In this document: positions 1 to 64,000 of the stretch, piece by piece
Layout: each line of letters starts with the position of its first letter
Numbering within the stretch: position 1 is the stretch's first letter
Origin: an uncultured Acidobacteriota bacterium
GTDB lineage: Bacteria; Acidobacteriota; Vicinamibacteria; Vicinamibacterales; UBA2999
Direction: 5' to 3'
Assembly: GCA_963724485.1 (NCBI GenBank)
Contig: CAVRUW010000009.1
Location: 547,666-611,665 of the forward strand
DNA: 64,000 bases
Notes under the pieces: model-generated
The model's input: only the letters and a program-made list of their open reading frames with translations
What the model was told of the DNA's origin: nothing
Database searches by the model: none
Position numbers and translations under genes: made by a program

Positions 1-44
1 CTTACGGAGCGGCCAGCGTCGGCGCAACAAAGGGAGTTCGGAAA

Positions 45-2423
45 ATGCGTCCCACGCTCGTCCTCACGTTAATTCTGGCGTTGTCCCCGGCCGCTGCCGG
101 CGTCGCCCAAACCTTGGCGCCAAACGCAGTCGATGACGCAGTTCAGGCCGGGACCGCCCAGTTTGCTCTGCAGGGAACCGTTCTCGACCCCACGGGAGCG
201 CCGGTCGCCAACGCACGAGTGACGGTGGTGCCAAGCGCGCCCGGCCTTGCCGGGTCGACACTGACCGATCAGCACGGCCGTTTTGTCCTGGGGTTGGCGC
301 CTGGGGCGTTCACGTTGACGATCTCCGCGTCCGGTTTCGCCGACGAGGTCCGCGCCCTCCGGGCGGAACAGGTCGGCTCCTTACCGCGCGAATTCGTGCT
401 TCAGGTCGCCGGCGTTCGCGAAACCGTGAGGGTCGGCGGGGCGGCTCCCTATCAAACGCCCGCGACCACCAGCGCGACCAAGACGTCCACACTGCTGCGC
501 GACATCCCGCAGGCGGTGAGCGTCGTGACCAGCACCCTCATCGCCGAGCAGCGAATGCAGAGCATGAGCGACGTCGTCCGCTACATGCCTGGAGTCGGAA
601 TGGCACAAGGTGAGGGCAATCGCGATACGCCGATCCTGCGCGGCAATAGTTCCACCTCCGATTTCTTCGTCGACGGCGTCCGGGACGACGTGCAGTACTT
701 CCGTGACATTTACAACGTGGATCGGGTCGAGGCGTTGAAGGGGCCGAACGCCATGGTGTTCGGGCGAGGCGGCGTGGGCGGTGTAATCAATCGGGTCACT
801 CGTCAAGCTGGCTGGGGCCAGTCACGCGAGTTGGCGGTGCAGTTCGGGTCGTTCGAAAACCGCCGTATGACCACGGATATTGGCACCGATTTCAGCCAGA
901 AGATGGCCGGCCGAATCACAGCGGTTTACGAGAACTCAGACTCGTATCGAAATGGTGCCGGGATCGAGCGATACGGCTTCAACCCCACCGTTGCCTTCGT
1001 CCTCGGTCCCAACACGACACTGCGCGCGGGCTACGAATACTTCTTGGATGAGCGCGTCGCCGATCGCGGCATCTCGTCATTCAATGGCCGGCCAGTCGAA
1101 ACCGATCCGTCGACGTTTTTCGGTGATCCAAGCCGAAGCAATGCTGACGTCAAGGTGAACTTGTTCAGTTCCGTGCTGGAGCACCGATTTGGCGGCGGGG
1201 TCCTGCTGCGCAATCGCACGAGTTACGGGGACTACGACAAGTTCTATCAGAACGTGTTCCCAGGGGCCGTCAACGCGGCGGGCACGACCGTCAGCATCAG
1301 TGCCTACAACAACGCCACCGACCGGCAGAATTTCTTCAATCAAGCGGACGTGATCGTGTCGAAGCGGACAGGAGGTTTCGATCACACGGTGCTTGCCGGG
1401 ATCGAGTTGGGCCGGCAGGGAACGACAAACTTCAGAAACACCGGTTACTTCACGACGCTCGGCGCGAACACGACTACGGTCACGGCGCCGTTGTCTTCGC
1501 CAACCATCTCCCTGCCGGTGGAGTTTCGGCAAGGTGCCACCGACGCCGATAACGACGGGGTCGCGACCGTGGCGGCTCTGTACGCGCAGGACCAGGTCGC
1601 GCTGACGAGCAAGGTACACGCCGTGATTGGCCTGCGATACGACAGCTTCAAGGTCGACTTTCGCAACAATCGAACGGCGACGGACTTCTCCAGCCGTGAC
1701 GGGTTGCTCTCTCCGCGTGTCGGCCTGATCTACAAGCCGATCGTGCCGGTGTCTATTTACGGCAGCTACAGCCTGTCTTACTTACCACGTGCGGGCGAGC
1801 AGCTCTCTTCGCTCTCGCTGACGAATCAGGCCCTCGACCCCGAGGAATTCCGCAACTACGAAGTAGGCGCGAAGTGGGATGTTCTGCCGGTGTTGTCACT
1901 GACGACCGCCATCTATCAGCTCGATCGCGGGAATGTCGCCGTGCCCGATCCAGCGGATCCGACGCGGTCGATCCTGGTTGACGCTCAGCGCACGAGAGGC
2001 CTCGAAATCGGCCTCAGCGGCAACGTCACCCGTCAGTGGAGCCTGATCGGTGGGTATGCCTTGCAGGACGGCGAGATCACGCAGTCGATCTCAGCGACCG
2101 CGGTTGAAGGTGCCGTGCTCGCGCAACTTCCGCGGCACTCGTTTTCCCTGTGGAACAAGTACGACCTGACGCCGCGATGGGGCGTTGGCCTCGGTTTGAT
2201 CCATCGCAGTGACATGTTCACCTCCACCGACAATCTCGTGACCCTGCCGGGGTACACGCGAGTTGATGGCGGTCTCTTCCTGAACGTGACGCCCAAGGTG
2301 CGGGCTCAACTCAACGTCGAGAATCTGTTCGATGAGGAGTACCACCTCTCCGCACACAGCAACACCAACATCACGCCAGGTTCACCGCGTGCGCTGCGGC
2401 TGACGCTGAGCACGCGGTTCTGA
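45..2423 (+). CDS. TonB-dependent outer-membrane receptor (siderophore/iron type) with N-terminal carboxypeptidase-regulatory-like domain
   Basis: 792-aa ORF. Signal peptide MRPTLVLTLILALSPAAAGVAQ. CarboxypepD_reg-like stretch LQGTVLDPTGAPVANARVTVV...GRFVL. Plug-type motif EGNRDTPILRGN..DFFVDGVRDD. Long beta-barrel ending in terminal aromatic ...LRLTLSTRF. Confidence 0.9.
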   Translation: MRPTLVLTLILALSPAAAGVAQTLAPNAVDDAVQAGTAQFALQGTVLDPTGAPVANARVTVVPSAPGLAGSTLTDQHGRFVLGLAPGAFTLTISASGFADEVRALRAEQVGSLPREFVLQVAGVRETVRVGGAAPYQTPATTSATKTSTLLRDIPQAVSVVTSTLIAEQRMQSMSDVVRYMPGVGMAQGEGNRDTPILRGNSSTSDFFVDGVRDDVQYFRDIYNVDRVEALKGPNAMVFGRGGVGGVINRVTRQAGWGQSRELAVQFGSFENRRMTTDIGTDFSQKMAGRITAVYENSDSYRNGAGIERYGFNPTVAFVLGPNTTLRAGYEYFLDERVADRGISSFNGRPVETDPSTFFGDPSRSNADVKVNLFSSVLEHRFGGGVLLRNRTSYGDYDKFYQNVFPGAVNAAGTTVSISAYNNATDRQNFFNQADVIVSKRTGGFDHTVLAGIELGRQGTTNFRNTGYFTTLGANTTTVTAPLSSPTISLPVEFRQGATDADNDGVATVAALYAQDQVALTSKVHAVIGLRYDSFKVDFRNNRTATDFSSRDGLLSPRVGLIYKPIVPVSIYGSYSLSYLPRAGEQLSSLSLTNQALDPEEFRNYEVGAKWDVLPVLSLTTAIYQLDRGNVAVPDPADPTRSILVDAQRTRGLEIGLSGNVTRQWSLIGGYALQDGEITQSISATAVEGAVLAQLPRHSFSLWNKYDLTPRWGVGLGLIHRSDMFTSTDNLVTLPGYTRVDGGLFLNVTPKVRAQLNVENLFDEEYHLSAHSNTNITPGSPRALRLTLSTRF

Positions 2424-2429
2424 GAGCTG

Positions 2430-3563
2430 GTGCTGGACATGCTTCCGACGAGGACCCTCGCGTCGCCGGCTACACCGTTCCGGCAGTCGCGCGTCGCAAC
2501 AACCGAAGCGGCGCTGGCTGTGCAAGAGCTCGGCCTTCGGTTTGGACAGGTCAGGGCCCTCGAGGGCGTGTCGCTGGAGATCCGCCGCGGCGAAGTGGTT
2601 TGCGTTCTGGGCGCCTCGGGATCGGGCAAGTCCACACTTCTCCGGCTGGTCGCGGGAGTTGCGCGTCCGACGTCCGGGCGCGTGCTACTTGGAGATGTCG
2701 AGGTCGCTGGACCGCAAACGTTTGTGGAGCCAGAGAACCGGCAAGTGGGGATGGTCTTTCAGGACTACGCGCTGTTCCCCCACCTCACCGTGGCGTCGAA
2801 CATCGCCTTTGGCCTACGAGGGCGCCGCCGTCCTGACGTCGATTCGATCGTTCGATCGCTTCTGGAACGCGTTGATCTCACGCGATATGCCGAGAGCTAC
2901 CCCCACATGCTGTCCGGTGGTGAGCGGCAACGCGTGGCGCTTGCGCGTGCGCTTGCGCCGCGGCCACAGATGCTCCTGATGGACGAACCGTTCTCGAGCC
3001 TCGATGGAAGGCTACGCGAGCAGATCCGTCAGGACACCCTCGATCTCCTGCGAGATACCGGCACGACGACAATCATCGTGACCCACGAGCCAGACGAGGC
3101 ACTCCGCATTGCCGATCGAATCGTGATCCTGGACAAAGGGCGGCTGGTCGAGAGCGGTACACCCGAGGAGCTCTACAACCGGCCAGCAACAATCTTCGCC
3201 GCCCGCCTGTTCGGACACTTGAACGAGTTGCGCGGCACCTGTCAGAACGGCTGCATCATGACCGCGCTCGGTTCGTTCGAGGCCGGCCACCTCGCTGAGC
3301 ACACGCCGGGCAGCGTCTTCATCCGCCCACAGCATGTGCGGTTGGCCCAAGGCTCCTCGAATATCCAGGCACGGGTCATTCGGACAACTTTTCTTGGTGA
3401 GGTCGATCACGTGCTGCTGGAGGTCGCGGGGCTCGAAGCCCCTGTGGCGCTGCGGGCGTCCGGCCGCACGCGACTTCAACCCGACGAGGTCGTGCATCTC
3501 GATATCCATCGAGACGCCGTTTTCGTCATCCCGCACGAAACCCAGAGCGTCGCGCTCGATTAG
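2430..3563 (+). CDS. ABC transporter ATP-binding protein, Fe(3+)/FbpC-like, with C-terminal TOBE-like region
   Basis: Walker A GASGSGKST, ABC signature LSGGERQRVALARAL, Walker B LLMDEPFSSLD. Lies 7 nt after the receptor gene. Exact start uncertain. Confidence 0.9.
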   Translation: MLDMLPTRTLASPATPFRQSRVATTEAALAVQELGLRFGQVRALEGVSLEIRRGEVVCVLGASGSGKSTLLRLVAGVARPTSGRVLLGDVEVAGPQTFVEPENRQVGMVFQDYALFPHLTVASNIAFGLRGRRRPDVDSIVRSLLERVDLTRYAESYPHMLSGGERQRVALARALAPRPQMLLMDEPFSSLDGRLREQIRQDTLDLLRDTGTTTIIVTHEPDEALRIADRIVILDKGRLVESGTPEELYNRPATIFAARLFGHLNELRGTCQNGCIMTALGSFEAGHLAEHTPGSVFIRPQHVRLAQGSSNIQARVIRTTFLGEVDHVLLEVAGLEAPVALRASGRTRLQPDEVVHLDIHRDAVFVIPHETQSVALD

Positions 3564-3588
3564 CGGCCCTTTTTTTGGAGTCTCATAA

Positions 3589-4617
3589 ATGACCAGACCG
3601 TGGAGTCTTGCGCGCAGGGCGGCGGCACTTGCCGGCCTGATCGCTTTCGCAACCGTTCCGGCCAGTGCGCAGGAACTCAACCTGTACACCACCCGCGAGC
3701 CGGGCCTTATCAAGCCATTGATGGACGCGTTCACCAAGTCGACCGGCATCAAAGTGAACAGCGTGTTCATCAAGGACGGCCTCGCAGAACGGGTTGCAGC
3801 CGAAGGCGCGAAGTCGCCAGCCGACGTGCTGATGACCGTCGATCTTGGCAACTTGATCGATCTGGTCGAGAAGGGCCTCACGCAACCGGTGAAGTCCGCC
3901 GTGCTCGAAAAGGCAATCCCTGGCAACCTGCGCGGAGCGAATGGTGACTGGTTCACCTTGTCGCTGCGTGCGCGCGTCCTGTACGCGGGCAAGGATCTCG
4001 ATCTCTCGACGTTCAACTACGAGTCGCTCGCCGATCCGCGATGGAAAGGGAAGGTGTGCATTCGTTCCGGGCAGCATCCCTACAACACCGCGATGATTGC
4101 CGCCTACATCGCCAAGCACGGTGAGGCCAAAGCCGAGGCGTGGCTACGTGGCATGAAAGCCAACCTCGGTCGCGCCGCGACCGGTGGCGATCGCGACGTC
4201 GCGCGCGACATCATGGGCGGCATCTGCGATATCGGTATCGCGAACTCGTACTATGTGGGGCTGATGCGAAGCGGTGCCGGCGGTCCCGAACAGATCAAGT
4301 GGGGCAACGCGATCAAGGTGATCCTGCCGACATTCGAGGGCGGCGGCACTCAGGTCAATATCTCTGGTGCGTCGATCGCGAAGCATTCGCCGAACCGCGC
4401 CGGCGCAGTCAGGTTTCTCGAGTATCTCGTCTCAGACGAAGCGCAAAAGATTTACGCTGAGGCCGACTACGAGTATCCAGTGAAGGCCGGCGCGCCGATT
4501 CATCCGCTCATCGCCGCTCTCGGAACGCTGAAGGTCGATTCCATTCCGCTGACCGAGATCGCACGCTATCGCGCGGCCGCGAGCAAGTTGGTCGACAAAG
4601 TCGGTTTCGACCGTTGA
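3589..4617 (+). CDS. Fe(3+) ABC transporter periplasmic substrate-binding protein (FbpA/AfuA family)
   Basis: Signal peptide ...LIAFATVPASAQE. Mature N-terminus LNLYTTREPGLIKPLMDAFTK typical of ferric-binding proteins. GGAG Shine-Dalgarno about 9 nt upstream of the ATG. Confidence 0.85.
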   Translation: MTRPWSLARRAAALAGLIAFATVPASAQELNLYTTREPGLIKPLMDAFTKSTGIKVNSVFIKDGLAERVAAEGAKSPADVLMTVDLGNLIDLVEKGLTQPVKSAVLEKAIPGNLRGANGDWFTLSLRARVLYAGKDLDLSTFNYESLADPRWKGKVCIRSGQHPYNTAMIAAYIAKHGEAKAEAWLRGMKANLGRAATGGDRDVARDIMGGICDIGIANSYYVGLMRSGAGGPEQIKWGNAIKVILPTFEGGGTQVNISGASIAKHSPNRAGAVRFLEYLVSDEAQKIYAEADYEYPVKAGAPIHPLIAALGTLKVDSIPLTEIARYRAAASKLVDKVGFDR

Positions 4618-6272
4618 CGGATTCGACACCGGGCAGGTCTGTCGCCACAGGATTCAGCCTGTGGCTGCCGCTGTCCGGTGTCGTGACCCTGCTGGTTCTC
4701 TTGCCAATCGCCGCGCTGTTCGCGGTCGCCGGCCAGGGATCGACTGGTCTCTGGGCGCACCTCCTCGACTACGTCCTTCCTATTGCACTCCGGGACACGG
4801 TAGTCCTGCTCACCGGTGTGGGACTACTGAGCGGCGTCATCGGCGCCGGTACGGCCTGGCTCGTCACGTTCTACGAGTTTCGCGGCCGCTCCCTCGTGTC
4901 GTGGGCCTTGCTGCTGCCGCTCGCGGTGCCCACCTACATCATCGCCTACGCCTATCTCGACATCTTGCATCCTGTCGGGCCGTTTCAAACGGCACTGCGT
5001 GCGATCCTCGGCTTCGACAACCCTCGCGAGTTTCGGCTACCTGACATCCGCTCGATGCCGTGGTGCATCGTCCTGCTCTCGTTTGTCTTGTATCCCTATG
5101 TCTACTTGCCCACGCGCGCGATGTTCTTGATGCAGGCGGCGAATCTGATGGACGCTGCTCGCACGCTGGGTGTGCCTCGGTCAGCGTTGTTTTTCCGCGT
5201 CGGTCTGCCGCTCGCACGTCCTGCGGTTGCCGTCGGGTTGAGCCTGGCCTTGATGGAAGCGCTCAATGACATCGGGGCCTCGGAGTTTCTGGGCGTCCGC
5301 ACGCTCACCGTGTCGATCTATTCGACATGGGTCACACGGTCAGACCTGGCGGGTGCCGCGCAAATTGCGCTCGCGATGCTGTTCGTGGTCGTCGGATTGG
5401 TGCTGTTGGAGCGCTGGGCCCGCCGCCAGCGGCAATACGCTCACGACGCGCAACACCCGCGAACGTTAGAGCCGCAAAGAATTCATGGGCCACGCGCAGC
5501 GATAACGCTGCTCACGACATTGGTGCCTGTCGTCGTAGGGTTTCTGGTTCCGGCTGCCTACCTGGTTCACGCGACGGTTGTTCGAGTGCGGTTTGCAGGC
5601 ATCCCTTCGAGCCTTGTGATCGAAGCGATCAACACGCTGTGGGTTTCAGTGATCGCCACCTCAATCATGATGGCGTGCGCCATCGTGGTCGTGTATGCGG
5701 TCAGGGTCGGCCACAGTAGGCTTCCATCGGTTCTGGCAAGGCTGGCCACCCTGGGGTATGCGGTGCCCGGCACCGTGCTGGCCCTCGGACTCCTTCCCGT
5801 GACGTCGATCATCGATACCGTGGCCGACGGGATCACGGTTAGCCTCTTCGATCGCACCGTCGGACTGCTCATGATCTCGTCGGGCGCGGCCGTGATCTAC
5901 GCCTATGTCGCCAGGTTCCTGGCAGTGGCGGTTGGTGGCGTGGAGACTGGGCTCAGTCGAGTCGCACCAACGCTCGACGCGGCGGCGCGGACGTTGGGCC
6001 AGAGCGCGGCTGGCGTACTGTGGCGGATTCACGTTCCGCTGACACGTCCAGCGCTCGCGACGGCTGGCCTGCTGGCGTTGGTCGACTGCATGAAGGAGTT
6101 GCCGGCAACGCTGTTGCTCCGTCCCATCGGCTTCGAGACCCTGGCGACCCACCTCTACGGCGAGGCGGCGCGCGGTACCTATGAGGACGGCGCAATCGCG
6201 GCACTGGCGATCGTCGCGATCGGCATCCTTCCCGTGATCGTGCTCGCACGAATCGGGCAGTCCATCCGGTAG
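4614..6272 (+). CDS. Iron ABC transporter permease with duplicated transmembrane domain (FbpB-like)
   Basis: 552-aa polytopic protein with two repeated permease halves (...MEALNDIGASEFLG... and ...DCMKELPATLLLRP...). Start overlaps the stop of the binding-protein gene by 4 nt. Confidence 0.85.
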   Translation: MTDSTPGRSVATGFSLWLPLSGVVTLLVLLPIAALFAVAGQGSTGLWAHLLDYVLPIALRDTVVLLTGVGLLSGVIGAGTAWLVTFYEFRGRSLVSWALLLPLAVPTYIIAYAYLDILHPVGPFQTALRAILGFDNPREFRLPDIRSMPWCIVLLSFVLYPYVYLPTRAMFLMQAANLMDAARTLGVPRSALFFRVGLPLARPAVAVGLSLALMEALNDIGASEFLGVRTLTVSIYSTWVTRSDLAGAAQIALAMLFVVVGLVLLERWARRQRQYAHDAQHPRTLEPQRIHGPRAAITLLTTLVPVVVGFLVPAAYLVHATVVRVRFAGIPSSLVIEAINTLWVSVIATSIMMACAIVVVYAVRVGHSRLPSVLARLATLGYAVPGTVLALGLLPVTSIIDTVADGITVSLFDRTVGLLMISSGAAVIYAYVARFLAVAVGGVETGLSRVAPTLDAAARTLGQSAAGVLWRIHVPLTRPALATAGLLALVDCMKELPATLLLRPIGFETLATHLYGEAARGTYEDGAIAALAIVAIGILPVIVLARIGQSIR

Positions 6273-6279
6273 AGGGCGT

Positions 6280-8718
6280 CTATTCCGAGCGAAGAGCCGT
6301 GACCGGATTGATTCTGATGGCTCGACGCACCGGCGCGAAGCTCGCGATGAGCGCCACCAGCAAGAGCACGGCGATGGCGAGCACAAAGGACCACACATCA
6401 GTGGCCGCCACCTCGAACAGGAATGCTTCTATCGTGCGCGTCATGCAGAATCGCGCCAACGGTACCGAGAGCCGCGCCGACGAGAGCCAGCGACAGTGTG
6501 TCCTTGAGCACCATCGCCATGACACTCCAATCGCTTGCCCCAAGTGCCATTCGAACGCCGATCTCTGACCGTCCGGCGCGATACGGCATAGGAGACGACA
6601 CCGTAGAGTCCGACGGCGCCGAGAAGGAGAGACAGTCCCGCAATCGCGGACAAAAGCGCGGTCCTGAAACGTGGTTGTGCGGCTGCCTCCGAAATCACAT
6701 CGTCCAGTGCACGTGCGTTGCCTCGCGTGATCTCACGATCGACCTCATGCAGGGCCCGCTCGATCGTGGTGGCCAGCGCGTGCGGATCGCCCGAGGTGCG
6801 TGCCACGAGCGTCATGTTGCGGAATGGATACTGGTCGAACGGCACGTACAGTGTTTCCGTGGCGCCCGCATCCAGACCGCTGTACTTCACATCGCCGACG
6901 ATTCCCACCACGGTCTCAGGCGTGCTCTTGCCGACCGGCAGAGGCCTGCCAATCGGGTCCTGTTGTCCAAAGAGCGCACGCGCAGCGCTCACACTGAGAA
7001 TCGCGACCCTGGCAGCGGACGCATGATCCGCATCCGTAAAGAGGCGCCCCGCCACCAACGGAATCCCCAACGCCGCGAAATAGTCCGGCGTTGGATTCAC
7101 CATGTCGAGGCGCCTGAGAGCTTGAGCACCGGCGGCCTGATTGGGGTCCTTGAACTCGAACACCATGCGAGACCGGTTCGGCGGCATGGCGTTGGCGGCA
7201 CCGGCAACGCTCACGCCTGGAATCGTGCGGACCCGATTGAGTAGCTGGTTGGTCAAGGCAATCTGCTGAGTGGGCGGCAGCTGACGGCCCATTGCCAGAT
7301 TGAGCTCGACGGCGACGACGCTGCTGGCCGAGATGCCCACATCGGTGCGCAGGAGATTGACGAAGCTTCGCGCCAGGAGCACGGCGCCGACCAGAAGAGT
7401 AAGGCAGACGGCCAGTTGCGCGACAACCAACGCAGAACGCAAGCGTCGTGTAGCAGGACCGGTCGAGTGCGCCACGGCGGCTGGTCGAAGCGTCGCGGCC
7501 TGACCCGCCCATACCCGAGCGATGGGAGCGGCTGCCGCAAGGAGAGCGGCGAATGAAGCCGCGGCCAGTGCGAACAAGGCGACCGGGAGGTCAACACGAA
7601 TCGAGTCCACTCGCGGCAGGACTCCCGGATCGATGACGAGCAACATGCGAATCGCACCAAAGGCGAGAGCAAGACCGAGCGCTCCCCCAAGAGCCGCAAG
7701 CACGATCGTTTCGCTCAACTGTTGAAACGCGAGCTGGCGCCGCGAGGCCCCCAAGGACATCCGAACACTCATCTCGCGGCTTCTCGACGACTGACGAGCG
7801 AGGAGCAGGTTTGCCACGTTGGCACACGCCACCAGCAGGACGAGACCGACCGCGCCAAGAAACACCCACAGGACCCGGACGGATCGCTCCGGTCAACTCG
7901 TCGGACAGCGTGGACAGCGCCGGCTCCCATCGTTGATTTGTCGCCGGAAAGTCGCTTGCGATAGACGCGGCCACGGACTCCACCATGGGTTGCGCCTCCG
8001 TGATGGACACGTCCGGCCGTAATCGGCCGACGAAATAGAAAGACCGCTGCTTGCGATCGGCGATCGAACTGTGAAGCTCGCTTGGCGCCCAGATGTGAGG
8101 TTTCGCAGCCGGCGCCCCAAGACTGCCCCGGGTCTCGAGCGGCAGTTCGAAGTCGTTCCTGACAACCCCCACGATTGTGTACGGCTGTGAATTCAGCCGC
8201 ACCTGACGCCCAATCACTTGTGGATCAGCGGCGAAGCTCTGTCGCCACAGCCGTGCACTGATCACGATCTCGGCGGCGCGCGAGTCTATGGACGGACGCC
8301 CAAGAAGCATTGGTGCGCCTGTGATCGTGAAGAAATCGGCAGACACCAACGCGCCCCTGACGGTCTCGAATCCGCTGGAGGTTTCAAGGGCGAACACGGT
8401 CCGCGAGCACAGCGCGATCGATTCGAAAAAGTCCGCGCGCTGTTTCCAGTCGTTGAGATCCGGACCCGAGAAGCCAGCTGGCGAGACGCGTCCCGTCAAC
8501 CGATCGCGACCCTGGACAACGACCACGGAACTCGATTCGCGATAAGGAAGCGGACGCAATAGCACGCCGTAAACGACGCTGAAGATCGCGGCGTTGGCGC
8601 CAATTCCCAACGCGAATGTCATCACGACGCTCAGCGAGAATCCAGGCGCCTTACGCAGCGTGCGGCTGGCATGCCGCAGGTCGCGCAGGCCGTCCTGAAC
8701 CCAACGAGAGATGTCCAT
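6280..8718 (-). pseudogene. MacB/FtsX-type duplicated permease (ADOP-like), interrupted by three single-base frame changes
   Basis: Minus-strand ORFs 7591-8718, 6441-7865, 6398-6643 and 6280-6543 read as one protein. N-terminus ...RTLRKAPGFSLSVVMTFALGIGANAAIFSV. First FtsX block VFLGAVGLVLLVACANVANLLLAR. Second block LYGVVSYAVSRRT / SEIGVRMALGAS... / ...FEVAATDVWSFVLAIAVLLLVALIASFAPVRRAIRINPVTALRSE. Frame changes near 7868 (CCG[G]GTC), 6570 (ACG[G]TCA) and 6446. No PadR gene upstream. Confidence 0.8.
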
Positions 8719-8781
8719 TGCGACAGCTTAATCTCGGCTCGCGAGCAAACACGAGCCCGAGTTGACAAGCTCGCGGGCGCC

Positions 8782-8889
8782 ATGGGACGATGCGCCATCG
8801 TGTTCGTGGCGCTGACCTGCGCGTGTTGTTGCGTCGGAGAAAAAGCCTCCGAAGGTCGCGCTGCGTCTGTCAAAGCCGAGCTTATATAG
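8782..8889 (+). CDS. Hypothetical 35-aa Cys-rich small ORF (speculative)
   Basis: ATG at 8782, TAG at 8887-8889. Translation MGRCAIVFVALTCACCCVGEKASEGRAASVKAELI. GC3 is high in the first half. No convincing SD. Sits between the ADOP start and a terminator-like hairpin. Confidence 0.2.
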   Translation: MGRCAIVFVALTCACCCVGEKASEGRAASVKAELI

Positions 8890-8920
8890 TCGGTTAGCAC
8901 GAGCAATCTCACGCAGTTCA

Positions 8921-8961
8921 GGCCCGGAAGGCTTTCCAGCTTTCCGGGCCTTTTGCTTTTT
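8921..8961 (+). terminator. Intrinsic-terminator-like hairpin with T-tract, about 35 nt upstream of the TlpA-like start codon
   Basis: GGCCCGGAA(G)...(C)TTCCGGGCC gives a 9-10 bp stem with a loop of about 10 nt. The CTTTCC element occurs twice, giving alternative 3' arms. The hairpin is followed by TTTTGCTTTTTCT. Confidence 0.5.
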
Positions 8962-8995
8962 CTGGGCCCCGTTGCGTAGATACAAGGAGCATGAG

Positions 8996-10297
8996 ATGAG
9001 AGGCAACAGACTCGAGCGGGTGGGCGCGGTTCTGGTGATGGCTCTCTTCACCGCGGCATCCGCCTCCGCTCGCGACCAAGCAGGCGAGCTACGGCGAGAC
9101 CTCGCCGAAGCGGCCTCCGGCCGCGACGGCGGGCCCGCCCCCGGTCTTTGGGACGCCGTTGTCGTGGCGAATGACGTCGAAGTGCCGTTTGCGCTCGAGA
9201 TCGTCTCGGAGGGGGCCGCGCTCAAAGCATCGTTTTTCAACGGCGAGCGCCGCATCACTTCGGCGCTCAGCCGATTCGAGGACGGGATTCTGGTGCTTCC
9301 CTTCAATCAGTACGGTGCGAGCCTGCGGCTGACGTTGCGCGAGGGCGAGTTGAGCGGTGAGTATCGGCGGGCCCGTGGTGCACCGCTACCTGTTCGCGCC
9401 AAGCGCCGGACCGCCGCACAGGCGGCGTCCACTGAAGCGCCATCGATCGAGGGCACGTGGATTGTCGGCGCCAGGGGCTCCAAGGGCGAGGACAAGAGCT
9501 CCAAGGGCGAAACCGCATGGCGCTTCATCGCCAAGCAGTCAGGCAGTCAGCTGTCGGCCACGATTCTTCGCGTCGATGGTGATACCGGCACGCTGACGGG
9601 GTCGTATCGTGATGGCCGGTTCGTCCTCAGTCACTTCTCCGGTGCGCGTCCGCTGTTGCTCGAAGTCACGCCGCTCGAGGGCGGGAAGCTGCTGCTGAAA
9701 CAGAACGGCAAGATCGAACTCACCGCCGCGCGCGAAGAAGCCGGCGCCGCCGCGTCGTTGGGGACGCCGACGGACCCCTCGCTGCACACAACCATGAAGG
9801 ATCCGGCGGAGCCATTTCGTTTCAGTTTTCCTGACCTCGCGGGGAAGGTCGTCAGCAATACGGATCCACGGTTCGCGGGCAAAGTGGTGCTGGTCAACAT
9901 CAGCGGCAGCTGGTGCCCGAACTGCCACGACGAAGCCCCCTTCCTCGCCTCGTTGTACCGGAAGTACCGCAGCAAGGGATTCGAGATCGTGACGCTCTCG
10001 TTCGAGGAACCCGATCAGCTTGCCAATCCCACTCGCCTGCGTGCGTTCATCGCGACCTACGGACTCGAGTACACCGTGTTGCTCCCAGGCGATCCCGACC
10101 AGCTCGAAGAGAAGGTGCCGCAAGCGACCAATCTCAACTCGTTTCCGACGACCTTCATCCTCGGCCGCGATGGCCGTGTGCGTGCCGTGCACGCCGGGTT
10201 CCCGAGCCCAGGCAGCGGTGAGTTCTACTTGAAGGCCGAACGCGACATCACCGAGCAGGTCGAACGGCTCCTGGCTGAGCGCGCGGGCACGAGGTGA
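8996..10297 (+). CDS. TlpA/ResA-family thiol:disulfide oxidoreductase with a long N-terminal extension (about 270 aa) of unknown function
   Basis: AAGGAG SD 6 nt before the ATG at 8996. Signal peptide ...VLVMALFTAASASA. C-terminal thioredoxin fold with active site VNISGSWCPNCHDEAPFL. Confidence 0.85.
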   Translation: MRGNRLERVGAVLVMALFTAASASARDQAGELRRDLAEAASGRDGGPAPGLWDAVVVANDVEVPFALEIVSEGAALKASFFNGERRITSALSRFEDGILVLPFNQYGASLRLTLREGELSGEYRRARGAPLPVRAKRRTAAQAASTEAPSIEGTWIVGARGSKGEDKSSKGETAWRFIAKQSGSQLSATILRVDGDTGTLTGSYRDGRFVLSHFSGARPLLLEVTPLEGGKLLLKQNGKIELTAAREEAGAAASLGTPTDPSLHTTMKDPAEPFRFSFPDLAGKVVSNTDPRFAGKVVLVNISGSWCPNCHDEAPFLASLYRKYRSKGFEIVTLSFEEPDQLANPTRLRAFIATYGLEYTVLLPGDPDQLEEKVPQATNLNSFPTTFILGRDGRVRAVHAGFPSPGSGEFYLKAERDITEQVERLLAERAGTR

Positions 10298-10788
10298 CCG
10301 TGCGCCTGACCGCAATTGCCGTAGGGATCGTGTTCGCGCTGGCAGGCGCACCAACTGTGAGTGGTGCGCAGGCCCAGCGGCCACGCGCGCAGTTGACAGC
10401 GGTCAAGCCAGGCGGGGAGGTCCGTGCGGGAACGACCTCCACGGTGTCACTCAAGGTTCAGTTGCCGTCAGACGTCCACGTTCAAGCCAACAAACCCAAA
10501 GATCCCTCACTCATTCCTACTGTGTTAACCGTCGATGCCTCGTCTGGCGTCGTCGTCGAAGAGGTGATCTATCCAGCACCGACCGACTTTGCTCAGATCG
10601 GTCGAAAAGAGCCTCTCGCAGTCCTTGGGCCCGAATTCACCATCGACGTTCGTCTGTCGATTCCCGCGGGTGCCACCGGCACTCTCAAGGTGCCAGCACG
10701 GTTGAGGTATCAGGCCTGCAACGACAAGGTTTGTTTCCCACCGACAACCGGAAGCGCTGAGTGGCTGCTCGACGTTCGCGGTCAGTAG
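10294..10788 (+). CDS. DsbD N-terminal (alpha) domain-like periplasmic protein
   Basis: GTGA start/stop overlap with the TlpA-like gene. Signal peptide. C-terminal motif RLRYQACNDKVCFPP resembles the redox-active YQGCxxxxxCYPP motif of DsbD-alpha (recalled from E. coli DsbD). Confidence 0.7.
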   Translation: MTVRLTAIAVGIVFALAGAPTVSGAQAQRPRAQLTAVKPGGEVRAGTTSTVSLKVQLPSDVHVQANKPKDPSLIPTVLTVDASSGVVVEEVIYPAPTDFAQIGRKEPLAVLGPEFTIDVRLSIPAGATGTLKVPARLRYQACNDKVCFPPTTGSAEWLLDVRGQ

Positions 10789-10790
10789 CG

Positions 10791-11846
10791 TCAGCGTGGG
10801 TTGGATCCGGCGAGCTTGTTGACCAACGTGGCTGACCACGCGGGAAGTGGCGCCGGGCTCGAGGGCTGAGTGGCCAGTGCTTCGTTGTAGGACGCGAACA
10901 GCTTTCGAGAATCGCAAAAGGCCTCGACGAGGCGGGGGCGTCCAAGGAGTCGTTCGATGGTGACCGCCATTTGCCACCCGACGGTGTACCAAGGTCCTTG
11001 TTCGCCAAAGAATTCAAACCCCGCCTTGCTCACCGAGTCGCCCGCGAGGTGCTTCTCCAGCACGCTGTTGAAGAACGCCTCGATCTTTGACTGATCGGCA
11101 GCAACACGTGCCACGTTGCGATCCCAGGTCGCGCGTTCCACGGCATCGCTGACCGCGTGAGGATGAACTTCTGGCCCGCCGGCCGCAGCGAGCATCGCGA
11201 AGCCTTCGCCGAACGCTCCAATCCACGTTAGCGCTGTCCTGATTTCTGGTGGGAGTCGCTCGATCTCGCTTGCAGCTCCCTTGGAAGGACAGCTGCCGCC
11301 AAAGCCGATGTGATGCAGTTCGTGAGTCACGGTGTTTCGAAACTTGTCTTCGCCGACTTTTGGATCGAGATACAAGAAGATGGCGGGGTCACCGGCGAGA
11401 TCGAAGACGAAGCTGTTGGTCGCCGGTTTGATGACCGGGTAGACCTTGGCCCTGATGCGCGCGCCTCGAGGAAGGTATCTCAGAGCGTTCTGCCCAAGTG
11501 CGTCCATGTCGGCCTTCGACCATCGTTCAAGTGTCTGGCGCAACTCGATCGCCTTTTTCGATAGCTCAGGGGATGAGAGAAACGATTTGAACTGGCCGTC
11601 GTCAAACGTCCGCTTCATCGATGCTTCACGAGCTTTGAGCCTGACGTAGCCTTCCGACGTCAGCAGGCGTGACCAATCGGCGTCGGTAATGGTCTCGCTA
11701 CTTCGCTGTTTGTCGAGGATCGTGAGCACGGCTTCCGCTTCGTCGTTGATTCGCTGGACGAGGACCGGCTTCGACTCCTGATGTTCGAAGGCGGGGGCGA
11801 CCGTCGCGATCAACGACAACACGACGACGATCGGCAAGCGCAGCAT
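10791..11846 (-). CDS. Secreted putative zinc metallopeptidase (HExxH; DUF2268/DUF5700-like)
   Basis: Signal peptide MLRLPIVVVLSLIATVAPA. Motif TVTHELHHIGFG. No closer family assignment possible by eye. Confidence 0.55.
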   Translation of the reverse strand: MLRLPIVVVLSLIATVAPAFEHQESKPVLVQRINDEAEAVLTILDKQRSSETITDADWSRLLTSEGYVRLKAREASMKRTFDDGQFKSFLSSPELSKKAIELRQTLERWSKADMDALGQNALRYLPRGARIRAKVYPVIKPATNSFVFDLAGDPAIFLYLDPKVGEDKFRNTVTHELHHIGFGGSCPSKGAASEIERLPPEIRTALTWIGAFGEGFAMLAAAGGPEVHPHAVSDAVERATWDRNVARVAADQSKIEAFFNSVLEKHLAGDSVSKAGFEFFGEQGPWYTVGWQMAVTIERLLGRPRLVEAFCDSRKLFASYNEALATQPSSPAPLPAWSATLVNKLAGSNPR

Positions 11847-11923
11847 GACTTGCAGTTTAGACGGGCCACTGTTGCCACGGGTAGCACGGCTCCTTGCCTG
11901 ATGCGCCGGGATAGACTGCGCGC

Positions 11924-13774
11924 ATGTGGCCAGCGACCACAGACGGCGCGCTGATCGGGATGGGCTGCATGCGGCTCTCTACACGCCCGGACCGTGAGGA
12001 CGAAGCGTCACTGCAAGCGGTTCATGCCGGCCTTGACGCGGGCGTGTGCCTGCTCGACACGGCGGATGCCTACTGCTGGGATGCGACCGAGACTGGCCAC
12101 AATGAACGACTGATTGCGCGAGCCCTGTCGTCGTGGAATGGCGATCGCGGAAAGGTTGTCGTTTCCACGAAAGGCGGGCTGACGCGGCCGGATGGACGCT
12201 GGGTCCCTGACGGGCGTGCACGGGCGCTGAAGGCGGCGTGCGAACGGAGTCTGACGGCCCTCGACGTTTCGCGCATCGATCTCTATCAACTACACGTCGT
12301 CGATCCGAATGTTGGCCTCGCGACGAGCGTGCGCGCGCTGGCGGCGCTCGAGCGCGATGGCCTGATCGCCGCGGTTGGCCTGTGCAACGTGACCGTCGGC
12401 CAGATTGAAGAGGCTCGGCGACTCGTCGAGATTGCCTCGGTGCAGGTCGAGCTGAGCTTGTGGTCCGACACCAACATCCTGAATGGCGTCGCCGATTACT
12501 GCCTGACCAACGGCATTCGCCTGTTGGCGTATCGACCGCTAGGGGGAGCGGACCGTCGTCGGCGAGTCGAACGAGACCCACTGCTCATCTCGCTTGCCGA
12601 GCAGCACGGTGCCACACCAGCCGAAATCGCGCTGGCGTGGTTGAGCGACTTTTCGCCACACGTGACACCGATCCCAGGACCGACGAAAACCGAAACCGCG
12701 CGCTCAACGGGGCGAGCGCGGGCGATCACGCTGAGCGATACCGATCGCCAGCGACTCGACGAGCGATTCCCCGCCGGCGCCATCTTGCGTCGTGGAGCCG
12801 CGAGACCGGTTGCACGAAGGCAGCTCGACACATCACGAGAGGTTGTGTTGATCATGGGCTTGCCGGGCGCGGGCAAGAGCACGCTGGCCGCGAGTTCGTT
12901 GCTGAGGGATATCGAGCGCCTCAATCGTGACATGAGCGGCGGATCGCTGAAGGAGCTTCTTCCAGAACTCGATCGACTCCTGGCATCAGGCGCGTCACGA
13001 GTCGTTCTCGACAATACGTACGTGACCCGCGCATCACGGGCGGCGGCGCTCGAGACGGCGCGGAAACACGAGGTTCCGGTTCGCTGCGTTTCGCTCGACA
13101 CGCAAGTAGACGATGCCCAGGTGAATGCGGTGATGCGGATGCTGGCTCGCTACGGGCGGCTACTTCCGCCCGAAGAGATGCGAAGCGCCAGTAAGAATGA
13201 CGTCACGGCTTTTGGCCCCGGCGTTCAGTTCCGTTATCAGCGCGACTTGGAACCGCCAGACGTCGTCGAAGGCTTCGCCGCGATCGAACGTCGTCCGTTC
13301 GAACGTCAGCGAGATCCATCGCATGTCAATCGAGCGCTGATCGTGTGGTGCGACGGTGTTTTGTGGGGCAGTCGATCCGGCCGCCGATCGCCTGCTACAC
13401 CGGCTGATGTCGAGATCGTTGCCGGACGCCGTGAAGTTCTCGCGAGATATCAGGAAGATGGATGGCGGCTGCTGGGATTGTCGTGGCAACCAGAGGTTGC
13501 CGAAGGCAACATGACGGGCGCTGATGTCCAGGCCAACCTCGCGCACTTGAGAACGTCGCTGGGCGTTGCCCTCGAAGTGGAGTATTGCCCTCATGCCGCG
13601 GGTCCGCCTGTGTGCTGGTGCCGGAAGCCGCTCCCGGGTTTAGGTGCGCTGTTCATTCACCGCCATCAACTCGATCCCGCCAGCTGCATCTATGTAGGAA
13701 ATGGCTCGCAGGATCCCGGCTTCGCGCGCAAGCTCGGGTTCCAGTATCGTCAGGCGAACGAATTCTTCCGATAG
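11924..13774 (+). CDS. Three-domain fusion: aldo/keto reductase + PNKP-type polynucleotide 5'-kinase + HAD (PNKP 3'-phosphatase-like) domain with degenerate catalytic motifs
   Basis: AKR part: LLDTADAYC, VVVSTKGG, IDLYQLHVVD. Kinase part: P-loop GLPGAGKST, LNRD, VVLDNTYVTRASRAAALETARKHEVPVRCV, EGFAAIERRPF. HAD part: CWCRKPLPG, but motif I reads IVWCDGVLW (expected hhhDxDGT) and motif IV reads YVGNGSQD (expected GDxxxD). Confidence 0.75.
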   Translation: MWPATTDGALIGMGCMRLSTRPDREDEASLQAVHAGLDAGVCLLDTADAYCWDATETGHNERLIARALSSWNGDRGKVVVSTKGGLTRPDGRWVPDGRARALKAACERSLTALDVSRIDLYQLHVVDPNVGLATSVRALAALERDGLIAAVGLCNVTVGQIEEARRLVEIASVQVELSLWSDTNILNGVADYCLTNGIRLLAYRPLGGADRRRRVERDPLLISLAEQHGATPAEIALAWLSDFSPHVTPIPGPTKTETARSTGRARAITLSDTDRQRLDERFPAGAILRRGAARPVARRQLDTSREVVLIMGLPGAGKSTLAASSLLRDIERLNRDMSGGSLKELLPELDRLLASGASRVVLDNTYVTRASRAAALETARKHEVPVRCVSLDTQVDDAQVNAVMRMLARYGRLLPPEEMRSASKNDVTAFGPGVQFRYQRDLEPPDVVEGFAAIERRPFERQRDPSHVNRALIVWCDGVLWGSRSGRRSPATPADVEIVAGRREVLARYQEDGWRLLGLSWQPEVAEGNMTGADVQANLAHLRTSLGVALEVEYCPHAAGPPVCWCRKPLPGLGALFIHRHQLDPASCIYVGNGSQDPGFARKLGFQYRQANEFFR

Positions 13775-13806
13775 ACCGCGGGACTCTGGAACACTGGAAC
13801 CCAAGT

Positions 13807-14418
13807 ATGAGAGTCGCGATCGTTGGTGGACCGGGGATCGGCAAGAGCACGCTGGTGCGCCAGCTCGGTGACCTGTATCACAACGGCTCGTACGGAGAAG
13901 GCGAGAAAGGCGTCTGGCATCCTCAGGTGCTGGAAGACATCGCCGCCGGACGTAATGCCGTCGGCGTTACCGCATACTTCGCCGCGCTTTACGACGCCAA
14001 CTATCGCGACGCCGCCGCGCACGATCGCGACGGCAAGGTGATCTTCTTCGAGGGTGCCCGCATCACGCTCGAAGCCCACTTCGCGGAATATCCGGCGGAA
14101 GATCATGCGGCACTCCGCGACGTGCTTTCGGTCGGCGACTCCTGGAACCCTGACCGTGTGATCGTGCTCACGTCGAGCACCGACACCATCGAGAAGCACA
14201 TCCGGATGCGGAATCGGCCATTCGAGAGCGTCGACAACATGATTCGGCGCTTTCAACTCATCGACGGCGAATTCAGGCGCCTGGCACCGCTCTATCCCGA
14301 CACGATTGTGATCGACCGTGACGGTTTGGAGTTTCACGAGCGCGAGGGGTTGGAGGCGATCATCGCCGCCGGAAGGCTGCCAAGGTTCCCGGAAATCCCT
14401 TACGCCACGCTGTCCTGA
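13807..14418 (+). CDS. P-loop NTPase, deoxynucleoside-kinase-like
   Basis: ATG at 13807, an internal start of ORF 13585-14418. Walker A IVGGPGIGKST. Lid-like motif IRMRNRPFES (compare dNK RxxxRxRxxE). Confidence 0.6.
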   Translation: MRVAIVGGPGIGKSTLVRQLGDLYHNGSYGEGEKGVWHPQVLEDIAAGRNAVGVTAYFAALYDANYRDAAAHDRDGKVIFFEGARITLEAHFAEYPAEDHAALRDVLSVGDSWNPDRVIVLTSSTDTIEKHIRMRNRPFESVDNMIRRFQLIDGEFRRLAPLYPDTIVIDRDGLEFHEREGLEAIIAAGRLPRFPEIPYATLS

Positions 14419-14584
14419 CCAGCCTGCACGGCGTTTCGCCACAGTCGTCAGAAGCTCTCTGCACGACGCTGCGCCCCTCTTCTCGCCGTGACAGCGGTGA
14501 TGGCTTGGCGCAGTGATGGCCCTGCGCTTGCTTCGTGCACTTTCTGCCCGGTCGTGCTGACACTGTCAAAGATCGCGAGGCCAT

Positions 14585-15031
14585 ATGAGGGTTGCTGCGC
14601 GTTTTGTCCTGTTCGTTATCGTCTCCGGCGCGACGTCCGCCTACGCCCAGACCCCCGAAGCGGCGGGATTGGTCAAGGTGACGTCCGGATCAGCGGTGAT
14701 CGTGCGCGACGGCGTGGAGCGGCCGGCACAGATTGGCCTCCCTCTATATGCCAGCGATCACATCAAGACTGGTGCCGACGGTCGGCTCGGCCTGACGCTG
14801 AGAGACGACACACGCGTGTCGTTGGGACCCAATAGCGAGCTCCGATTGGATCACTTCGAGTTTGCGCCGGCCGCGGGCCGTTTCGGCCTCGTCCTCAAAT
14901 TCGTCCACGGTGTCGCCGCCTATGTCTCCGGCCGCATCGCCAAGCTGTCGCCCGACGCCGTCCGCCTGGAAACGCCCGCCGCCATCGTCGGCGTACGAGG
15001 AACGACGCTGGGAATTCGCGTGACCGATTGA
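14585..15031 (+). CDS. FecR-domain periplasmic protein
   Basis: Signal peptide ...IVSGATSAYAQ. FecR-type stretch GSAVIVRDG....IGLPLYASDHIKTGADGRLGLTLRDDTRVSLGPNSEL. Confidence 0.8.
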   Translation: MRVAARFVLFVIVSGATSAYAQTPEAAGLVKVTSGSAVIVRDGVERPAQIGLPLYASDHIKTGADGRLGLTLRDDTRVSLGPNSELRLDHFEFAPAAGRFGLVLKFVHGVAAYVSGRIAKLSPDAVRLETPAAIVGVRGTTLGIRVTD

Positions 15032-15678
15032 TGCGCACCCTCGGCAGCCGCGGCACGCTCCTTCTGATTTGCCTTGCGGCACTCGCCGCTTGTAGCTCGC
15101 GAGCGGGTCGGCGCATCGAGTCCACCGGGAAACCAGGTGGTGGTGAAACCCTCGCGGTCCTGTTGATCGACGAAGACAAGTCGGTGGGTCGTGCCGTCGT
15201 GTCGAACCCACACGGTAAAACGGAACTGCCGGTCGCGTATGCCTCCACTCGCGCGACGCTCACCACGGCGCCAACGGCGGTCGTGATGATGAGCGAAGCA
15301 GAGGTCCAGAGGATCTTCGGGGACGCACTGTCGGCCCTGCCGCCACTGACCCAACAGTTCACGGTGTTCTTCCGATTCGAATCCGAAGAGTTGACGCCGG
15401 AGAGCCGCGCGCAGCTTCCGACCATCCTGGAAGCAGTCAAGAATCATGCGGCGCGCGAAGTCGTCGTGATCGGTCATACCGACACCACTGGCGCACCCAC
15501 CCGCAATTACGATCTCGGCCTGAGCCGGGCAAGGACCGTTCGCGACAGCCTCGTGTCGATTGGGCTCGAGTCGGCAGTCATCCAGGTCATCTCGCACGGC
15601 GAGGCGGACCAACTGGTGAAGACGCCTGATGAAATCTTCGAGCCCAGGAATCGACGAGTCGAGATCATGGTCAGATGA
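15028..15678 (+). CDS. OmpA-family (peptidoglycan-binding) lipoprotein
   Basis: Lipobox-like LAALAAC. C-terminal OmpA_C motif VVVIGHTDTTGAPTRNYDLGLSRARTVRD...NRRVEIMV. TGATG overlap with the FecR gene. Confidence 0.85.
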   Translation: MMRTLGSRGTLLLICLAALAACSSRAGRRIESTGKPGGGETLAVLLIDEDKSVGRAVVSNPHGKTELPVAYASTRATLTTAPTAVVMMSEAEVQRIFGDALSALPPLTQQFTVFFRFESEELTPESRAQLPTILEAVKNHAAREVVVIGHTDTTGAPTRNYDLGLSRARTVRDSLVSIGLESAVIQVISHGEADQLVKTPDEIFEPRNRRVEIMVR

Positions 15679-17630
15679 AGACGCGTCACGGACGAGTCTT
15701 CCTCCTCGGCGCGATGGTGCCCTCGTTGTTCGCGGCACTTCTCTGCATCTGGCAACCGTCGCGTTTTACCCGCCTGGAACAAAGCGTCTACGACGTCATC
15801 GTTCGAGCGTCTGGGACGAGCCCGCACAGTGGTCAAATCCTGATCGTCGACGTCGATGATCGCAGCCTGACCGCTGTTGGACAGTGGCCCTGGTCGCGAC
15901 ACACCATCGCCGGGCTGCTCACGAAGCTGCGCAAACTCGACGCGTCGGTGGTCGCGCTGGACATCATGTTTCCGGAGCCCGATCGCCACGACGGCGGTCC
16001 CGTGGCGCCGGACGCGGCGTTTGCCAAGGCGCTCCTCGAGGGCGGCGTCATCCTGGGCTATGGGTTCACGTTCGACCCGCGTAAGGAAAGGGAGGGTGCA
16101 TCGCCACCCTGCTTGAAACATCCGGCCAGCGTGGCCGTGTTGCAACGTGCGGGTGAGCATTCGGCCGGACCGTTTTTTCAAGCGACCGAAGCCGTCTGCA
16201 ACTTGCCCATTCTGGCCGAGGCGGCGGAGGGGGCCGGCTTCCTGAACGCCGCGCCGGATACCGATGGCATTCTCAGGCGAGTCCCGCTGCTCATGGAGTA
16301 TCGCGGCAGTGTCTACCCCAGCCTGGCGCTCGCGGCGATCTCAAAGGCCGATCGTTCGACGCGCGCGATGGTTCGGGTCGCCAACGTCAATACCACGACG
16401 CTCATCTTGTCCGATCCCGACGGACCGTCGACGGCTGCTCGCCAGATTCCCTTGGATGGCCGGAGCAATCTCCTCGTCAGGTACCGGGGCGGCAAGCGCT
16501 CCTTTCCTTATGTGTCGGCTGTCGACGTGCTCAACGGCACTGTTGCCGCGGAAGCCGTGAGGAACAAGGTCGTGTTCGTCGGCGCGACCGCGCTTGGCAC
16601 GCGAGAAGTCGTGGCGACGCCGCTCGACACGCTGTTCACCGGAGTGGAGGTTCAGGCGACCGTTGCGGACAACCTCCTGCAGCAGGACTTCGTGCGGCGA
16701 CCAGAACACGCGGTGCTGATGCAAACGCTGTTCGTGCTGGCGCTCGGTGCCGTCATTGGGGGCATTGGGTCGGTCACCGGCGCCATCGGCGCCGCGATCG
16801 GCCTCCTTGCACTGCTCATCTCGTGCTGGATCGCATCGATTGCGCTGCTCTCAACTCAGGGGATTTACCTATCCCCTCTGTTCGCAACGATCGCCCTGGT
16901 CGGTGTCCTGGCTGGGTTGGCGGTGGCTGGCCTGAGTGTCGAACACGAAGACACGCAGCAGGCCCGCCGTGAGCGTTCGGACTCGCGCCGCCTGATGGTC
17001 GAGACGCTCCTGTCGCTGGTCGAGATCCGTGACTCGGAAACAGGCCGGCATTCCCGTCGCACCCAGGAGTACACGCGGATCCTGGCTGACGAACTGAGCG
17101 GACGGCCCGGATTTCGCGAGTACCTGACTCCGGAGCGCATCACACTCCTTTCGACGCTGGCGCCGCTCCACGACATCGGCAAAGTGGGCATCTCGGATCA
17201 CATCCTGCACAAGCCAGGGGCGCTGACGCCCGACGAGTTCGCCGAGATGCGGCGACACCCGATCTACGGCCGCGACGTGATCATCAACGCCGAGCGGGCC
17301 GCGGGCGTTCGCGACGACGCCACGCTGGTGGTCGCCAAAGACATCGTGTATTCGCATCACGAGAGATGGGATGGCTCCGGCTATCCAGACGGTCTGAGCG
17401 GCGACGCGATTCCCATCGCCGGCCGCATCATCGGCATCGTCGATCTGTACGATGCCTTGCTCTCGTCGCGCCCCTACCATCAGGCGCGAACTCACGCCGC
17501 GGCGATTGCTTTCATCGCCGCACGTCGCGGGACGCATTTCGATCCCGAAGTCGTCGACGCCTGCCTTCGCGTCGCCAATCGTCTCGAAGCCGTACCACGC
17601 GGCGAGCGCCAACAACTGGCAGCCAGTTGA
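15675..17630 (+). CDS. CHASE2 sensor / transmembrane / HD-GYP domain protein (putative c-di-GMP phosphodiesterase)
   Basis: ATGA overlap with the OmpA gene. N-terminal CHASE2-like periplasmic region (IVDVDDRSL..GQWPWSR). Cluster of TM helices. C-terminus HDIGKVGI...HHERWDGSGYPDGL. Confidence 0.85.
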   Translation: MKTRHGRVFLLGAMVPSLFAALLCIWQPSRFTRLEQSVYDVIVRASGTSPHSGQILIVDVDDRSLTAVGQWPWSRHTIAGLLTKLRKLDASVVALDIMFPEPDRHDGGPVAPDAAFAKALLEGGVILGYGFTFDPRKEREGASPPCLKHPASVAVLQRAGEHSAGPFFQATEAVCNLPILAEAAEGAGFLNAAPDTDGILRRVPLLMEYRGSVYPSLALAAISKADRSTRAMVRVANVNTTTLILSDPDGPSTAARQIPLDGRSNLLVRYRGGKRSFPYVSAVDVLNGTVAAEAVRNKVVFVGATALGTREVVATPLDTLFTGVEVQATVADNLLQQDFVRRPEHAVLMQTLFVLALGAVIGGIGSVTGAIGAAIGLLALLISCWIASIALLSTQGIYLSPLFATIALVGVLAGLAVAGLSVEHEDTQQARRERSDSRRLMVETLLSLVEIRDSETGRHSRRTQEYTRILADELSGRPGFREYLTPERITLLSTLAPLHDIGKVGISDHILHKPGALTPDEFAEMRRHPIYGRDVIINAERAAGVRDDATLVVAKDIVYSHHERWDGSGYPDGLSGDAIPIAGRIIGIVDLYDALLSSRPYHQARTHAAAIAFIAARRGTHFDPEVVDACLRVANRLEAVPRGERQQLAAS

Positions 17631-17681
17631 CCCGCTGAATGTGTGCAAGTTCGCGAACGGATGAGCTGGAAAAGATAGGGC

Positions 17682-17703
17682 CTCGGTCGTCTACCAGACC
17701 GAG
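17682..17703 (+). terminator. Weak hairpin downstream of the CHASE2/HD-GYP gene
   Basis: CTCGGTC-gtctacca-GACCGAG, a 7-bp stem. No clear T-tract. Confidence 0.3.
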
Positions 17704-17922
17704 TTGGTGGTGGTCGTGGCACTACCCCTATCGTCCTGAAAAGTTGCACCGATATGGTGTGCAGTTTCGTGGAGTTTAGGTACGGAGGTGCGCTTCAGGG
17801 GCGTGTTTTCTCCTGTATAGTTTCGCGGGCCTCCCCCCAGCGGCAATTGTCGGAACAGGGTTTGTCGAACGTGCAGGGGACAAGTGCGTTCAGGCGCGTC
17901 CGGCACACACGGAGGGTGACAC

Positions 17923-19051
17923 ATGAAAGTAAGTAAGCAGTCGAAAGTGATGTTGCTTGCGGCAGGCTTGGCGCTGCTTGCACCGAGCGCGATGAACGCG
18001 CAGCAGCCGACGGTCAGAGCCGCTGCACGAGCCGCCTGACGTTGCGAAGTCGCAGCAGATTGTCGCGGACCTGCAAGGCGATCGAGTCCGACCGCGCCAG
18101 CGCGGAGAGCGCGCTCATTTCGCGATGGGAATCGGTGCTGGACCCGAACGTCTATGATCGTCCGCGGCGAGATTGGTTCGCATCGCAGCTCGGGCCCCGG
18201 CCTGGCAGCTCTATGGAGCCTCGAAGGCTCAGCGATTTCGCGACGATGGTCGACGTCTTGAGGGGCCGGAATACGCGCTCGGCCTATATCGATGGGCTCA
18301 AGGAGCTGATTCCCGGCCAGATGTGTTCGGGTCGTACGGATGATCAACTCGTTTACACGCCCGATTGCCCCATGCCGCGTGCGTTGACACGCGCGGAGTC
18401 GGCGCTCGGACGGGCGTCCTCGGCTGCCGGCGTCGGCCGCACGTTCGACCTGACAACCGACGGTTTTTTGAGGGCCAGGGTGGCGCGGCCGCCTGCCCCG
18501 GACTTCCGGGCTATCAGCCACGTTGGTTGGGCGGTCAACATCACCGTGACCGGCAACGCGCGGCAACGGCTGGCTCACGATTTGGCCTTTCAGCGGCACC
18601 GAGCCGGTGGCGAGCCAGGTCAACTACGCTGCGGGGATCTGGTCCGTCGCAAACGGCCTCAACCTGACTGGCTGCGACGGCTGCGTCGACGACATCACGA
18701 TCCGCGCCAACTGCGGCGGCACGCACGTGATCATCGACGTCGTTCGGCTACTACCAGAACGCGGTCGTCGGTCAGCGTCGGCCGTCACGCGGCTCGCTGG
18801 CACGGCGACCAGCGTTCGTCGAACAACGCCAGAGCGTTCGTGTCTGGCGCAGCGTGCCCGGCCGGGACTACGCTGATCGGCTGGTGATGTCGACATGGCT
18901 GGATTTGACGTTGCCATCGGCGAATGACACCGGCTGCTCGGAAACTGTCTACACGAGCCTGGATGATCAACCGAACGGTGCGATTGCAACGGCCGTCACT
19001 GTCATATCGCGGTGTCTCGACACGCCGATATACGTGTCCGTAACCACCTAG
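17923..19051 (+). pseudogene. Secreted protein gene broken by at least 4 frame changes
   Basis: GGAGGG SD plus ATG at 17923 and signal peptide MKVSKQSKVMLLAAGLALLAPSAMNA. High-GC3 coding signal then moves through frames near 18025, 18075, 18558 and 18746. Recognisable C-terminal block NITVTGNA|GNGWLTIWPFSGTEPVASQVNYAAGIWSVANG...GGTHVIIDV|FGYYQ. Last segment ...TVYTSLDDQPNGAIATAVTVISRCLDTPIYVSVTT then stop. Confidence 0.6.
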
Positions 19052-19056
19052 CCATC

Positions 19057-19081
19057 GCCCACGGGCTTCGTGCCCGTGGGC
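19057..19081. terminator. GC-rich perfect hairpin between convergent genes
   Basis: GCCCACGGGC-ttcgt-GCCCGTGGGC, a 10-bp perfect stem with a 5-nt loop. Lies between the stop at 19051 (+) and the stop at 19086 (-). No U-tract on either strand. Confidence 0.45.
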
Positions 19082-19085
19082 TGCT

Positions 19086-19726
19086 TCACTTCCGCTCCGC
19101 CACCACCAGCATCTGCCCCGCCAGCGGCCGCACCGGCAGCATCAGATAGAACGGCACCAGGAATCCCAGCCCGCCGCCCGCACCTTTTACCGTCAACGGC
19201 ATGAATCGCGGCTCGGAGTGCACGACGGTCAACCCGTTCGCCTCGAGCCAATCCTGCAGTGCGACATCGGTGAAGATCGTCCGGTGCGTGAAGTCGTCGA
19301 AATAGCGATTGGGCGCCAGCCGGAAGTTCGGCTGCACCAGCCCTAAGCGACCACCCGGCTTCAGCGCTCGCACGACGAGCGGCAGCATCTCGTTGAGCGC
19401 GCCCATTCGAAGTGCTCGAAGAAGTTGCTGGCGAATACGAAGTCGAACGAATTGGCGGGCAACGTCCGCAAGAATGCCAGTGCGTCGCTGACGTGCGCCT
19501 CGACCCCTGGCGCGGCGTGCTTCGCCAGGTCCGGAAACAGGTCCACAGCGACTCGTCGTCTCGCCGGCACCTGGTTGATGAAGTAGCAGTAGCCGGCGCC
19601 AAGCTCCAGCACGTCGGCGTGATTCGGCACGAAACGAGACAGGTACTTGACGAGGTGGCGCCACACCTGCGCGCGGCGCTGGTCCTCGACGAATCGCGTC
19701 TTGAAGTAGTCGTCGGCAGTCGTCAC
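19086..19726 (-). pseudogene. Class I SAM-dependent methyltransferase with one frame disruption
   Basis: GTG start overlaps the GT2 stop (GTGA). Motif I VLELGAGYCYF. N-part ...FASNFFEHFEW joins the C-part GALNEMLPLVVRALKPGGRL only if one G is restored in the GGG run near 19402. Confidence 0.7.
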
Positions 19727-20808
19727 GACAGCCTCTCGCGCGCGGTGGACGCTTCGCCGGCCCTCGATGTCCACAGGTCTTTCCGGCTGCCTTCGAATCG
19801 ATGACGCGTGATCAGCCAGATCATCTGGATGCCGAGCCAAAACGCCTTGGCTGGATCGCCGGTCACGGCTGATTCACCGACGCGCGGCAGGTAGTTCACC
19901 GGCACTTGAATGACGTGGAAGTGCTCTTTCAATGACAGCACCATCATCTCGGGCCCGAACTGGCTGCCGTCGATCGTGAACCTGTCCCGCAGGCGTTCGG
20001 CCACCTCGCGACGAATCAGCCGCATCGTGCAACCCACATCGGTGAGACTGGTGGCGTTGTAGAGGAACTGCATGTATTTCGCAACCGCCCAGTTTCCCCA
20101 GCGGAGGAACACGCCCATGTTGGCGCCCTGCCAGATGAACTGCTGCGAGGTCCGGCTGCCGTACACCACATCGAAGTCGTCGGCGAACGCCACCAGCTTG
20201 GTGACGTCGCGCGCCAGGAACGTGCCATCGGGTTCGCAGATGCAAATCAAATCGCCCCGCGCCTCGACGAGGCCGCGACGGATTGCCGCACCATAGCCCT
20301 GTCGCGACTCGAAGATCTCCCGGGCGCCCGTTCCGGCAACCTCTTCGGACGTGCCGGCAACCGCGTTGTTGTTGATCACGAGCACCTCGCTCACCATGCC
20401 AGTCGCGAAGAAGTCTTCGACCACTCCTCGAATCGAGTCCTTTTCGTTATAGGTCGGCAACACCACGCTCACGGTCCGCGGTCCCCCGGTCAAGCGCCGA
20501 GGCAGCTCGACCCTGGTGCGCCACCACTGTTGCCCCCAGTGCGGCAGCAGGAACGACGCACCGATGAGCATCGCCAGGTGAAACGGAAGAATGGTCTTGT
20601 AGCCGTACGTCCATGGCGCCCCGATGATCATCGCGATTACGTGGGAGACGAGAAACACCAGCAGCACCTGGCGCGGCGCTCGAGGGATGCGGCCGAGCCA
20701 GAGCGCCAGCGCGAACAGGACCGGCCAGACCACCAGCGCCTTGGGCATCGGAATGGTTTGTGCCGGTCCGAACTGCAGGAATCCGAAAGTAAAAAGGATC
20801 TTCTGCAC
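19723..20808 (-). CDS. GT2-family glycosyltransferase (polyprenyl-phosphate sugar synthase, DPM1/ArnC/GtrB-like) preceded by TM helices
   Basis: VSVVLPTYNEKDSIRGVV, GYGAAIRRG, LICICEPDGTF, C-terminal amphipathic/TM segment. The reading frame stays open upstream to 20873 and probably continues from the GT-C ORF. Confidence 0.8.
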   Translation of the reverse strand: MQKILFTFGFLQFGPAQTIPMPKALVVWPVLFALALWLGRIPRAPRQVLLVFLVSHVIAMIIGAPWTYGYKTILPFHLAMLIGASFLLPHWGQQWWRTRVELPRRLTGGPRTVSVVLPTYNEKDSIRGVVEDFFATGMVSEVLVINNNAVAGTSEEVAGTGAREIFESRQGYGAAIRRGLVEARGDLICICEPDGTFLARDVTKLVAFADDFDVVYGSRTSQQFIWQGANMGVFLRWGNWAVAKYMQFLYNATSLTDVGCTMRLIRREVAERLRDRFTIDGSQFGPEMMVLSLKEHFHVIQVPVNYLPRVGESAVTGDPAKAFWLGIQMIWLITRHRFEGSRKDLWTSRAGEASTARERLS

Positions 20809-20849
20809 CTCGACCCACGCCGTCTCGACGTGGGCGCTCAGCCCAGATA

Positions 20850-22504
20850 CGAATGAAATCGCCGACCGAACCGATCAGGCTGTTTTCGGAGAACGTGATG
20901 ACCGGAATTGGTTCATCCGGCATGTAGAGAAAGTAGGGCAGCATGATGAACGACGACACCAGCAGCACGAACTTGTGGGCGACGATCCAGTTGCGAATCG
21001 TGAATGGCGCGACGCCGCAGAGGAAACCGGCGCTGAAGATTGCAATCTCACGAATGCGCCGTGCAAGTGCACCGGCCTGAAAGTCGAAGAAAAGCGCGAG
21101 GACGAACACGGGCGCGAAGAATACGAATGATGGCCTCGTGGCAGCACCGAGAGCCGTCAAGACACCGGCAATCCACATCAGCCAGCCGCGCCGCTGTTCC
21201 ACGGCCGCGACGGCCACAGCGATGGTGGCAAACACGACTGGAAAATACAGGTTGTCTGAAAACGACGTGTCTGCGTAGGTGAGGTAATAGAAACGCAGCA
21301 TCAGTCCGCAGAGGACCAGGGCAAACAGAAACGCCCCGCTCGTGAGGTATCGCTTCAAGATGAAATAGACCGCCAGGCCGACCAGCCCGAGGCAGATGTA
21401 GTTGAAGGTGATCACGCTCGCGAACTTCTCGCCGAAAATCAAGTGGGCTAGCGCCACGCCATACGGATAGAGGGGATAGGCATGGTAGGTCTTGCCGATC
21501 CCTTCGTCGTTCGTCATCAGGAGTCCGTTGAACACCACTTGCCGAGCCATTGCTTCGTACCCAAGGGTGTCGTCCCCATGAGTCAACGGAAAGGTCATGG
21601 ACCCTTGAGGAATTGCGTGTAGCGCACCACTGATCGCGAAGTAGACGAAGAATGCCAGAGCGCCCAGTTTCTTCGGTGCGAGCCACAGACTGAACAGCAC
21701 CAACTGGCTGACCGGTGCATACGCGCTGGTGAACGCGATGATCGCGACAAGCAGCGCAATCCATCCCAGTCCCGACGCCGTCCACCGCCGCCACTCGGCA
21801 CTCGCGATCTGCTGCGGCGTGGTCGGAACAGGAAAGACCAAGGGTGCCCCGGCCAACACGATGTTCGGCACCACCATCGGCGGCTTCTCGTAGTCGACGA
21901 TGACGCGATGTTCACCGGCGGGGACGGCGGTGTGAACCGCAACATCTCGAGGATTGACGAAGCTCAGTGGCGCCGATTCGTCGATCTGCAGCGTCACCTT
22001 GCCGTTGGCGTTGATCGACCAGCGAATGCCATCGGCAGTCGGCGTCCGCGCGTATCCGAGCCAGCGCACTCGGAGGGGAAGGGCGATGTCGCGTGGCCCA
22101 TCGGTCGGCTGATCGATCGCGATGTCGCTGTTGATGAAGTGCAGCCCCCACAAGCGGCCGTCGAACGCGATTTCCCGATCGATTCGATGATCGGCGAGTG
22201 TAAAGAGGTCACCTTGAAACCGGACGGCCTTCCACTGCTTATCCAGTCCGACAGTCCAGTACGACGCGTGCCATCCGGTCCGGACCTGGTCGAGGGACAG
22301 AGCCGTCTTGCCTCCGACCAAGACCACCAGGAGCAGAATCCAACCGACGTGCACGCGCGAGGTCGGTGGGAACAGCGACGTGAAGACCAGGAGAACCAAC
22401 GACAGGACGAACACGAGTTGAGCTTGAGATGAAAGCGGCACTCCGGAGAACGGTGATCCGGCGGGCCCCGGTGTAATCAGGAGGAGGAACAGGAGAGCGA
22501 CCAC
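20850..22504 (-). CDS. GT-C-fold (PMT_2/ArnT-like) polytopic membrane glycosyltransferase-like protein with an extracytoplasmic insert after TM1-2
   Basis: More than 10 hydrophobic helices. Loop motif THGDDTLGYEAMARQVV...YHAYPLYPYGVALAHLIFG resembles the DD/PLYPY region of PMT_2-type enzymes. ORF-track frame 20447-22504 turns into arginine-rich nonsense after ...GDFIRIWAE (about 20850) while the GT2 frame opens. Lower coordinate is approximate. Confidence 0.6.
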
Positions 22505-22666
22505 CGTCCACCATCGCAGGCGAGCGCCGGGAATGGATGAACTGTTCGTGATCGTTCGAGCTCATTGCATCTGTCGACAGCACTTCGGGCAACGCTCAGT
22601 ATTGCGAATCATGATGAGGTTGTCCACGAAAGCAGCGACAATGTCGGTCGCCGCCGAGGAACAGCG

Positions 22667-23152
22667 ATGGTCATCGTGCTCTGGGTGCTTGCCGCCGTGC
22701 TCGTTGCAGTGGGAATCGTCGGGACTGTCTTGCCCGCACTGCCTGGGCCGATCCTTGTATTGGCGGGCCTGATCGTCGGTGCATGGGCGGATGGCTTCTC
22801 GAAAGTGGGCCTCTTCGTCCTGCTGGTGTTGGCCGCGATGACTGCGCTGGCTCACGTGATCGATCTCTACACGACGGCCAAGGGCGCCGAGAAGTTTGGC
22901 GCCAGTCGTCGCGCCGCGATCGGCGCCGCTCTTGGTTTGTTCTTCGGAGGGCTGCTGCTGCAGATCCCGGGCCTCTTGATCGGCCCGTTTCTGGGTGCCG
23001 TCATCGGCGAATACACCGTGCAGCGAAAACTGATGCCGGCTGGAAAGGCCGGCTTTGGCGCCTGGCTTGGTCTCATCACCGGCATTGCGCTCAAGCTGGG
23101 CCTGGTGTTCGGGATGATTGCGGTATTTTTGGCGGCGTACTTCTGGTGGTGA
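22667..23152 (+). CDS. DUF456-family small membrane protein
   Basis: Internal ATG at 22667 with a GAGGAA SD. Four hydrophobic helices. GPFLGAVIGEY motif. Confidence 0.6.
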   Translation: MVIVLWVLAAVLVAVGIVGTVLPALPGPILVLAGLIVGAWADGFSKVGLFVLLVLAAMTALAHVIDLYTTAKGAEKFGASRRAAIGAALGLFFGGLLLQIPGLLIGPFLGAVIGEYTVQRKLMPAGKAGFGAWLGLITGIALKLGLVFGMIAVFLAAYFWW

Positions 23153-23175
23153 GAACTAGTTCACGGAGGGAAACA

Positions 23176-23778
23176 ATGCGGATTGGTGTAGGAATCGCAA
23201 GTGCGATGCTCGTCGCGGCGCCGGTATTCATCGCCGCCCAGGCGCCTGCGGGTGGCGCGCAACCGCCTGGTCAAGCCGCACCCGCGCGGCCGGCGATGGT
23301 GTTGACCACGACGGCATTCGCCGACGGCGCGCCAATCCCTGTGAAGTACACGCAAGCCGGGGAACAGGTGTCTCCGATACTCTCGTGGAGCAATGTGCCT
23401 CCCGGCACACAGAGTTTCGTGCTCCACATGCGTGATCCCGACGTGGCGCGCAACAAAACGACAGAGGATCAGGTGCACTGGCTGGTCTGGAACATTCCGG
23501 GTACCGCGACCGGGCTCCCCGAAGGCGTCCCCAAGGGCCCGCAACTCCCGGACGGGAGTCAGCAGATCAGCGCCAGCGGTCCCGTCTATCGCGGACCTGG
23601 CGCGCCGGCGACCGGGCCGATGCATCACTACACGTTCGAACTCTATGCGCTCGACACCAAGCTCGATGTGCAGCCAGGCGCTGATGCCTGGGAAACGCGA
23701 ACGAAAATCTGGTCGGCGATGAACGGCCACATTCTCGGCAAGGCGGTGTACGTCGGTTTGTTCAAGCGTCCGCAGTAG
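23176..23778 (+). CDS. YbhB/YbcL-family PEBP (Raf-kinase-inhibitor-like) periplasmic protein
   Basis: GGAGGG SD, ATG at 23176, signal peptide. Motifs DPDVA....HWLVWNIP and HHYTFELYALD. Confidence 0.85.
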   Translation: MRIGVGIASAMLVAAPVFIAAQAPAGGAQPPGQAAPARPAMVLTTTAFADGAPIPVKYTQAGEQVSPILSWSNVPPGTQSFVLHMRDPDVARNKTTEDQVHWLVWNIPGTATGLPEGVPKGPQLPDGSQQISASGPVYRGPGAPATGPMHHYTFELYALDTKLDVQPGADAWETRTKIWSAMNGHILGKAVYVGLFKRPQ

Positions 23779-23784
23779 CGCGTT

Positions 23785-24480
23785 CTACCAGACGCCAGGA
23801 ATCAAACGATATCGAACCCGCACTTGGTAGTCGACGTAGCCGGGCAGTCGCTGCGTCAAGTAACGCTCCTCTTCGAGCAACCTGACGATGACACTCCCGA
23901 TCAGAGCCAGGACGGGGAGAGAAGACCAGAGAGCCCCCAGAGCGACGGGCGTTGCGAGAAAAAGGATCACGGCGCCGAAATACATGGGATGGCGAATCCA
24001 GGCGTACGGGCCGGTGGACGCAACAGCTTGCCCGTCCCGCACCTCGACGACCGCAGATGCGTGCGTGTTGGCCCGGAACGTCAGGAAAATGATCAGGAAT
24101 CCCAGTACGACGAGCCCATCGGCCAACAGAATCAAAGCGATGGGAATTGGCGGAGACCAGCGGGCGTGGCGATCCAAACCCGCCACCACGTACGTGGCAA
24201 CAATCGAGGCGTTTGCAGCCGTCTGGATCTTCTTCTGGCTCGGTTGCTCTTCCGCTTTGGGGCCGCTTCTGAGGCGACGTTCAATCAATCCGGGATCGCG
24301 GGCGAGGAAGTATGCTGTCGTGACGAACGAGCACGCGAAGAACACGGCCCAGTAGAGCCAAGCCTCCCAGTACCGGAACGACCGCGCTGGCAGAAAGATG
24401 ATCAAGGCCAGCGCAATCTGAAACTTCAGCAGCGCCATCAGGGCTCTCCGCTTCAATCCCGTTCCTTCAATCGAGTTCAT
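23785..24480 (-). CDS. Isoprenylcysteine carboxyl methyltransferase (ICMT)/phospholipid methyltransferase-family membrane protein
   Basis: Polytopic protein. Motif GPYAWIRHPMYFGAVILFLATP. ATGA overlap with the upstream hydrolase gene. Confidence 0.8.
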   Translation of the reverse strand: MNSIEGTGLKRRALMALLKFQIALALIIFLPARSFRYWEAWLYWAVFFACSFVTTAYFLARDPGLIERRLRSGPKAEEQPSQKKIQTAANASIVATYVVAGLDRHARWSPPIPIALILLADGLVVLGFLIIFLTFRANTHASAVVEVRDGQAVASTGPYAWIRHPMYFGAVILFLATPVALGALWSSLPVLALIGSVIVRLLEEERYLTQRLPGYVDYQVRVRYRLIPGVW

Positions 24481-25226
24481 GGGGTGGGCTTCCAGGCTCC
24501 AGCGAGAAATGACAAGGCGGCCTCCGCGAATGGCGCAGCCAGCGGACCGAACACCGGGCCATGCCCGCCGTTGGGAACGATCCAGAGATGGGATCGTGGT
24601 ATCGCATCATGAAGCTCCATCGCCAGCGAAACGGGGTACAACGGATCCCGATCACCAAATACGATCAGCGTATCGGTCGTGATGGTTGCCAGGAGCGGCG
24701 GAGTGAAGCAGACATCGTCATAGCTGTCGGCGAACCCGCGACCGATCGCAAAGAGCCGATCCAATTGATCGGCACCGCCGGTGTGACGCTGGCGCATCAA
24801 CTCCCTCTCCACGTCGCTGAACATCGCCGTGGACATCTGCCGCTGAATCGTGCGGGCCGCGGCGGGGAAATATGGTGGTGCGCTCACGACGATCATCGAA
24901 GACACTCGTCTGGGGCGAGTAGTCGCGAGATGGAGTAGTGCGATACCTCCACCGCTCAGCCCGATGGCTTTGGTCTCTTCGATTCCCAAGTGATCGAGTA
25001 ACCGACTGACGTCGCCGGCGCATGCTCGAAACGAGAAGGGTGCGGACCAATCGGATGCGCCATGCCCGCGGAGGTCTGGCGCGATCACCCGGAAGCCGCG
25101 TGGTGCTTGCTGGAAGATGTATCTCCAGTCGGGGCCGGCTCCCATGAAGCCATGCAACCACAGCAATGGTTCGCCCTCGCCCAGGGTCTCGTAGTGCAGC
25201 CGCACGCCATTCGCATTGAACTCCAT
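24477..25226 (-). CDS. Alpha/beta-fold hydrolase
   Basis: HGFMGAG oxyanion region, nucleophile elbow GLSGGG, C-terminal ...GGHGP. Confidence 0.8.
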   Translation of the reverse strand: MEFNANGVRLHYETLGEGEPLLWLHGFMGAGPDWRYIFQQAPRGFRVIAPDLRGHGASDWSAPFSFRACAGDVSRLLDHLGIEETKAIGLSGGGIALLHLATTRPRRVSSMIVVSAPPYFPAAARTIQRQMSTAMFSDVERELMRQRHTGGADQLDRLFAIGRGFADSYDDVCFTPPLLATITTDTLIVFGDRDPLYPVSLAMELHDAIPRSHLWIVPNGGHGPVFGPLAAPFAEAALSFLAGAWKPTP

Positions 25227-25432
25227 TCGACCTCCTGTCGCCGATTATGCGGAGGCGGCGGTGCGAGAAACAGTCTGTGCAATTCCGCAGGTATAATAGA
25301 GATCCCTTCTCAAGTAGCGGCGCCTCGTCGAGCGCTGCGTCATTCCTCGAAAAATCGGCCGTCCAAGCCTCGTGCCATAATCACCGCCTCGGCTCACCCT
25401 GAGGCAAGGTTTCTCTGGCAGGAGATGGAAAT

Positions 25433-26602
25433 ATGGCTCGTACAGTCGCAGGCACGCTAGCGCTTGGCATCGTTCTGTCCGTCGGAACCCTGGTTTCTGG
25501 CGACACGGTTTTCCGCTCAGCTCTACACGACTACCGTGTGGTCACTGTGGTGGAAGCGTTGGTCCAGCCGTGGTCCATCGCCTTCTTACCCAACGGAGAC
25601 ACGCTGATTACCGAACGGCCGGGCCGCTTGCGAATCGTGAGGCAGGGCAAGCTCCTTCCTCAGGCGGTTGAGGGTCTTCCTCCTGTCTTGCATTCGTCGC
25701 AGGGAGGGCTGCTCGAAGTCGCGACTCATCCAAACTTCGCTTCGAATCGCTTGCTTTACCTGACCTATTCAAAGCCGCAGGCTGATGGCAAGCAATCGAC
25801 GACCGCGCTGATTCGCGGCCGCTTCGAAAACGACCGGCTGTCGAATGTTCAGCAGTTGTTCGAATCGGTTTCGCAGGGACGCGGACACTTCGGCGGAAAG
25901 ATCGCGTTCGACAAGAACGGCTATCTCTTTCTGACGCTGGGCGATCGGCAGGTTCCGCCAGAAGGCAACCTCGAAGCGCACCCCGCGCAGGATCTGACCA
26001 ACCATCACGGCAAGATGATTCGGCTACACGATGACGGGCGTGTGCCGGACGACAACCCCTTCGTGAAGCGTGAGGGTGCGCGGCCCGAGATCTGGAGCTA
26101 CGGCCATCGCAACGTGCAGGGCATTGCGATTCATCCGGAAACCGGCGACGTCTGGGCCGATGAGCACGGACCTCAGGGAGGGGACGAGCTGAATCGTGTG
26201 CAGTCTGGCCGCAACTACGGCTGGCCGGTAATCGGATTCGGCGTGAACTACCAGACCGGCCTGGCGATCCATGCCGGTACGCACCGACAGGGGATGGAGC
26301 AACCGGTGCACATCTGGGTCCCCTCGATCGGGATCTCGGGAATGATGGTCTACACCGGCGATCGTTTTCCGCAGTGGAAAGGCAACTTGTTCGTCGGCGG
26401 GATGGTGGGCCAGCAGCTTGCGCGCCTGACGCTGCAAGGGCAGCGGATCACGAACGAGGAAACGCTCGTGCCTCAGATGGGACGCATCCGCGATGTTCGA
26501 CAGTCGCCGGATGGTTACATCTACCTGGTAACTGACGATCGTGACGGCAAACCGACTCCGGTGTTCAGGATGGAACCGGTAGAACGGACGACGGCGAAGT
26601 AA
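25433..26602 (+). CDS. PQQ-dependent soluble sugar (aldose/sorbosone) dehydrogenase, YliI-like
   Basis: Signal peptide. PWSIAFLPNGDTLITERPGRLRIV, GHRNVQGIAIHPETGDVWADEHGPQGGDELN, NYGWP. Confidence 0.85.
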   Translation: MARTVAGTLALGIVLSVGTLVSGDTVFRSALHDYRVVTVVEALVQPWSIAFLPNGDTLITERPGRLRIVRQGKLLPQAVEGLPPVLHSSQGGLLEVATHPNFASNRLLYLTYSKPQADGKQSTTALIRGRFENDRLSNVQQLFESVSQGRGHFGGKIAFDKNGYLFLTLGDRQVPPEGNLEAHPAQDLTNHHGKMIRLHDDGRVPDDNPFVKREGARPEIWSYGHRNVQGIAIHPETGDVWADEHGPQGGDELNRVQSGRNYGWPVIGFGVNYQTGLAIHAGTHRQGMEQPVHIWVPSIGISGMMVYTGDRFPQWKGNLFVGGMVGQQLARLTLQGQRITNEETLVPQMGRIRDVRQSPDGYIYLVTDDRDGKPTPVFRMEPVERTTAK

Positions 26603-26611
26603 GCCGTCGCG

Positions 26612-27106
26612 TCACGTTGCGCGACGCGTCTGAGCGAGTACTTCGAGGCTCTTGAGAGCGGCCAGCCACGCGGCCAGCCCAAGCGCGTGCCGCACGTAGT
26701 TCAGACTGGCCCAACGCGTCGCAGTTGCGACAGTGCCGGGAGAGTCAGCCGCTCCCATTAGTCCAATCATCGTCGGGATGAAGTACGAGAACGTGAACAC
26801 GCGCTCGACCGACGCGGCCACCGCCGCCAGAAGCCACCAGCTTCGAACCGGCCCCGACGAGACCCACGCTGCGTAGAGATTGGCGAGCGTGAGGAGTGTG
26901 AGAGGCACGGTAGTGGTGAACGCCCAGAAGCGCCGTCCGGTGTCATCCTGGCGGACGGCGGCGGCGTTCCAGTGCGTGCCGGATTCCGGTGACGACTGCA
27001 ACCATCTCGGCACGATGATTCGATGCTCGAAAAGCCCGGCCCCGAACGCGATGCCGAGGTTGAGGATGAAGAGCCACAGCAGGATCGTCTGAGTTGTGTC
27101 TGACAT
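26612..27106 (-). CDS. DUF1772 (anthrone-oxygenase-like) membrane protein
   Basis: Internal ATG at 27106 (MSDTTQTILLWLFILNLGIAFGAGLFE...). Four helices. The longer ORF-track N-terminus is arginine-rich and implausible. Confidence 0.6.
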   Translation of the reverse strand: MSDTTQTILLWLFILNLGIAFGAGLFEHRIIVPRWLQSSPESGTHWNAAAVRQDDTGRRFWAFTTTVPLTLLTLANLYAAWVSSGPVRSWWLLAAVAASVERVFTFSYFIPTMIGLMGAADSPGTVATATRWASLNYVRHALGLAAWLAALKSLEVLAQTRRAT

Positions 27107-27220
27107 AGCGTTGATGACAGGTTGGCCTGGCAACGACGTGCCTGTCTTGCCGGCCATGGCTGCGTTTATCGAGATCGTGCGGTGAGACGTCGCACGCCAG
27201 CGCCCGATGCTCAACGCAGC

Positions 27221-28024
27221 GTGCTCATCGATAGCGTTGGTTTCGAAGTCGTTCGGTTTCAGGAAGCCTCGAACACCGTCGATACCGTCGCTGCCGCCAT
27301 CCTTGCAGTCGACCGGCGTGATCTGCCTTGCATCACGTTGTTGCTCTTCGGTGGGCCGGCGTCGCCTCATCAGCTGGCCACGATCCTGCGGATTCCGATC
27401 TCGGCGGCTCGCGACACCGTTGCCAGACTCGAGTTGGCCGGTTACGCGCGTCGTATTTCGGCGATGCGCGGAGCTCGCGTCGAGCTCACCGAACATGCGC
27501 GCGAGCTGATCGCCAGAATCTGGGAGCCGTTGCGCCTTCGCGGTCAGCGGATGCTAGCCCAATATTCCAGCCGTGAATTGAGCATGGTCGGGAAGATTCT
27601 TCGTGCCTCCAGCGAGCTTCAGGAATCGCACGCGGGAGAGCTAGCACGCCTGCTCGAGGAACCGCGGTCGTCGAACCGACGTCATCAGCGAGGCGGGTTG
27701 TCGCCGGCCGCGCTGCGACGAGTGCAGTTGTTCGTTGAATCACGGCTGGACCAACCGCTGCACATGGCCGATCTGGCGCAGCGCGCGGGGTTGAGCATCT
27801 CGCATTTTGCTCGCGCGTTCCGCACAACGACGGCCATTACACCGCGAGCATTCGTTCAGCAGCGACGTGTGGCGCGGGCTCAAACGCTGATTGAGGAAAC
27901 GGACCAGTCACTCGCGGAAATTGCCGTGGCGACGGGATTTGCCACCCAAAGTCAGTTCACAACTGCTTTCCGGCGAACCGTCGGTTTCACGCCAGCCGTC
28001 TATCGCCGTTCGTGTCGCTCGTAG
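27221..28024 (+). CDS. Hybrid transcriptional regulator: MarR-like winged-HTH N-domain + AraC/XylS-type HTH C-domain
   Basis: N-part ...LPCITLLLFGGPASPHQLATILRIPISAARDTVARLELAGYARRI..RGARVELTEHAREL (MarR pattern). C-part LHMADLAQRAGLSISHFARAFR...IAVATGFATQSQFTTAFRRTVGFTPAVYRR (AraC pattern). Start uncertain: GTG at 27221 chosen, ORF-track ATG at 27122 is only 15 nt from the divergent gene. Confidence 0.7.
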   Translation: MLIDSVGFEVVRFQEASNTVDTVAAAILAVDRRDLPCITLLLFGGPASPHQLATILRIPISAARDTVARLELAGYARRISAMRGARVELTEHARELIARIWEPLRLRGQRMLAQYSSRELSMVGKILRASSELQESHAGELARLLEEPRSSNRRHQRGGLSPAALRRVQLFVESRLDQPLHMADLAQRAGLSISHFARAFRTTTAITPRAFVQQRRVARAQTLIEETDQSLAEIAVATGFATQSQFTTAFRRTVGFTPAVYRRSCRS

Positions 28025-28032
28025 AATTGAGC

Positions 28033-28533
28033 ATGGCCGGGCACGAGTGTTACCACTGCAAGCAATGGGTTGAGAAAGGCGAGCCGCACGACTGCTGGAC
28101 GACCACCGAAACAGCATTGACGCAGGACCTGTCGGAGGACTTGCGGGATGCTTGGGAGCGTTTGCGTGAGACCGCCGTCGAGTTTGGTGAGCAGCGTGTG
28201 TACGCGTCGCACCACTCGATCATGTTCGCGCGCAAGTCCTGCTACTTCTTCGTCCGCCCGAAAAGAAGCTTCCTCGAGGTGTGCGTGTTCCTGGGCCGGC
28301 CGATCAAAGCGCCGCAAGTTCGGCGTGTCACGCCAAGCTCACGGACCAAGTTCGCGAATATCTTGCAGGTCAGACACCGTGATGAAGTGGAATCGCCGCT
28401 TACTGACTGGTTGCAGGAAGCCTATGAGGTGTCCGCCACGCTGAAGGCAGCGGCACCTGCCGCTCCCAAACGAAAGGCCACGGCCTCCCGCAAGCCGCCG
28501 GCCAGGAAAGCGAAGCGCAAGAACAAGGCGTGA
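28033..28533 (+). CDS. DUF5655-like protein with a Lys/Ala/Pro-rich basic tail
   Basis: ATG at 28033. CYHC...HDC N-terminus. Core ...RVYASHHSIMFARKSCYFFVRPKRSFLEVCVFLG. Tail AAPAAPKRKATASRKPPARKAKRKNKA. Confidence 0.5.
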   Translation: MAGHECYHCKQWVEKGEPHDCWTTTETALTQDLSEDLRDAWERLRETAVEFGEQRVYASHHSIMFARKSCYFFVRPKRSFLEVCVFLGRPIKAPQVRRVTPSSRTKFANILQVRHRDEVESPLTDWLQEAYEVSATLKAAAPAAPKRKATASRKPPARKAKRKNKA

Positions 28534-28538
28534 GTTGT

Positions 28539-29562
28539 CTACGAAAGTTCTGCCTCGACGATGCTCACATCAGATGCGGTCGGGATTACGCGCGTCATTT
28601 TCAGGCTCGCCGCTGCCAGCAACGTCTTGTATTCACGCGCGGTACGTTCTTCACCACCGGGAATCGCCAGCATCACCATGTCAACGAGCTTGCCAAAGTG
28701 CGGCGTATTGCCTTCCGGCAGCACGAACTCGACGATGAGCAGTTTTGCGCCTGGCTTCATCGCCTTGCGGCAGTTGCCGAGGATCGTCAGGCACTGTTCC
28801 TCGCTCCAGTCGTGGATGATGTGCGACAGGATGTAGACGTCGCCGCCAGTGGGCACGCTTTCAAAGAAGTTTCCATGCACGATCGAGACACGGCTCTCCA
28901 CTCCGCGCGCGCGCAGGAGGGCTGGTGCTTCGGTCACGACGTGAGGTCGATCGAAGAGGATGCCCCTCGGCTGAGGATGTCGGGCCAGGATGTGGGCCAG
29001 CATGTTGCCGGTGGCGCCGCCAACATCGACGATCGAGGCAACCGCAGAGAAGTCGTAAGCGGCGGCAACCGTAGGCGGTTCGGCGCCATGGATGCCGACC
29101 ATCGCCTCGCTGAACCGTGCGGCCTCGTGTGGGTGCTGCGCCAGATAGTCGAAGATCGGCATGCCGAAGACCTTCTCCATCGCGGTCTTGCCGGTCTCGA
29201 GCGAGGTACTGAAACTCGCCCCACGCTTTCCACATCCACGGTCCCGCCATCGTCAGAATCGTCGATCGCGCAGATCCGGGAGCGTCGCTCTTGAGCGCTT
29301 CGCCGAGGGGGGTGAGCGAAAACTTGTCGCCATCGCCCTGCGTCAGGATGCCGAAGCTCGCGAGTGTGCGCATGAATCGATGAAGCGCGCGCGGATGGCT
29401 GCCAGTCGTCCCGGCGAGTTCGGCAGCGGACTTGGGACCGTCAGCCAGGTGATCGGCAAGGCCGATACTGGCGGCCGTCGAGATCAGCTGCGACACCCAA
29501 CAGGCCGTGCCCATCTGGATGACTTGAACGTGTGGTGGGACTGCGGTTTGTGACTCGGACAT
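28539..29562 (-). pseudogene. O-methyltransferase (dimerisation domain + Methyltransf_2 type) with one frame disruption
   Basis: N-part MSESQTAVPPHVQVIQMGTACWVSQLISTAASIGLADHL...WMWKAWGEFQY. C-part SLETGKTAMEKVFGMPIFDYL...IVDVGGATGNMLAHIL...HIIHDWSEEQC. They join if the extra C in TAC[C]TCG near 29205 is removed. Confidence 0.75.
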
Positions 29563-29638
29563 CTCTGTTCTCACGCTCCGCGAAAGACGGTAGCACGGCA
29601 GCTCATCAGGTCCGAACACAAAACAGTACGGCAATCGG

Positions 29639-29680
29639 GTGACCGGTGACTGGTGACTGGTCACTGACAACCGACAACTA
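29639..29680. repeat. Six tandem heptamers in the S9-peptidase / O-methyltransferase intergenic region
   Basis: GGTGACC GGTGACT GGTGACT GGTCACT GACAACC GACAACT read directly from the sequence. Contains the palindrome GTGAC-TG-GTCAC. Confidence 0.8.
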
Positions 29681-29687
29681 CCCGAGG

Positions 29688-32139
29688 CTATTGTTGCTGC
29701 GCTGTCGTCGTTGTCGACTGTGCGGGACGCGGGCCTTTCAGCACGCGGTCGAACAGCTTTACGCGTCGTCGCATCTCGTCGAGCCGGCTGTAGTCCTGCA
29801 CGAAGCCGTGCGGTTCGATCGGATACGGGATGAGATCCCAGTTGTCCTTCCGTAGTTCCATCAGTCGCTGCGCGAGCCGCACCGAATCCTGGAAGTGGAC
29901 GTTGTCGTCCTGCACACCATGTGTGATCAGCAGGTGATCCTTCAGGCCCTCGGCGAAGTAGATCGGCGAGCTCCGCTCATAGGCTTCCGAGTCGTTGAAC
30001 GGGTTGTTCAAGATCCGCGTGGTGTAGCCGTGGTTGTAATGCGCCCAATCGGTGACCGGCGCGTGCGCGGCACCAGCGGCGAAGATGCCCGGATACTTGA
30101 ACAACGCCATCAGCGTGAAGAAACCACCGTAGCTGGCGCCATAGATTCCAATGCGATCGCGATCGACCTTGTACTGCTTGACGAGGACGTCCACGGCTGC
30201 CAGCGCGCTCTTGATCTCGGTGTCACCCATGTGGCGATAGATGCCCGTCCGGAAGTCGCGACCGTAGCCGCGGCTGCCCCGGTAGTCCAGGTTCATCACC
30301 GTGTAGCCTTCTTGCGCGAGGTACTGCATGAAGGGGAACGCGCCGCCCCACCGTTTCGCAACACCCTGCGCCCAGCCAGCTCCGTGGACCTGGATGATTG
30401 CCGGCCTTGCTGGATGCGGCTTGGCGGGTTTCCACACCTCGGCGTAGATCGTGTGCCCCTCGCCGTCGTCGAAGGTGACGATCTCACCGGCCTGCCACGG
30501 GTAGCTACGGAACTCGTCGGTCGTCGACGTGGTGAGCCGCTGCGTCCGCGCCGATGGCTGGTTGGGCATCACATAGAGATCCCCAGGTTCGGTCGGGTTG
30601 CTGTAAACAACGGCGATCGATTTCTCGTCGGGCGACAGCGCGTAATCATGCCAACCGGTTGCCGACGTCAGCCGTGTTCGCGGCCCTCCGCCAATCGGCA
30701 TGGAATAGACCTGATGCTCGCCAGGGTGCACTTCGGTCGAGGTGAAGTACCACGTCGTGCGATCGCGCGACATCCGGAGATCGGCGAGCTCGAACTTGCC
30801 GCTGGTCAGGGCGGTCGGCTGCCCGCCGGCGAGACTTGCCGTGTAGAGGTGGAAGAAGCCGCTCCGCTCGGACAAGAAGTAGACGCTCTGATTGTCCGGC
30901 ATGAATCCATAGGCGATGTCGTCGCCATCTGCGAGGCGTCCCGTGCGGAAGCCGCGCACCCAGGCGTCGTCGTGCTCGTGAACCACCACGCGCGAGGTTG
31001 CGCGCTCTGGATCGATGGCGAGGAGCCACGCGTCCTTGTGATCGCTCGAGCCGGCCCACGCCATCGCGTGCTTGCCATCTTCCGACCAGACCGGAGCGTT
31101 CATCGATACGGCGCGGCCCTGCTGCCCGTGATCGATCCAGGCAATAGCGCCGGTCCCGGTCGCGATGGTTCCCAGAGTGTGCGTCATGACGGGCTCACCC
31201 GCTTTGACTCGGCCGATCTCGGCGCCAGTATTGAGCCGCTGCATCTCGGCGAAGCCGCTCTTGGTCACGTACTTCGGCATCTCGGTCGCCTTGGCTTTCT
31301 CGGCCGGCCCGCGATCGGCGAGAACAAAGGTCACGAAGCGTCCATCCGGGGAAAGCTGCAGATCGACCACGCGCTGACCGTCCTTGAGGTAATGGGGGTC
31401 GATGCCGCCACGTTCGGCCTTCTCACGAGCCTTACGTTCCTTGTCGAGTCGATCTGTCTTCTGCAGGTATTCGAAGAGCGACATTTGCTGCTTCTCGAGA
31501 TATTCCTGCTGATCGGTGCCCTTGGGGTCCTCGTCCGGGTTGCGCCCGGTGCGGAAGTTCGTGATCTGCCGAACGAGGCCCGTGGTCAGATCCGAGGCAA
31601 AGAGGTTGTTGTCTCGCTCGAAGGTCACTGCCTTGCCATCGAACGTGAAGTGAGGGTTTCGTTCGGCGGCATCCGTGGACGTTACCTGGCGCAACTGGCC
31701 ATCGGCGAGGGTCACGACGAAGATGTCGCCGAAGACCTCGTACACTTGTGCCGTTCGGTCGCGATTGAAGCGGGCCGTCTCCGGCACAACGAACCGGCGT
31801 TTGTCATAGGGAACCTTCGTTGGAGTTCCGCCGCCGACTGGCAGCGTGTACAGCTCGGAAACGTCGGCGCGCTCGGGATTCCAATTGAAGTACAAATTGC
31901 GGCCGTCGACCGACCACCGCACGTCCGATGGTGGCGTCCCGATCCACTTTGCGTTGTCTCGTGAGATCGCCTCGAGCGTGAGACGCGGCGAAGTATTGCT
32001 GGCGCGGGCTGAGGCCGGCTGAGGCGAGGACGCCTGGCCGGATCCGCGGCCGTCAGGCCAACGGTGCCGGCGACGACGGCGATGAGGAGTGGCGCTGCAG
32101 ATCTGGAAGACCGGAGATAGCGTGGAGAGTCGTGCGCAT
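29688..32139 (-). CDS. S9-family serine peptidase (dipeptidyl-peptidase IV / prolyl oligopeptidase-like: beta-propeller + alpha/beta hydrolase)
   Basis: Catalytic GxSxGG (IYGASYGGFF), later ...DDNVHFQDS... and ...EPHGF. N-terminus unresolved. ORF-track ATG at 32189 gives no signal peptide. GGAGG plus ATG at 32139 is in a second frame. A signal-peptide-like APLLIAVVAGTVGLTAADPA (about 32040-32100) is in a third frame. Confidence 0.85.
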
Positions 32140-32193
32140 GGCACCTCCGGCTGGGGGTCTACAAAGAGTTCAGGGAGCTCGGGGAGCATTTTA

Positions 32194-32220
32194 TCTCCCT
32201 GACCTCCCTGATCTCCCTGT
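32194..32220 (-). repeat. Three tandem SD-like 9-mers upstream of the S9 peptidase ORF, with a downstream inverted copy
   Basis: Minus strand reads ACAGGGAGA TCAGGGAGG TCAGGGAGA TAAAATG CTC CCC GAG CTCCCTGA. UCAGGGAG (32202-32195) is perfectly complementary to CUCCCUGA (32177-32170). Confidence 0.75.
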
Positions 32221-32222
32221 CC

Positions 32223-34973
32223 TCAATACGTAATGCGGAACCCGAATTGGACCTGGCGCGGCTGATAGAAGATGTTGGTCGAGTTCGCCGGCCGCAAGTA
32301 GGTTGCCGCGTAGAAATTGGCGTTGTAGTTGGTCAGGTTCCAGGTGTTGAGCACGTTGAACACATCAACGATTCCCTGCAACGAGACACGGCTGATCGTC
32401 AGATTTTTCGAGAACCGCAAGTCGAGCTTCTTGTCCCATTTCTCGGTACGCTCGCTGTTTCTTGCCAGGATATTGCCGGCATCGTCGAGCCAGCGAGCGG
32501 TGTAGCCGAGACGGAATGGGTCGAGCGTCGTCGCCACATTGATGACGCGCTCGGAGCCGAGGAAGTAGATCGCCGACAGTCGAATGTCGAACGGAAGCGG
32601 CACGATGACATTCGTCGTGAAGCGGTGCCGCTGGTCCTGCTGCGACTCGGCCCATTCGGCGTCCAGATCGAACGGGTTGGTCGGCGTGCCGCCGCGATTG
32701 CTGGTGTGGTTATCCATGGTCTTCGACAGCGTGTAGCTGCCCTGGAACTGGATCCTGTTGAACCAGCCTTCGCCAACCGGGCGGCCGTTGAATCCCATCT
32801 GCAGCGCGGTGTACTCGGACTTGCCGGTGCTCTGCGTTCGCTGGATGCGCGTGTAGCGCGGATCGCGATACCCGAAGATCGTGGGATTCCGCGGCAGGCC
32901 CGTCGCCGGATCCTGGAAGAAGTTGGCGTCGACGACCATCGGTTCGTCGCGTCCCTTCGAATAGACGACGTCGGCCTGCACGCCATACCGTTCACCGATC
33001 TGCTGCGCGAGACCGAACGAAACCTGTTCGTTGACCGGCGTCTGGTAGTCAAGCGCAATCACGATCGTGCTGGCCGGAATGTTGCGGGCTTTGTAGTCCT
33101 CGTAGGTCAAACCGCCAAGCGGATTGCCAAAGACCGGGTTCGGAACCGTGACGTTGATGATCTGCCCCTCGATGACCCGGCGTTCGTTGCTGGTCAGGTT
33201 CAGCATCACTTTGTCGTAGTAGCGACCGTAGCCGCCGCGAAGAATGGAGCGGCCGGTTCCGGTGATGTCGTAGGCGAAACCGAGGCGCGGCGCGATGTTG
33301 TCGATATCGCTGTTCCGCTCACCGGGCTCCGCCGGGTGCTGATGATCCTTGTTCGTGGTACCAGTCTCCAGGTCGTAGCGGAGGCCGAGGTTGAGCGTGA
33401 GACGCGGCGCGACGGTCCAGTTGTCCTGGAAATACGCGGCGTATATGGGATTGCTGACTTCGTACGAGGTGTCGCCTAACGGAATCGTGTACGACGTCGG
33501 CGCCGGATACGTCGACGGATCGTTGAAGTCAGCCGGATCGCGGCTGAAATTGTACGAACCATAGGCTGGCTGCGGGAACGCGCCCCAGAAGCTCGGCACG
33601 AAGATTTGCAGTCCCGCCTTCAGGTTGTGCTCGCCTTTGAGATCGGGCACGAAGTACGAGAGCGATTGATTGATCTGGGTGTTCATCTCCTTCCACCACT
33701 GTGGCGAGTTGGTGGGTGAGCCCAGGGTCGCTGACGGAAAGTTGAGCCGCGGTGTTGGCGAATTCGAGTTCAGCCGGTTGTCGATCCGCGAAAATCCCCC
33801 ACGCACCTCGTAGAGAAGGCGCGGGGTCACGACCCATGTGTCGCCGATCGAGACGTCGATGTTGTCGGACGGGCGGGAGTAGCCGCCGGAGATCGTGGTG
33901 CGGGTGTCCACGTCCACGTTGATCTGATCCCAGTTGTAGAGCGAGCCCCGCACGAACATCCGGTGCTGCGCATTCAACTGCACGTCCGCGCGAGCCGTCA
34001 CATAGTGCCGCGTGATGTCCTGCGGAACGTCCACGTCGAATTGTGAAAAGCCGGTGTTGGGGCGGGAGGTAATCGACCGGTCTTGAAACTCGTAGCTCCC
34101 GAAGAAGTGGGCTTTATCGCGGAGGATGGGTCCGCCGCCATTGAAGCCGACCTGCTTTTCGTTGAACGGCGAGACCGCGCCGGTGAACGGGTTGTCGGCA
34201 TCGAACCGATCGTTGCGGAAGTAGCCGAAGGTGGTCCCGCGGAACTGGTTGGTACCGGACTTCGTGACCGCGTTGATGACCGCGCCGTTGACGCGGCCGT
34301 ACTCGGCGTCGAAGCGGTTGGTGAGCACCTGGAACTCGGCGATGTTCTCCTGGCTGTATCCGGTATTGGCGCCGCCACAGCACTGATTCGTGATGTCCAC
34401 ACCGTCCACGTTGTACTTCGCCATGTCGCTGCCCGACGCGCCGGCCTGAATGTTGCCGGGGTTGCCCCGTGCCCCGGGCACGAGCGCGACAAGGTCCAGC
34501 CAGTTGCGGCCGTTGAGTGGGAGTGCTTCAACCTGAACGGTGCCGACGCGGCCGGCGATGCCTGACTGCTTCACGTCCACCAACGGTGTTTCGCCGGTGA
34601 CCGTGATGTTCTCCTGAACCGACGCGAGGTTGAGCGTGAAGGTCAAGTTGGCGGACTCGCCAACACCGAGCCGCAGGTTCTGCTGCGTCAGCGTCGAGAA
34701 GCCCGACAACTCGACACGCACGTCGTAGGCACCGACCTGCAGCGAGGGCAACACGAACGAACCAGTTTCCGAGCTGACCGTCGTGCGCACGCTGCCGGTC
34801 TCGCGATGTGTCATCGTGAGCGTGGCACCCGGCAGCGCCGCGCCGCTTTCGTCGATCACGCGGCCGCGGAGTTCAGCGACAGCGCCTTGCGCCGCGAGCG
34901 TCGAGCCAACGGCGGCGATTGCCGCCGCAACGGTGAACGCGACAATCCAGACACGTACGTAAGAGCCTCGCAT
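32223..34973 (-). CDS. TonB-dependent receptor-like outer-membrane protein with N-terminal carboxypeptidase-regulatory-like domain
   Basis: 916 aa. Signal peptide ...AAVGSTLAAQG. LRGRVIDESGAALPGATLTMTH..TGSFVLPSLQVGAYDV. Plug region ALPLNGRNWLDLVALVPG. C-terminal ...QVQFGFRITY. Confidence 0.9.
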   Translation of the reverse strand: MRGSYVRVWIVAFTVAAAIAAVGSTLAAQGAVAELRGRVIDESGAALPGATLTMTHRETGSVRTTVSSETGSFVLPSLQVGAYDVRVELSGFSTLTQQNLRLGVGESANLTFTLNLASVQENITVTGETPLVDVKQSGIAGRVGTVQVEALPLNGRNWLDLVALVPGARGNPGNIQAGASGSDMAKYNVDGVDITNQCCGGANTGYSQENIAEFQVLTNRFDAEYGRVNGAVINAVTKSGTNQFRGTTFGYFRNDRFDADNPFTGAVSPFNEKQVGFNGGGPILRDKAHFFGSYEFQDRSITSRPNTGFSQFDVDVPQDITRHYVTARADVQLNAQHRMFVRGSLYNWDQINVDVDTRTTISGGYSRPSDNIDVSIGDTWVVTPRLLYEVRGGFSRIDNRLNSNSPTPRLNFPSATLGSPTNSPQWWKEMNTQINQSLSYFVPDLKGEHNLKAGLQIFVPSFWGAFPQPAYGSYNFSRDPADFNDPSTYPAPTSYTIPLGDTSYEVSNPIYAAYFQDNWTVAPRLTLNLGLRYDLETGTTNKDHQHPAEPGERNSDIDNIAPRLGFAYDITGTGRSILRGGYGRYYDKVMLNLTSNERRVIEGQIINVTVPNPVFGNPLGGLTYEDYKARNIPASTIVIALDYQTPVNEQVSFGLAQQIGERYGVQADVVYSKGRDEPMVVDANFFQDPATGLPRNPTIFGYRDPRYTRIQRTQSTGKSEYTALQMGFNGRPVGEGWFNRIQFQGSYTLSKTMDNHTSNRGGTPTNPFDLDAEWAESQQDQRHRFTTNVIVPLPFDIRLSAIYFLGSERVINVATTLDPFRLGYTARWLDDAGNILARNSERTEKWDKKLDLRFSKNLTISRVSLQGIVDVFNVLNTWNLTNYNANFYAATYLRPANSTNIFYQPRQVQFGFRITY

Positions 34974-35181
34974 TTCGCCCTCCTCTCAAGCCAATGGGAA
35001 ACGATCCGTTTGAAACCTCGTACTCGCGCGGAGCATTCGGGATGACGGGATCGTGGGAGGAGACACCGGCCCGTCACACGAGTCAAGAGGCTCAGACAGC
35101 TAGTGATGCGAAACATGGGACGACCGGTGCGTAGTCTGGGATGAATCGGATCCGCCCCGCAACCTCGTCCGTGCCGCTAGC

Positions 35182-36672
35182 TCAGCGTGAGGCTGGTTTG
35201 ATGGTTGATGCGGGTACGGGTGGCACCTTTTGAACAATCCCTTTCTCGAGAACCATCCTCTCCATGTCATCGAGCTCCATCGGAATGAAGTTCGTGAAGT
35301 TCTCGACGCCGGTTTCGGTGACGACCACAGTGTCCTCGAATCGCAGGTATAGGTTCTCTTCTCGAACCCAGAGCTGTGGATCGATCGAGAAAACCTGGCC
35401 GGGCTTGAGCGGACCATTGCGATAGCCACCAACGTCGTGCACAGCCATGCCGACCGTGTGCGAGAACACGCCGCCGCCGGTGTCGACGAGGGTGCGCGCC
35501 GCCTGTTCGTAAAGCGGTTTTGAGAACTTGGTGCGCGCAAAGACCGGCTCCATCGCCTTCTTGGCTTCATCGTGGATCTGTGTAGCGGTCACGCCTGGAC
35601 GAATACGCGTCAATACGGCCTTGTGAAACTCCAGCACGAATTGGAGCAGCTCGCGCTGCTGTGCGGTGTACTTGCCGTTGACTGGCCACACTCTGCCGAT
35701 GTCGCTCACGTAGTAGCGATAGTCCGGCGCAAAGTCCATCAACACCAGGTCGCCATCCTTCAGCGTCGACGTGTTGCGAAAGTAGTGCATGTTGTTGATG
35801 TTGTCCGTGCCGCTGGCCGTGATCGACCGATAGCCTTCGAGCCGGGCGTCGTTGACGAGAAACACGTAACGCGCCGCCGCGTCGAGTTGGTACTCGGTGA
35901 CACCCGGCTCGGTGCTCCGCATTGCTTCCATCAGGCCGAGCCCGGCCAGCTGCGACGCTCGCCGCACCATCGCGATCTCGCGAGGGCTCTTGACGCTCCG
36001 CAGCTCGTCGAGAACGGGATTGAGGTTTCGCAGTTCTGATCGCGGATGACGCGCGCGAAGCAGCTCCACGAAGCGGCGTTGGCGCGAGCCCGTGCCGTCC
36101 CAGGGATCGTTGACGCGAGCAGTCTCCGCCGCCACGAGCTCGCCACGGCTTTGCCCCTGGTTCTCGGCTGGACTGAATTCCGCAAAGATCGTCGCCGCGG
36201 CCTGGTTGCGTGGGTTGCCAGTCGATGCTGTCGCGTCAGTGCTGATCAGCGGCCAGTTGGTGTCCACCATTTGCTGCAACGGCTTGACTTCGTCCACCCC
36301 GGAGATCCGCCGCACGAGGTCGGCATCCTCCGCCGACAGGACGCGACCTTCCGCCGCTTCGAGCCGAGGGTTCCGGGCTGGGAGGTAGATCGTGACCTTC
36401 CTGGTACGGCCGTCCAGCAACAGGTAGGCGCCAGGCGTCTCGATGCCCGACAGGTAATAGAAAGTGTTGTGCTGTCGCGGCAGCGTGAATCCCTCGGTTT
36501 GAGGCACACCCTGCACAACCGCAATCGCCGTCGACCCGATGTGCTCGAACACCGCGGCATGCCGGCTGCGAAATTCTTCGGACGGAAAGTCGGTCTGGTA
36601 GTACTGCGCGTGTGAGTCGGCACTCAGGAGCAACAGCGCGACGGCAGTCCAGAGAAAGAGTTTGGCGGGCAT
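35182..36672 (-). CDS. Secreted Xaa-Pro aminopeptidase (M24B family)
   Basis: Signal peptide MPAKLFLWTAVALLLLSADSHA. AMP_N-like N-domain. Pita-bread motifs DLVLMDFAPDYRYYVSDIGR, HTVGMAVHDVGG, FSIDPQLW...RFEDTVVVT. Confidence 0.85.
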   Translation of the reverse strand: MPAKLFLWTAVALLLLSADSHAQYYQTDFPSEEFRSRHAAVFEHIGSTAIAVVQGVPQTEGFTLPRQHNTFYYLSGIETPGAYLLLDGRTRKVTIYLPARNPRLEAAEGRVLSAEDADLVRRISGVDEVKPLQQMVDTNWPLISTDATASTGNPRNQAAATIFAEFSPAENQGQSRGELVAAETARVNDPWDGTGSRQRRFVELLRARHPRSELRNLNPVLDELRSVKSPREIAMVRRASQLAGLGLMEAMRSTEPGVTEYQLDAAARYVFLVNDARLEGYRSITASGTDNINNMHYFRNTSTLKDGDLVLMDFAPDYRYYVSDIGRVWPVNGKYTAQQRELLQFVLEFHKAVLTRIRPGVTATQIHDEAKKAMEPVFARTKFSKPLYEQAARTLVDTGGGVFSHTVGMAVHDVGGYRNGPLKPGQVFSIDPQLWVREENLYLRFEDTVVVTETGVENFTNFIPMELDDMERMVLEKGIVQKVPPVPASTIKPASR

Positions 36673-36776
36673 GTCTGCTTCTCCCAGTCCCGGGATACTA
36701 GCCCAGGAGACCTAACCTACTATTCCCCACATCGTCTAAGGCTCGATCGGGACAGGACGAAGAAAAGGAACCCCAC

Positions 36777-39201
36777 ATGCAGCGCACCTTGATGCTCCAG
36801 GACTTCACGCAGGACGTCCGCATCGCGTTCCGCAGCTTGCTGCGCGCGCCGATCCTGACCTTGACGATCCTCGGCACCGTGGGCCTGGGCATCGGCGCGA
36901 CGACGGCGATTTTCAGCGCCGTGGATGCGGCACTCTTGCGTCCGCTGCCGGTACTCGGCGCCTGACGAGCTCGTGCGCATCTACACCGACACACCTCCGT
37001 TCAGGTTCCGGTTCTCAGTCGCCGACTATCTCGCCTTGCAATCGCAACAGACGCACTTCGCGCAGATCGCGACCTACACCGGCCGCGCGATGACCTTCAG
37101 TGATGGGACTGTCGCGGAGCTGCTGCGCGGATCCTTCGTCTCGACGACGTATTTTTCGCTGCTGGGAATCCGGCCGGCGATAGGTCGTGACTTTACGGAA
37201 GTCGATGGACGTCCCGGAAGTCCGGCCGTCGTGCTCGTGAGCCACGCTTTCTGGCAGCAACGTCTTGGCGCTCGCGCCGACGCGATTGGGCGGCCGATAC
37301 GACTCGATGGTGCCGACTACACCGTCGTCGGAGCCCTGCCGCAACAGTTGGGGCCGCTCGAGCGAAACCAGGAGTTTTTCGTCGCGCAGCAGTTCTCGCC
37401 GCCGCCGCGACGAGGTCCGTTCTTGCATACGGTGATCGCTCGGTTCCGGCCCGGAGTGGACCACGCTGCTGCAGCCGAAGAGCTCCGCGCCATCAACAAG
37501 CGAATCTTCCCAATCTGGAAGTCGTCGTACCAGGACGACAAGGCCACGTGGAGCATGATGGATCTCAAGACCCATGTCGTCGGGGACGTGTCGAACGTTG
37601 CCGGTCTCGCGCTCGCGGCGGTCGCGCTGGTCTGGATCATCGCCTGCACGAACGCTTCGAACCTGCTCGTCGCTCGCGTGACGAGCCGGCGCCGCGAACT
37701 GGCGGTGCGCGCCGCTCTCGGTGCCTCGCGCAGCCGCGTCGTGCGCTACCTGCTTGCGGAGAGCAGTGTGCTCGCCGTGGGCTCCATGATGGTTGGTGTT
37801 CTCTTCGCGAGCCTCGGCATGCAGCTTCTGCGCGGAGTCGGAGCCAACTACTTTCCCAGAATGCAGGAGATCGCTTTCGGGGGGCCAGTCCTCTGGTTGC
37901 TGGCTGGCCTGATGGTCACGAGCGGCCTGATGTTCGGCCTCGTCCCCGCACTGCACGGGACGAGCGGGCCAATGGACGACTCGCTACGTTCGATCGGACG
38001 GTCGTCGACCGGTAGCCTTGCCGTCCGGCGCTTGCGCAGGGTGCTGGTTGGCAGCCAATTCGCCGTCGCGACACCGCTGCTGGTCGTTGCGGGGCTGCTC
38101 CTCGCCAGCCTGAACCAGTTGAGACACGTCGATCTTGGCTTCGACAGCCGCAACCTGATCACGGGATCGGTCAGGCTGCCGTCGGCTTTGTATGCCGACG
38201 AGGGCCGCGTGCGAAGTCTCTGGGACGAGATGCGACGAAGGCTCGAATCAACACCGGGTGTGTCGCTGGTGGCGTTTGCCGACGGTCGGCCGCCGAACAA
38301 CGTCGGCAACATCAACAACTTCGATCTCGAAGATCAGCCGGCGCAGGCCGGTGAATCGCAACCAGCCACGCCCTGGATCGCGGTCACGCCGGAGTATTTC
38401 CGGGTGCTCGGCCTCACGTTGATCGAGGGGCGGCTACTCGAAGATCGCGATGCCCTGGCCGAGAATCTCGAATCGGTGGTCGTTGACCGAGCGTGGGCTC
38501 GTCGATTTTTTCCAAGTGAGAGCGCCGTCGGCAAGCGGTTTCGCGAAGGCGGCTGTACAAACTGCCCGTGGACCAGCGTCGTTGGCGTCGTGAGCAACGT
38601 GAAGTATGTCGGACTGGACGAGCCCGACCAGGGGACGGTTTATACGCCGCTGCCGGGAGGCTTGTCGCGCTACCTCATGATTCGAACTGGAGGCGATGCG
38701 CAGGCGATGCTGCCCGCGATACGGCAGGCGGTGCGGGAGTTGGAGCCGGCGGCGCCTCTGTCGAGCGTCGCCACGATTGAGGATCTCGTCAATCAGTCGC
38801 TCGAGCAGCCGCGTTCGCTCTCAATGCTGATTGCCGGCTTTGCGCTGATAGCGCTCACGCTGTCGGTGTTTGGCATCTACGGTGTGATGGCGTACTACGT
38901 CCAACAGCATCTGAAGGACATCAGCATCCGAATCGCGCTCGGTGGCAAGTCGGGCGACGTTCTCAGACTGGTCATCGGCCAGGGCATGAAAGTGGTTGCG
39001 ATCGGAGTCGCGCTTGGTTTGCTGGCGGCCTTCGCAGTGGCGCGACTGATGGCCAGTCTCTTGTTTGGCGTTCAACCCGGCGACCCCCTCATTTACCTGT
39101 CGGTGAGCGCGCTGCTCTTGACCATCGCCCTCGCGGGCTGCCTGCTACCGGCGCTGCGCGCCATCGGCCTGCAGCCTGCCGCGGTCCTGCGCAACGAGTA
39201 G
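36777..39201 (+). pseudogene. MacB/FtsX-type duplicated permease (ADOP-like) with one frame disruption near its 5' end
   Basis: ORF 36777-36965 (MQRTLMLQDFTQDVRIAFRSLLRAPILTLTILGTVGLGIGATTAIFSAVDAALLRPLP) continues as YSAPDELVRIY... in ORF 36925-39201 if the extra G in CCG[G]TAC near 36950 is removed. Two FtsX blocks. C-terminus ...LRAIGLQPAAVLRNE. No PadR upstream. Confidence 0.8.
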
Positions 39202-39207
39202 TCGGCG

Positions 39208-39627
39208 TCAGAAGTCTCGACTTGCTGGCAGCACCGGCTTGATATCGAGCACGGGGGTGCCATCGAGCGCTTCGATTGGCCCAATCCGAAGGCGATTCTT
39301 GGAGATCCGACGAATGGTCACTCGATGCAGCCCGATCGGATTGGGACGGTCGGGGGAACGTGTTGCGAACACGCCGGTCAGTGGATTGCGCCGGTCCGAG
39401 CGCGGGTAGACCTTCAGTACGTCTCGCCGCGCCCGGTGGAACCACGTGAGGATGATGACCTCGCTGCCAGCCGTCAGGCGGTGCAGCCCCTCGATCGCAA
39501 AGGCGCTTACTTCGAGCCATGCATCGGGAGCGCCCTCCGCGCCTTGTTTCGGCGCTTCACTCCGTTTCTTCAGTGAAGATCGAATGACGCCAATCGGACG
39601 AACTCGCGCACCGCGCCCATCTTTCAC
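39208..39627 (-). CDS. trmO: TsaA/YaeB-family tRNA methyltransferase (TrmO-like)
   Basis: IGVIRS...., FATRSPDRPNPIGLHRVTI, LDGTPVLDIKP motifs characteristic of the family. Confidence 0.7.
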   Translation of the reverse strand: MKDGRGARVRPIGVIRSSLKKRSEAPKQGAEGAPDAWLEVSAFAIEGLHRLTAGSEVIILTWFHRARRDVLKVYPRSDRRNPLTGVFATRSPDRPNPIGLHRVTIRRISKNRLRIGPIEALDGTPVLDIKPVLPASRDF

Positions 39628-39686
39628 TCGTAACCTCCATCATCCGGATTGTATGAGCGACTCCTCGAGAATTGACGTCGAGATGC

Positions 39687-40115
39687 TTATGGTCGGACCG
39701 CGGCATACTCGTGCGCCACGATCAACGGTGACGGCGAATGACGGACACTAGCCTTCAACTTGCGGCTCGGAGGTCTGAGGGCCCACGATGCAACGGCGAT
39801 GGCGAGGATGACCAGCGGTACGATGGCTTTCACCGCCGCGCTGCCCATCGCGACGTGCGAGAGCGTGGCGCCAGTCAGTTCGAATGCGATGCCGGCGTAC
39901 GCCCACTCCTTCAGCAACGGGAAGCGTGGTGCCAGGATGGCCAGACCGGCAAGCAGCTTCCAGCCGCCGATGATGGAGACGAAATACACGGGATAGCCTA
40001 GTGCGACCACGCCCTGCACGGTGTCCTCAACTCGCAGGAGGTTGGCGAAGCCGCCGGACAGGAATGAAAGAGCGGTCAGAATCGTGGTCGTCCAATAGAC
40101 GACGGGGCGGATCGC
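39687..40115 (-). CDS. DoxX-like family membrane protein, apparently 5'-truncated (no start codon for TM1)
   Basis: In-frame reading AIRPVVYWTTTILTALSFLSGGFANLL..VQGVVALGYPVYF...LKEWAYAGIAFELTGATLSHV. The frame is closed by TAG at 40118-40116 with no ATG/GTG/TTG before the GTG at 40019. Confidence 0.6.
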   Translation of the reverse strand, partial: AIRPVVYWTTTILTALSFLSGGFANLLRVEDTVQGVVALGYPVYFVSIIGGWKLLAGLAILAPRFPLLKEWAYAGIAFELTGATLSHVAMGSAAVKAIVPLVILAIAVASWALRPPSRKLKASVRHSPSPLIVAHEYAAVRP

Positions 40116-40122
40116 CTACCGG

Positions 40123-40923
40123 ATGCTCGGCTCCGCCAACGAGGCAGACGACGCGGTTCAGGAGGCGTGGCTGCGACTCCGGCGGTCCGATACCAGCGGC
40201 GTCGACAATCTCGGCGGTTGGCTCACGACCGTCGTTTCCCGCGTGTGCCTCGACATGCTGCGATCGCGTAAATCGCGACGCGAAGAAGCGTTGAGTCCAG
40301 AAACTCCCGAGCCGATGGTCCGCGCTGACGCCAGCCTCGACCCGGAGCATGGCGCGCTGCTGGCTGACTCGGTCGGCCTTGCACTCATGACGGTGCTCGA
40401 GACCCTACCGCCCGCCGAGCGCGTCGCGTTCGTCCTGCACGACATGTTCGACCTCTCGTTCGATGAAATCGCTCCAATAGTCGGCCGCTCCTCGGTGGCA
40501 GCCCGGCAACTCGCAAGCCGCGCTCGTCGTCGCGTGCAGGGCGCATCGGTATCCGATCCGGATCGCACACGACATCGGGAAGTGGTCGACGCCTTTCTTG
40601 CGGCGTCGCGCGGCGGTAACTTCGATGCGTTGCTGGCGCTACTCGATCCTGACGTTGTCGTACGTGCGGATCAGGCGGCGGTGCAGACCGGAGCGATGGC
40701 AGAGATTCGCGGTGCGATGGATGTCGCGAAGAGCTTCTCCGGACGCGCGAAGTTCGCCCAGATTGCGCTGCTCGACGGAGATGTGGGCGCGGTGTGGGCG
40801 CCTGGTGGCCGGCCCCGTGTGGTGTTTGGCTTCACGATCGAGGGTGGGAAGATCGTATCGATCGACCTGCTCGCTGACCCAGTAACGATTGGCGAGATGA
40901 GCGTCACGGTGTTGAGCGACTGA
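40123..40923 (+). CDS. ECF sigma factor, SigJ-like, with C-terminal SnoaL-like domain; N-terminus apparently truncated
   Basis: (GRIAYR)MLGSANEADDAVQEAWLRLRR...WLTTVVSRVCLDMLRSR..., region 4 ERVAFVLHDMFDLSFDEIAPIVGRSSVAARQLASRAR. Homology extends 5 codons upstream of the first ATG, then hits TAG at 40096-40098. About 10-15 N-terminal residues expected from my recollection of M. tuberculosis SigJ are absent. Confidence 0.75.
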   Translation: MLGSANEADDAVQEAWLRLRRSDTSGVDNLGGWLTTVVSRVCLDMLRSRKSRREEALSPETPEPMVRADASLDPEHGALLADSVGLALMTVLETLPPAERVAFVLHDMFDLSFDEIAPIVGRSSVAARQLASRARRRVQGASVSDPDRTRHREVVDAFLAASRGGNFDALLALLDPDVVVRADQAAVQTGAMAEIRGAMDVAKSFSGRAKFAQIALLDGDVGAVWAPGGRPRVVFGFTIEGGKIVSIDLLADPVTIGEMSVTVLSD

Positions 40924-40951
40924 GAGATCCAGCATGTAAGCTGGAAAGTGA

Positions 40952-42346
40952 ATGCCAGAGTTTCACGCGGAGCCCTACATCTACCTGCCAGCCGTCACAC
41001 ATAAGTCGGTCCTGATTGCCTGGGGTGCCTTCTACTTTCGTGTGACGAGCCGCGACCGGTGGAAGCTGGTGAATGACGAAGACCTGCGGTTCGTTCATCC
41101 GCCACGCAAAGACTCGATCGGTGCGTGTTCGGCACCGTACGGTCCGGCGCATGTCGAGGTCTACGATCGAAGTGGCGCCATGGTGGCGCGCGCGCAGACG
41201 GAGGCCACGAATCACTGTTGGGTCGCCGGGCTGGCGGCCGACACGGATTACACCTACAAGGTTTTCGTGAAATCAGAGGAATGGGCGGCGGGAGAGCGCT
41301 GGGACTGGTCGGCGGAGGAGAAAGCGCTCGTTCATTCAGGCGGCAAGTACGACAATCGCTTTCGCACCTTCCCGGATCCCACGACGGCAGCGAGCTCGTT
41401 GACGTTTGCCGCGATTGGCGACTTCGGCGTCGGCGTGAAGCGTTCCTCGGAGTCGCGACGGCAGCAGCAGGTGGCCAATGCCTTGCGTCAGACAGTCGAT
41501 CGAAACGACGTTCGCCTGGTATTGACCACAGGGGACAACGTCTACGCCGCAAAGAAGCTGCTCGGTGTCCCGCTTGGATCGACTGGCGACCAGGATGACG
41601 ATTGGTTCTTCACTTACTTCCAGCCGTATCGCTACATCATCAATCGCATTCCCGTCTACCCGTCGATTGGTAACCACGACGCCGCTGAATCCGAAGATTG
41701 CGACGATCGCGCGCAGGTTGAAGACAACTTCTATATCGTCGAGCGGATCGCTGGCGAAGAAGCAAGCGGACGGGCCTCGTTTGGCCCTGGTCTCTTCTAT
41801 CGCGTGCGATACGGCTCGACTATCGAGTTCGTCTGCATCGATACCTCGAAGGAGGCTTTCTTCAGCGGGCATCGATTGTTCGAGTTTCCCAAGCACTGGG
41901 CGTTCGTCGAAGCGTCGTTCACGGATGCCGGCGACCAACCCAGGTGGCGCATCCCGTTTGCTCATCACCCGCCCTTCAGCGCCGGGCCGCGGCACTACAA
42001 CACCGTTGGCATGGAGCGCTTGATTCCGTACTTTCGCCGAGCCGGGGTCAGGGTGATGTTCAGTGGCCACGAGCACAACTTTCAACACTCGCGTGTCGAT
42101 GGTATCGATTACTTCGTGACCGGCGCGGCGGGCAAGTTTCGTGGCGGGATCCCCGACCGGTTCGAGGAAGCGCACACGCTGTCGTGGAGCGCTGCGTGCC
42201 ACTTTCTTCTGGTTCGGATCGACGGCGATCGAATGGTGGTTCGCGCCGTCGGAGAACAGTCGGATCCGTCGGCCTCGCCGTCCGACATCGTGCGACGAGA
42301 CCGGAGCGGCAATCCGGTAGAGGCGCCGATGGAGATTCGACGGTAG
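40952..42346 (+). CDS. Calcineurin-like metallophosphoesterase (purple-acid-phosphatase-like)
   Basis: FAAIGDFG, TGDNVYA, SIGNHD, FAHHPP, SGHEHNFQH. Confidence 0.8.
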   Translation: MPEFHAEPYIYLPAVTHKSVLIAWGAFYFRVTSRDRWKLVNDEDLRFVHPPRKDSIGACSAPYGPAHVEVYDRSGAMVARAQTEATNHCWVAGLAADTDYTYKVFVKSEEWAAGERWDWSAEEKALVHSGGKYDNRFRTFPDPTTAASSLTFAAIGDFGVGVKRSSESRRQQQVANALRQTVDRNDVRLVLTTGDNVYAAKKLLGVPLGSTGDQDDDWFFTYFQPYRYIINRIPVYPSIGNHDAAESEDCDDRAQVEDNFYIVERIAGEEASGRASFGPGLFYRVRYGSTIEFVCIDTSKEAFFSGHRLFEFPKHWAFVEASFTDAGDQPRWRIPFAHHPPFSAGPRHYNTVGMERLIPYFRRAGVRVMFSGHEHNFQHSRVDGIDYFVTGAAGKFRGGIPDRFEEAHTLSWSAACHFLLVRIDGDRMVVRAVGEQSDPSASPSDIVRRDRSGNPVEAPMEIRR

Positions 42347-42371
42347 TCGTGCGTCGGATTGAAGCCTGCGC

Positions 42372-43436
42372 GTGAGCCTCCGCGAAGCCTTGCTCTACGT
42401 GGTGGTCGCGCTCATCGCGATCCTGGTGGCCCGCGTCCTGCTCGGTGGACTCTGGCGCGGTGTTGGTCTCTACCGGATTCGGCGGGCCGGACCTCGACCG
42501 CTGCACGCTTCAACGCATCGCATCTGGCGTGAGCCGGCTCCCGTGGAGAACCTCGATCCGATTCATGGGCCCGGAGGTCGCGACGGCGCGCCGCTCCCGC
42601 CGTTCGGGTTTCTGCAGGAGCACTTCACCGGTTCTCAACCCTGCGTCTCGGTGAGGGACGGTCGTGGACGGGTGTGGCGAGTGAAGTGGGGCGACGAAGT
42701 GCGGAGCGAAACGTTTGCCGTCAGGTTTGCCTGGTCGTGTGGGTACTTCGCCGAGGTGACGTATTTCGTGCCCGTCGGAACCATCCGTGGTGCGACAGAG
42801 CTACGGCGCGTACGGCCGATGATCGAGACGGAGACGGGTGCCTTCCGCGACGCGCGATTCGAGCTCGACGATCCAGCCGTCAACAAGATGTTCGAGGAAC
42901 ACAGTTGGTCGTGGGTTGAGAATCCGTTCGTCGGCACGGCGGAACTAAGCGGCTTGAAGATAGTCGTGATGCTCCTGTCGAATTGGGACACCAAGGATCG
43001 CCGCGACGTCGCTCGTGGGTCGAACACGGCCATCTTCGAACACCGCCTCGCGAACGGAAGACGCGAAGCGCGCTACCTGCTCACCGATTGGGGAGGGTCG
43101 ATGGGGCGCTGGGGATCGAACCTCGCAACGCGAGGACGGTGGGACGTTGCCGGTTACGAAGAACAGACACCGCAGTTTGTGCTCGGGACCAAGGACAACG
43201 TGTTGCTGTTCAGCTACGCCGGACAACGGACCGCGGACATCGCCGGCGACATCCCAATTGAGCATGCGAAGTGGTTTGAGCGCTACGCGCGACAGCTGAG
43301 CGAGCAGTACCTCAAGGAAGCGCTGTCGGCAAGTGGGGCGACGCACGACGAAGCGACACGATTTGCGCGTGCGCTCAGGAATCGCATCCGGCAACTCGGA
43401 GATGCCGTTCGCGCCGAGCCGTCATCTCCTTCGTAA
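42372..43436 (+). CDS. N-terminally membrane-anchored hypothetical protein with kinase-like motif spacing
   Basis: TM helix LLYVVVALIAILVARVLLGGLW. WRVKWGDEVRSETFAVRFAWSCGY, VMLLSNWDTKDRRDVARGSN, LLTDWGGSMG. No family recognised. Confidence 0.4.
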   Translation: MSLREALLYVVVALIAILVARVLLGGLWRGVGLYRIRRAGPRPLHASTHRIWREPAPVENLDPIHGPGGRDGAPLPPFGFLQEHFTGSQPCVSVRDGRGRVWRVKWGDEVRSETFAVRFAWSCGYFAEVTYFVPVGTIRGATELRRVRPMIETETGAFRDARFELDDPAVNKMFEEHSWSWVENPFVGTAELSGLKIVVMLLSNWDTKDRRDVARGSNTAIFEHRLANGRREARYLLTDWGGSMGRWGSNLATRGRWDVAGYEEQTPQFVLGTKDNVLLFSYAGQRTADIAGDIPIEHAKWFERYARQLSEQYLKEALSASGATHDEATRFARALRNRIRQLGDAVRAEPSSPS

Positions 43437-43462
43437 CGCCGGCACATATAATTGGCGCCTTC

Positions 43463-45613
43463 ATGTCCCTCAGTTCGGGCACTCGACTAGGACCGTACGA
43501 AATCGTTTCGCCTCTCGGCCGCGGCGGCATGGGCGAAGTCTGGAAAGCACTCGATACCCGCCTGGATCGCATTGTCGCGATCAAGAAACTCGATAGCGGC
43601 CATTCTGAAGGCTTCGAGAGCGAAGCGCGCACGATAGCCGCGCTGAATCATCCGAACATTTGCACGTTGTACGACATCGGTCCGGATTTTCTCGTCATGG
43701 AGTTCATCGACGGAGCGCCGTTGAGCGGCCCGATGACCCTCGAAGATTCCCTGTCGTTCGGCCAGCAGATTGCAGCCGCACTCGAGGCAGCCCACGATCG
43801 AGGCATCCTCCATCGCGATCTCAAACCGGCCAATGTCCTGATGTCGGGACGAACGGCCAAGCTGCTTGATTTCGGGATCGCGCAGAGGACAGGCCCGGGG
43901 GATGCGGACGTTACGCAGCCTCGCTTCCACCTGGTGACCGGCACCGCCGGCTACATGTCGCCAGAACAAGCGCAAGGCCAGGCGCTCGATTCGCGTTCCG
44001 ACATCTTCAGTTTCGGGATCGTTCTCTACGAGCTCGTATCGGGCGCGCGCCCGTTCAAGGGCGAATCGGTCGTCGAGGTCGTGAGTGCGTTGCTACGGGA
44101 CGATCCGGCGCCGCTGCAAACTGACGAACGTCTCGCCCAGATCATCACGCGATGCCTCCAGAAGCGACCGGAGGAACGATTCCAACGGATGAGTGACGTC
44201 CGAGAAGCCCTGTCGGCGGTCATCGCAGGTCGACCTGATGCGCGGCCCTCCATTGCCGTCTTGCCTTTCGCCGATCTCAGCCCGGGACGCGACCACGAGT
44301 ACTTCAGCGACGGGCTCGCCGACGAAATCATCAATGTGCTGGCCCAGATTCCGGGTTTGAAGGTGATTGCCCGGACATCATCATTTGCCTTCAAGGGACA
44401 ACACACCGACATCCGCCGCGTTGCAGAAATGCTCGGCGTGGCGGCAGTGCTCGAGGGCAGCGTTCGCAAGGCTGGCAACAGGATTCGCGTCATCGCGCAG
44501 CTCATCACCGCCAAGGACGGAAGTCAGTTGTGGTCCGAACGCTACGACCGCAATCTCGAAGACATCTTCGAAGTGCAGGACCAGATTGCAGAGGCGATCG
44601 GGAGCGCGTTGAGGGCGACGCTCGAGAAGGAAACCAGCCGCGGTCGGAAATACATTCCCTCCATCGCCGCCTATGACGCGTACCTCAAGGCGCGTCATCA
44701 TCAATGGCGCCTCACGCCGGAATCGATGGCGCTCACCCGAGGCTATCTCGAGAGCGCAATCGCCCTGGATCCGCGGTTCGCGATGGCGCACTTCCGCTTG
44801 AGCGGGTACTACTTTGGTCTCACGATGATGGGCATCCTGCCGGGACGGGAAGCCGCCCCGATCATTCGTGCCGGACTCCAGCGCGCATTGGATCTGGATC
44901 CCTCACTCGCCGAGGCTCACGCTCTTCTCGGCATTCTCGCGGCAGTCCACGACTTCGACTGGAGCGAGGCCGATCGCTGTTTCGCAGCGGCGCGAGCTCG
45001 GGAACCGATCCCGTCCGAGGTCCGGGGGATGCACGCGGTGTTCCTCCATGCCCGCGGGTCGTCGCCCGAGGCGGTCGAACAACTACGGCCGGCCTTGAGC
45101 GAGGATCCGTTGTCGGTGATTCTGCACCACCAGATGGGAGTCTGCTTGTTGGCCGGTGGGCGTGCCCTCGAGGCTCGGGCGCAGTTCAGCGAGGCCCTCA
45201 GGCTCGAGCCGACGTTCGCCATCTCACAAGCGCTCAGAGCCGCAAGCTATCTCGCGGAAGGCCAGATTTCGCAGGCGCTAGCTGACGCGGAGCAGACCCA
45301 CACCATGATCTCGAACGATCCGGCGTCGGTCGGCCTCCTGGCGGGTCTGCTCGACCTGTCAGGTGACAAGACACGTGCCATGGCACTCCTGAAAGATCTC
45401 CAAGCGAGCGGCCGATACGGTACGTCCATGGCTCGGGCAATCCACGCCATGATTTCGGGAGACCTCGAAGGCGCCGCCGCCGCGGTCGAGCAAGCCTTGT
45501 TGGAGCGATATTTCCCGGCGTTGGTTTTCATGCGGTTGCCATTCGGGGACGCGCTGCGGGCGAGTGCTCATTGGCCGAAGATCGTCACGATGATGAACTT
45601 GCCGACTGTCTAG
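43463..45613 (+). CDS. Hanks-type Ser/Thr protein kinase with C-terminal periplasmic-like module and TPR region
   Basis: GRGGMGEVWKA, VAIKKL, HRDLKPANVL, DFGIA, GTAGYMSPE. Then IAVLPFADLSPGRDHEYFSDGLADEIINVL...LEGSVRKAGNRIRVIAQLI and TPR-like helices. Confidence 0.9.
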   Translation: MSLSSGTRLGPYEIVSPLGRGGMGEVWKALDTRLDRIVAIKKLDSGHSEGFESEARTIAALNHPNICTLYDIGPDFLVMEFIDGAPLSGPMTLEDSLSFGQQIAAALEAAHDRGILHRDLKPANVLMSGRTAKLLDFGIAQRTGPGDADVTQPRFHLVTGTAGYMSPEQAQGQALDSRSDIFSFGIVLYELVSGARPFKGESVVEVVSALLRDDPAPLQTDERLAQIITRCLQKRPEERFQRMSDVREALSAVIAGRPDARPSIAVLPFADLSPGRDHEYFSDGLADEIINVLAQIPGLKVIARTSSFAFKGQHTDIRRVAEMLGVAAVLEGSVRKAGNRIRVIAQLITAKDGSQLWSERYDRNLEDIFEVQDQIAEAIGSALRATLEKETSRGRKYIPSIAAYDAYLKARHHQWRLTPESMALTRGYLESAIALDPRFAMAHFRLSGYYFGLTMMGILPGREAAPIIRAGLQRALDLDPSLAEAHALLGILAAVHDFDWSEADRCFAAARAREPIPSEVRGMHAVFLHARGSSPEAVEQLRPALSEDPLSVILHHQMGVCLLAGGRALEARAQFSEALRLEPTFAISQALRAASYLAEGQISQALADAEQTHTMISNDPASVGLLAGLLDLSGDKTRAMALLKDLQASGRYGTSMARAIHAMISGDLEGAAAAVEQALLERYFPALVFMRLPFGDALRASAHWPKIVTMMNLPTV

Positions 45614-45662
45614 ACTCCACCCGGAATTCCGCTTCAGCTCCTCCACAGAGTAAGCTCACGGC

Positions 45663-46772
45663 ATGTCTTGCAAACGCTTTGTGCCCCTGGCGGCGCGTCC
45701 CCGTTGTGGAGTCCTCAGTCTCTGTGTGCTGTCCGCCTTTCTTTTCGCGTGTCGGACGGCGCCGGCATCGAGTTCCCCGACGGTTGCCGTCACGGCCGAC
45801 ACGTGGGCCGTCGTCAACGGGCGCGAGATCAAGCGGGACGAGATCGAAAAAGCCTTCCGGCGGGTGTCGCAGCCCGGGCAACCGCTATCCGACGAAGAGG
45901 CACTCACCGCCAAGCTCACCGTCCTCAACGACTTCATCGTGCAGGACATCCTGTTGGCGAAGGCGCGCGAACTGAAGGTCGAGCTGCAGGACAAAGAACT
46001 GGACACCGCATTCGCGGAGGCCAAGAAGAATATTCCGGACGAGACGTTTCAGCAGCAACTGACCCGGCGCAACCTGAGCCCCGCCGATATGCGTGAAGGG
46101 CTTCGTCGCGAGCTGCTCTCGCAGAAGGTCATCGAGCGGGAGGTGACGTCCAAGATCAGCATCACCGACCAGGACATCAGCGACTTCTACAACGCGAACA
46201 AGGCGCAGTTCAACTTCGCCGAAGAGGCGTTTCGCCTCGCGCAGATCGTCGTGACCCCGGTTCGAGATCCCCAGGTGAACAATCAGACTGGAGACGATGC
46301 GACGACGCCACAAACGGCGATGAGCAAGGCACAGATGTTGATGACGCGCCTGAAGGAAGGCGCCGCGTTTGGTGACCTGGCTCGCGACTTCTCGGAGGAC
46401 CCGGAGACCGCGGCGCGTGGTGGCGATCTCGGGTTCATGCCGCTGTCAGCCCTGAAGCAGGCGCCGCCGGCGTTGAGGGATGCCGTGATGAAGCTCTCCC
46501 CAGGCTCAGTTCGTGTCGTGAGCGTAGGCGGCGCACACACCATCGTGCTGCTGGTCGCACGCGAACCTGCCGGGCAGCGCGATCTCTCGACGCCTGGCGT
46601 TCGCGAGAACATCACGAATGCGCTCCGCGGCCGCAGGGAGCAGCTGCTTCGGACCGCCTATCTCAGCGCAGTCCGCAGCGATGCGAAAGTCGAGAACTAC
46701 CTCGCGCGACGGTTGGTCGAATCGCAAGGAAAGATGCCAAGCCTGGGGCCATCGGCACCAGCCGGCAGGTAA
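45663..46772 (+). CDS. SurA/PpiD-like peptidyl-prolyl isomerase (parvulin type) lipoprotein
   Basis: Lipobox LSAFLFAC. SurA_N-like helical region. Parvulin core FGDLARDFSEDPETAARGGDLGFMPLSAL. Confidence 0.8.
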   Translation: MSCKRFVPLAARPRCGVLSLCVLSAFLFACRTAPASSSPTVAVTADTWAVVNGREIKRDEIEKAFRRVSQPGQPLSDEEALTAKLTVLNDFIVQDILLAKARELKVELQDKELDTAFAEAKKNIPDETFQQQLTRRNLSPADMREGLRRELLSQKVIEREVTSKISITDQDISDFYNANKAQFNFAEEAFRLAQIVVTPVRDPQVNNQTGDDATTPQTAMSKAQMLMTRLKEGAAFGDLARDFSEDPETAARGGDLGFMPLSALKQAPPALRDAVMKLSPGSVRVVSVGGAHTIVLLVAREPAGQRDLSTPGVRENITNALRGRREQLLRTAYLSAVRSDAKVENYLARRLVESQGKMPSLGPSAPAGR

Positions 46773-46790
46773 CCAGTGCGAACGCGATAA

Positions 46791-47450
46791 TCAGGGGATT
46801 TGAATCGTGTCTCCTTGGCGAGGCACGACACAGTTCGTCCGGCACTCCGGAACGCTTTCACCCGCCTCGTGGTGATAGATCACGATTCGCCGGGCGTCGA
46901 TTCGCTGGTTGCGCTTGAGCGCCGATCGATACAGCCACGGCGAGATGAATGCGACATCGAGATTTTTCAAAGTCCCGAGGTGATCGACGCTTTCGGTGTC
47001 GCCGCTGAAGTAGAGCCGGCGGCCGTGCCAGGTGAGAACGTACGAGTAGTGACCGATCGAGGCGTGCGGTGTCTCGATCGGTTCAATCTGAACGGTGCCA
47101 AACGTCGCTCCACGCGCCAAAGGCAAGACCCGCGAGGCGGGGACGTTAGCGATCACGTCGAGCGGCCCGGCGACATTCCACCCGGTCTTGTCCGACAGCG
47201 CGGGATCCCAGTGGTCGAGATGACGGTGCGTGATCAGCGAAAGCGTGCTGGGAGTGGCCGAGCGAATTTCATCGGCGGGATAGGTCATGTAGCGGCTGTA
47301 CCCGGATTGATACGGGAAGTCGGTCATCACAGTGACGGCGCCATCGCTGATGGCGATGGCCATGTTGCCAATGAAACGCGCTTCAAGCGGAGCGGGCTGC
47401 GGGAGCCAGGCGAGTGCGGCGAGGAGTATCGGGAGAACGCGCACGGTCAT
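46791..47450 (-). CDS. MBL-fold metallo-hydrolase
   Basis: Signal peptide. LITHRHLDHWD (HxHxDH), later HASIGHYSY and FSGDT. Confidence 0.8.
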   Translation of the reverse strand: MTVRVLPILLAALAWLPQPAPLEARFIGNMAIAISDGAVTVMTDFPYQSGYSRYMTYPADEIRSATPSTLSLITHRHLDHWDPALSDKTGWNVAGPLDVIANVPASRVLPLARGATFGTVQIEPIETPHASIGHYSYVLTWHGRRLYFSGDTESVDHLGTLKNLDVAFISPWLYRSALKRNQRIDARRIVIYHHEAGESVPECRTNCVVPRQGDTIQIP

Positions 47451-47514
47451 GTCGATCTGGGCCGGCGGCGATTCTATGGTCCGCGGCCGAATGCTTCAAT
47501 TCATCTCGAGCCGG

Positions 47515-48405
47515 TCAAGGAGCGACGGTACCTCGAGCAGCCCATGCACGCGCCTTGAGCTCGATTGGACGATCGGCCCCGTCACCCAGGAGGCGCCGGC
47601 GCAATCGCAGGCGCAGCTGTTCGCGCTCGGCCACCGTGAGCATTGCGGCGAAAGCGCCCGCCGGGCCCTGCTTGTCGAGAAACGGCGCCCAGTAGTCATC
47701 GAACGACGAGAACCGCAGCGGAATCGTCAGCGCCTCTTCTGTCACGTTTTGCAGTCCATGCTTTTTCCACAACGCGCCAAGTTCGCCCTGGCGGCAGAAC
47801 GGCATGTTGCGCTCGTCACGAGCAGCCAGATCGGGCTTTAGAGCAATCGCCTCATCCCAGAACACGCGGAGCATCTCCATATCGCCGCCGTAGTCCCACA
47901 CGGCCGCTGCGATCGTGCCTCCAGGACGCGTGACGCGGATCATTTCGGCAACGGCTTTTCCGGGGTCAGGGATGAAATTGAGCACCAGGAGGGACACTGT
48001 TCGGTCGAACTGCCGGTTCTCGAACTTCAGGTCCTGGCCGTCCCCGACTTCGAATCGCACGCGATCCCCGAGACGAAGTGACTGGGCAAAACGGACATAG
48101 GACGCCGACGGATCGATGCCGACGACTCGACTCGACGGAGCGGCCGACGCAATAGCCGCGGTCAGCTTGCCGGTACCCGAGCCAACGTCGAGAACGGCGT
48201 CGCCATCCCGAACACCGGCAAAGCGGACCAGGAGTGGAGCCAGGTCGCCGCTCCACCTGCCCATGAATCGCTCGTAGGCCTCACCTTCAGAGAACAAGGC
48301 TGTCTGGGTCTGTAAAGTGGCGTTGATCTCGAGCGGTCCAACTATCGCCACCGCGATAAGCACCGCGATCGAATGGACCACTGCTGAACTGATTGATTGT
48401 GGCAT
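47515..48405 (-). CDS. Class I SAM-dependent methyltransferase (Methyltransf_11-like) with N-terminal hydrophobic segment
   Basis: AAGGTGAG SD. VLDVGSGTGKLT motif I. RPGGTIAAAVWD. Confidence 0.8.
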   Translation of the reverse strand: MPQSISSAVVHSIAVLIAVAIVGPLEINATLQTQTALFSEGEAYERFMGRWSGDLAPLLVRFAGVRDGDAVLDVGSGTGKLTAAIASAAPSSRVVGIDPSASYVRFAQSLRLGDRVRFEVGDGQDLKFENRQFDRTVSLLVLNFIPDPGKAVAEMIRVTRPGGTIAAAVWDYGGDMEMLRVFWDEAIALKPDLAARDERNMPFCRQGELGALWKKHGLQNVTEEALTIPLRFSSFDDYWAPFLDKQGPAGAFAAMLTVAEREQLRLRLRRRLLGDGADRPIELKARAWAARGTVAP

Positions 48406-48620
48406 GGCTACTCACCTTCGGCAGACGCGACAAAAACAGGCCGTCGTAGCGACCAGTGGCCGACGCGGCGTCCAGCTGTTTGGCAGTCGCGGACATCACC
48501 TGCGGATCGCCGTCAGTATCCATCGAGACAAGCGTACCGACGGCGTCCCCAGAACCCCGTCGCTCAGCTGCCCGCCGTTCACACGAACGTTACGGCGAGA
48601 GGCGCGTGGGATAACAGTTT

Positions 48621-48650
48621 TTGACATTTAAGGCTAATTCTTGCTATTTT
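48621..48650 (+). promoter_or_regulatory. Sigma-70-like promoter candidate for the RHH-NUDIX-CHAD-ParA operon
   Basis: TTGACA (48621-48626), 18-nt AT-rich spacer, TATTTT (48645-48650), 20 nt before the ATG at 48671. This is the only AT-rich patch in a 265-bp intergenic region. Confidence 0.4.
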
Positions 48651-48670
48651 GCGAGCGCGGCCCTTTCTGA

Positions 48671-48898
48671 ATGAACGTGTCACTGACGCCGGAGCTCGAG
48701 CAGCTGGTGAACGAGAAGGTCCGTACGGGCCTGTATCAGACCGCCAGCGAAGTGGTGCGCGAGGCGCTCCGCCTGCTCAAACAGCGTGATGACGAGACCC
48801 GGCGCGCCGATCAACACGCGGCCTTGGCAGTGGGCGCGTCACGACGAAGGGTAGAACGACCCGCGAGCGGCGGAAGCCGACGGCGCGAGAAACGCTGA
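48671..48898 (+). CDS. Ribbon-helix-helix protein, ParD-antitoxin-like N-domain, basic C-terminal tail; no toxin partner
   Basis: MNVSLTPELEQLVNEKVRTGLYQTASEVVREALRLLKQRD matches the ParD/COG3609 RHH pattern. The remaining 35 aa are Arg-rich (…RRRVERPASGGSRRREKR) and the frame there is uncertain, because an alternative frame has higher GC3. Confidence 0.65.
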   Translation: MNVSLTPELEQLVNEKVRTGLYQTASEVVREALRLLKQRDDETRRADQHAALAVGASRRRVERPASGGSRRREKR

Positions 48899-48938
48899 TT
48901 GCCTCTGTAACTGGGGACGCTTCGACAGGAGTCAACGG

Positions 48939-49349
48939 ATGGCGCGTGCAGATCGACAGGCAGCGGTGATTCCCTATCGGATCCGCAAGGACCGCGTCGA
49001 GGTCGCACTCGTCACGACGTTCCGAGGGAAGCGGTGGATTGTTCCCAAGGGTTCGGTCGATGAAGGTGAACAACCCCGTGAGGCCGCCATTCGCGAAGCC
49101 GAGGAGGAAGCCGGCCTGCTCGGCGTGGTCCCGCGAAAGCCGCTTGGGCGATATCGCTACGTGAGCGGGAACAGTCGCTGCCGCGTGGACGTTTACGCGA
49201 TGCGGGTCACCGAGGTGCTCGATCATTGGCTCGAAGCGAAGTTTCGCCGCCGCCGCTGGATGCGGATACCTGATGCGGTCGCCTGTCTTCGCGAGGAGCT
49301 TCGCGAGTTCGTCTCTGACATCGAGCACGTCGTGAGGCGTGATTCTTGA
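48939..49349 (+). CDS. NUDIX hydrolase
   Basis: AGGAG SD 7 nt upstream. NUDIX box GSVDEGEQPREAAIREAEEEAG. Confidence 0.85.
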   Translation: MARADRQAAVIPYRIRKDRVEVALVTTFRGKRWIVPKGSVDEGEQPREAAIREAEEEAGLLGVVPRKPLGRYRYVSGNSRCRVDVYAMRVTEVLDHWLEAKFRRRRWMRIPDAVACLREELREFVSDIEHVVRRDS

Positions 49350-50947
49350 GCACGGTCGTCGACATGCGCGCCCCAACGTCGACCACGCTCGAATCCATCT
49401 ACGTGGTCCGTGGTGACGTGTCAGCCGACGCAGTCACCAGAAGCCTCCAGGCACTGGTGGCGACACAGCACCACACCATTCGACGAGGCCGGTTGACGGT
49501 GTTCGACACCGTCGATGGCCGTATCAGGCGAGCCGGCGCTCGTCTGACTCGACGAGCCGGCCGCGACTCCGACAGCGTCGCATGGCGTCGGCCAGGCCGA
49601 GGGACCAACCTGACGCTTCGAGTCACCGGGCCGGTGAGCTTTGCCTGGGACCTGCCCCATGGTCCGCTCCAACGCGCCCTCGCACCAGTCGTCGGAGTGC
49701 GACGACTCATGGCGCAGTTCGAAACCGAGACGACTGGGTCGCTGCTCGACGTTCTCGACCCTCGGAACAAGACGATCGCCCGCATACGAGTTGAATCGGG
49801 CCATGCGCGGTTGCCGCTTCCCGGCCATGCCTGGCAGCCCTTGCCCAGCCTGATCACGCTGTCCGGCTTGCGCGGCTACGAGGACATGTATCACTCGCTC
49901 TTGCCGCTCATCGAGAGCCGTCCGGGTGTCGAATCTTGCCGGGAGGGATTCGATACGGAAGCGCTTCGACAATTGGGCGCATTGCCGCCGATTCTTTCAG
50001 CACCCGGAACCGATCTTCCTCCGACCGTCCTGGCGGAGATCGGCGCCCGCTACATTCACAAGGGTCTTCTTCGCATCCTGCTCGCCAACGAACCGGGGTT
50101 GCGCGCAAATATCGACACCGAATTCCTGCACGATTTCCGGGTCGCGGTCCGTCGTACGCGCTCGTTGCTCGGACAGATCAAGCGAATCTTTCCCCCCGAG
50201 GCCCTCGTACACTTCTCGACAGAATTCTCGTGGCTCGGAAGGCTCACCACGAGCGCACGAGATCTCGACGTGCTCGTGCTCTCGCTTCGGGCGGAAGCGG
50301 ACCAGATTCAGCCTGACGACATGCAGGCGCTGACGGCTTTTCTCGGCGACGCGCAGCAACGTGAGCATCAGAAACTGGTCGCGGAGTTGGACAGCGAGCG
50401 GTATCGAAAACTTCTGACGGAATGGGCAACGTTTCTGGAGCGGTCGGCGCCCCTGCACGCCGATGCTCCCAATGCAAAGCGTCAGCTCACCGACATCGTT
50501 GCGCAGCGTGCCTGGAGACTGAGCCGGCGCATCGGCAGTCGCATCGAGACGATCGACCTCAACACTCCGCCTCAGCAACTGCATGAAGTGCGCCTCGCCG
50601 CCAAGAAGCTGCGCTACCTGATTGACGTCACACCGACGTTCTACGATCCGGTGGACCTCGAACGCATCCTGAGCGCGTTGAAGCGGATGCAGCGCGTGCT
50701 CGGCGACTTCAACGACGCGCAAGTGCAGGAGCAACGACTGACCGAGTGTGTCCGAGTCTTGGCCGCAGCCGATGGACCTCCTGGCACCTTGCGAGCCTTG
50801 GACCACCTGGCCGACCAATGCCGCCTGCGTCGCGAGCGTTTGCGAGGGTTGGTGACGGACGGACTCGTGAAGTTCCGCTCCCCCAGCACCCGATCGGCTT
50901 GTCGGCGGGCGTTCAAGCGGGCCAGGCCGGCGGAGCACGCCACATGA
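49346..50947 (+). CDS. CYTH-like + CHAD two-domain protein
   Basis: N-domain has CYTH-type strands (RLTVFDTVDGRIRRAGARLTRR) but the EXEXK signature position reads LESIYVV. C-domain is CHAD (FLHDFRVAVRRTRSLL..., LHEVRLAAKKLRYLIDV). TTGA overlap with the NUDIX stop, or ATG at 49364. Confidence 0.8.
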   Translation: MSTVVDMRAPTSTTLESIYVVRGDVSADAVTRSLQALVATQHHTIRRGRLTVFDTVDGRIRRAGARLTRRAGRDSDSVAWRRPGRGTNLTLRVTGPVSFAWDLPHGPLQRALAPVVGVRRLMAQFETETTGSLLDVLDPRNKTIARIRVESGHARLPLPGHAWQPLPSLITLSGLRGYEDMYHSLLPLIESRPGVESCREGFDTEALRQLGALPPILSAPGTDLPPTVLAEIGARYIHKGLLRILLANEPGLRANIDTEFLHDFRVAVRRTRSLLGQIKRIFPPEALVHFSTEFSWLGRLTTSARDLDVLVLSLRAEADQIQPDDMQALTAFLGDAQQREHQKLVAELDSERYRKLLTEWATFLERSAPLHADAPNAKRQLTDIVAQRAWRLSRRIGSRIETIDLNTPPQQLHEVRLAAKKLRYLIDVTPTFYDPVDLERILSALKRMQRVLGDFNDAQVQEQRLTECVRVLAAADGPPGTLRALDHLADQCRLRRERLRGLVTDGLVKFRSPSTRSACRRAFKRARPAEHAT

Positions 50948-52230
50948 GAGTCATCGCCCTCTACAACATGAAAGGCGGGGTAGGGAAGACCACCACTGCG
51001 GTCAACCTGTCATATCTTGCCGCGACCGCCGGTCAGCGCACGTTGCTGTGGGATCTCGACCCGCAGGCAGCCTCGAGCTTTGCGCTCCGGATCCGCCCTC
51101 GAGTTGCCGGGTTCGATAGAAAGAGCCTCGAGAGTGGCGAAGCGCTCGCGGCCGCGATCAAAGAGACCGACTACACCAACCTCGATCTGCTTCCGGCCGA
51201 CTTCGCGTATCGCAAGCTCGATCGCCTGCTCGCCGATCTCGGTAAGCCGAAACGCGTGGTGACCGAACTGCTCGAACCATTTGGCCGCGACTACGACGTC
51301 GTCTTCCTCGACTGCCCGGCCGGCTTCTCGCTGCTGACCGAAGGACTGTTCGCTGCCGCCGATGCGATGCTCGTCCCGACGATTCCGACCGTCCTCTCGT
51401 TGCGTACGCTCGCGCAGTTGATCAAATGGGCCGATCGCTCCGACTCGCGGACCGTGCTCGCCCCGTTCTTCAGCATGGTCGATCGACGTAAGACGTTGCA
51501 TCGCCGCGCTTGTGAGTGGTCGGAGGATGGTTCCGGGATGTTTCTCACCGGACAGATACCGTATGCGAGTGTGGTCGAGCAGATGGCAATCAGGCGCATG
51601 CCGCTCGCGATGTTTGCACCACGTGATACGGCGACGCTGGCGTTTGCGGGCATTTGGGCTGAACTCCAGTCCCGCCTCGAAACGCGTCACGAACGCTCAC
51701 CACGTCCCCACGGCCATTGGGCGCTTCAGCACCGAGCAATCGAGCTGCTCATCGCCCGTCTGGAACCGACGGAAGAGCAGGAGGTGTTGCAGCCGAGGCC
51801 CAAACAACCAACCAACGACACCGTCAGCTTCGTCCACGACTTCGACACCGAGGACCGGGATCTGCAGCGTTGCGGCTATGTGCTCCAGCTACGCGAGCAG
51901 GCCGGGGCCTTTACGATTGTCGCTGCGCGATCGACCGTCAACAACGACCATGGCGGCCTCGCCGAATGCGTCGAGATACGAATCGACGCATCATGGGCAG
52001 CCCAGATTCTGACGGGAGCGAAGTCGCCCCTGTCAGTGCTGGAGCGAAGGCTGCGTCCTCAGCAACAGTGGCTGCAGCAGGACATTCGCGCCACTATCGG
52101 ATCCGCCCGGCTCCAGCGCGTCGACTCGAGTACGGTCAAGCCAGTCACAAGAGGTAGTGCGAAAGCAGCAAAGCCCGATGACTCAAACCACGTGGAGGCG
52201 TTGGACTCCGCGACTGTTGGTCATCGCTAG
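50944..52230 (+). CDS. ParA/MinD-family ATPase with an uncharacterised C-terminal extension of about 180 aa
   Basis: ATGA overlap with the CHAD gene. MRVIALYNMKGGVGKTTTAVNLS (deviant Walker A), DLDPQ, VVFLDCPAG (Walker B). The extension from about residue 250 (…HERSPRPHGHWALQHRAIELL…) has no motif I recognise. Confidence 0.8.
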   Translation: MRVIALYNMKGGVGKTTTAVNLSYLAATAGQRTLLWDLDPQAASSFALRIRPRVAGFDRKSLESGEALAAAIKETDYTNLDLLPADFAYRKLDRLLADLGKPKRVVTELLEPFGRDYDVVFLDCPAGFSLLTEGLFAAADAMLVPTIPTVLSLRTLAQLIKWADRSDSRTVLAPFFSMVDRRKTLHRRACEWSEDGSGMFLTGQIPYASVVEQMAIRRMPLAMFAPRDTATLAFAGIWAELQSRLETRHERSPRPHGHWALQHRAIELLIARLEPTEEQEVLQPRPKQPTNDTVSFVHDFDTEDRDLQRCGYVLQLREQAGAFTIVAARSTVNNDHGGLAECVEIRIDASWAAQILTGAKSPLSVLERRLRPQQQWLQQDIRATIGSARLQRVDSSTVKPVTRGSAKAAKPDDSNHVEALDSATVGHR

Positions 52231-52239
52231 TCCATCGCC

Positions 52240-54189
52240 TCAACGATCTCCTGGCGGGAGGCGGAACGCTGCCATCTCCTGGCCGTTGCGAGCAAGCAGG
52301 ATATCTCCCACCACCACCGGGTGATTCCATGTCTTGCCGTCGAGGGCCGGAATCTTCGCGATCTCCGTGTACTTGTCCGGGGTCGCGCCGACCAACGCCA
52401 GTTCGCCATCCTCGGACAGGACGAGCAGCAGATCCTGCTCCGCCAGCAACACCACCTGGCCGTTCCCGTAACGTCCGCCCTTCCACTTGCGCGATCCATC
52501 CTGGAGGTCGATGCACGCGAGAATGCTGCCGTCGAAGCCGAAGGCATAGCCCTTATGGACGACGAGATCGTTGAAGTACGGCTTCAGTCCGCGCGTCGTC
52601 CATCGCTCTTCGACGTTCCATCCCTGGTTTCCCTTCGCAACCGAGACGCGGCGAATACCGAGCCCTCCCATTGCATCACCAGTCGTGATCAGAACGTCGC
52701 CGTCAGCCGTCATCGCCGGCTGAACGATGCCGACCCCCGGTATCCACACGTGCTCCCACAGCAGCGTACCGTCGGCAGGGGAGACGCTGATGGTACGGCT
52801 GCCCCTCAGCAGCAGGACTTGAGGCACACCGGCGATCGTCACCAGGTGTGGCGAGCTGTACCCTGAGCCTCCCTTCGGCCCGAACCATCGCGGGTCACCG
52901 CTTCGGGTTTCGTAGGCGACAAGCTGACCGCTCACCGCGACGATGACGGCGTTGTCGGTCACCAGCGGTGAGCTGGTAAAGCCCCAGCCGGGGAGTTCGA
53001 CGGCTGCGTCAGTCGCGGCATTGCGCGACCAAATGACTGCGCCGGTGGCGGCATCCAGCGCGTTCACGATTCCGGTCGCCCCGAGGCTGTACAGACGCCC
53101 ATTGCTGAGGGTCGGGGTTCCACGCGGGCCCGCGCCGCCATTCGATTCCCAGAAGCGCACTGGATCGCGGTGACGCCACACGGGCTCGCCCGTCGAGACC
53201 CTGTAACACGCAACGATCTCGTCGTTGCCACGCTGCTCCTGGGTATACAGAAGGTCGCCGTCGACTGCGAAGGACGACCAGCCCGGCCCGATCGGTCGAC
53301 GCCAGATCTGCACGGGCGGGGAGGCCGACCAGTCAGTCTTGATCAGCACACCTCGAATCACACTGTCGCGATTGGGTCCGCGAAACCCAGGCCACTCGAC
53401 TCGCGCGGTCGCGTGCTCGCTCGTGGCAGGCGGCTCGACTGGCGTGGTCTTCGCTTCGCCCTTGGCAGGCCCTTCGCCGCGCGCGTTCTTTCGCTCGCTC
53501 GGCACTGCCGGAGCCGCGGGTTCGGCCGTCGTTGGTGCAGGAGATTCCAGCGGAGTCGCCGACGCAGCCGGAGCCTTCGACAGGTCCGGCGTTTTCCCGA
53601 GTTCAGGTGATGGCGAGGGTGCTGCCGTAGGCTCGTCGCGCACTTGAGCCAGCAGAATTTCTTCGGCGGTCGGCGTCCAGCGCCACTCCATGTCGGCGAG
53701 GCCACCGTGTATGCCGTTCGTCCGCGCGAACGCCCACACGCCGCAACCGAGCAGCATCGCGACGACCAGCGTCGCGTAACGGCTACCCACCGAAAGACGA
53801 CGGCTCGTACCTGCCCACGCGACCAAGGCCAGCGCCAGCGTCGGAGGAACGAGAAAGAACAGCAACATCCTCTCCATCATTCCGTTCTGAATGGAGGCAT
53901 GCATCAATGGTCGCGTCACGAAGAACGCACCGATCATCGCGGCGATTGCGAGCAGCCGTTCGGACCACGGCGCGCGACTGAAAAACAGCCACCACAGAAC
54001 GATGACCACGCCAAGAGCCAATCCGGCGAGCACTCCAACAATCTCCAGCGGATATCCGAAGACTTCGGCGCCAGGGAAGATCGCAGGCAGGATGAAACGC
54101 AATAGCCATTGCAGGGTGACGATCACGACAGCGGGCCACAACCGAAGATGTCGCTGTGTTGTTGCGTCGGTCGTTTGCGTGATGTTCAT
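52240..54189 (-). CDS. Membrane-anchored PQQ-like (BamB-type) beta-propeller repeat protein
   Basis: Five N-terminal TM helices, a Pro/Ala-rich linker, then WPGFRGPNRDS... and repeated propeller blades (…VACYRVSTGEPVWRH…, …NALDAATGAVIWS…). Confidence 0.8.
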   Translation of the reverse strand: MNITQTTDATTQRHLRLWPAVVIVTLQWLLRFILPAIFPGAEVFGYPLEIVGVLAGLALGVVIVLWWLFFSRAPWSERLLAIAAMIGAFFVTRPLMHASIQNGMMERMLLFFLVPPTLALALVAWAGTSRRLSVGSRYATLVVAMLLGCGVWAFARTNGIHGGLADMEWRWTPTAEEILLAQVRDEPTAAPSPSPELGKTPDLSKAPAASATPLESPAPTTAEPAAPAVPSERKNARGEGPAKGEAKTTPVEPPATSEHATARVEWPGFRGPNRDSVIRGVLIKTDWSASPPVQIWRRPIGPGWSSFAVDGDLLYTQEQRGNDEIVACYRVSTGEPVWRHRDPVRFWESNGGAGPRGTPTLSNGRLYSLGATGIVNALDAATGAVIWSRNAATDAAVELPGWGFTSSPLVTDNAVIVAVSGQLVAYETRSGDPRWFGPKGGSGYSSPHLVTIAGVPQVLLLRGSRTISVSPADGTLLWEHVWIPGVGIVQPAMTADGDVLITTGDAMGGLGIRRVSVAKGNQGWNVEERWTTRGLKPYFNDLVVHKGYAFGFDGSILACIDLQDGSRKWKGGRYGNGQVVLLAEQDLLLVLSEDGELALVGATPDKYTEIAKIPALDGKTWNHPVVVGDILLARNGQEMAAFRLPPGDR

Positions 54190-54192
54190 TTC

Positions 54193-54919
54193 TTAAAATG
54201 CTCCATGACTTGCGCTGTCAGCCGCTGCGGCAACCGTGGCCCGACGTGACCCGAGGCCAACGAATCCATCAAAGGTTCGCGTGTTGCGGAGGCGCCACTG
54301 CCAATACAGCATCGAGACGATTGGCAACAGGACTCCTGAAGCCAGGAGTGCAGGATGGCGAAACGCTTCAGGCACGCGGTTTCGCCCGAGGAAAAACGCG
54401 ATTGACGCAATGAAGAGCGCGACACACATGCGCCACAAGTGCCTGACGAGGCGCGGGCGGCCGCGAAGGCCACCGGACCGCATCGTCCGCAAATCGCCGC
54501 GGCTCCGCCAGCAGGGCGACGAGGCCGAACATGAACAGCGGGTAAGCCATCCCGGCCTCCCGGCTGCCGTTGGCGATCGCTCTGAACCCGAGCGCAAAGC
54601 AACCGATCGCAATCGCGAGCGCCATCAGCATCGCGGCACGGTCCGCCCAGCGCAAACCAGGAGCCGGAGTTCGAACCGTGGTGAGCGATGTGATGACCAG
54701 GTAGAACACCAGCAACGCCGAGGGCACGTTGATCTCCGGTGCCACGCCCTCCACCGCCGAAATCAGCATCCCGGTGATAGCCATTGTCAGCATCACGCAG
54801 ACGAAGAGCATTCCGCTCCTGCGATGCAGTGTCGCGCCCTTCGTTACAGAAAGCGCGACATAACCGGACAGAAGTCCCGCGCCACCCGCGAGGATGTGGA
54901 TGAGCAGGATCGTTCGCAT
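54193..54919 (-). pseudogene. Seven-TM membrane protein (possibly DUF2306-like) with one frame disruption
   Basis: MRTILLIHILAGGAGLLSGYVALSVTKGATLHRRSGMLFV...FMFGLVALLA joins SRGDLRTMRSGGLRGRPRLVRHLWRMCVALFIASIAFFLG... if the extra G in GCG[G]AGC near 54506 is removed. Confidence 0.55.
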
Positions 54920-54922
54920 GAC

Positions 54923-55327
54923 CTACACTCTCTCGATCGCTGCCTGCGGTTCGTTGACCGCGAGCAGGGGAGGAATCCTGATCACTTCGGGTGCGAGAAC
55001 GCTGGTCGTCACCGCGAACAGGACCGCGGCCACGTCGATCCATGTATGTGCCTGGCGGCGGCGGACCGTGACGAGCCCGGTGGTGACGAAATAGAACGTC
55101 AGCAAACCGGCCACCACGTTGGCCGACGTCAACGACTTGGTGATGGCCTCCATCAACGCACCGCTCAGCGACATCGTGACCATCGCGAAGACGAAGAACA
55201 GACCCGCCTTGCGATGCAAGGTGGCGCCCTTGGTTGCGTAAAGCGCGACGTAGCCGAACACGAGGGCCAGCACACCCGCGAGGATGTGCGCCGGCAGAAT
55301 CATGGGGACGAGCCCTTGCAACTGCAC
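54923..55327 (-). CDS. Four-TM paralogue of the N-terminal half of the downstream membrane protein
   Basis: (M)ILPAHILAGVLALVFGYVALYATKGATLHRKAGLFFV... parallels MRTILLIHILAGGAGLLSGYVALSVTKGATLHRRSGMLFV.... Its TAG stop is followed, in the same frame, by GTC and the ATG of the next gene. Confidence 0.55.
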   Translation of the reverse strand: MQLQGLVPMILPAHILAGVLALVFGYVALYATKGATLHRKAGLFFVFAMVTMSLSGALMEAITKSLTSANVVAGLLTFYFVTTGLVTVRRRQAHTWIDVAAVLFAVTTSVLAPEVIRIPPLLAVNEPQAAIERV

Positions 55328-55332
55328 AGCGT

Positions 55333-58017
55333 CTACTCGGATCGGAGCGCCTGCAAAACATCCACGCGCGATGCGCGAACGGCAGGCATCATCGAGGCAA
55401 TGACCGCGGCGCTGACGAGCACAGCAGCCGCACCGATCACCGCCATGGCACCGGGTAGCTCCACGTTCTCGAAGTAGCTCGCGGCCACTTTGGCGAAGAC
55501 ATAGCCGCCCGCAATACCAGCGACCAGTCCGGCGACAACGATCGATGCGCCCTCGGACACGACCCGGAGCAACAGATGACGCGGTGCGGATCCAATCGCC
55601 AGCCGCACACCGAACTCACGCGTGCGTGCGCTCACACCGAACGCCAGTACACCAGCGACGCCGACGACTGCGATCAAGAGCGCGACACCGGCAAAGCCGG
55701 AGAACACAAAAGCGTTGAGCCGCTCGGGCGCCAGCACCTCAGCGCGGATGTCCTCCAGCGTCGCGACGCGCTCCACTGGCTGAGTCGCTGACATCTCATG
55801 AATGACGCGAGTGACGGGCTGAACCAGCAAGTACGGATCTCCCGATGCTCGCAGGAACATGCGGCCGGCGACGCCCATTTGCTGCACGGGGTGGTAGACC
55901 GCGAGCACGGCGCCCCGCGCGATGTTCTCGTCATCCACGTCCCCAACGACTCCGACGATGCGGCGGGGTTGTGGCTTGCCAAAATATGGGTCCGTCCACC
56001 ACATTTTTCGATTAAGGGCTTCGCCGTTGGGGAAGATGCGCTGCGCGACGCTCTGGCTCACGATTACGACGAGCTCAGCCCCGCGACGGTCATCGGCCGT
56101 GAAGTCTCGACCCGCTTGCAGCGGCACGCCGACGATATCGAAGAACCCGGGTCCGACCATGCGCATTCGGGCGAGCGGATTACCTTCGCCATCGGCGGGT
56201 GTGTAGCCCTCGGCGGCGAACGACGCGCCTGCACCGAAGCGGCCGGCATCTCGCCACGGCACGAAGCTTCCAAGCGCCACACCTTCCACGCCGGGCAACT
56301 CGTCGATACGGCGCGTCATCTCCTGGTAGAAAGCGATCTCCTTTGCCGTTCCTACACCGAGCGACGGAGTCGGCACATCGATCGCCAGAACATGCCGCAT
56401 GTCGTAGCCGGTGTTCGTCGTTTGAAGCGCAATGAGCGCGGCGATGAGCGTGCCTGCGCCGGCGAGCATCACGAACGAGAAGGCGATCTGAGTCATCGCG
56501 AACATTCGGAGGCGGCGATTGGTGCCCGGCGTGATCCTCAAGCTGCTACTGGCTAGTCCGAATCCCGTGGGTCCGCGATCGGCGGCGTTCCGGGTGGTCC
56601 ATCGCAGCCACGAACGGTTTGGCGCAGCGGCCTGCGTCGCGGGCAGTCGTGGGACATACGCCAGCAACACCGCCGCGGCAATCGCCAGGCCGGCGCCAAC
56701 CCAGAGCAGGCTGGCGTCAACGGTGACCTCGAGTGCGCGGACGGAGAAGCGGGCGGCGAAACGTGACACGACGGTGACCAGGGGACGCGCCAGCAGTACG
56801 CCGAGGACGGCACCAGCGCCACACAGCACCAGACTCTCTGCCAGCAGCGTTCGCCGGAGTGCGCCGGCACTGGCGCCAAGCGCAGCACGCACGGCCAACT
56901 CGCCCTCGCGGCGCACCGAGCGAGCCAGGATCAGGTTGGCAACGTTCGAACAGGCGATGACGAAAACCACCGCGGCCGCCGCAAGCAGCACGAGCAGTAT
57001 CGTTCGCGCCGGTGCGGCAATCTGATCGCGGAGCGGCTTGATCGTCACCTGCGAGTTGGCTTTGGCCAAGTACGACGCGGGGTGCTCTTGCTTCATCGCG
57101 GCATACACCGCGGTCAACTCCGCGCGCGCGGATTCAACTGAGGCATCGGGCGTCAGCCGCCCGAACAGCTCGGTCATCCGATGCGTCCGCTCGGTGACCA
57201 TCGTTGCGCCCAGATGATGCGGGCTGGTCACCATGTTCGCGATGATCTCCGTGTCGGCTGGATACGGCACGGAAGGCTCGAGCACGCCGACGACGGTCGC
57301 GGTGCGCGGCCCCAGTTGGATCGTCTTGCCGATCACCGTCGGATCGCTGCTCAGTGACGTCGACCAGAAGCGGTACGTCAGCACGGCGGCCCCGGCAGCC
57401 TTAGCGCCATCGTCGGAGGGGCTCAGGAGGCGGCCCAACACAGGGCGCAGGCCCATGACGTCGAAGTACGAACCATCAACGACACCGGCCTGGACGACGC
57501 GCGGTTCGCCGAACCCGATCATCGTGAATTCGACGGTCGAGAACTCGCCGAACGCGCCAATCGTGGTCGCGCGTGAGCGAAAGTCCTTGATCTCCGGAAC
57601 CGAGAACGTCCAGTTCGCGGCGCCGATGCCCGGCGCGCTCTGCCGGATGTAGATCAGGCGATCTTCACCGCGATTGACCAGCGGGCGAAGAAGGACGCCG
57701 CGGACGACGCTGAAAATCGCGGCGTTGGCGCCGATTCCGAGAGCCAGTGTGACAACGACTGTGGCAGCCAGGCCTTTGGCCCGCAGCAGCGAGCGCAGGC
57801 CAACGCGCAGGTCCTGCCCCAGCGCTTCGGCGGCGTCATACCATCGGCTATACCAGACCCGTCGCATCGACTCGCGTGCGTGAGGGATGTAGCCGAATTC
57901 CCTCAGCGCGGCCAGGCGAGCGGATTCTGGATCCTCCCCCCGATCGATTCGTTCCTTGATGCTGATGGCCAGGTGGCCTCGGATTTCTTCGTCGAAGGCG
58001 CGTTCATCAGGGCGCAT
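55333..58017 (-). CDS. MacB/FtsX-type duplicated permease (ADOP family), intact
   Basis: 894 aa. N-terminal cytoplasmic extension MRPDERAFDEEIRGHLAISIKERIDRGEDPESARLAALREFG typical of PadR-linked ADOPs. Two FtsX blocks. C-terminus ...MPAVRASRVDVLQALRSE. Starts 4 nt after the PadR stop. Confidence 0.9.
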   Translation of the reverse strand: MRPDERAFDEEIRGHLAISIKERIDRGEDPESARLAALREFGYIPHARESMRRVWYSRWYDAAEALGQDLRVGLRSLLRAKGLAATVVVTLALGIGANAAIFSVVRGVLLRPLVNRGEDRLIYIRQSAPGIGAANWTFSVPEIKDFRSRATTIGAFGEFSTVEFTMIGFGEPRVVQAGVVDGSYFDVMGLRPVLGRLLSPSDDGAKAAGAAVLTYRFWSTSLSSDPTVIGKTIQLGPRTATVVGVLEPSVPYPADTEIIANMVTSPHHLGATMVTERTHRMTELFGRLTPDASVESARAELTAVYAAMKQEHPASYLAKANSQVTIKPLRDQIAAPARTILLVLLAAAAVVFVIACSNVANLILARSVRREGELAVRAALGASAGALRRTLLAESLVLCGAGAVLGVLLARPLVTVVSRFAARFSVRALEVTVDASLLWVGAGLAIAAAVLLAYVPRLPATQAAAPNRSWLRWTTRNAADRGPTGFGLASSSLRITPGTNRRLRMFAMTQIAFSFVMLAGAGTLIAALIALQTTNTGYDMRHVLAIDVPTPSLGVGTAKEIAFYQEMTRRIDELPGVEGVALGSFVPWRDAGRFGAGASFAAEGYTPADGEGNPLARMRMVGPGFFDIVGVPLQAGRDFTADDRRGAELVVIVSQSVAQRIFPNGEALNRKMWWTDPYFGKPQPRRIVGVVGDVDDENIARGAVLAVYHPVQQMGVAGRMFLRASGDPYLLVQPVTRVIHEMSATQPVERVATLEDIRAEVLAPERLNAFVFSGFAGVALLIAVVGVAGVLAFGVSARTREFGVRLAIGSAPRHLLLRVVSEGASIVVAGLVAGIAGGYVFAKVAASYFENVELPGAMAVIGAAAVLVSAAVIASMMPAVRASRVDVLQALRSE

Positions 58018-58020
58018 CGG

Positions 58021-58380
58021 CTACTCCTTGCTTGCCGCCGCCGGATTCATGATGCGGCCGATCGCGTGCACGAGTTGCGACCAGCGATCCTGCTCGCGCG
58101 AGAGTTGAGCCTTGCCGGCGGCTGTCAGCTGGTAGTACTTCGCGCGCTGATTGGCCTCGCTCACACCCCACTCGGATTTCAACCATCCGTGTTTCTCGAG
58201 GCGGTGCAATGCGGGGTAGAGGGAACCGGTTTCGACTCGGAGGAGATCGTCAGACTGCGACCGAATGGTCTGGCCGATGCCATGGCCGTGCTGAGGTCCC
58301 CATACGAGGGTCCGAAGAATGAGCATGTCGAGCGTGCCTTGAAGCAATTCAAGGCGCGGAGCGTCCGGCGTCTTGGCCAT
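58021..58380 (-). CDS. PadR-family transcriptional regulator
   Basis: LLQGTLDMLILRTLVWGPQHGHGIGQTIRSQSDDLLRVETGSLYPALHRLEKHGWLKSEWGVSEANQRAKYYQLTAAGK. Confidence 0.9.
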   Translation of the reverse strand: MAKTPDAPRLELLQGTLDMLILRTLVWGPQHGHGIGQTIRSQSDDLLRVETGSLYPALHRLEKHGWLKSEWGVSEANQRAKYYQLTAAGKAQLSREQDRWSQLVHAIGRIMNPAAASKE

Positions 58381-58384
58381 AGTT

Positions 58385-58419
58385 GTAGAAGGTCTACGGC
58401 TTAGACGTAGATGCTCTAC
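58385..58419. promoter_or_regulatory. Two copies of a 13-bp palindrome, candidate PadR operators
   Basis: GTAGAaggTCTAC (58385-58397) and GTAGAtgcTCTAC (58407-58419). Centres are 22 bp apart. They begin 5 nt upstream of the padR-family start codon. Confidence 0.5.
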
Positions 58420-58569
58420 TACTTGTTCGAGGGGCCCTGCACCTGCGAAAAGCGGCGTGATTTGTCGTTATTTAGCAGTTCTGCACGGTCTTTCATTGAC
58501 CCTACGGCTGAGGTAGCGCATACTCCCGCCTTCGCCCAGTCAATCGAAAACTTCGAGAGGAGCCGCTCT

Positions 58570-59241
58570 ATGAAAGCGTTGAAGGCACTGTTTGTGTTCT
58601 CGCTCGTTCTGTCGTGGTCTGGTTCGGTGTTAGCCCAGGATCCCGTGAAAGTGGATGCCACTCACTACAAGGTAATTCTCGAGAACGCCAGTGTCCGGGT
58701 CTTGAAGATCGACTATGCGCCTGGAAGCAAGAGTGTGATGCATCAGCACCCCGATGCGATTGTGGTTCCGCTGACGGCCTCGAAAGTTCAGTTCTCGATG
58801 CCGGATGGGAAATCTGAGACACAGGAATTGCCCGTGGATGGCGCCTTATACACGCCTGCCGCCACCCACTCTCCAGCCAACGTCGGCTCGACTCGGGTGG
58901 ATGCGATCCTCGTCGAGTTCAAGGCAGCCGCACCTGGTAAGGCGACGATCCCAACCTCGCGCGATGGGCTCACGATGAAGCCGCTGGCCGAAGGACCTCG
59001 AGCGACAGCGACGCGGACGACAGTCGGTCCCAAGTTCACGGAACCCGCCGGCACGAAGCACGACTACGACCAGGTGATCATCGCGCTGCAGCCTGGCCAG
59101 GTTTCGCTGTCGATCGATGGCAAGCCGGCGAAGACGACATGGGCGCGCGGCGACGTCCAGTTCATCGGGCGCGGCACGGGTCACGAGACGAACAACACCA
59201 GCGGTAAGCCGGTAGATCTCGTGATCGTTGCGATCAAGTAG
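58570..59241 (+). CDS. Secreted bicupin-like protein
   Basis: GAGAGGAG SD, ATG at 58570, signal peptide MKALKALFVFSLVLSWSGSVLAQ. Two cupin-like halves (…APGSKSVMHQHPDAIVVPL… and …GDVQFIGRGTGHETNNT…). Confidence 0.6.
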   Translation: MKALKALFVFSLVLSWSGSVLAQDPVKVDATHYKVILENASVRVLKIDYAPGSKSVMHQHPDAIVVPLTASKVQFSMPDGKSETQELPVDGALYTPAATHSPANVGSTRVDAILVEFKAAAPGKATIPTSRDGLTMKPLAEGPRATATRTTVGPKFTEPAGTKHDYDQVIIALQPGQVSLSIDGKPAKTTWARGDVQFIGRGTGHETNNTSGKPVDLVIVAIK

Positions 59242-59255
59242 GCTCACACGACAGG

Positions 59256-59288
59256 ACGCGGGGCGGGCCAGGTCCGCCTCGCGTTTTG
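59256..59288 (+). terminator. Rho-independent terminator after the cupin gene
   Basis: ACGCGGGGCGG-gccaggt-CCGCCTCGCGT gives an 11-bp stem (one G-U pair) with a 7-nt loop, followed by TTTTG. Confidence 0.55.
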
Positions 59289-59294
59289 ATGTCT

Positions 59295-60173
59295 TCAGCG
59301 TCCGCCATTCCCTCTCCCGTACGCTCTCCAATCGAAGCTGCGGAAGTCCGAGTAGGTCGCCTGCGCGGTGACGACATCATCGCCCTTGCGCCTGGGATTG
59401 TCGTAGCGCTCGCGCATCTCGAACGGTAGGCGGAAGCCGAGTGACGGCTCCAACCGATAGTTCACCGTGATGGTTGCGCGGGCCGGCAAATTTCGGGTGC
59501 CTCCGAGAACCATCTCCGAGCGAACGACGACGCCAGTCGTTGGATCCACCCAGAATCTTCCCTGCGCGGGGATATCGGTTCCATCCGGCTTTCCACTGAA
59601 CGTAGGACCCTTTGTCTCCCGGAACGCGACGATCCACGTTGTGGTGTTTCCGACGAGTTCCTCTCCGCTCTTGCTGAATTCAATTCGCTTGCGGTGTGCC
59701 GGCCGCAGAACGCGGAGCGCAAACGTCGGCAGATTGACCGTGCGATAGTACAACTCGCCGCCAAGATTGAAGGTGGTGGCGTCCTCCGCCATTCTCATGG
59801 CTCGTTCACCGAGTTGTTGCCGCGGTCCCGCAAAGAGAGCCTTGAGCCGGGCGCCGCGATCGCCAGCCGGGATGCCATCGACATCATAGACATCACGGAG
59901 CGCAACCCAGTCTTCGTCTGGAAGCTGCACGAGCAAATAGTCCGAGAGGAGCGTCCGTTCAGCCTGAGGGGTTCCCCTTCCGTCGAGTAGCTGCTGGAAG
60001 TAGCGTTCGTGAGCGATCACCGTCGAGAGCTCGTGGTCCTCATAGACGGTCACGTATTCGTGGACCCGCCGCATGACCTCGGCGAAGGTCGGCGATTGTG
60101 CTGTGGAGGTGCTTGCGGCCAGTAGCGTCGCGAGCGAAAGCACGAAACACAAAACTCGACCGTGCGACACCAT
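59295..60173 (-). CDS. Secreted hypothetical protein
   Basis: Signal peptide ...VLSLATLLAASTSTAQS. 292 aa with good GC3. No recognisable motif. Lies immediately downstream of the large kinase gene. Confidence 0.6.
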   Translation of the reverse strand: MVSHGRVLCFVLSLATLLAASTSTAQSPTFAEVMRRVHEYVTVYEDHELSTVIAHERYFQQLLDGRGTPQAERTLLSDYLLVQLPDEDWVALRDVYDVDGIPAGDRGARLKALFAGPRQQLGERAMRMAEDATTFNLGGELYYRTVNLPTFALRVLRPAHRKRIEFSKSGEELVGNTTTWIVAFRETKGPTFSGKPDGTDIPAQGRFWVDPTTGVVVRSEMVLGGTRNLPARATITVNYRLEPSLGFRLPFEMRERYDNPRRKGDDVVTAQATYSDFRSFDWRAYGRGNGGR

Positions 60174-60212
60174 TCGACTCCGATCGCGAGTCTAGCATCG
60201 CGGCTGCGATCG

Positions 60213-63200
60213 TCAGCTGTTCCTCGGGCTCGATGCCAGCAAGCGCGCCTGCCGAACTCCGTCAAGGATGTGCTCGAGATCCTCAGCGTCCCACGTCCAC
60301 GATGCGAAGATGCGCCGGACAGTTTCGTCATCGGTGGCCACGCCCAGGCGTGCCAACGCATCGAGGGCAGCCCGGGCTTCGTCGCGAAGACCGAGATGGG
60401 CAGCGGCTGCTGCGATGTGGAAATGCAGCTTGGGAAAGAGCGGCATGTTGACTTGCTTGACGTATCGCAACGATTCGGCGTACTCGCGACGTCGGAAGTG
60501 GTAGGTGGCGAAGGGAAAGTGCAGCCATCCTGGATAGTGCGGGTTCGGCCGCATGGCTTGGCGAATGATTTCGAGGCCGCGCTCCCAGTCGCCCGCATGA
60601 GTCAGCAGCATGCCGCACGCAGCCACCGTGGCCGTATTCAACGGGTTGATCGCGATCGCCTTTTCCGTTGCGGCATGGACCGTTCCGGCGTCACGGCTGA
60701 AGAACGCCACGCTTGCCGTTGCGCGCCACGCTTCCTGACTGACCGGGTTCAACGTCGTCGCCCGTTCCGCGGCGGTGCGCGCGCGATCGAGCGAATGCGG
60801 CAGCGGATTCAGTTCGTGCGAGTGCTCGTGTTCGAACAAACTCGAGAGGCATGCCCATCCATCGGCATGGCCAGGCTCTCGCTCGAGGGCCGCAGTGAAG
60901 CCGGCGCGAAGCGCCGCGTGCTCGGCGGGGTCGAAATGCTCGCGATACGCGTGAAATCGGATGACCAATTCCGACACATCGAGATCTGTCAAAGGCCGTT
61001 GCTTGAGCGATGCCGCCATCGATCGCATGAGCACACCGTTGACGTCGGCCACGGTCGCGACAATTCTCGAGGCAACGGCTTCGTCAGTCGGCTCCGCGTT
61101 CTTCGAGGGCGGAACAATGCCGCGGCCTTGCATGCGGTTGCGCACTCGTTTGCGAAGGCTGGTTGCGAGGGATTGGTCGTAACTGTCGGCCCACAGTTGT
61201 GCGCCGGTCGAGCCGTCGACCAATCGCGCGGTTACTCGCAAAGTGGTGACGTCGCGTCGAACGCTGCCTTCGAGCCGATATCGTGCCGCCGCTGGACGAA
61301 CCTTATCCGCGTCCTGACTGGGCAACACCACGCGCAGATAGGAGAAGCGCGAAAGTCCTGTCGTGACATCGTCGGTGAGGGCCTGGGCGAAGGCGTCGTC
61401 ACTTTTCGTGCCGCGGGCGGTGAAGGGTACGACCGTGAGCGACAAGTCTTGTCGGTCGGGCCGAGCATCGCTCTTGGGCCGAAGGTCGCTGCCTGACGAC
61501 GACCGCTTACTGGTCGAAGCGGCGGTGCCGCGAAGCGCAACGGCTCTACGGTAACCCTCGACCATGTGGTCGGCGTCCGTGGCCTTCCATTTCCAGACTC
61601 GCGACGCCGTGATCATCGTTTCCTCATCGGCAAACTCGGGCGCCAGCGAGAAGACCGTGTCGAGCGCGCTTGCGGCTTCGCTTGCCAGCCCGAGCTGGCC
61701 CGCCGCCATCGCCATCTGCAAGTGCGCCCACAAGTGCTGGGGCATGTTGATGCGCTTGACGGCCCGGAGGGCGCCTTCGTAGTCACGCAGAACGTAGCAG
61801 CGATTCGCGATCGCGAAGTGGTACCAACCGGGATGATCAGGGTTGATCGCCATGGCCCGCGTGGCGAGCGCTTCGCCGCGGTCGTAGTCGCCGGCGTGCA
61901 CCGACAGTGCGCCCATCAACGCCATCGCGTTGGCGTTCCTGGGGTTGAGTGCCGACACCCTTTCCACGGCATGCGAGAAACCGTCGCGGTCGTGCTCGAA
62001 GAAGTAACTGAACGCAAGAGCCTCCCACGCGTGCTGGTTCATCGAATCGATCTCCAGCGATCGCTCGACGGCCCGACGTGCGCGAGCGAGCGGCTCGGGA
62101 CGCGTGTTGAAGTGAAATCCGTATTCGTGCAGATACAGGTGCGCGAGCCCAGCCCAGAACGGTGCGACCCCAGGCTGTTGTTCCACGAGTTGCTCGAAGC
62201 GGTCGCGCAACAAGCCATGCTCAACCGGCGCGTGTTGACGATGGTAGGACCAGTATCGAAAGCGCAGTTCCTCGATGCTCAGGTCGGCGAACGGCCGCGC
62301 GCTGACGCCGAGGCTGAGCGAGCGCATCAGCGCCCCGTGAACATCCGCGACGGTCGCGACGATCCGATCCGTCAAGTCGTCTTGAATCGCGAGCAGCGTG
62401 TCGGGTTGCAGAGCGTGGGTGTATGTCTGGCTCCAGAGCTGCGCCCCGGTGCTGGCGTCGATCAATCGGGCTGAAATACGCACGCTCTGTCCCGCTTGGC
62501 GAATTCCGCCCTCGATGAGATACCGGGCGCCCAACGCTTGACCAATCTGGCGCGGATCCGCGGTGGCCGCGTTGTGCTGGCGAGCCGACTGAGCGGTCAC
62601 GACCGACAAATAGCCAAAAAGTGCGAGGCCGGCCGTGACGTCTTCGGTCAACCCTTCCGCCAATGCCGTGACCTCGTCATCAGCGCGACTGGCGGTGAAC
62701 GGCAACACGGCGATCCATCGTGAATCGAACGCCGGCAGCCCCCCACTCGTCACGACAACGGCCGGGGCTGGCCGGGCAGCCGTGCGCTGACCGGTCGACT
62801 CCGATTGTCGCTGTACGTGGCGCAGCTCGTTGAAGACGTCGCGCGCCGTCTGCACGCGATCCTCCGGCTGCTTTTCGAGGCAACGATCGATCAGCCGGCT
62901 GAGTGCGTCTGGCACTTCCGGTCGCAGCGCGCTCGCCGCCCGCGGAGAATCTCGAAGGATCGAGGACATGATCTGCGCCGACGAATCCCCGGAGAAGGGA
63001 CGCGAGCCGGTCAGCATCTCGTAGAACATCACCCCGAGTGAAAACACATCGGTCCGATGATCGAGCGGCTTTCCTTCGACTTGTTCGGGCGACATGTATG
63101 GCATCGTGCCGATCACCATCCCGGGTGTCGTTACCTGGGGCGAGGTCACCATGTCCGCCGGACCAAACACCGAGCCCTGTTGAGTGGCCAGTCCGAAGTC

Positions 63201-63650
63201 GAGCACCTTCACCCGGCCGTCACGCCCCAGCATCACGTTCGCCGGCTTGAGGTCGCGATGCGTGATCTGCTTCTCATGCGCCGCCTGGAGCGCGTCGGCG
63301 AGCGGGATCGCCAGTTCCAGGAACCTCGCAATGGGCAGGCCGGTGGAGGGAATCAGCGCATCGAGTGCCTGGCCCTCGACCAGCTCCATCGTGAAGAACT
63401 TGAGACCGTCGGCCTCTTCAGTCGAATAGATCGTGACGATGTGAGGGTGATTGAGGGCAGCGATAGCACGGGCTTCGCGCGTGAAGCGTTCATGTCGCGA
63501 ACGGTCACCAGACATCTCGGGGGGGAGGACTTTGAGCGCAACATCACGACCGAGTCGAGGATCGTGAGCTCGATAGACTTCACCCATTCCGCCTGTTCCG
63601 AGCGAACTCGTGATCTCGTACGGCCCAAGTCGTGTCCCCGGGGTCAACAT
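60213..63650 (-). CDS. Hanks-type Ser/Thr protein kinase with a tandemly duplicated sensor module (TolB-N-like region + TPR), 1145 aa
   Basis: GTGGMGEVYRA, VALKVL, HRDLKPANVML, DFGLA, GTMPYMSPE. Module 1 IAVLPFTASRADDEV...RIVATVADVHGALMRS...AMAINPDHPGWYHF.... Module 2 LTVVPFTARGTKSDD...RIVATVADVNGVLMRS...AMRPNPHYPGWLHF.... Confidence 0.9.
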   Translation of the reverse strand: MLTPGTRLGPYEITSSLGTGGMGEVYRAHDPRLGRDVALKVLPPEMSGDRSRHERFTREARAIAALNHPHIVTIYSTEEADGLKFFTMELVEGQALDALIPSTGLPIARFLELAIPLADALQAAHEKQITHRDLKPANVMLGRDGRVKVLDFGLATQQGSVFGPADMVTSPQVTTPGMVIGTMPYMSPEQVEGKPLDHRTDVFSLGVMFYEMLTGSRPFSGDSSAQIMSSILRDSPRAASALRPEVPDALSRLIDRCLEKQPEDRVQTARDVFNELRHVQRQSESTGQRTAARPAPAVVVTSGGLPAFDSRWIAVLPFTASRADDEVTALAEGLTEDVTAGLALFGYLSVVTAQSARQHNAATADPRQIGQALGARYLIEGGIRQAGQSVRISARLIDASTGAQLWSQTYTHALQPDTLLAIQDDLTDRIVATVADVHGALMRSLSLGVSARPFADLSIEELRFRYWSYHRQHAPVEHGLLRDRFEQLVEQQPGVAPFWAGLAHLYLHEYGFHFNTRPEPLARARRAVERSLEIDSMNQHAWEALAFSYFFEHDRDGFSHAVERVSALNPRNANAMALMGALSVHAGDYDRGEALATRAMAINPDHPGWYHFAIANRCYVLRDYEGALRAVKRINMPQHLWAHLQMAMAAGQLGLASEAASALDTVFSLAPEFADEETMITASRVWKWKATDADHMVEGYRRAVALRGTAASTSKRSSSGSDLRPKSDARPDRQDLSLTVVPFTARGTKSDDAFAQALTDDVTTGLSRFSYLRVVLPSQDADKVRPAAARYRLEGSVRRDVTTLRVTARLVDGSTGAQLWADSYDQSLATSLRKRVRNRMQGRGIVPPSKNAEPTDEAVASRIVATVADVNGVLMRSMAASLKQRPLTDLDVSELVIRFHAYREHFDPAEHAALRAGFTAALEREPGHADGWACLSSLFEHEHSHELNPLPHSLDRARTAAERATTLNPVSQEAWRATASVAFFSRDAGTVHAATEKAIAINPLNTATVAACGMLLTHAGDWERGLEIIRQAMRPNPHYPGWLHFPFATYHFRRREYAESLRYVKQVNMPLFPKLHFHIAAAAAHLGLRDEARAALDALARLGVATDDETVRRIFASWTWDAEDLEHILDGVRQARLLASSPRNS

Positions 63651-63728
63651 GGTGAGAGCGCCGAATTATAGCTAGCGAGGCTGCTCCTGGGGTGACCCGC
63701 AGTCGGAGAACGACCTAATATCTCCGCC

Positions 63729-64000
63729 ATGCCGCAACGTCTCACGTCCGTGACCATGGTCCTGGTGGCAGTTTCAATCGCGTGCGCCACTCCCGCCCCG
63801 GCCCCATCGCCACGGCAATTCGAACTGATCGAAGCCACCATTCCCCAAATGCAGGAAGCCATGGCCGCGGGCCGGCTCACCTCTCATCAGCTCGTCGAGA
63901 TGTATCTCGCTCGTCTAGGGATGTATCAGCAAACCCTGAAGGCGGCGATCTATGTGAATGCCAATGCGCTGAAAGAAGCCGATGAGCGCGATCGTGAACG
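63729..64000 (+). CDS. Amidase-signature family enzyme, N-terminal fragment (runs off the window)
   Basis: ATG at 63729. Lipoprotein-like VAVSIAC. IEATIPQMQEAMAAGRLTSHQLVEMYLARLGMY... matches the usual amidase N-terminus. Not in the ORF track because there is no stop within the window. Confidence 0.6.
   Translation, partial: MPQRLTSVTMVLVAVSIACATPAPAPSPRQFELIEATIPQMQEAMAAGRLTSHQLVEMYLARLGMYQQTLKAAIYVNANALKEADERDRE

Follow-up and report, generated by a model that had tools for sequence, protein, structure and literature searches.

Polynucleotide kinase-phosphatases serve DNA and RNA repair as its standard 'end-healing' enzymes, and to our knowledge none of them carries a reductase. Mammalian PNKP (PDB 1yj5, 3zvl, and 3u7e) is a bifunctional 3'-phosphatase/5'-kinase arranged as FHA, phosphatase, and kinase domains. 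Phage T4 Pnkp (1ltq) consists of an N-terminal P-loop 5'-kinase and a C-terminal HAD phosphatase, which is active and has no Zn loop; it has no aldo/keto reductase (AKR) domain. GmhB and HisB-N (4pnh, 2gmw, and 2fpr) are active D-x-D-G-T phosphatases, stand-alone or fused in HisB, and carry neither a PNK-type kinase nor an AKR. AKR13-type aldehyde reductases are single-domain enzymes with small-aldehyde substrates, and we know of none fused to a nucleic-acid end-processing module. A literature search turned up no paper that links an AKR by fusion to polynucleotide kinase or RNA repair, in line with the first-pass annotation, which was aware of no characterised AKR fusion of this kind. In the window, i.e., the whole stretch of 64,000 nt analysed, one uncharacterised gene of a soil bacterium joins an AKR domain, a PNKP-type kinase, and a degenerate HAD domain (Table 1). 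Searches of the window for tRNAs and Rfam families were negative.

Table 1. Coordinates of the tri-domain gene, its domains and motifs, and the adjoining gene
Feature	Position	Strand	Remarks
Tri-domain gene (AKR, PNKP-type kinase, degenerate HAD)	11924..13774	+	616-aa ORF, stop codon included
Predicted aldo/keto reductase domain, aa 11-280	11954..12763	+	PF00248 E 1.8e-51; tetrad D45, Y50, K83, H124
Arg/Ala/Pro-rich variable linker, aa 281-305	12764..12838	+	Columns 290-305 poorly conserved; pLDDT 56 at residues 291-300
PNKP-type P-loop polynucleotide 5'-OH-kinase-like domain, aa 306-464	12839..13315	+	Mouse PNKP kinase E 6e-15; TIGR01663
Walker A/P-loop G312-L-P-G-A-G-K318-S-T320	12857..12883	+	Aligns to PNKP GFPGAGKST
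N334-R335-D336	12923..12931	+	Aligned to VNRD of PNKP
Predicted HAD-IIIA fold domain, catalytically degenerate, aa 471-616	13334..13771	+	TIGR01656 4.8e-10; TIGR01662 7.6e-07; GmhB 4pnh 5.7e-10
Degenerate HAD motif I W475-C-D477-G-V479 (canonical D-x-D-G-T)	13346..13360	+	Column alignment with L-D-Y-D-G-T-L-R of intact relatives
Zn-loop-type motif C555-P-H557...C564-W-C566, motif III R-K568-P directly after	13586..13621	+	Conserved C/H/C/C
Degenerate HAD motif IV G592-N-G-S-Q-D597 (canonical G-D-x-x-x-D)	13697..13714	+	G-D-M-T-T-D in intact relatives
P-loop protein, 203 aa, nucleoside/nucleotide-kinase fold	13807..14418	+	Adjoins tri-domain gene; conserved family of its own

Domains of the tri-domain protein

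The ORF has an ATG start, is uninterrupted over 616 aa in the ORF listing, and ends with TAG (13772-13774). Its division into three parts, proposed in the first-pass annotation, holds with Pfam and TIGRFAM domain matches. There are 120 full-length colinear homologues with identity of 60–82%, and the AlphaFold (AF2) model of the protein has pLDDT of 90.6 and pTM of 0.85. A frameshift artefact is ruled out by the homologues together with the confident model. The pTM of 0.85 for the single chain also suggests that the inter-domain arrangement is fixed in the modelled protein. In Foldseek, the top matches of the whole model were AKR only, and the C-terminal half gave no information. No promoter- or terminator-like sites were found around the gene.

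The N-terminal domain is a predicted NAD(P)H-type aldo/keto reductase with complete catalytic tetrad. It scored 175.4 bits with PF00248 (aa 11-280), above the curated threshold of 24. The tetrad D45-Y50-K83-H124 is invariant in 120/120 close homologues and kept in 162 of 166 long family members, which argues for catalysis. The closest PDB sequence is AKR13B2 (8hnq, 2.5e-36), and perakine reductase and AKR13B2 were the top matches in Foldseek. These two, pyridoxal reductase PDXI, and tylosin reductase AKRtyl are among the nearest relatives, all with small-molecule substrates.

The kinase domain is assigned from its sequence to the PNKP/T4-Pnk lineage of polynucleotide 5'-OH kinases, and has all catalytic residues. 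AAA_33 was matched at aa 307-403 and the kinase half of TIGR01663 (PNK-3'Pase) at aa 295-464 with E 3.5e-22; as the protein reached 78.5 bits against the equivalog cutoff of 502.8, it is not a PNKP orthologue. The motifs GxPGAGKST, NRD, DNT..SRA, VP.RC, and EGF..I..PF, read as PNKP-like in the first-pass annotation, aligned residue for residue with mouse PNKP. G312, P314, G317, and K318 of the P-loop are invariant in the 120 homologues, and R335 and D336 are likewise present in 120/120; DNT is invariant as well. D336 corresponds to the catalytic Asp in the N-R-D of PNKP, which is the general base there. Residues K318, D336, D363, R369, and R372 are kept in essentially all family representatives. 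In a search of PDB with the family profile, PNKP was the best match (1e-43 overall, kinase domain i-E 2e-23), with further kinase matches to T4 Pnk 1ltq, Pnkp1 4xrp, CthPnkp 4gp7, and 9d8a, the RNA 5'-OH kinase of the fungus Rhizopus (PMC11571804). Small-molecule kinases were far weaker (zeta toxin and PSTK, E about 0.008), and as all significant matches were polynucleotide kinases, the domain groups with these and not with small-molecule kinases. The order of kinase and then phosphatase domain, which had been likened to that of T4 Pnk, is borne out by the domain positions.

The C-terminal domain is predicted to be of the Zn-loop HAD-IIIA kind, and its homologue in the relatives is their 3'-phosphatase domain. 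Matches to the HAD-IIIA profiles TIGR01656 and TIGR01662 span aa 471-607 but are below cutoff (39.5 vs. 84.15 and 29.3 vs. 44.6 bits, respectively), and neither PF08645 nor any other Pfam HAD model matched the domain at E<=1. Motifs were assigned by alignment with relatives bearing L-D-Y-D-G-T-L-R, S-N, K, and G-D-x-x-x-D, in which the earlier reading of motif I as W-C-D-G-V and motif IV as G-N-G-S-Q-D was confirmed; Trp in place of Asp in motif I means that the nucleophile is lost. No other D-x-D or DxDGT was found in the HAD segment, either in the alignment to D-Y-D-G-T-L relatives or by direct reading of the sequence. The residues lost are the nucleophile Asp (now Trp) and Thr in motif I, Asn in motif II, and the leading Asp in motif IV. 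Among the 120 homologues, motif I has W475 in 118, D477 in 115, and V479 in 103. Motif II is S520-W521, with S520 in 106/120 and W521 where intact relatives carry Asn. Motif III K568 and motif IV D597 are both kept in 120/120, and position 593 of motif IV is Ala in 50, Ser in 22, and Asn in 21 homologues. The Zn-loop-type C/H/C/C is present in 119–120 of the 120 homologues and in nearly all family representatives, and C-W-C-R-K-P-L-P-G in 120/120. Apart from the lost catalytic residues, the domain is under strong purifying selection. The pattern C-x-H...C-x-C is that of the zinc loop in GmhB/HisB-N. The best solved relative of the domain is GmhB 4pnh, with 5.7e-10 for the protein itself and 2.6e-20 for the family profile, and NCBIfam GmhB models are far under cutoff (34.9 vs. 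178); the PNKP phosphatase matched with domain i-E 3.2. The description of the HAD domain as PNKP/T4-Pnk 3'-phosphatase type therefore stands as to the SG..P..P.D signature, which is PNKP-like, and the intact relatives, which exceed the PF08645 (PNK3P) threshold, but not as to overall sequence, which is closer to the GmhB/HisB Zn-loop type.

Family members and gene neighbourhood

The family consists of 379 clusters of 50% identity at E<1e-30, annotated solely as 'aldo/keto reductase'. In the intact branch, the PNK3P-type phosphatase is kept, and there belong stand-alone kinase–phosphatase proteins and AKR fusions of about 750–850 aa. The dead-phosphatase branch is formed by AKR fusions of about 600 aa, the window protein included. 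This branch is monophyletic, with 43 out of 43 degenerate representatives in one clade and no intact member within. Rather than being a peculiarity of the tri-domain gene, the missing nucleophile marks the whole monophyletic subfamily.

Stand-alone kinase–phosphatase members are about 310 aa long and phage-encoded, some in huge phages. Two huge phage genomes encode them, as do 20 IMG/VR contigs, where DYDGTL is intact in nearly all, and such a form lies near a NAD-dependent DNA ligase gene on a phage-like contig. Members P0273 and P0436 are extended at the C-terminus by a segment with matches to phage DNA primase PHROGs (2.3e-9 and 4e-7). The primase match was not confirmed in Pfam and PDB searches with this extension, and it is read as primase provisionally from the PHROG matches. 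The N-terminal extension of the relatives of about 800 aa had no Pfam match and no PDB profile match; it may be helix-turn-helix-like.

The next ATG 3' of the tri-domain gene is at 13807 (MRVAIVGGPGIGKST), and the spacer is thus 32 nt and not 33 nt as counted before. It opens a gene from a highly conserved family (about 80% identity) with varying genomic contexts. Its designation as dNK-like is weak: PF01712 was matched in the lid region only, with 15.2 bits against the cutoff of 27 (E 0.019), NadR RNK is the closest solved protein in sequence (4.6e-4), and TMPK, dCK, dAK, AK, and NadR had similar scores in Foldseek (E about 1e-5, TM about 0.5). Conservation of the neighbouring genes in the window was followed with tblastn at 80 loci from related species. 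The downstream kinase gene was 3' of the tri-domain gene in two of the 80 loci, both with the entire local synteny. A conserved operon of the two genes was therefore rejected, and the downstream gene is an unrelated neighbour rather than the linked partner proposed in the first-pass annotation. A redoxin/AhpC gene is near the tri-domain gene in the window and in a few relatives; it is not enriched across the 80 related loci, and this neighbour as a link to oxidative stress is unsupported. No conserved neighbourhood of any kind was found at three class-B and three class-A loci, nor repair or ligase genes as conserved neighbours of the tri-domain gene at the loci examined.

Possible substrates and roles

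The reading preferred here, with slightly less than an even chance of being right, is that the single polypeptide, in which the reductase and the kinase are catalytically live and the HAD is dead, processes nucleic-acid ends, with reduction feeding the kinase. The substrate would be nucleic-acid (or nucleotide) ends. The reductase would convert an aldehyde to a primary alcohol, which the fused 5'-OH kinase would then phosphorylate, while the dead HAD would hydrolyse no 3'-phosphate and would be a scaffold or an end- or phosphate-binding module. As far as sequence allows, the protein may repair oxidised nucleic-acid ends. A nucleic-acid role is favoured because the intact relatives pass PF08645, because of the phage stand-alone forms and their ligase neighbour, and because of the primase-like extension. 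Against end processing count the lack of a conserved repair or ligase neighbourhood, the closest AKR relatives acting on small molecules, the higher score of the HAD with GmhB (a sugar-bisphosphate phosphatase) than with the PNKP phosphatase, and the primase-like extension resting on PHROG matches. T4-type kinases can also phosphorylate mononucleotides, so the substrate could also be a nucleotide or nucleoside.

A narrower proposal, which we regard as speculative and unlikely, is that the AKR–kinase(–phosphatase) family is devoted to healing strand breaks that arise by C5' sugar oxidation. At such a break, the partner terminus is a 3'-phosphate. C5' is oxidised by hydroxyl radicals, ionising radiation, and enediynes such as neocarzinostatin, and the resulting breaks bear a 5'-aldehyde terminus, the major product of radical cleavage in both DNA and RNA, which borohydride reduces to 5'-OH (PMC12564780; PMC4227780). 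Non-specific long-patch BER is the sole repair described for DNA 5'-aldehyde ends (PMC12564780 section 2.5; PMC4227780). In the proposed healing, the AKR would reduce 5'-CHO to 5'-CH2OH as borohydride does, and the PNK-type kinase would turn the reduced end into a 5'-phosphate. The PNK3P-type HAD of the intact branch would strip the partner 3'-phosphate, and the dead HAD found in the branch of the window protein would merely keep the 3' side in place at the nick. If the proposal is true, no direct-reversal enzyme for 5'-aldehyde ends would be known before this one.

Less probable than nucleic-acid end processing, and on the whole rather unlikely, is a small-molecule salvage or detoxification enzyme, in which the AKR would reduce a free aldehyde (nucleoside 5'-aldehyde, sugar, vitamin-B6-type, or antibiotic aldehyde), the kinase would phosphorylate the product, and the HAD of intact relatives would remove another phosphate; nucleic-acid ends would not be the substrate. 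With this would agree AKR13B2, perakine reductase, PDXI, and AKRtyl as the nearest characterised AKRs, GmhB/HisB-N as the nearest to the HAD with the Zn-loop-type motif in common, and the examined loci without repair-gene neighbourhood. The kinase, however, has significant matches to polynucleotide kinases only, with small-molecule kinases of the same fold at E about 0.008 or worse, and the intact relatives score above the PNK3P threshold and contain SG..FP..P.D, a segment specific to PNKP. The stand-alone relatives are phage genes, as is T4 Pnk, and two members have the primase-like extension. If a small molecule is nevertheless the substrate, the fusion would represent an uncharacterised reduce-then-phosphorylate pathway, abundant in soil Acidobacteriota.

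Kv-beta AKR subunits are regulatory modules of potassium channels, and the AKR could similarly be a Kv-beta-like NAD(P)H/redox-sensing regulator tuning the polynucleotide kinase to the oxidative state, with the dead HAD purely structural. This is improbable given the complete tetrad in 162/166 family members, although there is weak Kv_beta similarity (TIGR01293, 7.7e-05) and the confident, apparently rigid multi-domain model would fit allosteric coupling; the redoxin/AhpC gene nearby would also fit, but its neighbourhood is not enriched over the related loci. That the tri-domain gene and the downstream kinase form a two-gene unit of nucleotide 5'-phosphorylation is largely refuted and highly improbable. 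Adjacency at two of 80 loci goes with whole shared synteny, other genes are downstream in the homologues examined, the small kinase family occurs elsewhere in unrelated contexts, and the downstream kinase evolves far more slowly (about 80% vs. about 62% identity), like an independent housekeeping-like gene; the same strand, the short spacer, and no terminator-like site between the genes are what such a unit would have in its favour.

Comparison with known end-healing enzymes and phosphatases

The AKR–end-healing fusion family is widespread in bacteria, in hundreds of species, and is databased as 'aldo/keto reductase' only. The fusion suggests a third end-healing chemistry, i.e., reduction of an aldehyde-blocked end. 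As one branch has a live phosphatase and another, monophyletic one a dead yet conserved domain, the family is a clean system for retention of a pseudo-enzyme domain.

The AKR domain shares about 30–35% identity, the (alpha/beta)8 fold, and the tetrad with AKR13B2 (8hnq) and perakine reductase (3v0s), but, unlike the AKR13-type reductases, it is part of a fusion. PNKP is the best sequence match to the kinase domain, and both share the P-loop, N-R-D, D-N-T, S-R-A, and E-G-F. Similarity to the PNKP phosphatase has i-E 5e-14 in the HAD of intact relatives and includes D-G-T-L..T.S-G..F-P..P.D; the HAD of the tri-domain protein differs from PNKP by the missing nucleophile and by the Cys/His Zn-loop-type motif, at the place of which PNKP has a gap. 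The same C-x-H...C-x-C just ahead of the motif III Lys is found in GmhB/HisB-N. The domain order AKR, kinase, and HAD, without FHA, is different from that of PNKP, whereas the kinase–HAD order is common to the family and T4 Pnkp, to which sequence similarity is confined to the P-loop region (family profile positions 3-67, E 4.6e-9).

Domain composition and catalytic residues

The gene for the tri-domain protein is one unbroken ORF in the ORF listing, and its three parts, an aldo/keto reductase (AKR), a polynucleotide kinase-phosphatase (PNKP)-type kinase, and a HAD phosphatase-fold domain, were all recovered by profile, as the first-pass annotation had claimed. No HAD or PNK3P model of Pfam matched the protein. 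When compared with solved structures, its kinase aligned to mouse PNKP (E 6e-15), and GmhB 4pnh was the best match for its HAD domain (5.7e-10). Full-length colinear homologues number 120, with 60-82% identity; those with a taxon label are MAGs of Vicinamibacterales/Vicinamibacteria, named in NCBI only 'aldo/keto reductase'. The AlphaFold2 model computed from the homologue alignment is a confident single body (pLDDT 90.6, pTM 0.85), with the linker at aa 291-300 as its sole weak stretch. Because of the 120 colinear homologues and this model, a frameshift or assembly artefact affecting the ORF is excluded.

Features of the tri-domain gene, its product, and the neighbouring genes
Feature	Position	Strand	Remarks
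441-aa protein with redoxin/AhpC-TSA/thioredoxin-like C-terminal domain (WCPNC), and DsbD_N-like 164-aa protein	8972..10788	+	
DUF5700 protein, 351 aa	10791..11846	-	putative zinc peptidase (HELHH); divergent, upstream of tri-domain gene
Tri-domain gene	11924..13774	+	616 aa; stop codon TAG, 13772-13774
AKR domain	aa 11-280		PF00248, E 1.8e-51
P-loop kinase	aa ~295-464		kinase half of TIGR01663 'bifunctional polynucleotide phosphatase/kinase', E 3.5e-22
HAD-IIIA domain	aa 471-607		TIGR01656 4.8e-10, GmhB PRK08942 1e-08, TIGR01662 7.6e-07; all under curated cutoffs
HAD motif I			intact relatives L-D-Y-D-G-T-L-R; window protein V-W475-C-D477-G-V-L-W
HAD motif II			intact relatives S-N-Q; window protein S520-W521-Q
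HAD motif III			intact relatives C-Y-C-R-K-P; window protein C-W-C-R-K568-P
HAD motif IV			intact relatives V-G-D-M-T-T-D; window protein V-G592-N-G-S-Q-D597
Downstream kinase-fold gene	13807..14418	+	203-aa product; ATG at 13807
FecR-domain protein	14585-15031	+	
OmpA-family protein	15028-15678	+	
CHASE2 sensor fused to HD-GYP-type HD domain	15675-17630	+	HHERWDGSGYP

The AKR tetrad (D45, Y50, K83, and H124) is invariant in all 120 homologues and kept in 162 of the 166 family proteins with a length of 540 aa or more. The kinase motifs noticed earlier (GxPGAGKST, NRD, DNT..SRA, VP.RC, and EGF..I..PF) are all in register with mouse PNKP, and G312, K318, R335, D336, D363, N364, T365, R369, R372, N401, and R405 vary little or not at all. 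The HAD segment was aligned with 14 stand-alone relatives bearing canonical motifs, and the alignment agreed with the proposed degeneration of motifs I and IV: the nucleophile Asp, Thr of motif I, Asn of motif II, and first Asp of motif IV are all changed. Neither a further D-x-D nor a conserved DxDGT was found elsewhere in this segment, so the loss of the nucleophile stands. Of the close homologues, 118/120 have W475, 119-120/120 have C555-x-H557...C564-x-C566, and all 120 have C-W-C-R-K-P-L-P-G. Since the remaining domain is strongly conserved, the HAD domain is a conserved pseudo-phosphatase and not a decaying remnant. The protein is concluded to be a single, probably rigid chain with an intact reductase, an intact PNK-type kinase, and a conserved degenerate phosphatase, the activities being predicted from sequence.

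Two classes in the wider family

With the kinase-HAD segment as query, an exhaustive HMMER search matched 1822 clusters (50% identity) at E<=1e-3, of which 379 reached E<=1e-30. Two classes were distinguished according to the catalytic columns of 151 representatives and their Pfam content. The HAD domain of class A is intact (D-x-D-G-T, S/T-N, K, G-D-x-x-x-D) and exceeds the threshold of PF08645 'polynucleotide kinase 3' phosphatase'. This class occurs either as stand-alone kinase-HAD proteins of ~310 aa or as proteins of ~740-855 aa with an N-terminal extension followed by AKR, kinase, and HAD. Class B proteins (AKR-kinase-HAD, ~560-630 aa) have a degenerate HAD domain with E, D, W, or Q at the nucleophile position and V/L replacing T in motif I, W replacing N in motif II, and R/K/S/A/N replacing the first D of motif IV, while the Zn-loop-type Cys/His motif and the kinase residues are kept. 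Judged by these residues, the class B domain has lost the ability to make the aspartyl-phosphate intermediate; that it is conserved suggests that it serves as a scaffold or binds ends or phosphate.

When 101 representatives were placed in a neighbour-joining tree by their kinase-HAD module, 43/43 class B members fell into one clade with no class A member inside, and the phosphatase was therefore probably inactivated once, early in the class B branch, with later drift at the nucleophile position. The variant seen in the close homologues of the window protein is Trp, and every taxon label among these homologues is Vicinamibacterales/Vicinamibacteria. When one genome per GTDB species was scanned in a pattern-limited way, relatives turned up in 308 species, and nearly all of the best 80 are labelled Acidobacteriota or Vicinamibacteria.

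Proteins P0389, P0251, and about 18 others (~750-850 aa, intact phosphatase) have in common a conserved N-terminal extension at residues 1-~150, with the pattern ..PPLSNxELSxGL...vGRFvS..PR.RR.RPD...W.v.n..G...dWdd..WD. and no match in Pfam or PDB. Another relative, P0303, has WD40 repeats N-terminally in place of the AKR domain.

Neighbouring genes

The downstream kinase-fold gene follows the tri-domain gene after a spacer of 32 nt, not 33 nt as first counted. Its product belongs to a separate, very highly conserved family (~80% identity, 3159 hits) labelled 'deoxyadenosine/deoxycytidine kinase' in JGI, which elsewhere lies in unrelated contexts. MAGs labelled Vicinamibacterales and those labelled Gemmatimonadetes share this ~80% identity, an unusual degree of conservation beside the ~62% of the adjoining tri-domain gene. 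No curated family matched the product above threshold. It is no clear deoxynucleoside kinase: PF01712 matched at E 0.019, and by sequence the NadR ribosylnicotinamide-kinase domain was closest (4.6e-4). Its model (pLDDT 85) is about equally like thymidylate kinase, dCK/dAK, adenylate kinase, and NadR. The first-pass annotation read the two genes as one module; its kinase and pseudo-phosphatase readings held, but the linkage did not, as the downstream gene lies 3' of the tri-domain gene in 2/80 loci (best 80 of 308 species). Both loci (L010 and L023) are from the closest relatives and have the whole local synteny in common, including the upstream DUF5700 gene, which is syntenic only there. The downstream gene is a neighbour and not a partner, and a two-gene module is highly improbable.

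The genes of the redoxin-type and DsbD_N-like proteins overlap by 4 nt, which suggests an envelope thiol-disulfide pair. Redoxin genes were also near the tri-domain gene in a few relatives, with no enrichment across the loci of the best 80 of 308 species. Stop and start codons overlap between the FecR, OmpA-family, and CHASE2/HD-GYP genes, which look like a signalling operon.

Possible substrates and comparison with known enzymes

When solved structures were searched with the family profile, the top kinase matches were all polynucleotide kinases: mouse PNKP (domain i-E 2e-23), T4 Pnk 1ltq, Capnocytophaga Pnkp1 4xrp, Clostridium thermocellum Pnkp kinase 4gp7, and Rhizopus 9d8a, an RNA 5'-OH kinase (PMC11571804). 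The small-molecule-type zeta toxin and PSTK reached only about E 0.008, in agreement with the polynucleotide kinase assignment made before. Stand-alone class A genes were found on one phage-like contig, where an NAD-dependent DNA ligase lies only a few genes away, and in two huge phage genomes (462 and 595 kb). They were also found on 20 IMG/VR contigs, many of them 177-572 kb long, and D-Y-D-G-T-L is intact in nearly all of these IMG/VR cases. The lineage of the kinase, the PNK3P-type phosphatase in the sister branch, and these phage relatives make nucleic-acid or nucleotide ends the most likely substrate, at a little under an even chance.

As the simplest chemical logic of a fusion of aldehyde reductase and 5'-OH kinase, the AKR would make a primary alcohol from an aldehyde and the kinase would phosphorylate it. 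The same order of reduction and phosphorylation could serve a small-molecule pathway, which is possible though rather unlikely. In its favour, the closest AKRs (AKR13B2, perakine reductase, pyridoxal reductase, and AKRtyl) all reduce small aldehydes, and no repair-gene neighbourhood was conserved around the family genes in three class B and three class A loci. It is improbable that the AKR is a redox sensor similar to Kv-beta.

If nucleic-acid ends are the substrate, a 5'-aldehyde end could be considered. The partner end of a C5'-oxidation break bears a 3'-phosphate. Abstraction of the C5' hydrogen leads to the 5'-aldehyde terminus, the major radical cleavage product of both DNA and RNA, which borohydride converts to 5'-OH; in DNA, the only repair described for it is non-specific long-patch BER (PMC12564780 section 2.5; PMC4227780). 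From domain logic alone, AKR, 5'-kinase, and 3'-phosphatase would between them supply just those three activities by which ligatable ends could be restored at such breaks; a role of this kind is unlikely.

The huge-phage relatives (loci L097-L116 from IMG/VR, LR756511.1, and LR756500.1, on contigs up to 595 kb) have the CxCRKP Zn-loop-type motif and DYDGTL intact in most of those inspected. By these motifs they resemble T4-type Pnkp in a Zn-loop variant that appears undescribed so far. Class A proteins P0273 (1059 aa) and P0436 (1061 aa) have an extra ~300 aa C-terminal to the intact HAD domain (residues ~750-1059), with L-A-L-D-H-D and T-W-S-H-H motifs. This extension matched phage DNA primase PHROGs (phrog_9765, 2.3e-9; phrog_2135, 4e-7), with no match supporting primase in Pfam or PDB; here a primase-polymerase-like domain may be joined to the end-healing module, which would be a further link to nucleic acid.

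No characterised AKR-kinase-HAD fusion family was found in the literature, and the database name of the family is 'aldo/keto reductase'. All three domains come from known superfamilies; what appears uncharacterised is their combination, how widespread it is, and the monophyletic branch with a dead phosphatase. The intact family HAD resembles the PNKP phosphatase (i-E 5e-14) in a match that takes in D-G-T-L..T.S-G..F-P..P.D, of which S-R-S-G-R-R-S-P-A-T-P-A-D is the remnant in the window protein. However, GmhB scores better than the PNKP phosphatase (2.6e-20), and PNKP has a gap at the position of the Cys/His motif of the family.
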